Positions 1-64,000 of a stretch of DNA of 64,000 nucleotides are shown piece after piece; position 1 is the stretch's first letter; each line of letters opens with the position of its first letter. The notes beneath the pieces are model-generated. The model did no database searches. It was not told where the DNA came from and worked only from the letters and a program-made list of their open reading frames with translations. Position numbers and translations under genes: made by a program. This DNA comes from Octopus sinensis (lineage: Eukaryota). The stretch lies in the NCBI RefSeq assembly GCF_006345805.1, contig NC_043014.1, positions 4,154,001-4,218,000 of the forward strand, read 5' to 3'.

Positions 1-1413
1 TGGGATCAAGCTGGAGGCGACGGAAGGCACGTAGTATCTTGCGACGAAGGGGTAGGGTAGAGGGGTGGAAAAGGAGGGGGAAGGGGGTGCGATTGGGGGG
101 TGGGCGGGGGGAAGGAGACAGGGCGGTAGTGCGGTCGATGCGACGGGCGCGGGTGAGGGCATCAGAGAGGAGTATGGGTGGGTAACCTCGGAGTCTGAAC
201 ATGCGGGCCAGGTATTGAGATTGGGTCTCGAAATCCTGGTCGCGGCTGCACAAACGTCGGAGGCGGAGGAACTGGGAGTAGGGGATGGCTCGTTTGGTGT
301 GGAAGGGGTGGGAGGAAGAGAAGTTGAGATAGAGGTGGGAATCCGTAGGTTTAAAAAAGGCGGTGGTGGTGAGAGATCTGGAGGGGTGATCGATGCGGAG
401 AGAGATGTCAAGGAAGTTGACAGAGGTGTTGGAGATGGTGGAGGTGAATTGAAGGGAGGGGTGAAAGTTGGAAAGGAAAGAGATGAATTGGCAGAGAAGT
501 TCACGGGAAAGGGAGGTGGCACCTACGCAGTCGTCGATATAGCGACCGTATAGTTCGGGGGTCGGCCCAGAGAACTGGGAGAACACTTGGGCCTCAATGT
601 AGCCAAGAAAGAGATTGGCGAAATTGGGGCCCATCCTAGTTCCCATCGCGACCCCGGACACCTGTTGGTACGTTTCCCCGGCGAACGTGAAGCAATTGAG
701 GGTGAGGACGAGCTCGGCCAAACGGAGAAGGGTGGGGGTGCTGGGGGTGGGGTCGGGACGACGGTCGAGGAAGTGTTGGAGGGCTAGGAGACCGTCATTG
801 TGGGGAATCACTGTGTACAGGGATTTTACATCTAAAGTGAAGAGGAGGTGTGAGGGGCTGGAAGGGAAGGAAAAGGAATTGAAGAGACGGAGGGCGTGGT
901 TGGTGTCGTGTATGTGGGATGGGAGGGCTGCGACTAAGGGGGACAGGATGCGGTCGAGGTATAGGGAGATGAGTTCAGTGGGGCAATTACAGGCAGAGAC
1001 TATGGGACGGCCAGGATTAGAGGGTTTATGGATCTTGGGAAGGAAGTAGATGGTGGAGGTGCGGGGTGTGCGGACGATGAGGTTGGTGGCGGTGAGGGGG
1101 AGAGCGGAGGAGGAGATGAGGTCGTGGATGGTGGAGGACACTCGTTGTTGGTAGGAGGAGGTGGGATCGGAGGGGAGGAGGCGATAGAAGAGTGGATTTT
1201 GAAGCTGGTTGAGCGCTTCCTCCCTGTATAGGTCCGCGCGCCACACTACCACTGCCCCGCCTTTGTCCGCCGGTTTGATGACAATGTCATCACGACGGCG
1301 GAGGTGGCGAAGGGCAATGGATTCGGCCCGAGTGAGGTTGGCTCGGCGGGGTCTTGGTTCAAAGTTGAAACGGTGGACCAAAGCGTTGCAGTCATGTACA
1401 AACGAATCTAGGC

Positions 1414-1416
<3 letters not shown>
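1..1416 (-). mobile_element. Penelope-like retroelement RT region, 5'-truncated, reading frame open to the window edge
   Basis: Manual minus-strand translation gives an uninterrupted frame of about 470 aa: ..[86 protein letters not shown]. The ORF track missed it because it runs off the window. The 5' end abuts a (TA)n tract. Confidence 0.92.
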
Positions 1417-1450
<34 letters not shown>

Positions 1451-1456
1451 GAAATA

Positions 1457-1526
<70 letters not shown>
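1417..1526. repeat. (TA)n/(TG)n microsatellite
   Basis: Direct sequence. Confidence 0.95.
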
Positions 1527-1527
<1 letters not shown>

Positions 1528-2130
1528 ACTTGCAGACATACCCGGCATTGCTGGGGATAAAAACGGGAAAGTTGGTATATAATATATTCGAGTCATTTTG
1601 AAACAGGTGATATGGGAAAGTGCAACATTGACAACAAAACATTTGTAGAGTAAATGCTGGGCTAATTCGACTAAGCAACATGCTATGTGTCCGTTTGGAG
1701 TGTTTCAGGCCCTAACCTGTCATGCAAAATTGGAGGTGGGTTTTGTGTGATTTTTGAACGTACCGAAAAGCTGTCAGTGGATATACTCTCATTTGCAGCA
1801 GTGTGCGCTGTGTCTAACACGACCCATCATCGGAAATTTGACACCACACGTCGGGTTTCTTGTCCTACATCACTCATAGAGTAAATTTAGACGAACTGTG
1901 GTTGTTCATTCGCGGGTACCAGGGAACCATTGAGGGGATAGAGTTGCCATTGAACTTTGACGTCGGCGTAAATTCATGTTTATCTATCTTCTTAGATTCA
2001 CCAAAAGATGTCAATTGAAATGCAAAGTTGTATTGTCTGATATTGTTCAGAAAATCCTTTGACTGGATTGAAGCGCCTTCTAGAAGATTCCTAAGGGGTT
2101 GAGATGGTAGTGTTGGCAATGATACCTGTC
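1527..2130 (-). mobile_element. Helitron relic (copy A): Rep/helicase N-terminal fragment plus degenerate 3' terminus
   Basis: Minus strand encodes GQVSLPTLPSQPLRNLL..FLNNIRQYNFAFQLTSFG and, after a frameshift, KVQWQLYPLNGSLVPANEQPQF. The terminus on + reads acttgcagacatacccggcattgctgggg, the reverse complement of hairpin + CTAG-like end. Confidence 0.75.
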
Positions 2131-2226
2131 CGAATATGTTGTCATCTATTGCATTGTTTTAAGTTCTAATCGATTATAAATACCCTGAAGTTCTATTTAT
2201 ATGATGCTATTTCTATTTTTTCACAG

Positions 2227-2278
2227 AACCGTTTCATCTCCAAGAAATCTCTCGACGATAAACCTGATGATACACCAA
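2227..2278 (+). CDS. C4-like (CAVC-domain) gene copy A, exon 2 (NRFISKKSLDDKPDDTP)
   Basis: tcacag|...|gtaag borders, 52 nt, phase 0 to 1. Fits exon 1 (phase 0) and exon 3 (phase 1) and recurs in 5 copies. Confidence 0.8.
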
Positions 2279-2489
2279 GTAAGAACTAATTTTATAGCTA
2301 AAGTCTTTTACCCGTGTCTCCTTAACTAATGATTTATAATTTTAGCAACTTTGAATTAGTTCCACATTACTATCCATCTGTCCACAATAATATATACTAA
2401 GACACTTGCCTGAAATAATTTCAAAATATATTCTACTTTACAAGAATTTCCTAAATAAAATATTACTCTAATATACTATGATAATTATT

Positions 2490-4600
2490 GTGTGTATATG
2501 AGTACATATGCAGCGCTACGTCGAGAATTGTACCAAGCCCTCTTCATCTGAGAATCAAATGCCCGAGCTGTCGCTTCACTGCGTTTATATCTACAATTCA
2601 GCATTCTGTCCACTCTTGTGCTTCCAATAATTCGTGAATAGAAACCCGAAATAATTATGTTCCACTTTCCTACAAAGTCGGTATTTGTCAACCCTGCCTT
2701 GGTGTACCCGGCAGCCAATCCATTCAATGCACGTTGTTGGTGACAATCAGATGAATCACGTAGCAGCATGTCGTCTACAAATAACAGTCGACCGATCACG
2801 TAGAGATGAATTAGGAATCCTCTACCACAATGGCTGCGCATATTCAACCAGATCACAAAAAAGAATGTGAGATGGGGCACTAACAATGCACACTTCAACT
2901 AAGTGAAACATTCACGTTGAAAACTTTCGACTTTTACATAAATACAATAATTTGAACATAAGTACTTTATGGCAACCAGTATTTGCCCATTAAACTCACC
3001 TTCATGGTAAACCATCCGCAACATGCCCCATGGCACGTGATCTTGTGCCTTTTCGTGGTTTACAGCGTATAAACCTTGGAAATATTTCAGTGTTTGCTGG
3101 AAGATCTGTCTTTGGACGACTCTCTGGTTGGGTGTACTGCGTCCCGGACAGTAATCTTGGGCACGACATTTTACCTACTTATCGTTTCCTGACATCTAGT
3201 GTAGACTTTTCTATAATTAGAACACAATCTTTGGTCTCTGTTTGAAAAAATTGTGATTGTCACCCCATATTACCATTGCCTTGGTGTGTTTTCCACAGGT
3301 CCCATCCACCTAGCATACATTGGTCACTCAGAGAATACCATTTGTATTTAAGGTTTCTAAAATATAAAGCCGAACGTCCTTATCACCAGCAGCTTTACCA
3401 CTTTTAAGTGAATTTAGCTCAAATAAGCGTTCAACCGAAGAAGAACCTGCCGAATAAAATAATACAATCACGAATCCATTTCGATGTCCAACTTCATTCA
3501 GGATGGTCACTCTCAATTTGGATGCAAAAGTCTCCACAATTTTATATCTGATCCCAGCATCCACAGCGGCTTCCAACTGTAGTCTGTAGGTCGCACTGGA
3601 CTTACCAATTTCCAGTGTTCGGCAGACTGTACGAATTTTCAGGTTTTCAGACATTTAGGTAGTGACGAGTTGACAACTCCACCCCTTCCTTTTACCCGAA
3701 CGTTCAGCAAAGAGTGAAAGATGACCGAAATCTATCAAAAATCTCTGTCACCAACTATGTCTATACCAGGCACCCTTATAAATATCCCTGTCTTAAAATA
3801 ATATCTATACCATAGAGAGGAGTGTGTGTATCCTGCACTGAAGGCTGCTATGACCTCTCCATTAAGTTCACTGACGACATTCCTTCCAATCAATCCTTCT
3901 CACAGTTATCAGTGCCAAGGTGTGCACTGAAGTCTCCTTGCAGGACAAATGACTTTACCCCAAATGTATCTAAAGCTGAGGTGAATTTGCTTAGGAAGGA
4001 TTTGTATTTGACCGCAATGTTTGCTGCATATACTTACAGCGGCCACAGTGGTCCTTCATATTCAGCCTTAGCTTCAAGAGGTGAACCCTCACACCTAGTA
4101 GGTTTCATTCCATAATACAGTCCGAAAGCTGGGGATTGAGAGTATCCTAATCCCACCTGTGCAGACATTGTTGGCACCACAGTTGCGTAGTGGACTTTCA
4201 AGCCTATATCCAAGTGTACGCTATCGGAGAAACGGAAGTTTGTAGAGGAGACACCGATTATATCTTACAGGCAGATTATATCTAACAATTTCGACAGTTT
4301 AATTCTCAATTATTAAAGATTGTTCCCTTCTTCATCTGCTTTGATTTCCTGAGACCGTCAATTTTGTGCTCCCACCTCACGCACCCCAGATTAAGTTGCT
4401 GGCTTCTTACTGGTTGCACCGGTATTGGGTGGGTTGTGCTATACATTTATCGAACGGACTCCTCTACTCGAGATCCGGATGCGATGTCTTTTAACTAAAT
4501 CGACAAATGATGCGGTATGGTTGTTATTTTCATATTGTAGTTATGATGGCCTTATTTGCGCCGAGCTCCAAACTGATATTTGTAATTGACCGATGAATAT
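2490..4600 (-). mobile_element. Decayed RTE-like LINE in intron 2 (copy A)
   Basis: Degenerate APE motifs (LQGDFxAH; VLDVRVK..LSTDH, clearest in the paralogous copy at ~57960-58250) and RT C-terminal SRIIGSTRVDR..RQLGHL. Many stops and frameshifts. Confidence 0.6.
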
Positions 4601-4988
4601 TCGCACCTGGCGAATATTTTATCATTATTCTATTGAGTTTTATCATTATTCTATTGAGAAGTATATATTCTCATACCCAAGATTACGTATCATACATACA
4701 TCCGTTCTTAGCGGAGACCGATACACATTCTGATATTCTGATATTAATCTCTCAAATCTTTGACATCAACGTCAACAACAGGCTCAACAGACAAATGTCT
4801 TTTTTCTTTCTTTACAATTTATTCTTATTATTTACATCTTTCGTTCTGACTTTCATTCATTCACTCGTTCTTTCTTAACTTCTATATTTCTCTCTTCTCC
4901 ATCAATTCCTTCCCATCCAACATCCTACTTTGTAAATGATCCCCCAATTCTTTCTCTTAAACTACTTTACTTCATTTTAATATCACAG

Positions 4989-5063
4989 AACCCGGTCTCG
5001 GATCATTGTATACCCGGTGGGGCAGAACAACTTGTCCTCCTTATTCGAAACTTGTATATGACG
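4989..5063 (+). CDS. Copy A exon 3 (KPGLGSLYTRWGRTTCPPYSKLVYD)
   Basis: cacag|...|gttagt, 75 nt, phase 1-1. YTRWGRxxCP motif typical of this family. Confidence 0.88.
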
Positions 5064-5389
5064 GTTAGTATACTTTATATTTCTCACCTCTCATTCTCTT
5101 TTTGTCTTTCTCTTGTTCACTTTTTATACCTCTCCTTCTCTCTTTTTGTTGCCTCTCTTTCTCTCTCACCCTCTCTCTCACGCACATGCAACCACACTCA
5201 CCCTTTCTCGGGTTGTCTGACATAAAACTTCTCATATCCTCTTATGATGTGTCACGTTTCAAACGTATATACCTGTAGACTATACAGACACTACAAAAGA
5301 CTGCTTACTCCTTTGTAGGTATTTGGTCAAATCAGAATATTATATGTTGTCTACTACGGACCAAGTGAAAAGGATGCTAACTGGTGGTC

Positions 5390-6150
5390 AAGTGTACTGG
5401 CTACGGATGGTGGTATTGTACGTGAGTGACCAGAGCTGAAAAGTGGCCACTTGACTATCAGTAACAAGAGTGCCCAATGATCGTAGGTGTGGGCTAAATT
5501 GAATAGAGTCTATTAGAATTGATGACAGTGACTGTAAATGGTTAATGGAATGTACGCACAATGTAGAATGAGGACTGGACAAGCCACATACTGTAACTGA
5601 TGGAAAAAGCTAAGGACTTTATTCATTAAGTAAAATAGAGAGAGACTAAATATTAGTGAGAGAACACAACAGAGTACAGAATGCACTTCTATTCTTCTCC
5701 GCCTCACCGAAATCGTCCTATCGCTAAAACCTTGCTCTTTTCATGCACCACATCACCTCATTAATTATCCAGTATATATTTGTAAGGTAATTCCGAAACT
5801 TCCAATTCAAAATTGCTGCTACAAACAGCTTCCCCAGTCAACCTCACATTCCTTTAAAAATGCTCTGAATCTGCTGTCTATAAACCTTACACGTATCATT
5901 TATCGGTCGCCCACTCCGCCGTCCATTCATCTTAAGCACTATGCCATCACTGAACCTCACGACTTTTCCTCCCACCTCGTTTCTGTGTATTGCATGAAAA
6001 AAAGTCTGTGTGATCATAACGTCTATGTAAGCCTGATTCCTCCGAGTCTAAACGAGAGGTTTAGCCACTGACTCTCGTTTGATCGACTAAACAACATTTC
6101 ATCGACGGTTACCCACCACTTCTCTGCATCTCGTCGTCTCCCGTATTGTC
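5390..6150 (-). mobile_element. Decayed LINE RT fragment (RTE-like) in intron 3
   Basis: Weak resemblance of minus-strand translations to RT motif regions (RRRRIEVHSVL..VLSLIF). Paralogous segments at ~17390-18150 and ~59760-60600. Confidence 0.4.
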
Positions 6151-6384
6151 CTACTCAAACCTCCTACACTTTCCACCACCCAAAATATCCCCGTTCACAC
6201 GTGAACATCGTTTCTATTTTGGATAAACACGAGTGCATGCGTTATAAAATATCTTTCTTTTTCTCCATCTGGTGACATCCACCGAAAGACACCTACCCCA
6301 TGCAAACATACATAATAATCCACGTCGTAACCACAAATAGGTACCCGTATACACACAACATATATATACATATATATATTTATA

Positions 6385-6779
6385 GGCGCAGGAGTGGCTG
6401 TGTAGTAAGTAGCTTGTTACCAACCACATGGTTCCGGGTTCAGTCCCACTGCGTGGCATCTTCGGCAAGTGTCTTCTGCTATAGCCTCGGGCCGACCAAT
6501 GCCATGTGAGTGGATTTGGTAGACGGAAACTGAAAGAAGGCTGTCGAATATATGTATATATATATATATATTTGTGTGTCTGTGTTTGTCCTCCACCATC
6601 GCTTTACAAACGATGCTGGTGTGTTTACGTCCCCGTTTCTTAGCGGTTCGGGAAAAAAAGATCGATAGAATAAGTACTGGGTTTACAAATAATAAGTCCC
6701 GGGGTCGAGATGCTCGACTGAAGGCGGTGCTCCAGCATGGCCGCTATAAAATGACTGAAACAAGAAAAAGAAAAAAAGA

Positions 6780-6780
<1 letters not shown>
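6385..6780 (+). mobile_element. Octopus-type tRNA-derived SINE
   Basis: ggcgcaggagtggctgtg..ggttcagtcccactgcgtggca head; ggatttggtagacggaaactgaaagaag core; ctccagcatggccgc..gactgaaacaag tail. Recurs across the window. Confidence 0.8.
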
Positions 6781-6831
<51 letters not shown>

Positions 6832-7038
6832 GATGAGAAGGCAAACGCACAGCTACGATCTCATACATACCTCAACACACTGCTTACACACATAAACACT
6901 AACACATACACCACAATTCGTTCACACGCGACTAAACATGACTTCTTTTAAGTGAAAAATTGTAATGAATGTTTCTGTTATTTCATATATAATTTTGCTT
7001 AACATCTTTTTTACTTGATTTATTCTTACCAATTCTAG

Positions 7039-7538
7039 GTGTGGTTGGTGGACAATTTTATTCTCATACTGGTGGCGGAAGTAATCTCTTGTGTCTACCC
7101 AACGATCCCATTTGGGCCAATTATACTACAGAAGTTGAAGAAGGAGGTTACATTTATGGTAGTGAATATGAACTAAATTTTTACCCAACTAATAAACTCT
7201 TTTCTTTTGCTAACGCTGAATCAATTCATGAGCACAACGTTCCGTGCGCTGTCTGTTTGACACGACAACCTGCTGTCGTTATGATGTTACCAGCCAGGAC
7301 AAAGTGTTACCCTGGTTGGACGATTGAGTATTCGGGATATTTGATGACCGAGTATTATAAGCATAAGGGCAGACATGAGTATGTGTGTGTGGACTACGCA
7401 CCAGAAGCTGATCCAGCAGGTTACAGAAACGAAGATGGAGCTCTATTATATTTCGTTCAGGCTGCTTGTGGTTCATTGCCATGTCCACCGTATGTCAATG
7501 GTCGAGAATTAACCTGCGTTGTGTGCAGTAAATACTGA
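7039..7538 (+). CDS. Copy A exon 4, intact CAVC/C4-like domain ending in a stop
   Basis: ttctag| acceptor, phase 1. GGGSNLLCLP, GSEY, VPCAVC, CYPGW, EYSGYLM, YVCVD, CGSLPCPPY..ELTCVVCSKY*. Confidence 0.92.
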
Positions 7539-9224
7539 ATAGAAGTTTACATTCGTTTTTATACGAAAATTTATGTCGGCGAATCATAAAATATAATATA
7601 ATAAAGCAACATATACGTTTCTTGTAATTGTGTTTCGCAATATTTTATCCGACTAATATATGTCGTTAAATAAGTTTCTGCTACAAGTTTTCAGAAAATA
7701 TTCAAAACGAAACAACAGAGAAGTCATAGAATGTGACAAATAGCTTAACAGAACGATGTAATCCTCGGGGAATGATTCTAGAATACATCGTATGAGGTTC
7801 AGTTTATCAAATTTAAAAGTTGAAATAAAATAATGATTCGTTTAAACGTGTGTTGTATTCCGTCTTAAAATGAAAACAATCCCCAAATGAAACACCTCCG
7901 TACAAATATATCACCCTTTCATGATCAATCTTCAGAAAACACGATAAAAGCTTATAACTAACATCACTAAATCATGATGGTTTAATAAAAAAAATACTCC
8001 CATACGAATCATTGTAACTACAATCGATGCGATGAAAGCTCTGCAATCCAATCGCGGATATTACCAAATAAAGGATATTTGATATCCACTGAAGAAATAC
8101 CACAAAATGTTGACTACCAAACTACTTGTCAGGTTACTAACACATTGAAGTGTTCACGAAACACTTTCGACAAGGTTACAAGTACACGTCCCACGATCAA
8201 CTATTTTTCAACCTACATTCACATATTCCCGCTTTTCTATGAAAATCACAAGCACAAAACCACGCGTCACATTACACACGCAGCCTCTCATCGTTCCCTG
8301 AACACTGATGTGCCAAAATAAAATATGAAACCACCAAGAAATATGAGTAGACTTCAGGAACAGCATCAACCGAATCTACAGCAACACCACAAAACATCGA
8401 GTTCAACAAATTATCTCCGTCTGTAACATAAAAGTATCAAACTCGCAGAAGTGGATCTTGCTTCGAGATACATGCATACAATAACTGTAACACACATAAA
8501 CGACTTAGTAAGGAAAGGAACACCACTTATAAAATATACATTAGGTGGAATCAGTGCAACATGTTGAGTGTTTCACACTATACCCAGCATGATTGCTCCT
8601 TGTATGTGGGAGTTTGTAGAATGGCTGCCACATAAACGAAGGTATCCGTGGAAAGAGGGATCTGTGGGTGGCAGCACGTTTTTTGTCCGATTCATTGCGT
8701 GCCATAAGAATGCTCGATTGTGAAAAAGCTAGAGAAAAAGAATAATAATTAAGTAACATGAAAGCACGAAATGCAAATTGACAAATGAATATATGGAAAC
8801 ATTCAACATGGCGTTTCCAGTGAACAGTATTAGCGCTCAGTATTAGGCATAAGCAATTTTTAGGTTCGTTAAAATGTGCTAATGGCATATTTCAAACTCT
8901 AAACGCAAATTCTGTGCAGAAAGCGGAAAAAACAGCATATCAGTCCAGTGCTGCTCCCTATCGGGTGCCAGTTTAGCCGTTATCAAAAGAAAATACCGAA
9001 GAGGGGAATATCTGGACAAACTTAAAGCCATAGCTTTAACTTAAACATAGTCAACAACAACGAGTAAGTGACGCCATTAGAGCGCCAGGCTGGAGTCTGT
9101 CGTGAGTTACCTCCCTTCGGTATTTCTCTTTCATAAATACTTCGCTAGAGGAGTTGACTTCAACCTTGTGCCCCAACAGTAACTGCGGTCGCTCGAACGT
9201 GACCGCATTTTTCCGCATATATAT

Positions 9225-9656
9225 ATGTGTGTGTGTGTGTCAGTGTGTGTGTAGGAGTGTGTGTGCACCAGTGTGTGTGTGTGAGAGTGTGAGTGTGTCA
9301 GTGTGTCAGTGTGTGTCAGTGTGTGTGTGTGAATGGGTGTGAGTGTGTGTGTGAGTGCATGTGTGATTTTCAGTGTGTGCGTATGTGTGTACGTGTGATT
9401 GTGTGTGTATGTCAGTGTGTGTCTGTTTAGTGGTGTTTGTGTAAGTTTGTGTGTGTGTGTGTGTGTGTGTGCCTGTTCACCAGTGTGTGTGTGTGTGAGT
9501 GTGTCAGTGTGTGTGTGTGTCAGTGTGTGTGTGTCACTGTGTGTATGTGTGTACGTGTGTTTGTGTGTGTATTACAGTGTGTGTCTGTTTATGTGTGTGT
9601 GTCAGTATTTGTGTATGTCAGTGTATGTGTGTGTGTGAGTTTGTGTGTGTGTGTGT

Positions 9657-9695
<39 letters not shown>

Positions 9696-9805
9696 TATGT
9701 GTGTCAGAGTGTGTATGTGTGTGTGTATGTTAGTGTCTGTGTGTATGTGTGCCAGTGTGTGTGTGTGCATGTATGTAAGTGTGTGCGTGTGTTTGTGTGT
9801 GTGAG
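9225..9805. repeat. Imperfect (GT)n/(CAGTGT) tract
   Basis: Direct sequence. Paralogous tracts at 20650-21485 and ~41075-41200. Confidence 0.9.
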
Positions 9806-10230
9806 TCTGTGTATTCGTCGGTTGAACGAAATACTTCCCACACTGAATATTAAAACTGTTTCCCAATAATAACAAATAAAATTAAATAACAACATTAGTA
9901 AATAAATATATCATAATATATCCAGAAACAGGAATCATTTCACTTTACACGTGTCTCTCATTATTCAAAATATTTTGCTAATTATTGTGTGACAATATCA
10001 AACCATCTCTTTCCAATAATTAAACCTGTCAGACAAGTTCACACCCGCTTTTACAGTTCCACCAATCGCATTGGTTCATAAATTTACGGTAAGATCTATG
10101 CCAGAGCTGGGTTTTTGTGCGCTCAATAAATACGTGGAATTCAGTTACAGGTCTTCAGCTTAAACCTCGCATCTCGATCTTTTGTTGAAGCCACACGAAG
10201 TATCACTTACGACCGACAACTGTCACCAGA

Positions 10231-10374
10231 ATGGATTTCGCACAACTGTCCAGGAATATTTCGCAGCGTTATTCCATTTCTTCTCTCATAGCTTTTGGGG
10301 TTCTTCTCGTTCTGACGATCGTGATTCTTCATCAAGATTCTAGAATAGGAAAAATGGAAGAGAAATCGAAAACG
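10231..10374 (+). CDS. Copy B exon 1 (MDFAQLSRNISQRYSISSLIAFGVLLVLTIVILHQDSRIGKMEEKSKT), signal anchor/TM
   Basis: ATG, hydrophobic stretch, strong donor acg|gtaagt. Near-identical at 21906 and 42040. Confidence 0.82.
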
Positions 10375-10790
10375 GTAAGTCATGGATTTTGTGTTAATAT
10401 ATGTATGTCTTTATGTATTTATATATGCATGTATGTATGTATGCATTTACGTATGTATGTATTAATATGTGGATGTATGTACGTACGTACGGATGGATGG
10501 ATGGATGTAAGGATGTATGCATGAATCACGTACATATGTTCCTATGGAGCACACACACACACATAAGATCACACACGTAATCACACACGAACACACAGGC
10601 GCACATACCTAAATATACATATATATACATATACGTATATTTGTATATATAACATACATATGTTTGAATATATTAGTGCGTGAACATATATAGATATATA
10701 TATATACAAACAAATATATGCGTGTGTGTATCTATCACTGTATCTCTCTGTCCATCTCTCTCTCTCTCTCTATTTATCTATATGTATATA

Positions 10791-10826
<36 letters not shown>

Positions 10827-10844
10827 TATATAAATATATTCTGT

Positions 10845-11035
10845 TAACCGTTTCAGTCATTTGACTGCGGCCATGCTAGAGCACTGCGTTTAGTAGGAGA
10901 AATCGTCTTCAGGAATTATTCTTTGTAAGCCTATTGCTCATTCTATCGGTATCTCTAGCCGAACCGCTATGTAACGGGGATGTAAACACACCGACATCAG
11001 TTTAGAATCGATAGTGGTGCGACAATAACAGACAC
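10845..11035 (-). mobile_element. Octopus-type SINE 3' half
   Basis: gtttcagtcatttgactgcggccatgctagagcac..gatgtaaacacacc. Confidence 0.75.
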
Positions 11036-11079
11036 TTACATAAAACATAGATACGTACAAACTATGTGTGCTATACACA

Positions 11080-11475
<396 letters not shown>

Positions 11476-12157
11476 TCCTAAGTAAACACAAAGAAGGGTG
11501 GAATTGTACTCCTGTCCAATCGCTCTTCCACCAGACATAATCCTGGAGAGGGAAATAAGTGCGTAATGAAAAAAATCTAATGGTGGGGTTCTAGCATGGC
11601 CATGCCCTGTCGCTGCAACGTTTAGCCCTATTAATATTAGTGTTAAGTATTATATCTAGATGTACACTTACACACACGCACAGAAACAGACACATACAAA
11701 CACACACACACGCACACATAAGAATACGTACATATTTACACACATTTATCTATTTCTCTCCATCAGGAACGGAAGTGAGGCGAGTTTTTTTTAATCTTTT
11801 CTTTCCAACTGGAAATAAAACGTGCGAGTGCCAATGTAGATCGGTGAATTTCGTAATGTTTGACTGTAATTCACGTTGGTTTTTATATATGACAATATGT
11901 AAGAACGAATGTAAATACATACACACAGACACAGGGACAAACACACGCACAAATAAACACAAACACACACACATACGCACGCACACAGACACACGTGCTC
12001 AAATGTACACGAACAATCACACTATACAGTGTATGTCCACTCACATATATGTGGGCGTATGTGTGTGTGTATGCGTATAAGTAGATACGTATATTTGTGA
12101 TATTTATGGTGTGTATGCCTAAGTATACGTGCATACGTATATATTGATATGTATATT

Positions 12158-12257
<100 letters not shown>

Positions 12258-12304
12258 GATATATATATATACATATATATATATATATGTATATATATAT
12301 ATGT

Positions 12305-12570
12305 TAGTGCAGCGGACTCACGGTTGTAGGATTACGGTTTCGATTCCCAGACTGGGCGTTGTGTGTGTTTAAAGCTCCACGAGACTCAGGGAGCGGGTTG
12401 TTGTGATCACTGCTGTACTCTTTCGCTATAACTTTCTCCCTTTCTTCTGTTGGCCTGCTCGTTTAGCCCACGGGATGGCGTCATTTGAAGGCTAAATCAA
12501 TGCGAAGCGCATTGTGACCAGCGATATGTAGCAACAACTGATAGCCTGGTCTTCGACGGTCATCACAGGG
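12305..12570 (+). mobile_element. Second SINE family (tRNA-like head)
   Basis: ggtttcgattcccagactgggcg B-box-like head. A related reverse-complement copy lies at 23705-23985. Confidence 0.65.
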
Positions 12571-12859
12571 ATATACGTATAATCCGCACACAATACACGC
12601 ACACACCCACATACTTCAAACTAGCAATACCTACTACTTAACAGGTGGTAGAGTCAAAAGTAGCCACGCCCAATTCCTTCTTCTTAACACTACTAGCCCT
12701 ACAACACGCAAAGATTAACAGCCACAACACACATACACACACGTGTCATCATTGCACACATACACACAGACACAGACACACACACGCAGACCTCTGCGAA
12801 CGCTCTTATCCACACTTACACACACATTCCTCCTCCTCTACCACTCTCCTGTCTTTGAA

Positions 12860-13095
12860 AGAACTTTTCTTCACCCATTTCCTTCCGGTCATTCAATATG
12901 TGGCCGCGTGTGTACCGTTGGCGATTTTTTTCCTCTGTCTTCCCTCCTCTGGATCTTTCTTTCTCGTATGTTTCCGACGAAGAACTCCACCCCAAACGTT
13001 AAACCCTCCTTCTGGACTGGAGGCTTCTTTACCATCGCCTCGTGGACTTATACTCATCATAGGCTTCTCTGCTGACGAGGCACGCCAGATGTAAA
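12860..13095 (+). mobile_element. Penelope pLTR-like relic with degenerate hammerhead motif
   Basis: gttt-ccgacga-agaactccacc-ccaaacgtt-aaac, a decayed CTGANGA..GAAAC. Better-preserved paralog at 25928-25962. Confidence 0.45.
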
Positions 13096-13366
13096 TATAT
13101 TTAATTTAATTAATTTGTTTACAAAGTTTGCAGAAACTATGCATAGTCCAGAGATGAAAGGGGTAAACGTTTTTATTTACCTTTCTATTTCAGAATTACA
13201 ACTAATTAAAGGTTTGAGTTTGGCTGCTCTTTCTAGTGAGTCGAATGTCCTATTATGGCCATTCCGTATATTGTTGAATGTATAGTATATAGTCTTTGAC
13301 TATCTTTCCTTTCTCACTAGACCGCTGGTAGCAGAGAATTTTTTGTAGAATTTTTTGCTACCCTTA

Positions 13367-13410
<44 letters not shown>

Positions 13411-13422
13411 GAAATATGTGTG

Positions 13423-13460
<38 letters not shown>

Positions 13461-13466
<6 letters not shown>

Positions 13467-14045
13467 CAGACATACCCGGCATTGCTGGGGATTCAAATGG
13501 CAAAGTTGGTATATAATATATTCCAGTCATTTTGAAACAGGTGATATGGGAAAGTGCAACATTGACAACAAAACATTTGTAGAGTAAATGCTGGGCTAAT
13601 TCAACTAAGCAACATGCTATGCGTCCGTCTGGAGTGTTTCAGGCCCTAACCTGTCATGCAAAATTGGAGGTGGGGTTTGTGTGATTTTTGAACGCACCAA
13701 AAAGCTGTCAGTGGATATACTCTCCTTTTAGCAGTGTGCGCTGTGTCTAACACGATACATCATCGGAAATTTTGACACCTCACGTCTGGTTTGTTGTCCT
13801 ACATCACTCATAGAGTAAATTTGTGGTTGTTCATTCGCGGGTACCAGAGAACCAATGAGAGGATACACTTGCCCTTGAACTTTGACGTCGGCGTAAATTC
13901 ATGTTTATCTATCTTCTTAGATTCACCAAACGATGTCATTTGAAATGCAGAGTTGATATTGTTCAGAAAATCCTTTGACTTGATGGAAGCGCCTTCTAGA
14001 AGATTTCTAAGGGGTTGAGATGGTAGTGTTGGCAATGATACCTGT
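13461..14045 (-). mobile_element. Helitron relic (copy B)
   Basis: Paralog of 1527-2130; ORF 13808-14035. Confidence 0.72.
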
Positions 14046-14142
14046 CCGAATATGTTGTCATCTATTGCATTGTTTTAAGTTCTAAACGATAATAAATACC
14101 CTGAAGTTCTATTTATATGATGCTATTTCTATTTTTTCACAG

Positions 14143-14194
14143 AACCGTTTCATCTCAAAGAAATCTCTCGACGATAAACCTGATGACACACCAA
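14143..14194 (+). CDS. Copy B exon 2
   Basis: cacag|aaccgt..ccaa|gtaag, 52 nt. Confidence 0.8.
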
Positions 14195-14404
14195 GTAAGA
14201 ACTAATTTTATAGCTAAAGTCTTTTACCCGTGTCTACTTAACTAATGATTTATAATTTTAGCAACTTTGAATTAGTTCCACATTACTATCCATATGTCCA
14301 CAATAATATATACTGAGGCACTTGCCTGAATTCATTTTAAAATATATAATACATTACAATAATTTCCTAAATAAAATGTTACTCTAATATACTATGCCAT
14401 TTAT

Positions 14405-16470
14405 TGAGTGTATATGAGTATATATGCAGCGCTACGTCGAGAATTGTACCAAGCCCTCTTCATCTGAGAATCAAATGCCCGAGCTGTCGCTTCACTGCGT
14501 TTATATCTACAATTCAGCATTCTGTCCACTCTTGTGCTTCCAATAATTCGTGAATAGAAACCCGAAATAATTATGTTCCACTTTCCTACAAAGTCGGTAT
14601 TTGTCAACCCTGCCTTGGTGTAGCCGGCAGCCAATCCATTCAATGCACGTTGTTGGTGACAATCAGATGAATCACGTAGCAGCATGTCGTCTACAAATAA
14701 CAGTCGACCGATCACGTAGAGATGAATTAGGAATCCTCTACCACAATGGCTGCGCATATTTAACCAGATCACAAAAAAGAATGTGAGATGGGGCACTAAC
14801 AATGCACACTTCAACTAAGTGAAACATTCACGTTGAAAACTTTCGACTTTTACATAAATACAATCATTTGAACATCCATATAAGTACTTTATGGCAACCA
14901 GTATTTGCCCATTAAACTCACCTTCATGGTAAACCATCCGCAACATGCCCCACGGCACGTGATCTTGTGCCTTTTCTTGGTTTACAGCGTATAAACCTTG
15001 GAAATATTTCAGTGTTTGCTGGAAGATCTGTCTTTGAACGATTATCTGGTCGGGTGTACTGCGTCCCGGACAGTAATCTTGGGCGCGACAATTTCCCTAC
15101 ATATCTTTTCCTGACATCTAGTGTAGACTTTTCTATAATTAGAACACTCTCTTTGGTCTGTGTTTGAAAAAATTGTGATTGTCACCCCATATTACCATTG
15201 CCTTGGTGTGTTTTCCACAGGTCCCATCCACCTAGCATACATTGGTCACTCAGAGAATACCATTTGTATTTAAGGTTTCTAAAATATCAAGCCGAACGTC
15301 CTTATCATCAGCAGCTTTACCACTTTTAAGTGAATTTAGCTCAAATAAGCGTTCAACCGAAGAAGAACCTGCCGAATAAAATAATACAATCACGAATCCA
15401 TTTCGATGTCCAGCTTCATTCAGGATGGTCACTCCCAATTTGGATGCAAAAGTCTCCACAATTTTATATCTGATCCCAGCATCCACAGCGGCTTCCAACT
15501 GTAGTCTGTAGGTCGCACTGGACTTACCAATTTCCAGTGTTCGGCAGACTGTAGGGATTCTCAGGTTTTCAGACATTTAGGTAGTGACGAGTTGACAACT
15601 CCGCCACTTCCTTTTACCCGAACGTTCAGCAAAGAGTGAAAGATGACCGAAATCTATCACAAACCTCTGTCACCAAGTATTTCTATATAAGGTACCCTTA
15701 TAAATATCCCTGTCTTCAAATAATATCTATACCAGAGAGAGGAGAGTGTGTATCCTGCACTGAAGGCTGCTATGACCTCTCCATTAAGTTCACTGACGAC
15801 ATTCCTTCCAATCAATCCTTCTCACGGTTATCAGTGCCAAGGTGTGCACTGAAGTCTCCTTGCAGGACAAATGACTTTACCCCAAATATATCTAATTCTG
15901 AGTGTGAATTTGCCAAGAAAGGATTCGTATTTGAGCTCGCTGTTTGCTGCATATACTTACAGCAGCCAAAGTGGCCCTTCATATTCAGCCTTATTTTCAA
16001 GAGGTGAACCCTCACACCTAGTAAGTTTCATTCCATAATACTATCCGAATGCTGGGAATTGAGTGTATCCTAATCCCACCTGTGCTGACATTGTTGGCAC
16101 CACAGTTGCGTAGTGGAGTTTCAAGCCTATATCCAAGAGTACGCTATCGGAGAAACGAAATTTTGTAGAGGAGACTCCGATCATATCTTACAGGCAGATT
16201 ATATCTAACAATTTTGTCTTTTTAATTCTCAATTATTAAGGGTTGTTCCCTTCTTGATCTGCTTTGTTGTCCTGAGACCGTCAATTTTGTGCTCTCAACC
16301 CACGCACCCCAGATCAATTTGCAGGCTTCTTGCTGGTTGCACCGGTATTGGGTGGGGTGTGCTATACATTTATCGACAAATGATGCGGTATGGTTGTTAT
16401 TTTCATATTGTAGTTATGATGGCCTTATTTGCGCCGAGCTCCAAACTGATATATGTAATTGACCGATGAA
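14405..16470 (-). mobile_element. Decayed RTE-like LINE in intron 2 (copy B)
   Basis: Paralog of 2490-4600. Confidence 0.6.
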
Positions 16471-16861
16471 TATTCGCACCTGGCGAATATTTTATCATTA
16501 TTCTATTGAGTTTTATCATTATTCTATTGAGAAGTATATATACTCATACCCAAGTTTACGTATCATACATACATCCGTTCATAGCGGAGACCGATACACA
16601 TTCTGATATTCTGATATTAATCTCTCAAATCTTTGACATCAACGTCAACAACAGGCTCAACAGACAAATGTCTTTTTTCTTTCTTTACAATTTATTCTTA
16701 TTATTTACATCTTTCGTTCTGACTTTCATTCATTCACTCGTTCTTTCTTAAATTCTATATTTCTCTCTTCTCCATCAATTCCTTCCCATCCAACAACCTA
16801 CTTTGTAAATGATCCCCCAATTCTTTCTTTTAAACTAAATTATTTCATTTTAATTTCGCAG

Positions 16862-16936
16862 AACCCGGTCTCGGATCATTGTATACCCGGTGGGGCAGAA
16901 CAACTTGTCCTCCTTATTCAAAACTTGTATATGACG
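16862..16936 (+). CDS. Copy B exon 3
   Basis: cgcag|aacccggt..gacg|gttagt, 75 nt, same peptide as copy A. Confidence 0.86.
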
Positions 16937-18433
16937 GTTAGTATACTTTATATTTCTCACCTCTCATTCTCTTTTTGTCTTTCTCTTGTTCTCTTTTTAT
17001 ACCTCTTATTCTCTCTTTTTGTTGCCTCTCTTTCTCTCTCACCCTCTCTCTCACGCACATGCACACACACTCACCCTTTGTCGAGTTGTTTGACATATAC
17101 ATTCTCAATTCCTCTTATGATATGTCACGTTTCAAACGTCTATACCTGTAGACTATACAGACACTACACAAGACTGCTTACTCCTTTGTAGGTATTTGGT
17201 CAAATCAGAATATTATATGTTGTCTACTACGGAACATGTGAAAAGGATGTTGTCTAACCACAGAATATAGATATCTCTACGTTAAATTACAGACAGGGGC
17301 TGGACTGAAAACCACCATGGCGATCAAGAAGTTCAGGCTGACCAGCTTTGGATTGTAGATATCAAATACCGAGGCTGCTAACTGGTGATCAATTGTACTG
17401 GCTACGGATGGTAGTATTGTACGTGAGTGACCAGAGCTGAATAGTGGCCACTTGACTATCATTAACTAGAGTGCCCAGTGATCGTAGGTGTGGGCTAAAT
17501 TGAAAAGAGACTATTAGAATTGATGACAGTGACTGTAAACGATTAATGAAATGAACGCACAATGTAGAATGAGGACTGGACAAGCCACATACTGTAACTG
17601 ATGGAAAAAGCTAAGGACTGTATTCATTAAGTAAAATATAGAGAGACTAAATATTAGTGAGAGAACACAACAGAGTACAGAATGCACTTCTATTCTTCTC
17701 CGCCTCACCGAAATCGTCCTATCGCTAAAACCTTGTTCTTTTCATGCACCACATCACCTCATTAATTATCCAGTATATCTTTGTAAGGTAATTCCGAAAC
17801 TTCCAATTCAAAACTGCTGCTACAAACCCCGCTTCGGCAATGAACCTCACATTTCCTAAAAATGTTCTGAATCTGCTCTCTATAAACCCTACACGTATCC
17901 TTTATCGGTAGCCCACTTCGCCGTCCATTCATCTTAAGCACTACGCCATCACTGAAACTCACAATCTTTCCTCCCACCTCGTTTCTGCGTATTGCATGAA
18001 AAAAAGTCTGTGTGATCATAACGTCTATGTAAGCCTGATTCCTCCGAGTCTAAACGAGAGGTTTAGCCACTGACTCTCGTATGATCGACTAAACAACATT
18101 TCATCGACGGTTACCCACCACTTCTCTGCATCTCGTCGTCTCCCCTATTGTCCTACTCAAACCACCAACAATTTCCACCACCCAAAATATCCCCGTTCAC
18201 ACGTGAACATCTTTTCCATTTCGGATAAACACGTGTGCATGCGTTAAAAAATCTTACTTTTTCTCCATCTGGTGACATCCACCGAAAAACACCTACCCCA
18301 TGCATGCACACATAATAATCCACGTCGTAACCACAAATAGGTACCCGTATACACAAAACATATATATATATATAAATGGAGTTGTATGAAACAATCATAC
18401 CGCATTATCTCTGGATATCCTTGTTGCTTATTA

Positions 18434-18481
<48 letters not shown>

Positions 18482-18685
18482 AGAAGGCAAATGCACAGCT
18501 ACGATCTCATACATACCTCAACACACTGCTTACACTCATATAAACACTAACATATACACCACAATTCCTTCACACGCGAGTAAACATGACTTCTTTAAAT
18601 GAAAAATTGTAATGAATGTTTCCGTTATTTCATATATAATTTTGCTTAATATCTTTTTTACTTGATTTGTTCTTACCAATTCTAG

Positions 18686-19175
18686 GTGTGGTTGGTGGAC
18701 TACATTTTAACCATCCTGGTGGCGGAAGTAATCTCTTGTGCCTACCTAACGACCCCATTTGGGCCAATTATACGACAGAAGTTGAAAAAGGTGGTTACAT
18801 TTATGGTAGTGAATATCAATTAGATTTATACCCAACAAATAAACTCTTTTCTTTTGCTAACGCTGAATCAATTCATCAACACAACGTTCCGTGCGCTGTC
18901 TGTTTGACACGACAACCTGCTGTTGTTATGATGTTACCAGCCAGGACACAGTGTTACGCTGGTTGGACAGCTGAGTATTCAGGATATTTGATGAGCGAGT
19001 ATTATAATGCAAAGGGCAGACATGATTATGTGTGTGTGGATTATGCACCAGAAGCTGATCCAGCGGGTTACGGAAACGAAGATGGAGCTCTACTGTATTT
19101 CGTTCAGGCTGCTTGTCATGTCCACCGTATGTCAATGGTCGAGAATTAACCTGCGTTGTGTGCAGTAAATACTGA
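18686..19175 (+). pseudogene. Copy B exon 4 with 10-nt deletion near the 3' end (frameshift, stop at 19149)
   Basis: Copy A gcttgt-ggttcattgc-catgtcc versus B gcttgt-catgtcc. GSLPCPPYVNGRELTCVVCSKY is replaced by HVHRMSMVEN*. Confidence 0.82.
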
Positions 19176-20649
19176 ATAGAATTTACATTCGTTTCTATAT
19201 GAAAATTTATGTCGGCGAATCATAAAATATAATATAATAAAGCAACATATACGTTTCTTGTAATTGTGTTTCGCAGTATTGTATCCGACTAATATATGTC
19301 GTTTAAGAAATTGCTGCTACAAGTTTTCAGAAAATATTCAAAACGAAACAACAGAGACGTCATAGAATGTGACAAATAGCTTAACAAAACGATGTAATCC
19401 TCAGGGAATGATTCTAGAATACATTGTATGAGGTTCAGTTTATCAAATTCCAAAGTTGAAATAAAATAATGATTCGTTTAAATGTGTGTTGTATTCCGTC
19501 TTAAAATGAAAACAATCCCCAAATGAAACACCTCCGTACAAATATATCACCATTTCATGATCAATCTTCAGAAAACAAGATAAAAGCTTATAACTAACAT
19601 CACTAAATCATGATGGTTTAATAAAAAAAATACTCCCATACGTATCATTGTAACTACAATCGATGCGATGAAAGCTCTGCAATCCAATCGTGGATATTAC
19701 CTAATAAAGGATATTTGATATCCACTGAAGAAATACCACAAAATGTTGACTACCTAACTACTTGTCAGGTTACTAACACATTGAAGTTTTCACGAAACAC
19801 TTTCGACAAGGGTACAAGTACACGTCCCACGATTAACTATTTTCAACCTACATTCACATATTCCCGCGTTTCTACAAAAATCACACACACACAGCCTCGC
19901 GTCACATTACACACGCAGCCTCTCATCGTTCCCTGAACACTGATGTGCCAAAATAAAATATGAAACCACCAAGAAATATGAGTACACCTCATGAACAGCA
20001 TCAACCGAATCTACAGCAACACCACAAAACATCGAGTTCAACAAATTATCTCCGTCTGTAACATAAAACTATCAAACTCGCAGAAGAGGAACTTGCTTCG
20101 AGATACATGCATACAATAACTGTAACACACATAAACGACTTAGTAATGAAAGGAAGACGACTTATAAAATATACATTAGGTGGAATCAGTGCAACATGTT
20201 GAGTCTTTCACACTCTACCCAGCATGATTGCTCCTTGTATGTGGGAGTTTGTAGGATGGCTGCCAGATAAACGAAGGTATCCGTGGAAAGAGGGATCTGT
20301 GGGTGGCAGCACGTTTTTTGTCCGATTAATTGCGTGCCATAAGAATGCTCGATTGTGAAAAAGCTAGAGAAAAAGAATAATAATTAAGTAATATGAAAGC
20401 ACGAAATGCAAATTGACAAATGAATATATGGAAACATTCAACATGGCGTTTCCAGTGAACAGTATTAGCGCTCAGTGTTAGGCATCAGCAATTTTTGGGT
20501 TCGTTAAAATGTGCTAATGGCATATTTCAAACTCTAAATGCAAATTCTGTGCAGAAAGCGGCAAAAACAGCATATCAGTCCAGTGCTGCTCCCTATCGGG
20601 TGCCAGTTCAACCGTTATCAAAAGATAAGTGCCCGCATTTTCCCACGTA

Positions 20650-20681
20650 TTTGTGTGTGTGAGTGTGTGTGTCAGTGTGTT

Positions 20682-20718
<37 letters not shown>

Positions 20719-21439
20719 TTCAGTGTGTGTGTGTGTGTGTTTGTCAGTGTGTGTGTATGTCAGTGTGTGTGTATTTGTGTGTGTGTAAGTGTGTGTGTAT
20801 GTATGTCAGTGTGTGCGTGTGTATATATGTCAGTGTGTGTGTGTGTGTCAGTGTGTGTGTGTGTTTGTGTGTGTATGTGTGTGTTTTGTGTGTGTGTGTG
20901 TGTTTGTGTGTGTGTATGTGTGTGTGTCTGTGTGTGTGTGTGTGTGTCAGTGTGTGTGTGTGTGTCAGTATATGTGTGTGTGTGTATGTGTGTTTGTCAA
21001 TGTGTGTCTGTGTTTGTCAGTGTGTGTGTAAGTGTGTCAGTGTGTGATTGTGTCATTGTGTGTGTTTGTGTGTGTGTATGTCAGTGTTCGTGTGTGTGTG
21101 TGTCAGTGTGTGTGTGTGTATATCAGTGTGTGTGTATGTGTGTGTATATCAGTGTGTGTGTATTTGTGAATCTGTATGAGAGTGTGTGCGTGTATATGTG
21201 TATCAGTGTGTGTGTGTCAGTGTGTGTGTGTGTGTTTGTGTGTGTGTGTCAGTAAGTGCGTGTGTTTACGTGTGTATGTGTGTCAGTGTGTGTGTGTGTG
21301 TGTGTTTGTGTCAGGGTGTGTATGTGTATGTGAGTGTGTGGATGCGTGTGTGTGTGTGTGTCAGTGTGTGTGTGTGTGTGTGTGTGTGTCAGTGTGTGAG
21401 CGTGTGTGTTTGTGTGTGTGTGTGTCAGTGTGTGTGTTT

Positions 21440-21474
<35 letters not shown>

Positions 21475-21485
21475 TTTGTGTCTGT
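20650..21485. repeat. Imperfect (GT)n tract
   Basis: Direct sequence. Confidence 0.9.
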
Positions 21486-21905
21486 GTATTTGTTGGTTGA
21501 ACGAAATACTTCCCACACAGAATATTAAAACAGTTTCCCAAGAATAACAAATAAAATTAAATAACAACATTAGTAAATAAATATATCATAATATATCCAG
21601 AAACAGGAATCATTTCACTTTACACGTGTCTCTCATTCATCAAAATATTTTGCTAATTATTGTCTGACAATATCAAACCATCTCTTTCCAATAATTAAAC
21701 CTGTCAGACAAGTTCACACCCGCTTTTACAGTTCCACCAATCGCATTGGTTCATAAATTTACGATAAGATCTATGCCAGAGCTGGGTTGTTGTGCGCTCA
21801 ATAAATACGTGGAATTCAGTTACAGGTCTTCAGCTTAAACCTCGCATCTCGATCTTTTGTTGAAGCCACACGAAGTATCACGTACAACCGACAACTGTCA
21901 CCAGA

Positions 21906-22049
21906 ATGGATTTCGCACAATTGTCCAGGAATATTTCGCAGCGTTATTCCATTTCTTCTCTCATAGCTTTTGGGGTTCTTCTCGTTCTGACGATCGTGAT
22001 TCTTCATCAAGATTCAAGAATAGGAAAACTGGAAGAGAAATCGAAAACG
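21906..22049 (+). CDS. Copy C exon 1
   Basis: 144 nt, ATG to acg|gtaagt; one amino-acid difference from B (M42L). Confidence 0.75.
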
Positions 22050-22608
22050 GTAAGTCATGGATTTTGTGTTAATATATGTATGTCTTTATGTATTTATATA
22101 TGCATGTATGTATGTATGCATTTACGTATGTATGTATTAATATATTTAGTTATCTACTTACGGATGTATGGATGGATGGACGGATGTATGCATGAACCAT
22201 GTACATATGTTTCTATAGTGCACACCTACACATACGGTCCATCACACACGTAATCACAGAAAAACACACAGGCGCACACACCTAAACATACATATATGTA
22301 TATACATATATATACATATACATATATTTGTATATATAATATACATATATGTATATATAAATATACATATATATGAATATATTAGTGCGTGTACATATAT
22401 ATATATATACAAACATATATATGCGTGAGTGTATATCTCTCTCTCTCTCTATATATATATTTTTTGGTTTCACTAGAAGTCATTTTATAAAGTAGAAAAA
22501 ATAGCTAAGATTTTTAGCTGCTATTTCTAAACTTCGGTATGTGGTAAAGCAAATCTTTACTGAAAACAGTTTATTAAGTATGTATATATATATATATATA
22601 CATACATA

Positions 22609-22668
<60 letters not shown>

Positions 22669-22849
22669 CATATATATATATATATATACATACATATGTA
22701 TATATATACACACAAACATGTATATGCGTGTGTGTATGTTACTATCTGTGTATCTCTCTCTCTGTCTCTCTCTCTCTGTCTCTCTCTATACATATATATG
22801 TGTGTGTGCGTGTGTGTGTGTGTGTGTGTGTCTAAAAATATATTCTTTC

Positions 22850-23072
22850 ACCCGTTTCAGTCATTTGACTGCGGCCATGCTAGAGCACTGCATTTAGTAG
22901 GACAAATCGACTTCAGGAATTATTCTTTGTAAGCCTAGTGCTCATTCTATCGGTATCTCTAGCCGAGCCGCTATGTAACGGGGACGTAAACACACCGACA
23001 TCAGTTGAGAAGCGATTGTGGTGCGACGATCACAGACACATACATAATACATAGATACATACATACACATCT

Positions 23073-23125
<53 letters not shown>

Positions 23126-23265
23126 GCACCCTTCTTTCAGTCTCAATCTACTAAATCTACTGACATGGCTCTGGTCAGCTCGACGTTATAGTGGTAGGCA
23201 TTCGTCCAATTTTCTACCCAGTGGGACTGAACAGAATACCTTGTGGTTAACAAGCAAGTGTCTTA
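22850..23265 (-). mobile_element. Octopus-type SINE
   Basis: Same family as 6385-6780, reverse orientation. Confidence 0.75.
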
Positions 23266-23279
23266 CCACACAGACACTG

Positions 23280-23369
<90 letters not shown>

Positions 23370-23478
23370 TATACATATATACAGATAATGTGCGAAATAT
23401 AATTAATTTAATAAAATCAATAAATTTCACCTAGTAGTATTTCGGTATGGAAAAGAACCATATACGGTAAAAATATAT

Positions 23479-23658
23479 ATAATTATAATAAGAGCTCTTT
23501 GCAACAAGTTGCTTAAACCACATACCGAAAATATTAGAAATAGCAGTCAAAGGGCTACCATTTCTACCATTGTTGTAATAGAAATGGTAGGTCTTTGACT
23601 GCTATTTCTAATATTTTTGTATGTGGTTTAAGCAACTTGTTGCTAAAAACCCTTATTA

Positions 23659-23665
<7 letters not shown>
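23479..23665. repeat. Long inverted repeat (arms ~87 bp, 12-nt loop), MITE-like
   Basis: ..gcaacaagttgcttaaaccacatac..tagaaatagcagtcaaag..ctaccatttcta / ccattgttgtaa / tagaaatggtag..ctttgactgctatttcta..gtatgtggtttaagcaacttgttgc.. Confidence 0.9.
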
Positions 23666-23697
<32 letters not shown>

Positions 23698-23704
23698 TTA
23701 TATA

Positions 23705-23985
23705 TTCATATATCACCGTGACCGACCAGATGTTAGTACACATCGCTGGCCACAATGCGCTTCGCATTGTTTTAGTCTTCAAATGACGCCGCTCCGCTGG
23801 CTAAGCGAGCAGGTCAAGAGAAGAAAGAGTGAGCGAAAGTTGTGGCGAAAGAGAACAGCAGGGATCGCGACCAACCCCTGCCGGGGCCGCGTGGGGCTTT
23901 GGGTGTTTTTCACTCAATAAACACACACAACGCTCGGTCTGGGAATCGAAAACGTGGTCCTACGGACACTGGGCCATTGTGCCTC
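23705..23985 (-). mobile_element. Second SINE family copy
   Basis: Reverse complement of the 12305-12570 type. Confidence 0.65.
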
Positions 23986-24013
23986 CACACACACAAACAC
24001 ACACACACACACA

Positions 24014-24093
<80 letters not shown>

Positions 24094-24170
24094 CATATCA
24101 TATATACATACACACATGTATTGTTACGTATGTATATACATACATATCTATTTATGTATCTATCTATCTA

Positions 24171-24262
<92 letters not shown>

Positions 24263-24719
24263 ATATATGTATATATACATATACACACATCCCAAGTAAA
24301 CACAAAGAAGAGTGGAATTGTACTCCTGTCCGATCGCTCTTTCACCAGACATAATCCTGGAGAGGGAAATAAGTGCGTAATGAAAAAAATCTAATGGTGG
24401 GGTTCTAGCATGGCCATGCCCTGTCGCTGCAACGTTTAGCCCTATTAATATTAGTGTTAAGTATTATATCAAGATGTACACATGCGCACACGCACAGAAA
24501 CAGACACATACAAACACACACACACACACACATAGGAATACGTACATATTTACACACATTTATCTATTTCTCTCCATCAGGAACGGAAGTGAGGCGAGTT
24601 TTTTTTAATCTTTTCTTTCCAACTGAAAATAAAACGTGCGAGTGCCAATGTAGATCGGTGAATTTCGTAATGTTTGACTGTAATTCACGTTGGTTTTTAT
24701 ATATGACAATATGTAAGAA

Positions 24720-25658
24720 CGAATGTAAATACATACACACAGACACACGGACAAACACACACACCAGCACAGATGTCCACATATACCTTTAACGAACAAT
24801 ACTCTTACAGATACGCCCACACTTATACACACATGGGCAGAGACACACACGCACATACACGTACTTAAGCGCACACACGCACGCACATTACTCCCACACA
24901 ACTCCAGAAAAACCCAAAACACACACGCATGTACAAATTCACATACACACCGATACATATACATACACACAATATATGCCTACACGCACACACATACACA
25001 TCCGTATACACATATAGACACAGACACACACACACACGCACGCAAAAACATGCGCACACATACGCACGTACACACGCACACGAATGCACACACCGAAAAC
25101 TCACAACCCCACGGATACACGCATATATACCCAAATACGCTTACACACACACATACAAACCTACACGTACATGCACTCACGCACATACGAGACGCACGCA
25201 CATACATACACACACACACAAATGAACCCACACATACGTCCCATACACACGGTACACAATAATACATACACGCGCACAATTATACATACATGTACACACA
25301 CATACACACAGTTATTCGCCACACACCCAAACTCTACACACACACGTACACGTGTCATCATTGCACGCATATACACATACAAACACACGCACACATACAC
25401 TCTATAAAGTACTGTTATTCGCCAAACACCCTAACTCTACGCCTACACACACGAACACACACACATGCACACACACACACTACAAATAATAAACACACAC
25501 GATACATATACATACACGCACACACACACATACATCAAACTAGCAGTACCTACTACTTGACCTGTGGTAGAGACAAAAGGAGCCACGCCCAATTCCTTCT
25601 TCCTTGACCTTAACACTACTAACCCTACAACACACAAAGTTTAACAGCCACAACCACA

Positions 25659-25704
<46 letters not shown>

Positions 25705-25760
25705 TGAACTTTGCACACATACACGCATACACACACACGCACACGCAGACCTCCGCGCCC
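24720..25760. repeat. Degenerate (CA)n-rich tract
   Basis: Direct sequence. Confidence 0.85.
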
Positions 25761-26074
25761 GCTCTTATCCACACTTACACACACATTCCTCCTCCTCTAC
25801 CACTCTCCTGTCTTTGAAAGAACTTTTCATCACCCATCTCCTTCCGGTTATTCAAAATGTGTGTGCGTGTGTACCTTTGGCGATTTTTTCCCCTGTATTC
25901 CCTCCTCTGGATCATTCCATCTCGTATGTTTCCGACGAAGAGCTCCACCCGAAACGTTAAACCCTCCTTCTTTCTTTCCTTCCTGGGCGTCCAATAAATA
26001 CTATATTTGTTCCACGTCCACGCGTTGATGTGCTTCTTTGTGCTTTTTTGTTTGGATTAAATTTAACTATATAT

Positions 26075-26159
<85 letters not shown>

Positions 26160-26213
26160 GAAATATCTATGTGTATATACATATGTGTGTGTGTGTGTAT
26201 GTGTGTGTGTGTG

Positions 26214-26590
26214 TACTAGCAGACATACCCGGCATTGCTGGGGATATACTCTCCTTTGCAGCAGTGTGCGCTGTGTCTAACACGACCCATCATCGGAAAT
26301 TTTGACACCTCACGTCGGGTTTCTTGTCCTACATCACTCATAGAGTAAATTTGGAGGAACTGTGGTTGTTCATTCGCGAGTACCAGGGAACCAATGATGG
26401 GATAGACTTGCCCTTGAACTTTGACGTCGGGGTAAATTCATGTTTATCTATCTTCTTAGATTCACCAAACGATGTCATTTGAAATGCAGAGTTGTATTGT
26501 CTGATATTGTTCAGAAAATCCTTTGACTGGATTGAAGCGCCTTCTAGAAGATTTCTAAGGGGTTGAGATGGTAGTGTTGGCAATGATACC
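26214..26590 (-). mobile_element. Helitron relic (copy C) with internal deletion
   Basis: Intact actagcagacatacccggcattgctgggg terminus. Joined at ggat microhomology to sequence about 235 bp further on in copy A. Confidence 0.75.
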
Positions 26591-26690
26591 TGTCCGAATA
26601 TGTTGTCATCTATTGCATTGTTTTAAGTTCTAAACGATTATAAATACCCTGAAATTCTATTTATATGATGCTATTTCTATTTTTTCACAG

Positions 26691-26742
26691 AACCGTTTCA
26701 TCTCCAAGAAATCTCTCGACGATAAACCTGATGACACACCAA
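26691..26742 (+). CDS. Copy C exon 2 (copy C has no detectable exon 3; likely pseudogene)
   Basis: 52-nt exon with canonical borders. Intron 2 homology stops at ~27400. Confidence 0.7.
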
Positions 26743-27411
26743 GTAAGAAGTATTTTTATGGCTAAAGTCTTTTACCCGTGTCTCCTTAACTAATGATTTA
26801 TAATTTCACCAACTTTGAATCATTCGTGAATAGAGACCCGCAATAATGATGTTCCACTTTCCTACAAAGTCGGTATTTGTCAATCCTGCCTTGGGGTACT
26901 CGGCAGCCAACCCATTCGATGCACGTTGTTGGTGACCATCAGACGAATCAGGTAGCAGCATGTCGTCTACAAATAACAGTCGACCGATCACGTAGAGATG
27001 AATTAGGAATCCTCTACCACAATGGCTGCGCATATTCAACCAGATCACAAAAAAGAATGTGAGAAGGGGCACTAACAATGCACACTTAAACTAAGTGAAA
27101 CCTTCACGTTGAAAACTTTCGACTTTTACATAAATACAAACATTTGAACATCCATATAAGTACTTTATGGCAACCAGTTTTTGCCCATTAAACTCACCTT
27201 CCTGGTAAACCATCCGCAACATGCCCCAGGGCACGTGATTCCCTGGTTTACAGCGTATAAACCTTAGAAATATTTCAATGTTTGCTGGAAGACCTGTCTT
27301 TGAACGACTCTCTGGTTGGGTGTACTGCGTCCCGGACAGTAATCTTGGGCGCGACAATTTCCCTACATATCTTTTCCTGACATCTAGTGTAGACTTTTTG
27401 ATAATATTTTT

Positions 27412-27962
27412 GTATGTATGTATGAATGTATGTATGTATGTATGTATGTATGTATGTATGTATGTATGTATGTATATATGTATGTATGTATGTATGCATG
27501 TATGTATGTATGCATGTATGCATGTATGTATGTATGTATGTATGTATGTATGTATATATGTATGTATGTATGTATGCATGTATGCATGTATGTATGTATG
27601 TATGCATGTATGTATGTATGTATGTAAGTATGTATGTATGTATTATGTATGGATGTTGTATGTATGTATGTATTATGTATGGATGTTGTATGTATGTATG
27701 TACGTACGTATGCACGTATATATGTATGGATCGATGGATGCATGTATGGATGGATGTATGTATGTATGTATATATGGATGGATGGATGCATATATGTATG
27801 TATATATGTATGTATGTATTTATTATGTATGTATGTATGTATGTAAGTATGTATGTATTATGTATGTATGTATGTATGTACGTATGTATGTATGTACGTA
27901 GGTATGTATGTATGTATGTATGTACGTATATATGTACGTATGTATGTATGTTTGTATGTACG

Positions 27963-27996
<34 letters not shown>

Positions 27997-28090
27997 TGTA
28001 TGTATATATGCATGCATGTATGTATGTATGGATGGATGGGTGGCTGGCTGGCTGGCTGGCTGGCTGGATGGATGGATGGATGGATGAATG
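27412..28090. repeat. (TATG)n/(GATG)n microsatellite
   Basis: Direct sequence. Confidence 0.95.
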
Positions 28091-39906: not shown

Positions 39907-39961
<55 letters not shown>

Positions 39962-40105
39962 ATGTATATGTTTGTTTGTCTGTGTTTGTCCCTCTAGCAT
40001 TGCTTCACAACAGATGCTGGTGTGTTTAAGTCCCAGGGTCTAGTTGTTCGACTAAAGGCGGTGCTCCAGCATGGCCGCAGTCAAATGATTGAAACAAGTA
40101 AAAGA
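39873..40105 (+). mobile_element. 5'-truncated octopus-type SINE abutting the rDNA block
   Basis: tggatttggtagacggaaactgaaagaag..ggtgctccagcatggccgcagtcaaatgattgaaacaag. Confidence 0.75.
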
Positions 40106-40384
40106 GTAAAAAAAAGAGTATATACTTATATATACATATATACGGGTGCGGGCGTATCGGTGTTTCCTCCAGCACCGTTTCACCATCGGTGTTGTTATGT
40201 TTACATCCCCGTAACTTAGTGGCCCTGCGTAAGAAAATGATACAGTAAATACCAGGCTTACAACGAAAATAGACCTTGAGGGAGTTTAGTTCCCTTAAAA
40301 ACTGGTCCAGGCGGCAGTCTAATGAATGAAACAGACAACAAAAAAATCTGTCTGCCTATGTATATATGTATATATGTATATATG

Positions 40385-40447
<63 letters not shown>

Positions 40448-41073
40448 TCATCTATCTATCAATACATATATATATATAAACACACACATGCATGAATGCA
40501 TGCATCCATGCATACATAAATATATATATTCATACATTCATACATACGAAGATACACACACATACATGTGCGTGTATATATGTATATATGCAAGTATTCA
40601 TCTATCTATTAATACACACACACACACATATACATATATACATGCATACATACATTTATACATTCATACATATAAAGATACACTCACACAAACATATGCT
40701 TGCACGTATGTACGTTTGTACATATGTATGTATGTATGTAAGTATATATGTATGTAAGTATATATGTGTGTGTGTATATATGTAAGTGTGAATGTGTCTA
40801 TAGATATTTACATGCTTACATTCATATACACATGCATAAAAACTTGTATGTATGAAAGTATGTATGTATATATGTGTGTGTGTATGTATGTGTGTGTATG
40901 TATGAACGTATATATGTGTGTGTGTATATATGTGTGGGTGGGTGGGAATTGATAGGTTTTGATTTTCATATTCACATAAAACTTTTCTAATCAGATTAAC
41001 GCTTCTTGTGAAGAATCCAAACCGAACATTAGACTTCATTAGATTAAGTCTTGCGATTACTGTGTATGTGTGC

Positions 41074-41126
<53 letters not shown>

Positions 41127-41231
41127 TGTGTGAGTATGTGTGTGTGTGAGTATGTGTGTGTGTGTGTATGTGTGTGTGTGTGTATGTGTGTGTGCGTCTG
41201 TGTATTTGTTGGTTGAACGAAATATTCTCAC

Positions 41232-41655
41232 TCTTTTACTCTTTACTCTTTTACTTGTTTCAGTCATTTGACAGCGGCCATGCTAGAGCACCGCTTTTAC
41301 TCGAGCATATCGACCCCGGGACTTATTCCTTGTAAGCCCTGTACTTATTCTATCGATCTCTTATTGCCGAACGGCTAAGTGACGGGGACGTAAACACACC
41401 AGCATCGGTTGTCAAGCGATGGTGGGGGGGACAAACATTGACACACAAACATATACCCACACATACATATATATATATACATATATACATATATTCGACA
41501 GGCTTCTTTCAGTTACCGTCTACCAACTCCACTCAAAAGTGATTGGTCGGCCCGAGGCTACAGCAGAAGACACATGCCCAAGATGCCGAGCAGTGAGACA
41601 GAACCCGGAACCATGTGGTTGGTAAGCAAGCTACTTACCACACAGCCACTCCTGA
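41232..41655 (-). mobile_element. Octopus-type SINE inserted upstream of copy D exon 1
   Basis: (ttactc)n tail; splits the sequence gaaatac..ctgaatattaaaac that is contiguous in copy B. Confidence 0.8.
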
Positions 41656-42039
41656 ATATTAAAACAGCTTCCCAAGAATAACAAAGAAAATTAAATAACA
41701 ACATTAGTAAATAAATATATCATAATATATCCAGAAACAGGAATCATTTCACTTTACACGTGTCTCTCATTCATCAAAATATTTTGCTAATTATTGTGTG
41801 ACAATATCAAACCATCTCTTTCCAATAATTAAACCTGTCAGACAAGTTCACACCCGCTTTTACAGTTCCACCAATCGCATTGGTTCATAAATTTACGATA
41901 AGATCTATGCCAGAGCTGGGTTGTTGCGCGCTCAATAAATACGTGGAATTCAGTTACAGGTCTTCAGCTTAAACCTCGCATCTCGATCTTTTGTTGAAGC
42001 CACACGAAGTATCACGTACGACCGACAACTTTCACCAGA

Positions 42040-42183
42040 ATGGATTTCGCACAACAGTTCAGGAATATTTCGCAGCGTTATTCCATTTCTTCTCTCATAA
42101 CTTTTGGGGTTCTTCTCGTTCTGACGATCGTCAATCTTCATCAAGATTCAAGAATAGGAAAAATGGAAGAGAAATCGAAAACG
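42040..42183 (+). CDS. Copy D exon 1
   Basis: 144 nt, ATG to acg|gtaagt. Contains I33N in the hydrophobic segment end. Confidence 0.75.
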
Positions 42184-42429
42184 GTAAGTCATGGATTTTG
42201 TATTAATATATTTATGTCTTTATGTATTTATATATGCATGTATGTATGTATGCATTTACGTATGTATGTATTAATATGTGGATGTATGTACGTACCGATG
42301 GATGGATGGATGGATGTAAGGATGTATGCATGAACCATGTACATATGTTCCTATACAGCACACACACACGTACGATCCATCACACACGTATACACATAAA
42401 ATAACACAGGCGCACACACCTAAACATAC

Positions 42430-42484
<55 letters not shown>

Positions 42485-42489
42485 GTTTA

Positions 42490-44885
42490 AATATTTGTTG
42501 TGCAAGATTTTTTACGTGAAGTCGTGTGTTGAAACAGATATTGTTATATTTCGGAATGGTCATATTGACATATTTGGTGTTATTTTGCTTCAGTGTTATT
42601 TATTTTTTACATTAATCTTAATCTTATTTCGGCCAGAGTTCTTTCGTCACACTCCTGTGACCGCATCAGTGGTCCTTTGATTTCTTCTTTCTTATTTGTG
42701 TCTCTCCTTACTAACCGTAAGCCTTTTTGTATTTCTATTGTATGTCTTCATTTGCGCATGCTTATATCTCTATGTGCGTCTATGTTTATATAGTGTGTGT
42801 ATGTGGGGGGATGCCTGTAATATTTCTATCTTCTGTTTATATACGTTCATGTAATTGGTATTTTGTTTCTGTTGTTGTTGTTTTTGTTTATTCTTATTTT
42901 GTTCATATGTTTACATCTACTTATTATTATCATTACATATGCTTGTATGTATGTATGTATGTATAACAACAATACTAGTAATAACAATAATAAATCGAAT
43001 TGAAAAAAAAATATATATATACATATATATACACACACATATATATACATATATATATATATATACATTTATATATATATATATATAGTTATTTATTTCT
43101 ATTTGTTTATTTATCTGTGTATTTATTATGTTTTCTGGATCCTCTATCGTCACATGTTGTGGTGTGTTAGTGCTCCATTCTAGTTTTCTATTCAGGCTAC
43201 GTTTATTTTCTATTATGTGTGTAGCTTCTGTAATTTGTCTAATTGTTGCATCTGTTCTATGTGTGGACAATATTTTAATTTGTATGTTATTGATTGATCC
43301 CCCGTGTTTCTGTTCGGCGTGTTGGTACAGAATCGATGAGCTTTTACCTTCCTTGAGTTGTCTCCAATGTCCATTTACCCGCTCTCCTATGCTTCTTGCC
43401 GTTTCCCCTACGTATGTCGTCTTGTTACTGCATCGTCCCTCTATACATCTTATACTATAGACTACATTCCTGGCTTTACAGTTTGTTTGTGGGCTAAATC
43501 TACATACAGTACAGTACTTATCCGTACTGGGGGTTCTACTAAAAGGATAGGTTCTACCAATTATAGATTTGATAGGGTTGCCTGGCTTTTCAACAACGTT
43601 AATTCTTAGCTTCAGTTTGTCTAGGGTCCTTCTAAAGCGGTACGCCAGTTCACCTCCAGGGGTGGTGTCAACGAACATGACACTCTGGTATTTATGGTTA
43701 TCATACCATAAGTTGGCCTTCCCTATTTTCTTTTTTGTCCTTTCTATAGTGTTCCATGACTTGTTCCTATAGAGTGGGCAAATACCATTCCTATCATTAC
43801 ATAATATATTATCAAATTTCTTCATGGCTCCTTTGTATACTCTGATCCTTTCTTTATGGATGTAACCTGAGAACTGCATGCGGTGAATGAAATATCGTAT
43901 GTGTTTCTTTAACTCTGTAGGCTCGCACATGCGTGACACATTTCTCATTATTCTGACGAGGTCTGCCATCAAAATATTGAATTTGGCATTGTCCGCAATG
44001 GCTGAGTTCCGGTGGATCAAGTATTTTGAGGCCATAGGTTTGGCATAGTATGAATGAAGGATTTGGGTTTTATTATTCACAATTTCTAGCCAGAGTTCAG
44101 TGTCTAGCACTGGTAGTCTATGGTTGGGGTGTTTAGTGGGGTAGTCTATTGTAACCTTAATACTCTGGAGGATGGAGTTATCTATTTGCTGGATACTCTC
44201 CATAGTATTAGTTTCTATTTCTCTTTCAAGAGTACTCTCTTGTGGGGGTGCCTTTACCACTATGTTGATATCATCAACATAGCGAGAGTACATGTTTACG
44301 AGTATGGAGTTCTGTGTTAGGCGTTCTTTAAGCCTTCTGTCCCACCATACCATGGAAAGGTTAGCCACATCACCAGCGATACTAACGCCGATAGCTGCCC
44401 CCTCGTCCTAGGCATATATTTTATTATTAAACTTAAACGTGTGGCCTTTTAGGGTAACTCTTATACTAGCTCCTAGTGCATGTGCGATCATTTTCTTTAC
44501 CTGATGGACATTTGCGGGGCTCCGTATGGCTCTGGTCCATCCGCGCCACCTTTCTATATGTGTCTTCCTAGCCATAGACGTAATTGTGGGCGGTCTACCT
44601 CTTAAACATCTACTGGGGCAGAAACTACTAAGATTATGCTTATCTAAGTATTCATTATTACATGTCAGTCTAAGTAGGAGGCCCAGTTCTTCTGTGTTGA
44701 CATTACGGAACTCCACCTGGCTCTCGTTGATCATCTCCACGCACTTCTCCACCGCAAAATCTACGTCGATCGATGGGTATAGGGATACCACATCCATGCT
44801 ACCCACCATACATCCTGTCAGGTCACAAGTGTTGTTACAGTCATTGATCCTGCTGAGGAGATCTTATGTGCTGTCACAAACATCA
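42490..44885 (-). mobile_element. Penelope-like element (RT + GIY-YIG), 5'-truncated, with stops; 3' pLTR relic
   Basis: VGSMDVVSLYPSI..KIYA*DEGAAIGVSIAGDVANL..YSRYVDDI..CTVC..NCKARNVVYSIRC..TYVGETARSIGERVNGH. Degenerate hammerhead at 42631-42675. Confidence 0.88.
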
Positions 44886-46560
44886 ATTTTATATTTACCT
44901 GGTAACTTCGAATTATCAATCGCTGATAACCCAGCCTCGGCCTGTTTCATAATTTCAATCCCACGACTTCTGTCTGACAATGTTCCAGCGTATACTCGTC
45001 CCAAGCTCTTGACGGGCTCTTCCTTGACTGTTGGAATGCTTTCTTCAGATATTCGAAACTTAAATTCTTTCTGCACTCCCTTAACAAATGTCAGACTACG
45101 CGACTTTTTTGCTCTAAATCGCATCCTTGACCACCTTACAAGTTCGTCTAATCTCAAGAGGGCATTCTGCATGATTTGTTTATCTGTAGCTAGAAGTGTC
45201 ACGTCATCCATGAAGGCTTTCTTAGGCGATTGTACATGGGCGATTTGTTCCGAAAAATCTACACCTTCCAAAATCAACTCCATGACTAAGATAAACCACG
45301 TGACAGATATCGTACAGCCAGCAGCAATGCCAACTTCCAATCGGTGCCAATTTGTTGTAAAATTTCCAGTCGTAAACCTCATTTCGAAACTGTCATAGTA
45401 CATCCTCATTATTTTGATCACTTTGTCAGGAATGTGGAAGTGGTCCATGGCTGTTATTAGTAATTTGTGTAAATATGCCACTGTTCTCCTCGACAGAATT
45501 CCCATAAAGATCTTGCCTTGTAGGTATCCTTGATATGAGCATCCAATTCTTCTTTAGTGCACGATAAAGTGCCACTCTTCGGTTCAGTGAATAGCTTCTT
45601 AGTAAACCCGTACGGGTCCTTCAGAAACTGCCCCCGAGTCCTTTTACTTTCTTTTCGACGCTCATATCGGCGGATATGTCGTTGCACATAACGACATTTC
45701 CTCTTCAAATCGTTATACAGCAGCGCAAGGCCAGGTTTCTCATCTAGTGCAGCACATCTCCATCGCTTTCTTAAGTCGGACTTTTCCTTCCTCAACTGCT
45801 GCATTTTTCTGATCCTCTGCTTGGTCCACACTTTCCTTTCTCTAGCCGGATATTCTCTTTTATTCCAAATAAATCTTTTCCTATATCGTATATTGAGCTT
45901 GATAATTTGCCCAGTTTCTCCACTGTAGAGCCTGTCATTTTATAAAGAGCCCGACAAACCTTGTTTTCAAACTCTTTATATTTCACTTTCTCATTAGCAG
46001 CAGGCCACAAAACCCTCGGTTTCCTCTGAGTATTATCCGATGCACCAGTTTCATGACTTGTAGTTTCATCACGCGAAGAGGTCTCTGCTGTAGCATTTAT
46101 CGATCCGCTGTGGTTTGAGTCCGGGGATGATTTGCCACGTGTTTTACGATCTGACGATCCACACTGCTCTGTCCTCTTCTCACAAGTCTTTCCCTGATGT
46201 ATCTTCAAGCCTCTCACAGTTGCAAAGGTTCTACAGCACAGCTTGCATCCAAAGTTGTTTGCATTTCGTTCGCTGTTCGAATGAATAACCGCACTCATTT
46301 CCAAGGTCATTTCCGTGCTGACTCGGTTTGATTGATTCTCAATTCTCCCCTCTCGGTCGATCGTGGGGCTGTCATATCCATTCATATCTGTTACAATATA
46401 TTACAAAGGCGAGGATCGTAAGTCCGCAGCCTCCACCAGTCTTTCCTGGTGTCGATAGTCTTTCCTATTGTCCGCTCGTCTTTCCGAGCAGTCCTCTTGT
46501 CTTTCCAAGATGCCTAACCGTCTTTCCGGTTTGTCAGTGGTTCCCTACCACAAGGTCTTA
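44886..46560 (-). mobile_element. HERO-like RLE LINE: 5' UTR, N-terminal zinc finger, RT; internally deleted, 3'-truncated
   Basis: CKLCCRTFATVRGLKIHQGKTC; PRVLWPAANE; FLKDPYGFTKKLF; GIAAGCTISV..KAFMDDVTL..KKSRSL..EEPVKSLGR..SKLPGKYKI. Confidence 0.8.
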
Positions 46561-46935
46561 GATGTCTTGCAAACAACTTGCACATGCAAGTGCTACCAGT
46601 TAAAAGCTCCGTATACCGGAAGCTAGCAAGTGTATGGGGTCATCAGGAGAGATTGCGCGCCGTTTCGGGGCCTACCTCTCGACGGCATCAATGCGCACCG
46701 GCCCGCCTCACTGATATGAGGCCCCGCTTGCTAGATCAGCTGGTTATGAAGAACTCAATATACTTCTAGCCATCGCTCATCGTCTCTTTTTAACCAAATC
46801 CAGTGGCTAGCCTTCTCCACTGTAGATTGGATATCAGTCATGATGGTATTGACTTTACGATGAGTTAGGCCTAGCGATAACAACAGTCGTCTCACGCTGT
46901 GTCCAACAAACCCTCTACATCCAATTTCTTTATTA
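46561..46935 (-). mobile_element. HERO-like LINE extreme C-terminus and 3' UTR
   Basis: EIGCRGFVGHSVRRLLLSLGL..VEKASHWIWLKRDDERW*, followed by a structured UTR. Confidence 0.75.
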
Positions 46936-47164
46936 GCCACATGGGCCCAAACATAGAGGGGGACAATACAGCCTGATTGGGGTCAGACACTCAATGATTA
47001 TATGACTTTTAAAATTTTACAAAATATAATGAAATCGAATGAAATCGAATGAGATACAAAAGGACGAAATACACACGTGAGATGAAGCAGAGAGATGGCT
47101 TACGCTCCGACCCCACGAGCCCCATTCTCCTACTGAAACATTTGTATGCAGACTTATGACATGT

Positions 47165-50100
47165 TCATGAGGAATCTTTCATTCCCAGCACCCTCGCAAC
47201 ATGCAACCATCTTTCTTTGAACATTTTCTTTGACAGGCATCTTCTTTCCAGCCTCACCTTCCTTTTAAGGAGGAAGATAAAATATCTCACCAACCCGAGA
47301 CCGGAGATGAGGTTGCCTGTCGCCAAACCTTTCATTCGCGACTTCCATACCACCTCTTTCGCTATTGCTACTACTGCGAGAAAACATTGCTTATCTTCTT
47401 TCGTGAGGAAATCCGGCGGGTCAATTTTTACAATTGACTCAGACGACAGCTGTACTCTTCCCGAACCTGACAGCAGATGTTCTGCATAAACCCACACTTC
47501 AGACACTCCCGAACACTGAACAATAGCGTGCAGGCCAGTTTCCCTATCCCGTCCGCATCTTGGACAGTCGGCAGTGGTGGTTCGACCGTGTCCTGCGAGC
47601 TTATCCCGAACGGGTAAGGCTCCTCGGTAACATTGCCAGGCCAGGGATTTTTGGAAATTATCCAAACACCCCGGCCCAAACGTCCTTCGGAACAGACTGT
47701 CTAACTGGTTATCTCCGAGACTTAGGGTTTCCTCTAGGGTATCGTCGTTCCCAGCCTCTACCAACCTGCTATAGAAAAATGTGGTGGTACCAAAACCGCT
47801 AGCATTACCCGAGCGATGGAACTGTAGGAGTGCTTTACGGCACTCCGTAAACCATGTACCCAACCTCGTTCTACGAAGGAACCAGCTTTCTTGTCCACTA
47901 AAACTTGTGAACCTGGGAAACATCCGTTTCGCGTGCGGAGACCACACCTGTTAACCATTCAGGAGTAGCCAGAGATACCTCAACCTCAGCGCATGTTTGC
48001 ACATCAACAGCCAAGGCATCCCCAGTCCTCCATTCAACGGCTTTTGGCAGCAGAGAACGCCTCACTAGAGGAGTGGTGCCCTTCCACAAAAAGCGGAAGA
48101 TCTGCTTCTCAACCACGAACCGGGACAGGGCACGACGGTTAGGCGGTAAATGATGACCGATGCGATACACTCCACCTCCGCCCTCCCTTTCAAGGATAGC
48201 CACCGCCAAGACCAGGTCTTGACTATGCAGGTCACCTTGCTCAATACCTCTGCCCAGTTCTTTTCTACCTGGAGGTCTGGTCCAAACCATACCCCTAACA
48301 GCTTAACCGGGCCCTCCGTCCAACGTCCCACGACGCTATCCAAAGGCATCGACTTTCCCTCCAGGTGCCGAGTTGCAAGCCGACTGACTTTTCCCGGTTA
48401 ATCTTTGCTCCTGCCACCGTCTCGTAAACCTTAATTGTTTCACTTACCCTCTGTAGGTGTTCCATCTTGGTTACAAGAATGGTGATGTCATCCGCATATG
48501 CTGAAACCGACTCTCCAACAGCCGGCCCCTCGGGATGCCGCTCAACTTTCGCAGTAACGGCTCTAGGCCATCACATACAAAAGTGGCGAAAGCGGACATC
48601 CTTGGCGAACCGAGCGCTTCATAGAGAACGGCCTAGAAAGAAATCCGTTCACCCGAACGATCGAATCGATGTTGTCGTATAATTGGATTATCCACCTAAA
48701 GAAGCCAAGACCCAGCCCGAACTGTGCTAGCACGGACACCAGGTATCGTTAGTCAACCCTACCGAATGCTTTTGACTGGTCTAAATGGACCAAAATCACT
48801 ACCAGAATCACTACCAAACCCTTCTAAGGTATAGCGTATAAGATGGAGATTGTCCTGAATGCTTCTGCCGGGGACGGCACAGGTTTTTGCCTTGCCGATC
48901 AGAGTATTCGCGACCCGCCCCAATCTTTTTGCTAGTACCTTGGCCAAAATCTTCACCTCTGCGTTTAACAGAGTGATGGGCCTAAAGTTGTCTATCTTAT
49001 CTCCCTTGTTTGGGTCCTTCCTGACCACAGTCACCACTCCCCTGCGTACAGATCTGGGAATCGACCCATTCTACTGCCAGTATCGTAAACCCCGGCCAGA
49101 ATTTTCCCATACAAGTCTGGCATACTTTTGTACATTTCATAAGGCAAACCACCAAGTCCCGGCGCCCTACCAGCTTTACAGTTCGTTATAGCCTCTCTCA
49201 CCTCCTGAGGTGTTATCGGACCCTCACAGCACTCAGCATCCTGCCCCGAGAGACGCGGCAGCCCGGCAAGGAAGTCCGAAAGGTCCAACCTACCATCCGA
49301 TCCATTGCCCCTCCCGAAAAGCTGTGCAAAGTGCTCCTGAAAAGCCTGACACATCTCATCGGGTTCGTTCACAATCTCGCCTTGTAGGTTCTCCACAGAT
49401 CGAATTGTGGAATCATTTCCACGTTGGGTTTCCATCACCCGAGCCCATCCAGCGGCATTGATCCCCTCACTCCCCATTGCACGAAGTCTAGCCCTGATAA
49501 TGCATCCCATGTGTTTGGCCTCGAGGTGCTGGTTTAATTCCAGTCTCTTAGCCTTCGCCTCAGCAGCACTACCAGTCAACCCTGCTTCCTCTAATTCCTT
49601 AACCAGTTCTAGTTCCCTCTTACGCTCTCTTGCCACTAAACCTATGCTATATCTAACAGACTCAAATTTAATGGCTCTTTTGAGGGCGTACCACCATTTA
49701 TTATTAATGATGGTACCAGTTAAAGCCCTCTGTATCAGTAACTTAATCCGGCTTCTGTACTCTTCGTTCGCCAAATGGGACTTATTGAGTTTCTAGTAAC
49801 CGGATCCTCTACTCTGTAACTTATCTAGGTTCAGCTTACAAGTGACCAATTTATGATCACTGTAGCTGACCAAGTGGAACTGTGGACACTTAGCTATGGA
49901 TCTATCTGTTTCTCTAATTAGAATCATCCTATCTATATAGGACTTAAAAGACCCGTCACCACTTAACCATGTCCACATTGGGGTGTTCGGGAATTCAAGT
50001 CTGTATGGATCTACTAGCTGAAAGCGACTTAGTAGATCCCGGAGACCGGCATTAGGTATTCTATTTTGGTTCGAGCCACCATTATCCACGCGCGCATCTT

Positions 50101-50530
50101 GAATAACATTAAAGTCCCCTAACAAAACTAATGGGTACTACGTACCAAGAAACTTCTCTAGGTCTCGGAAATACTCAGACTGACCATTGTAGGGGGCGTA
50201 AATTGCCACCAGTCTGATTTTCTTACCGCAACTTAAAGTCAGGTCGAAGACGACCAGCCTACCCTCTGGGTCACAAAAAATTAACTTCTTCTCTGAAACC
50301 CGGTTTCTTTTTAGTAGGACCAACACCCCCACACCCACCCGCCGGTGGACTGGAGAAATAAATTTCTCGTATCCGTCCAGGAGTGGGAGCAGTCCTCTTG
50401 ATCCCTTTAACCGGGTTTCAGTAGCAACAATGACATCCTAATTATGTGACATGACGTCGTTTAAGAAGCGACCTTGCTTCCATCCCGCCGTCAGGCCACG
50501 CACATTTAAACATCCAACGTGAACTGCCAT
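47165..50530 (-). pseudogene. L1/Tx1 ORF2 (APE endonuclease, RT), fragmented
   Basis: CLNVRGL; LVAIYAP; LGDFN; WTW..SYIDR; SDHK; NFRPITLLN; AYADDITIL; VKLLGVWFG; DCPRCGRDRETGLHAIVQC. Confidence 0.88.
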
Positions 50531-50869
50531 AAGTCTTACCTCAATTTCTTATGTCTTCGCTAAAAGGCGGAGGTGGGTCCGCCTCTTTTTCTTTTTCTCG
50601 GGCTCGTGGAGTCGTTTTAATTAAGCCAACATCACTCCGATGTCATTTGCTAGAACGTTGTAAGACGTTCTGTCTACGTGGTAGACTTCGAAACCGTCTT
50701 TAACGTTTTTGCATCCAGTTCTTTTTAGTTTTTTAATTTGTATTTGGCTCATTAATCTCGAGTTTGAGGTTCGAACCGCCATATATAGAACTTCTTTTTC
50801 TCGTATTTCTTTTGTTTTTGATTTTTTGGCTTTTTCATGCCTTCTTTGAGTTTGCATTTTTGCCAATGA

Positions 50870-51811
50870 TTTAACATTTCTCTTTAATTTCCTTTTGCTA
50901 CCAGCTCTCTTCCATTCCGTCTCTTCTTTATTTCCGCTCTCATTTTCTTCTTCTGTGCTTTCTTCTTCTGTTTTTCCATTCTCTGTAGTTTCATCTTCCG
51001 AGTCTTCTTCAATGTTGTTCTCTTTTTCTTTTTCTTCACCACTCAGGCATTCGGACCTAACATGGCTCTTCTATCCACATTTAAAACATCTGGGTTTTCT
51101 ACCTTCCACCATGACTACTAACTTCGTACCCATTGTATCTATGACCTCTGGAATTTTTTCTAGGGTCATAGGCTCTGCTTGGATCAGCATTTTTATTGTT
51201 TGGCCAAGCCAGACTTTGTCTTCTGTTACTTCCGCAGAAAGCAGTGTGATTTCTTCCTCTAGGTCATACAGTACTGCCGCTACTAGCCATTCGGCGTCCG
51301 CCTCCGGTGGTACACAGCTTATCTTTATTCGGGAGGTTCTCCTCCCCATATAAAATGGCAACAGTACTACCTCATCCGTTCGAAGAGGCTCCACAGAATA
51401 CTTTTGCGCCTGTTCCACTGTTGACATCCTCACTTCAACAGCTGCATATCTTTTTCCTCTGGCCAAATATGTGATGTTATTCCAAATTGGCCTTAAATAT
51501 TTTTCTACACTTCTGTCATTGACATAGTTAATTTTTTTCTGTTCAACATTATATGTTTTGAAAATTACAGTCCTTTCGAGTGCATCTTTAATGATGCTAT
51601 GAGGAGGGACCACCTTTATTTCGGTCCCTTCTTTTGTTAACAGCTCTCGGTTTGCCTTCAAATTGGTTGTATCAATTTTCCTTGAGTTTCCTCCGGCGGC
51701 AGCCGCAAAGCTCCTTATTGGCTCTTCTAATATCCTTCTGCTCACTACAGAATCCTTACTGGTACTTGGCACTGGAGATACACTCTCCCTACGCGCGACA
51801 GTACCTTCCAT
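50870..51811 (-). pseudogene. L1/Tx1 ORF1 (gag-like, zinc knuckle)
   Basis: ..LVVMVEGRKPRCFKCG*KSHVRSEC: CCHC knuckle interrupted by a stop. Confidence 0.75.
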
Positions 51812-51994
51812 TGTGTAAAAACACTAATAAATAAAGTAAAACGTTTCCCCGCAAGGGGGAATTAAAACAAATTTTGCTTCAAAACAAGCAATAAATAGTC
51901 CCTTTTTTCAAATTATAATAATCGAATTTAACTGTAACAGACATAAAATTTTAACATTGTACACTGCATAATAAGCGACATTATTAAGAAACAT

Positions 51995-52530
51995 GCGTCT
52001 CCATCCGACTTCGATAGGAAAATGTTCCACTTTCCAGCCTGCGTCTTCACATTCCTCAAGGTTTTCATAACGGTTCAATTTTCGAGCCCGAGCGGCGTCC
52101 ATATTATCTTCATGAGGAACTGTTAGCTCGACTATATTTACAACTTTTTTCACACCACATCAAAATATCTGTGTTTTTCGATACTGGGATGGGAAAGAAA
52201 ACCTGGCACCCTGGTAAATCTGCAGTTACCTCTCAATAGCCGTTCCACTTTTCATTTCTCTCAGGATGTTTCTTGATCTTTTTCTTGAAACGGATCCGCT
52301 GACCTGGTCGCACGATGGTAATGAAATCTCTTGATGGTACTTTTAACGGTTTTTCCTCAGTGTTGTTGAGGTGAATTTGGTTCTTTATAGCATTGAAGAT
52401 AACCTTAAGGACCAAGTTGTGCCTCCATGTGTACCTGTTCAATGCTAATGAACAGTTGGAAAGAATACGTGTTAGTGTACCGACCTTTCTACATTTGCAG
52501 ATGTCAATCTCTAAGACGTTCCATCTTTGA
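51995..52530 (-). mobile_element. HERO-like LINE zinc knuckle/RLE fragment
   Basis: CKCRKVGTLTRILSNCSLALNRYTWRHNLVLK and IVELTVPHEDNMDAARARKLNRYENL..GWKVEHFPIEVGW. Confidence 0.8.
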
Positions 52531-53055
52531 AACAGGTGATATGGGAAAGTGCAACATTGACAACAAAACATTTGTAGAGTAAATGCAGGGCTAATTCGAC
52601 TAAGCAACATGCTATGCGTCCGTTTGGAGTGTTTCAGGCCCTAACCTGTCATGCAAAATTGGGTGGGGTTTGTGTGATTTTTGAACGCACCGAAAAGCTG
52701 TCAGTGGATATACTCTCCTTTGCAGCAGTGTGCGCTGTGTCTAACACGACCCATCATCGGAAATTTTGGCACCTCACGTCGGTTTGTTGTCCTACATCAC
52801 TCATAGAGTAAATTTGGATGAACTGTGGTTGTTCATTCGCGGGTACCAGAGAAATCCAATGAGGGGATAGACTTGCCCTTGAACTTTGACGTCGGCGTAA
52901 ATTCATGTTTATCTATCTTCTTAGATTCACCAAACGATGTCATTTGAAATGCAGAGTTGTATTGTCTGATATTGTTCAGAAAATCCTTTAACTGGATTGA
53001 AGCGCCTTCTAGAAGATTCCTAAGGTGTTGAGATGTAGTGTTGGCAATGATACCT
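52531..53055 (-). mobile_element. Helitron relic (copy D), terminus removed by the LINE stack
   Basis: Paralog of 1600-2130. Confidence 0.7.
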
Positions 53056-53153
53056 GTCCGAATATGTTGTCATCTATTGCATTGTTTTAAGTTCTAAACG
53101 ATAATAAATACCTGAAGTTCTATTTATATGATGCTATTTCTATTTTTTCACAG

Positions 53154-53205
53154 AACCGTTTCATCTCCAAGAAATCTCTCGACGATAAACCTGATGACAC
53201 ACCAA
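53154..53205 (+). CDS. Copy D exon 2
   Basis: 52 nt, canonical borders. Confidence 0.72.
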
Positions 53206-53414
53206 GTAAGAACTAATTTTATAGCTAAAGTCATTACCCGTGTCTCCTTAAGTCATGGTTTATAATTTCACACAACTTTGAATTAGTTCCACATTACTAT
53301 CCACATGTCCACAATAGTATATACTAAGACACTTGCCTGAATTTATTTCGAAATATATTCTACTTTACAATAATTTCCTAAATAAAATGTTACTCTAATA
53401 TACAATGCCATTTA

Positions 53415-55030
53415 TTGTGTATATGAGTATATATGCAGTGCTACGTCGATAATTGTACCAAGCAGCATGTCGTCTACTAATAACAGTCGACCGATCACGT
53501 AGAGATGAATTAGGATACCTCTACCACAATGGCTGAGCATATTCAACCAGATCACAAAAAAGAATGTGAGAAGGGGCACTAACAATGCACACTTCAACTA
53601 AGTGAAACCTTCACGTTGAAAACTTTCGACTTTACATAAATACAATAATTTAACATCCATATAAGTACTTTATGGCAACCAGTATTTGCCCATTAAACTC
53701 ACCTTCCTGGTAAACCATCCACAACATTCCCCAGGGCATGTGATCGTGTGCCTTTTCGTGGTTTACAGCGTCTAAACCTTGGAACTGGAAGATCTGTCTT
53801 TGAATGACTATCTGGTCAGGTGTACCGCGTGTCGGACGGTAATATTGGGCGCGACGTTTTCCCTACATATCTTTTCCTGACATCATATGTAGACTTTTCT
53901 ATAATTAGAATACACTCTTTGATCTTTTTTTGAAAAAATTGTGATTGTCACCCCGTATTACCATTGCCTTGGTGTTTTTTCCAGAGGTCCCATCCACCTA
54001 GCATACATGGGTCACTCAGAGAATACCATCTGTATTTAAGGTTTCTAAAATATCAAGCCGAACGTGCTTTTCACTTGCAGTTTTATCACTTTTAAGTGAA
54101 TTTAGCTCAAATAAGCGTTCAACCGAAGAAGAACCTGACGGAAATAATACAATCACGAATCCATTTCGATGTCCAAATTCATTCCGGATGGTCACTCTCA
54201 ATTTGGATGCAAAAGTCTCCACATTTTCGCTTCTGATCCCAGCATCCACTGCGGCTTCCAACTGTATTCTGTAGGTCGCACTGGACTTACCAATTTCCAG
54301 TGTTCGACAGATTGTAGGAATGTTCAGGTTTTCAGACATTTAGGTAGTGACGAGTTGACAACTCGTTCAGCAAAGAGTGAAAGAGGACCGAAATCTATCA
54401 CAAACCTCTGTCACCAAGTATTTCTATACCAGGCACCCTTATAAATATCCCTGTCTTAAAATAATATCTATACCATAGAGAGGAGAGTGTGTATCCTGCA
54501 CTGAAGGCTGCTATGACCTCTCCATTAAGTTCACTGACGACATTCCTTCCAATCAATCCTTCTCACGGTTATCAGTGCCAAGGTGTGCACTGAAGTTTCC
54601 TTGCAGGACAAATGACTTTGCCCCAAATATATCTAAAGCTGAGGTGAATTTGCTTAAGAAGGATTTGTATTTGACCCCGTTGTTTGCTGCATATACTTAC
54701 AGCAGCCACAGTGGTCCTTCATATTCAGCCTTAGCTTCAAGAGGTGAACACTCACACCTAGTAGGTTTCACTCAATAATACAATCCGAAAGCTGGAGATT
54801 GAGAGTATCCTAATCCCACCTGTGCAGACATTGCTGGCACCACAGTTGCGTAGTGGAGTTTCAAGCCTATATCCAGGTGTACGCTATCGGAGAAAGGAAA
54901 TTTTGTAGAGGAGACACCGATTATATCTTACAGGCAGATTATATCTAACAATTTTGACGTTTTAATTCTCAATTATTAAAGGTTCCCTTCTTGATCTGCT
55001 TTGTTGTCCTGAGACCGTCAATATTGTGCT
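53415..55030 (-). mobile_element. Decayed RTE-like LINE in intron 2 (copy D), ending at a fusion breakpoint
   Basis: Paralog of the copy A intron-2 element, with deletions. Confidence 0.55.
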
Positions 55031-55034
55031 CCCA

Positions 55035-55060
55035 TCAAAAACGGTAAGTCATGGATTTTG
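55035..55060 (+). other. Fusion junction: copy D intron 2 joined to the last ~9 nt of an exon 1 plus its donor
   Basis: ttgtgctccca (intron 2) followed by tcaaaaacg|gtaagtcatggattttgtgttaa (exon 1 end and intron 1 start). Confidence 0.85.
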
Positions 55061-55655
55061 TGTTAACATATGTATGTCTGTATGCATGTATTTATTTAGG
55101 TATGTATGTGTGCTTGTGTGTGAATATGTGTGTATGTATTATGTATGTGTGCGCAGTTAGGGCGCAGTTTAAGCTATCTTTTCGTGTAAGAAGGTTTATG
55201 TTCCTATAACAGGTGTTAATTTTGTAACACTTTAAAATGCAAGATAAGAAAGTTCATTTTCGGCACTTGATGCTTTGGGAACCAGACAAAAATTGCTGCA
55301 GCTCGGCTGGCATGTGTTACTCCATCCCTCCATATTCGCCAGATATTGCACCTTCGGATTTCCACTTATTCAGGCCTCTTGCAGAATAGTTTAATGGTAA
55401 AAATTTTAATTGCCTTGAATGACGTAAAAGATACCTCGATGAATTCTTTGCCATGAAACCACCTCAATTCTGGAAAGAGGGTATTTTCAAGTTAATGGAA
55501 AGATGGAGAAGCATAGTTTTACAAAATGGTTCATATTTGGTTGTTTAAAATGCAATGGCAAGTATTTATTGGCCCTTTATATTCCTTTAAAAATCGGCAC
55601 GAGCTTTCCATGCAACCCAATATAAATACATATATATATATATATATGTATAAAC

Positions 55656-55746
<91 letters not shown>

Positions 55747-56525
55747 AATTTTTATACACTTACATATATACATCTACATATACACACTATATTTAAGGAG
55801 TGAATAACCAGTTATATAGCACCCGTGTACAAAATATCTAATCCTCATCCCTTTCGTATGCAGTCAATTTATAACCTACTATATATGTTCCCTAACATTT
55901 TTCTTACAAACTTTTGTGATATTCCATTGAACGCCAAAAGATATGTTGACCTTCGAGCTTCAATCCGGAATATTATTCACCAGTGCTAGAAATACCCGAC
56001 TCTTCAGTGATCATGATGGATAACTATACTAAACAATATCAAGGCAATAGAGCTTTGCATAAATTCAAACTACTTTTAAATATTGCATCCTATTGCCTTG
56101 ACAGATTCTCCTAAGGACGCAGTGGAATAGTCCTACAGCGGATTAGGACGCCGTACATGAAAGGTTGGCGTCGGGCTTCTCTTGTGCGTCAGCAGAATGC
56201 GCAAGTCTACGTTTCTAGTCGTCTTCAAACTACCAGCGATTTTAGATAGCAAAATTAGTCTACTCTTGACAATGAACAGGGATATTAGCTGTTTATGTAA
56301 TGTGTATGCTTTGCCATATACAAGCATGAAATAATGAAATACCAGATTCACAGAAAGGCATGCAGTTGCAGCAAATCTCCAAGACGTAACACGATATAAT
56401 AGATTTGGTGGAATGGACAATGTCGACGTCACCCACATCTTCATAAAATGCTGTCCGAAAATGTTGTCATGTATTGCATTCTTTTCAGTTCTAAACGATA
56501 ATAAATACTCTCTATTTTTCCACAG

Positions 56526-56577
56526 AACCGTGTCATCTCCAAGAAATCTCTCGACGATAAACCTGATGACACCCCAA
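56526..56577 (+). CDS. Copy E exon 2 (NRVISKKSLDDKPDDTP), divergent paralog
   Basis: cacag|...|gtaag, 52 nt. Confidence 0.72.
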
Positions 56578-56889
56578 GTAAGAACTAATTTTATATTGTA
56601 TAAGACAATAACTTTGAAGAAATGTTCAGGAATGAGATTAATATTATAAAGTATCCAGCTTCCAGTTCTACAGTGTTTAGCTAAAGTTATTCACCCGTGT
56701 CTCCTTAACGATTTATAATTTCACCAAAGTTGAATTGAATCTACATCACTATCCATATTTCTTCAGTAATATATACTAAGACACTAGTCTAAATTTCTTT
56801 TAAAATACATTTTACTTTACAATAATTTCCTTTATAAAATTTACTCTTTTATACTATGACATTAATTGTGTGTATATGAGTGTGTGTGT

Positions 56890-58875
56890 GTGTGAGTGCA
56901 GCGCTTCGTCGATAAGTGTACCAACCATTGTTCGTCTGAGAATCGAATGCCCGACCTAGCGCATCAATGCGTTTATATCTAGAAGTTAGCAATCTTTCAG
57001 TCTTGTGCTTCCAATCACTCGTGAATAGATTCCCGAAGTAACGATGTTACACTTTCCTGCAGAGTGTGTGTTAGTCATCCCTGCCTTGGAGCACTCGGCA
57101 GCCAACCCATTGAATGCGTGTCGAAAGTGAACATTACATGAGTCAGATAGCAGCATGTCGTCTGCAAATAGCGGTCAACGACCCCTACAGACGAAATCAG
57201 ATACTGCTCGCACAATGGCTGAGCCATGCTCACCAGATCATAAGTAATGTGAGAAGCACTAACAATGGACTCTTCTAGTGAAGTCTAAACTCCATGTTGA
57301 AAACATTCGGCTTTTGCACAAATTCAAACATTTGGGCATCCGTACAAGTATTTTACAGGAATAATAATTTGCTCAATAATCTCGCCTTCCTGGTAAAACC
57401 ATCCGCAACATGCCCCACGGCACGTGGTCTACAGCGTATTCCCCTTGGAAATATTTCAACGTTTTCTCGAAGATCTGCTTTGAACTAATATCTGGTCGGG
57501 TGTACTGCGTCCAGGACAGTAGTCTTAGACGCGACCATTTACCTACGTATCTTTTCTAGACATGTAGTGTAGACTTTGTCTTGAAAAAATCTGTGATTAT
57601 TACCCCGGATTGACATTGCCCTCGTGTCTTCCCTGATGCCCCATTCCACCTAGCATACATGGGTCACTCAGAAATACCCTGAGTATTTAAGGGTTTAAAA
57701 TTATCAAGACGAACGTATTTCTCTCCAGCAGCTTTATCACTTTTCAGTGACTTTAGTTCGAAACAATATATACAATCATTAATCGATTTCGATGCAAAGT
57801 TTATTCATGTGGGTCTCTCTCAATTTGGATGCAATATTATCCACAATTTTGTTTCTTATTCCATCATCCACTACTGCTTTCAACTTTATTCTGCAGGTCG
57901 CACTGGACTTACCAATTTACTAGGTTCTCCCAAATGTAGGCATCTTCCGGTTTCAGACATCTTGGTAGTGATCAGTTGACAACTCTCTCCACTCCTTTTA
58001 CCCGAACGTCCAGCACAGAATCAAAGATGACTGAGACGACAACATCTATCAAGAATTTCTGTCACTAAGCATTTCTTTCCAAGTACCCTTATAAACAATC
58101 CTGTCTTAAAACGATAACTATATCATAGAGAGTCCGTTTCCTGCCAGAAGACTAGTATGGCCACCCCATTAAGGTGTGTGACGCCATTCCACCCAATCAA
58201 TACTTCTTGCGGTTATCAGCGCCAAAGTGTGCACGGAAGTCTCCTTGTAAGACAAATGACTTTACCCCAAAATATATCTAAAGCTGCTGCAGTGAATTTG
58301 TTAAGGAAGCATTTGTATTTGGCCTCGCTATTGGTGCATTTACTACCAGCAGCTACACCACTCCTTCATTCTGCTTGAGCTTGAGGAGGTATCCCTTAAT
58401 ACCTAGTGGGATTCACTTCATAATCCAATCCGAAAGCTAGGGATTGTGAGCATCTCACTTCCGCCTGTGCTGACATAGTTGGTGGCACACCTGCACGGTG
58501 GAGTTTCCAACCTACTTCCAAGTGTATGCCTCCGAAGTAACGAAGCTTTCTTGAGGAGACACCGATATAGCTCTTTGTCTCGACCGGGTTTGACAGTCTA
58601 ATTCTCAATTATAAATGGTTGATCCCTACTGGACCGGCTTCGGGGTCCTGGAACACGCATATTTTGTACTCCTTCCCATTCATCCTAGATTAAGATGAGT
58701 GGAGACTGCAATATATTTCCCGAATGGACTCCTCCACTCAAGATCCGTACGCTAATATTATCCCTCTCGATGGATGACGCGGTATGGCTATTCCTTCGAG
58801 CCCTTTCCATATTGTAGCTATGATGGCCTGATTCGCGCCAAACACCAAGCTGATATTTGTAATTGACCAATCAGG
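56890..58875 (-). mobile_element. Decayed RTE-like LINE in intron 2 (copy E)
   Basis: LQGDFRAHFGAD and VLDVRVK..STDH motifs on the minus strand. Confidence 0.6.
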
Positions 58876-59285
58876 TGCCAAGAATTGACAATATGGCCTA
58901 CATATCTATAAAGAAGAACTTTATCATCATTATGGTCACAAATATATATATATACTCACATCCAAGTTCAACTACAATCCAAACATCCGTTCTTAAGGGA
59001 GCCAAATACACATTCTGATATTCTGAGATTAATCTCTCAATTCGTTGACATCAACGTCAACAACAGGCTCAATAGACAATGACTAATTTTCTTCCTTTAA
59101 AATTTATTCTTAGCGAATCCTTTACTTCTTTCATTCTTTTTCGATTTCATCATTCACTCATTCTTTTTCTCTTAAATTTTAAATTTCTCTCCTCTCTATC
59201 AATTCCTTCCAAGCCAACAACTTCCTTTGTATAGGATTCAAGAATTCTTTCTTTTAAACTAAATTGTTTCATTTTAATTTCACAG

Positions 59286-59360
59286 AACCTGGTCCCGGAT
59301 CATTGTATACACGGTGGGGCAGAACAAGTTGTTCTCCTTATTCAAGCCTTGTATATGACG
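59286..59360 (+). CDS. Copy E exon 3 (KPGPGSLYTRWGRTSCSPYSSLVYD)
   Basis: cacag|...|gttagt, 75 nt. Confidence 0.82.
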
Positions 59361-61183
59361 GTTAGTACAAACTAAACTATACTTCTGTCCACTCCTTCTC
59401 TCATTATCTTTCTCTTTTCTCTTTTCATACCTCTCATTTTCTCATTGTATCGCTCTTCTCTCTCTCCCCCCTCTCTCACGCACACGCACTCACACGCAAC
59501 ACAGCAATCATCTCTGATATATCACATTTGAAACGATATATAGAGTCTGCACAAGACTGCTTATTCCTTTGTAGGTATTTGGTCAAATCAGAATTTTATA
59601 GGTTGTCTAGCGTTGACCAGATGAAAAGGATGTTGTCTAACCACAGAATATAGACATCTGTACTTAAATTATAGATAGGGACTAGACTGGGGTCCAGTAT
59701 AGCGATCAAGAACTCCTGGCTGACTGGTATGGAGTGTAGATATCAAATACCAAGCCTGCTAATTGGTAATAAATTGTACTGGCTACGGATGGTGTTTTGT
59801 ACGAGTATGACCACGGGTGAAGAATGGCAGCTTGACTAACATTAACTAAATTGACTATTGATTGTTGTTATAGACTAAATTGAACAAGGTCTAATTAGAA
59901 TTGATGACAGTGACTGTAAATGGTTAATGATATGAACGCAGAATGTACAATGTGGACTGGACAAACCACACACTGTAATTAATGGACAAAGCTAACTAAG
60001 GGCTGTATTTATTAAGAATCATATGGAGGACTAAGTACCACTGAGAGAACCCAAGTGAGTACATATTGCACTTCTATTCTTCTCCGCCTTACCGAAATCG
60101 TCCTATCCCTAAACCTTTCTATTTCCATGCGCCACCTCCCCTCATTAATTGTCCAGTGTATCTTTGTAAGGTAACGCCGGCACATCCAATTTAAAGATAC
60201 TGCTTCCCACATCTTCTCCAACCAACCTCGCATCCTTTGTGAATCTGCTCCCTATAAACCCTACACATGTCCTTTAACGGTTGCCGACATCGCTGTCCAT
60301 TCTTCTTAAACACTACGCCATCAATGAGCTTCAAAATTCATGCGCCACGTCGCCTCATTAATTGTCCAGTGTATCTTGGTAAGGTAACGCCGACACTTCC
60401 AATCCAAAGCTACTGCTTCCCACATCTTCTCTAACCAACCTCGCATCCATTGTGAATCTGCTCTCTATAAACCCTACACATATCCTTTATTGGTCGCCTT
60501 TCCGCTGTCCATTCTTCTTAAGCACTACGCCATCAATGAGCTTCAAAATTCACCCCACCTCAGTTCGTGCTTTGCATGAAATAAAATCTGTGTGATCATA
60601 ATATTATAGTATGTGGTAGGCCCGTCTCGTGATAGGCTTGACTCGTCCGAGACAACCGATGGATATAGCCAGCCACGCCCTTATGGTCGGCTAAACAGTA
60701 TTTCATCCCCTCTTACCCACCTTCTCTGCATCTCGCCGTCTCTCGTATTGTTCTACTCAAACCACATGCAATTCACATCACCAACAATTTTCCCGTTCGA
60801 ACGTGAACGACATCTTTTCCATTTCGGGAAATCACGACCACATGCGTTACAAAATCTCTTTCCTTTCTCCGTTTATTGACATCTACACACGAACATCTAC
60901 CCCATGCAATACACATCACAACCACAAATACTTACCCGTACAACACACACACATACACACACACATGAAGAGAAGAGAAACGCACAGCTGCAAACTCATG
61001 CGCACTCCCATCCAGCAACACACAGCTTACACTTACATAAACACTAACATATACACCACAATTCGTTCACACGTGACTAAACATGACTCCTTTTAAGGGT
61101 CAAACTGTAATGAATGTTTCCGTTATTTCATATATAATTTTGCTTAATATCTTTTTTACTTGATTTATTCTTACCAATTCAAG

Positions 61184-61681
61184 GTTTGGCTGGTGGACAA
61201 TTTCATGAAAACACAGGTGGCGGAAGTAATCTATTGTGTCTACCCAACGATCCCATTTGGGCCAATTATACTGCAAAAGTTGAAAATGGTGGTCGGATTT
61301 ATGGCAGTGAATATCAAATACAGTATTACGACACCAATGCCATCTTTTCTTTTGCTAACGCTAAATCACTTAATAATCACAACCCTCCGTGCGCTGTCTG
61401 TTTGACACGACAACCTGCTGTTGTTATGATGTTACCAGCCGGGAATGAGTGTTACACTGGTTGGACAGCTGAGTATTCAGGATATTTGATGGCCGAACAT
61501 CATAATCATAAGGGCAGATATAAATATGTGTGCGTGGACTACACCAGAAGCTGATACAGCAGGTTACAGAGACGAAGATGGAGCTTCTTTATATTTCGTT
61601 CAGGCTTCTTGTGGTTCATTGCCATGTCCACCGTATGTCGAAGGTCAAGAATTAACCTGCGTTGTGTGCAGTAAATATTGA
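61184..61681 (+). pseudogene. Copy E exon 4 with 2-nt deletion (frameshift, stop at 61554)
   Basis: gactac-gc-accagaa in A versus gactacaccagaa in E. The ancestral frame continues intact to CSKY* at 61681. Confidence 0.85.
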
Positions 61682-62984
61682 ATAGAAATTAAATTCGGTT
61701 CCATATGAAAATATGTCTGTGAATTACATGAAATAACATAAAATTTTAATTGTGTTACCTAATATTTTCCTTAAAGTATGTCTATCGTTACAATAAAACT
61801 GTTGTACTAGTTTACAGAAGATATTGAAAGCTATACAAAATATGCGACGTAGAATGCCAGAAATATCCTCAAAAATAAGAAAAATCTAAATCTGTCGGAA
61901 TGATTTTGAAAACATTTTGTAAGATTTCAGTTTACCAAACTCAATGTTGAAAGAAAATGCTATTTCGTTTAACAGTATTTTCTCTTCTGTCTCATGATTC
62001 AACAAAACCCCAAATAAAGTACCACCATAGAATTATATCAGCTTTTCGTGCACAGCCTTATAAAATATAATGCTTGGCGCTACTATCTCAGACATCTTGG
62101 TTTTCAAATTACAACTCGGATTCTGACAAGGAGCCATGAACCGCTACATTACTTAGCACAGAACTTAACTGATTCTTTCAACAACAACCAGATACTTCCA
62201 CACAATCCATTCTATTTGCCGTTATTAATCAGGAAGCTTTCCGTTCCATTCCTACCTACCCCATATCTTATAAAACTTATTTATCGTCTACTTTACAAAT
62301 ATCACAAAATCTTTATTCTAAGATTTCTGAGAGTGTGGAATTTACAAGATGAATCCTTCAAAAGGCAGTATAAATGAGTATTGGTGCTGCCAATCCTAAA
62401 TCTAATCACAACCCCCACCCCCCCACCTCTCCACAAAATAAGACACAAATAAACTCGATACACTGAACACTCACCTCATACACTAAATGAATGGTTCGGC
62501 TAACAGCATCACGTTGCAATAAACATCAAAGAATCATTAGTGTTAACCATCCCGCTGTAATTATTCTGATGGCAAATCCGCATTCGCTTCTCTTGATTAC
62601 GAATATTCTCCTGAGTGTAAATTCTAAACAAACTCTGAGAATATGGACGCTGGTAAATCTTGAATTTTTCAGTTGTTAGTGATGCAGCATAATTTGATAG
62701 TTAAAACGACCGCCATGTGTTTAAGCTGTACAGAGCATGCGCAGCTGCATATGCAACACGCGACTACAAAAGGAAAATGATGGGGCTATGCTGAAATCTG
62801 ATATGGCTGTGAGATTTTAGCTTATCTCAAATTAATCTTAATTCGACGGCGAAATTGAGATTATATTATATATATATATTTATATATATAATATTTAACC
62901 TTTTAAACAAGCCTTCTGTAGTTTTTTCACTTTTTACTATTTTCTATATATATATATATATATATATGCTCTTTTTTGTTTACT

Positions 62985-63335
62985 TGTTTCAGTCATTTGA
63001 CTGCGGCCATGCTGGAGCACTGCCTTTAGTCGAGCAAATCGACCCCAGGAATTATTCCTTGAAAGCCTAGTACTTATTCTATCGGTGTCTTTTGCCGGAC
63101 CGCTATTACGGGGACGTAAACACACCAGCGATGTTGGGGAGACAAACACAGACACACATATATATACATACGACGGGCTTCTCTCAGTTTCCGTCTACAA
63201 ATCCGCTCACAAGTCTTTGGTCGGCTCGAGGCTATAGTAGAAGATACTTACTCATGGTGCCACGCAGTGTGACTGAATCCAGTACCATGTGGTTGGTAGG
63301 CAGGCTACTTACCACACACACTCCACTCCTGCGCT
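62985..63335 (-). mobile_element. Octopus-type SINE
   Basis: Same family motifs, reverse orientation. Confidence 0.78.
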
Positions 63336-63414
63336 TATAGAGAAAAATAGGTTGCTCTAAAATAGAGAGCAATGCCCATGTGCGTTAGAAAGAACGATTG
63401 ATCTCTCCTTTTTT

Positions 63415-63960
63415 GCAACAGTATTTCATCCCCTCTTACCCACCAGTTCTCCGCATATCGCCGTCTCTCGTATTGTTCTACTCAAACCACATGCAATTCC
63501 CATCACCAACAATTTTCCCGTTCAAACGTGAACGACATCTTTTCCATTTCGGGAAATCACGACCACATGCGCTACAAAATCCCTTTCCTTTCTCCGTTTG
63601 TTTACATCCACACACACACATCTACCCCATTCAAACATACGTAATAATACACATCACAACCACGATTACCTAATCGTGCACACACACACACACACACACA
63701 CACACGCGCACATACACAAACACACAGACACACACAAACACACGCAAATACACACACATACACACACAAACAAACACACACACACATATATGTAGAGAAG
63801 ACAAACACACACGTGCGAAAACATGCGCACTCTCATTCAGCAACACACAGCTTACACTCATATAAACACTACACATACACCACAATTCGTTGACACGTGA
63901 CTAAACATGACTTCTTTTAAGGTCAAACTGTTATGAATGTTTCCGTTATTTCATATATAA
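63415..63960 (+). repeat. Duplicate of the 3' end of copy E intron 3 (60700-61137)
   Basis: acagtatttcatcccctcttacccacc..aaatcacgaccacatgcg..aatgtttccgttatttcatatataa, repeated. Confidence 0.85.
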
Positions 63961-64000
63961 CTAGCAGTATCGCCCGGCGTTGCTCGGGTTTGTAAGGGAA
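63961..64000 (-). mobile_element. Helitron 3' terminus (element extends beyond the window)
   Basis: Minus strand cccgagcaacgccggg hairpin, then cgatactgCTAG|T: canonical hairpin + CTAG end at an A|T site. Confidence 0.75.

What the first reader, a model, noticed from the sequence alone, without database searches (positions are those of the whole stretch)
46434..46531. Five tandem hairpins with different stems but an invariant GAAAGA loop in a HERO-like 5' UTR
Seen on +: caccag-TCTTTC-ctggtg (46434-51), atag-TCTTTC-ctat (46455-68), gctcg-TCTTTC-cgagc (46474-89), tcttg-TCTTTC-caaga (46495-510), aaccg-TCTTTC-cggtt (46516-31). The period is ~20 nt, all stems differ yet pair fully, and the loop-closing pair is constant. 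On the element's sense strand each is a GAAAGA hexaloop, 50-150 nt upstream of the ORF. This internal covariation is strong evidence for selected single-stranded structure, not a simple repeat. Inference: a multivalent protein-binding array (boxB-like) for RNP assembly, translation initiation or packaging by the element's own protein. I know of no description of it.
Basis: partly seen in the sequence, partly recalled or inferred. Interest (0 to 1): 0.8.

Follow-up and report, generated by a model that had tools for sequence, protein, structure and literature searches.

The report
Conserved hairpin array starting a retrotransposon
Five neighbouring RNA hairpins with different stems but the same GAAAGA loop sit at the very start of a HERO-like jumping gene, and relatives in many marine animals keep the same design, so it is a selected RNA structure, most likely a docking site for a protein, that has not been described before.

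Summary
Five fully paired hairpins lie at 46434-46531. On the minus (sense) strand each has a GAAAGA loop closed by G-C (fold z = -6.4).

The host element is an R2-superfamily LINE with an N-terminal zinc finger, an RT and a restriction-like endonuclease. "HERO-like" is therefore reasonable, but the clade was not tested by phylogeny.

Eleven further relatives (30-80% protein identity) carry 2-6 such hairpins at the same place. Their stems differ, their loops are GARAGA-type, and their spacers contain GAC. On 34 hairpins, 89% of cells pair against 55% in shuffles (0/500). G.U outnumbers A.C 7:1, which favours sense-strand RNA.

The array always begins 23-44 nt after the unit's 5' boundary. That boundary almost always abuts the 3' UTR of a full or 5'-truncated upstream copy. 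That 3' UTR holds a hammerhead-like core in permuted S-G-C order.

Best model (inferred, untested): a multivalent protein-binding RNA platform tied to the unit boundary, serving RNP assembly or positioning of the reverse transcriptase.

The same GAC-stem-GGAAAGAC-stem module also turned up in bacterial tmRNAs and rRNA leaders. I found no published description of the array.

The parts
46516..46531 (-). Hairpin 1 of the array: AACCG-GAAAGA-CGGUU
   Evidence: Sequence; predicted in the MFE fold
46495..46510 (-). Hairpin 2: UCUUG-GAAAGA-CAAGA
46472..46491 (-). Hairpin 3: CUGCUCG-GAAAGA-CGAGCGG. It has 7 bp, including a U.G pair that exists only on the sense strand
46455..46468 (-). Hairpin 4: AUAG-GAAAGA-CUAU
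46434..46451 (-). Hairpin 5: CACCAG-GAAAGA-CUGGUG
46532..46551 (-). Leading hairpin H0 (GUGGU-AGGGA-ACCAC, 46551-46537) followed by the UGACA spacer. Relatives conserve it with covarying stems: GGUGGUA/UACCACU, GUGGCA/UGCCAC, GCAG/CUGC, CUCGG/CCGAG, CUGG/CCAG
46559..46560 (-). Inferred junction between the 3' end of the upstream copy (...GACAUCU) and the 5' end of this unit. It is placed by analogy with junctions proven in relatives
   Evidence: for L006, L127, L129 and L133. In the window itself this is inference only
45792..46385 (-). First ORF piece of the element: N-terminal CCHC-type zinc finger (CKLCCRTFATVRGLKIHQGKTC) and a basic region. Later pieces run to about 44885 and are frameshifted, with an internal deletion
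46755..46940 (-). C-terminal end and stop codon of an upstream copy of the same family (..EIGCRGFVGH..ASHWIWLKRDDERWLEVY*). Its 3' UTR runs down to the junction
46640..46704 (-). Hammerhead-like core in the upstream copy's 3' UTR, in block order S-G-C:
- stem II 5' strand: 46704-46700
- H17: C46681
- stem I 5' strand: 46680-46674
- GAAA: 46666-46663
- CUGAUGA: 46646-46640
   Evidence: No Rfam hit

Best explanation
The array is a selected RNA structure on the sense transcript. It sits at the extreme 5' end of a HERO-like (R2-superfamily, restriction-like-endonuclease) LINE unit.

Its layout is a leading hairpin, then 2-6 short hairpins about 20 nt apart. Each hairpin presents a purine-rich GARAGA loop on a G-C closing pair, and GAC-containing spacers separate them.

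I propose that it is a multivalent docking platform for a protein. The most likely protein is the element's own ORF product, through its zinc finger and arginine-rich N-terminal region or through the RT. The platform would assemble the RNP at the unit boundary.

Every full-length unit examined but one is preceded by the 3' UTR of a full or 5'-truncated upstream copy. The template RNA is therefore probably longer than one unit, or circular. On such a template the array lies immediately downstream of the site where reverse transcription must start.

On this model the array acts like the R2 5' protein-binding motif, or like the downstream binding region that positions internal initiation in the Penelope-like element PAc.

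Shown: the structure, its conservation, its covariation, the strand bias, and its position at the boundary. Inferred: protein binding, the identity of the binder, and the role in RT positioning or RNP assembly.
For: Structure in the window:
- Five hairpins fold as predicted, z = -6.43.

Conservation:
- Arrays occur at the same place in L002/L003, L004, L005, L006, L013, L044, L127, L128, L129-131, L133/134 and L135.
- These elements share 30-80% protein identity.

Covariation:
- Across 37 hairpins there are 23 distinct stems.
- Stems extend 3.4 bp beyond the closing pair, against 0.77 bp for mispaired flanks; 0/20000 permutations reach the observed total.
- On 34 aligned hairpins, 88.8% of cells are paired against 54.9% in shuffles (0/500).
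- The covariation score is 0.909 against 0.212 in shuffles, and at most 0.21 in slid registers.

Strand:
- Inner-pair G.U 7 against A.C 1.
- The sense strand folds better than the antisense strand.

Not coding:
- The period is 18-22 nt, which is not a multiple of 3.

Boundary link:
- The first array hairpin starts 23-44 nt after junctions proven by comparing last copies with tandem junctions.
- The distance from the array to the ORF varies from about 50 to 220 nt.

Head-to-tail layout:
- Seen in the window, L002, L005, L006, L127 (444 nt of upstream copy), L129-131, L133 (48 nt next to (TA)n) and L135.

Precedents:
- PAc binds its RNA downstream of an internal RT start site (PMC11167929).
- From my own knowledge: the R2 protein binds a 5' RNA motif.

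Candidate binding region:
- The N-terminal region is zinc-finger plus Arg/Lys-rich.
Against: - No binding, expression or retrotransposition data exist for this array.
- The same GAC-stem-GGARAGAC-stem module occurs in bacterial tmRNAs, rRNA leaders and a phage-like contig, where the LINE protein cannot be the partner. The loop may therefore be a generic structural module or a ligand for a widespread host factor.
- One full-length relative (L128) has no upstream 3' UTR copy within the 425 nt available.
- Last copies end precisely at the 3' boundary with no 'tail' taken from the array. Internal initiation next to the array is therefore not directly evidenced.
- The loop sequence drifts in a distant member (L135).
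Confidence: 0.45

Rival explanations
1. A host-factor or translation element. The array stabilises an uncapped or processed 5' end (an exonuclease block). Alternatively it recruits host proteins or ribosomes for cap-independent translation or for nuclear export of an intronless RNA.
For: - It lies in the 5' UTR, upstream of further conserved hairpins and a conserved hairpin-AUG block.
- R2 proteins are translated by an unknown non-canonical mechanism (PMC13580325).
- The same module in bacterial tmRNA and rRNA leaders points to a partner or property that is not specific to the element.
- GA-rich loops resemble binding sites of SR-type proteins (my own knowledge).
Against: - The distance to the ORF varies four-fold, while the distance to the unit boundary is tight.
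- No known IRES or xrRNA fold matched in Rfam.
Confidence: 0.22
2. A generic, unusually stable or self-organising RNA module. It is used wherever a compact run of hairpins is needed, as in tmRNA where pseudoknots normally lie, and has no sequence-specific ligand.
For: - Units identical down to the GAC spacer occur in six tmRNAs, in three to four rRNA leader or spacer regions and in a phage-like contig.
- The search pattern did not specify the spacer.
Against: - Loop sequence conservation across 30-80% protein divergence is stronger than a mere stability requirement would predict.
- Nearest-neighbour parameters give this hexaloop no special bonus (my own knowledge).
- The cross-domain cases were ascertained by searching for the loop word.
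Confidence: 0.12
3. The hairpins act on single-stranded minus-strand cDNA, or during template jumping at the end of reverse transcription, for example in second-strand priming. They would not act on the RNA.
For: - The position at the extreme 5' end of the unit is where the cDNA 3' end forms.
- The antisense strand also folds: z = -4.67.
Against: - G.U pairs on the sense strand (7) outnumber A.C (1) at inner positions. On the cDNA those positions would be mismatches.
- The sense fold is more stable.
Confidence: 0.08
4. A DNA-level array of transcription-factor sites, serving as an internal promoter like the monomers of mouse L1.
For: - LINEs need internal promoters.
- The repeated GGAAAGAC word recurs with GAC about every 10 bp.
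Against: - A DNA site array does not need flanks that are complementary to each other yet differ from copy to copy. Covariation is very strong.
- The two roles are not mutually exclusive.
Confidence: 0.08
5. A neutral minisatellite: tandem duplications of a palindromic unit with no function.
For: TRF detects a 19-nt period. L128 shows a recent duplication of a two-hairpin unit.
Against: - Pairing is kept through changes on both sides in 65 cells, against 20 expected.
- The array is retained at the same place in elements as far apart as 30% protein identity.
Confidence: 0.03

Closest known systems
R2 retrotransposon protein-binding RNA motifs (5' PBM and 3' UTR)
   Same: - Same superfamily of elements. 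The best solved-structure match of the family protein is R2Bm: 8gh6, E 7e-25.
- Structured UTR RNA that the element's own protein recognises to organise TPRT.
   Different: - From my own knowledge, the R2 5' motif is a large pseudoknotted fold near the ORF start, not a run of short hairpins with one loop sequence.
- Binding was not tested here.
Penelope-like elements: pseudo-LTR layout, hammerhead ribozyme and internal RT initiation (PAc, PMC11167929)
   Same: - Head-to-tail partial tandem copies, so the 3' UTR of an upstream copy precedes each full unit.
- A hammerhead-type core in that repeat.
- In PAc, an RNA region just downstream of the RT start site is needed for protein binding.
   Different: - The element here has a LINE-type RT and a restriction-like endonuclease, not a telomerase-like RT plus GIY-YIG.
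- The hammerhead-like core is in permuted S-G-C order.
- PAc has no reported hairpin array.
Phage lambda boxB / N protein (nut sites)
   Same: A short hairpin whose purine-rich loop (GAAAA or GAAGA) is read by an arginine-rich peptide. The stem sequence matters little.
   Different: - boxB is a single 5-bp hairpin with a GNRA-like pentaloop acting in antitermination.
- Here there are 2-6 hairpins with hexaloops or heptaloops in a eukaryotic retrotransposon.
Stringent-type LINE 3' stem-loops (L2-clade elements and their SINE partners)
   Same: A conserved hairpin whose loop sequence is recognised by the RT while the stem can vary (my own knowledge).
   Different: Those are single hairpins at the 3' end. 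This is a repeated array at the 5' boundary.
Hairpin arrays in bacterial tmRNA and rRNA leaders found here (L007, L018, L063, L078, L099, L111; L042, L084, L072)
   Same: The same unit: a GAC spacer, a 4-6 bp variable stem, and a G-GARAGA-C loop. There are three or more per array, and the stems covary.
   Different: - Bacterial, non-mobile RNAs with no homologous protein nearby.
- The relation is convergent or reflects a shared RNA property.

Membership tests
HERO clade / R2-superfamily RLE LINE (the host element) | Single ORF with a LINE-type reverse transcriptase | tested here: met
   - RVT_1 matched in the window fragment and in the relatives P0006 and P0023.
- Best PDB matches are R2 proteins, ahead of LINE-1 ORF2p.
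HERO clade / R2-superfamily RLE LINE (the host element) | C-terminal CCHC motif plus a PD-(D/E)xK restriction-like endonuclease, and no APE domain | tested here: inconclusive
   - The motifs were read by eye in P0006 and P0023 (CRCG..H....C; KKPDLVIW..ELTVPHE..K) and in window fragments 52153-51908 and 46940-46755.
- No profile match; Pfam gave only RVT_1 and, in some relatives, zf-RVT.
HERO clade / R2-superfamily RLE LINE (the host element) | RT phylogeny places the element inside HERO rather than R2, R4, NeSL or CRE | not tested
   - No Repbase reference sequences were available.
- The distribution (lancelet, sea urchin, fish, molluscs, coral) fits the published HERO range (PMC9004415).
- A (TA)n target in L133 fits the reported microsatellite-targeting HERO families (PMC4640811).
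boxB-like hairpin | A 5-bp stem capped by a GNRA-like pentaloop | tested here: not met
   Loops are 6-7 nt (GAAAGA 24, GAGAGA 6, GAAGAGA 4, GAAUAGA 2, GAUAGA 1). Stems are 3-7 bp.
boxB-like hairpin | Bound by an arginine-rich peptide of the element's or phage's own protein | not testable with these tools
   An Arg/Lys-rich stretch follows the zinc finger, but there are no binding data.
Simple tandem repeat / minisatellite | Copies are alike over the whole unit | tested here: not met
   - TRF finds 2.5 copies at 82%.
- There are 23 distinct stems among 37 hairpins.
- All five stem pairs show changes on both sides.
Any curated RNA family (Rfam 15) | Match to a covariance model | tested here: not met
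   No relevant hit at E up to 10 over the array and its flanks, in the window or in relatives.
Hammerhead ribozyme, permuted type SGC (the neighbouring 3' UTR element) | Core nucleotides CUGANGA, GAAA, U16.1-H17 and G10.1-C11.1, with stems I and III abutting them in S-G-C order | tested here: met
   - Exactly one parse in each of 10/10 elements, against 18/2000 shuffled controls.
- Stems I and III covary.
- The proximal stem II pair is G-C in all ten elements.
Hammerhead ribozyme, permuted type SGC (the neighbouring 3' UTR element) | The stem II 5' strand directly follows CUGANGA and pairs with the strand before GAAA | tested here: not met
   - Only L130 allows 4 bp.
- In the others, the strand before GAAA pairs with an upstream strand next to distal stem III.
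- This amounts to a break between A9 and G10.1.
Hammerhead ribozyme, permuted type SGC (the neighbouring 3' UTR element) | Self-cleavage at H17 | not testable with these tools
   Needs an in vitro transcription and cleavage assay.
Penelope-like element (considered and rejected for the host element) | Telomerase-like RT plus GIY-YIG endonuclease | tested here: not met
   - The array-bearing element has LINE RT motifs and an RLE.
- The GIY-YIG-like motif belongs to a separate 5'-truncated element at 44809-42917.

The most novel reading that the evidence does not exclude
HERO-like LINEs replicate like Penelope-like elements and retrozymes. Head-to-tail copies give multimeric transcripts. A new permuted hammerhead in the 3' UTR cuts these into units that may circularise. 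The hairpin array, lying just downstream of the unit boundary, is the landing pad that makes the reverse transcriptase start internally at that boundary. This would be a rolling or multimeric template mechanism that is new for restriction-like-endonuclease LINEs. Its RNA module also evolved independently in bacterial tmRNAs and rRNA leaders.
Probability: 0.2. Interest if true: 0.85.

Novelty: new variant of a known kind. Interest (0 to 1): 0.66.

Why it matters
Retrotransposon proteins must find their own RNA and start and finish copying at exact ends. For R2 and Penelope-like elements the RNA signals are only partly known. For the HERO clade nothing has been described.

A short, modular, covarying hairpin array with a fixed loop is an easily testable candidate signal. 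It could explain cis-preference and boundary definition in a widespread animal LINE clade. It could also serve as a compact handle in the retrotransposon-based gene-insertion tools now built on R2 relatives.

The hammerhead-like core next to it and the obligatory head-to-tail layout hint that LINEs and Penelope-like elements share more of their replication logic than thought.

The same module in bacterial tmRNAs and rRNA leaders raises a separate question: what does a GGAAAGAC loop do?

Tried and rejected
1. I first read the C-terminal ORF (44368-42917; VVYSIRC..YVGETARSIGERVNGH) as GIY-YIG and took the whole element for a Penelope-like element. I rejected this. The ORFs next to the array have LINE RT motifs (FMDDVTLL). 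Relatives end in a CCHC plus restriction-like endonuclease. The best PDB hits are R2 proteins. The PLE-like part is a separate 5'-truncated insertion, and its own identity is only weakly supported (I-TevI E 0.41; no Pfam hit).

2. I looked for classical hammerhead, HDV-like or any other Rfam family in the array or its flanks. There were none.

3. A protein-guided scan of JGI metagenome contigs with the N-terminal alignment found nothing.

Only L013 and L044 were relatives. It did reveal the bacterial arrays.

5. The sea-urchin copy (L132) and the Aplysia gene model gave no usable 5' end. The first was a truncated copy and the second gene range was too long.

6. A coding explanation was rejected. 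The + strand ORF 46328-46561 with repeated 'VFP' is a by-product of the repeated word, and the period is not a multiple of 3.

7. Loop-to-3'UTR kissing (GARAGA with UCUCUC tracts, or with the ..CUCU 3' end) was considered. The complementary tracts are not conserved across relatives, so I dropped it.

8. rRNA mimicry for the eukaryotic element was judged unlikely. GGAAAGAC equals bacterial 23S 2056-2063, but the word is absent from the window's own 28S.

9. A tRNA-looking stretch in the L133 3' UTR was not called by ARAGORN.

10. An automatic search for the stem II partners of the hammerhead-like core gave ambiguous picks. The assignment rests on manual comparison.
Full report
OBSERVATION

On the minus strand they read:
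- AACCG-GAAAGA-CGGUU
- UCUUG-GAAAGA-CAAGA
- (CU)GCUCG-GAAAGA-CGAGC(GG)
- AUAG-GAAAGA-CUAU
- CACCAG-GAAAGA-CUGGUG

They are spaced 19-21 nt apart.

Evidence that this is more than chance:
- The word GGAAAGAC occurs six times in the window against 1.2 expected (0/100 shuffles).
- The 121-nt sense RNA folds into precisely these hairpins with z = -6.4. The antisense strand gives z = -4.7.
- The hairpins survive folding of the whole 415-nt intergenic RNA.
- Tandem Repeats Finder sees only 2.5 imperfect copies, because the stems differ.

WHAT THE ELEMENT IS

The minus strand from 46385 downward encodes, in frameshifted pieces, an N-terminal CCHC-type zinc finger (..GLKIHQGK..C) and a LINE-type RT (RVT_1).

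A search with an intact relative found 484 proteins at E <= 1e-10. Typical members are about 1060 aa, and some are named from Aplysia, Octopus, Oculina, Diadema, Branchiostoma and fishes. Full-length members run in this order: zinc finger, Arg/Lys-rich region, RT, CCHC motif, a PD..ELTV..K restriction-like endonuclease, and a ..ASHWIWLKR(D/E)D..W C-terminus.

Their best matches among solved structures are R2 proteins (8gh6, E 7e-25), ahead of LINE-1 ORF2p. "HERO-like" is therefore a fair label. The domain order and the host range agree with what is published for HERO. I could not run the RT phylogeny that defines the clade.

The window copy is dead. tblastn with P0006 maps:
- residues 1-124, 160-237 and 425-619 to 46208-44885;
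- the C-terminal 230 residues of another copy to 52526-51977 and 46928-46764.

Two things follow:
- An upstream, 5'-truncated copy of the same family ends with a stop at 46755. That copy is itself split by an APE-type LINE at about 51811-47165.
- The array-bearing copy is cut off near 44885 by a separate 5'-truncated element. This element carries PLE-like RT and GIY-YIG-like motifs (44809-42917) and is supported only weakly.

RELATIVES KEEP THE ARRAY WITH OTHER STEMS

Contigs encoding relatives were fetched through the N-terminal ORF, through RT relatives and through a DNA pattern scan.

Eleven further independent elements carry 2-6 hairpins at the same place:

| Locus | Hairpins |
|---|---|
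| L002/L003 | 4 |
| L004 | 3 |
| L005 | 4 |
| L006 | 3 |
| L013 | 2 |
| L044 | 6 |
| L127 | 3 |
| L128 | 4 |
| L129-131 | 3 |
| L133/134 | 4 |
| L135 | 3 |

These elements share between about 30% and 80% protein identity.

Among 37 hairpins from ten elements:
- Loops are GAAAGA (24), GAGAGA (6), GAAGAGA (4), GAAUAGA (2) and GAUAGA (1).
- The closing pair is G-C in 34.
- There are 23 different stems.
- Stems extend 3.4 bp beyond the closing pair, against 0.77 bp when 5' and 3' flanks are mispaired (0/20000 permutations).

On a gapless alignment of the 34 six-nucleotide-loop hairpins:
- 88.8% of cells pair, against 54.9% in shuffles (0/500).
- The covariation score is 0.909 against 0.212 in shuffles.
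- Sliding the register drops the score to 0.21 or less.
- All five pairs show changes on both sides.

At the four inner pairs, G.U occurs 7 times and A.C once. RNA of the sense strand is therefore the likely folded species.

Spacers nearly always contain GAC (27 of 34). L135, a distant member, keeps the hairpins and GAC spacers but has GAAUAGG and GAUAGU loops.

MFE folds of the relatives reproduce three parts: a leading hairpin H0, the array, and a following hairpin with a GGG-loop-CCC core.

POSITION

Comparing the sequence after the last copy with the sequence between tandem copies defines the unit ends:

| Locus | Evidence for the 3' end |
|---|---|
| L006 | 195 nt shared, ending ...AAACUCUCU |
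| L129 | ...GUAGUUCU |
| L127 | a 444-nt direct repeat, ending ...AAACUACAUC |
| L133 | 48 nt of 3' UTR between a (TA)n tract and the 5' UTR |

The array's first hairpin starts 23-44 nt after that junction in every case. By analogy the figure is about 29 nt in the window, with the junction near 46560/46559. The distance from the array to the ORF varies from about 50 to 220 nt.

All full-length units but one (L128) are preceded by the 3' UTR of a full or 5'-truncated copy. These are the window, L002, L005, L006, L127, L129-131, L133 and L135. This is the layout known from Penelope-like elements.

THE NEIGHBOUR: A HAMMERHEAD-LIKE CORE

The 3' UTR just upstream holds conserved GAAA(C) and CUGANGA words in the wrong order for the classical hammerhead types.

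I wrote a script with these requirements:
- U16.1-H17 present;
- stem I abutting H17 and CUGANGA;
- stem III abutting GAAA.

It finds exactly one solution in each of ten elements, against 0.9% of shuffled controls. Stems I and III differ from element to element but stay paired.

The block order S-G-C and the short linker between stem I and stem II match the non-circularly permuted hammerheads of Eckert et al. 2023.

There is one departure. The strand after CUGANGA does not pair with the strand before GAAA. That strand pairs with an upstream G-starting strand instead. This amounts to a break between A9 and G10.1, closed by a further helix. Rfam has no match. Cleavage is untested.

MECHANISM

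Shown:
- a selected sense-RNA structure;
- repeated presentation of a purine-rich loop;
- tight linkage to the unit boundary;
- a head-to-tail layout;
- a ribozyme-like core nearby.

Inferred:
- The array is a multivalent protein-binding platform. The most economical candidate for the binder is the element's own protein. Its zinc finger is followed by a strongly basic helix-like region.
- The array works at the boundary. It could act like the R2 5' protein-binding motif. Alternatively, on multimeric or circular templates, it could act like the downstream region that positions internal initiation in PAc.
- I put about 0.9 on "selected RNA structure" and about 0.45 on this functional reading.

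Rivals are listed separately: a host-factor, translation or stability element; a generic structural module; cDNA hairpins; a promoter array; a neutral repeat.

AN UNEXPECTED PARALLEL

The metagenome pattern scan also returned arrays with the same unit, including the GAC spacer that the pattern did not specify:
- in six actinobacterial-type tmRNAs, downstream of the tag reading frame (tag ANKQFALAA; Rfam and ARAGORN);
- upstream of 16S rRNA (L042, L084);
- just upstream of 23S rRNA (L072);
- in a phage-like contig (L071), and in L104.

GGAAAGAC is also E. coli 23S rRNA 2056-2063, the A2058 region (abstract of PMC12887398).

This weakens the idea that the loop is tailored to the LINE protein. 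It suggests either a property of the RNA module itself or convergence on a common kind of ligand.

COMPARISON AND NOVELTY

The array works like known protein-binding hairpins: boxB, LINE 3' stem-loops and the R2 UTR motifs. It is not a member of any of them:
- it has a hexaloop, not a GNRA-like pentaloop;
- it is an array, not a single hairpin;
- it lies at the 5' boundary;
- it matches no Rfam family.

Full-text searches found no description of it or of a hammerhead-type core in RLE LINEs.

I rate it a new variant of a known kind: cis-acting structured RNA of retrotransposons.

LIMITS

- All functional statements are inference.
- Most relatives come from marine metagenome assemblies of unknown hosts.
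- Clade membership is untested.
- The unit boundary in the window is placed by analogy.
- The stem II topology of the hammerhead-like core rests on manual comparison.

Noticed in passing
window 46704-46640 (minus strand), with closing helices out to about 46737 and 46622; also L002, L004, L005, L006, L127, L128, L130, L133, L135: The 3' UTR of the LINE family contains a hammerhead-like core in the permuted block order S-G-C, with covarying stems I and III and conserved U-H, GAAA and CUGANGA. There is exactly one parse in 10/10 elements against 0.9% of shuffles. Stem II is formed with an upstream strand rather than with the strand after CUGANGA. It is unknown to Rfam. If it cleaves, this would be a new hammerhead topology and the first one reported in a restriction-like-endonuclease LINE.
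   Followed up: partly
L007 10131-10190, L018 1819-1880, L078 1205-1265, L099 6917-6975, L063, L111 (metagenome contigs): Actinobacterial-type tmRNAs (tag ANKQFALAA/ANQQFALAA, next to smpB-like ORFs) carry three tandem hairpins with GGAAAGAC loops, GAC spacers and different stems. They lie downstream of the tag reading frame, where pseudoknots normally sit. The unit is the same as in the retrotransposon array.
   Followed up: partly
L042 and L084 (about 300-390 nt upstream of 16S rRNA), L079, L072 (about 30-100 nt upstream of 23S rRNA), L104, L071 (between ORFs of a phage-like contig, six units): The same hairpin module occurs in bacterial rRNA operon leaders and spacers and in a phage-like contig. 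GGAAAGAC is identical to E. coli 23S rRNA 2056-2063, the A2058 region that is the Erm and TLR13 target. Whether these arrays mimic that segment is unknown.
   Followed up: no
window 52526-51977 and 46940-46755 (minus); L002, L005, L006, L127, L129-131, L133, L135: Full-length units of this LINE family are almost always preceded by a full or 5'-truncated copy ending in the same 3' UTR (48 nt to a whole copy). This is a pseudo-LTR-like head-to-tail layout otherwise typical of Penelope-like elements. In L133 the partial copy abuts a (TA)n microsatellite.
   Followed up: partly
window about 51811-47165 (minus): An APE-type LINE interrupts the endonuclease domain of the upstream HERO-like copy. Its parts are an ORF1 with a zinc knuckle, an AP-endonuclease-like start, an RT, and a zf-RVT C-terminus. 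Residues 1011-1022 of the reference protein match on both sides of the insertion. This suggests a target-site duplication or an alignment overhang.
   Followed up: partly
window 44809-42917 (minus): A 5'-truncated element with PLE-like RT motifs (DVVSLYPSID, YVDDINIV) and a GIY-YIG-like motif (VVYSIRC..YVGETARSIGERVNGH) cuts off the array-bearing copy and runs into a TA-rich microsatellite. Tool support is weak: I-TevI E 0.41 and no Pfam hit.
   Followed up: partly
window 46372-46339 (minus); L005 about 325-365, L127, L128, L129, L133: Two further 5' UTR elements are conserved between the array and the zinc finger:
- a hairpin with a GGG-(cuaacua)-CCC core just after the array;
- a CCCC...GGGG hairpin directly followed by GAGAAUGA.
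The AUG in GAGAAUGA may be the real start or a uORF. In the window it reads AUU.
   Followed up: no
window 40021-34613 and 33343-33185 (minus); 1-27000: - An rDNA-like fragment: a 28S that starts at model position 665 and carries about 2.5 kb of extra sequence in its 3' half.
- It is followed, not preceded, by a 5.8S.
- The left half of the window is a tandem repeat of about 11.9 kb, rich in 8-14-nt microsatellite-like arrays. These arrays also give many spurious miRNA-family hits.
   Followed up: no
window 46328-46561 (+): A 77-aa plus-strand ORF with repeated 'VFP' is an artefact of the repeated TCTTTCC word, not a gene.
   Followed up: yes
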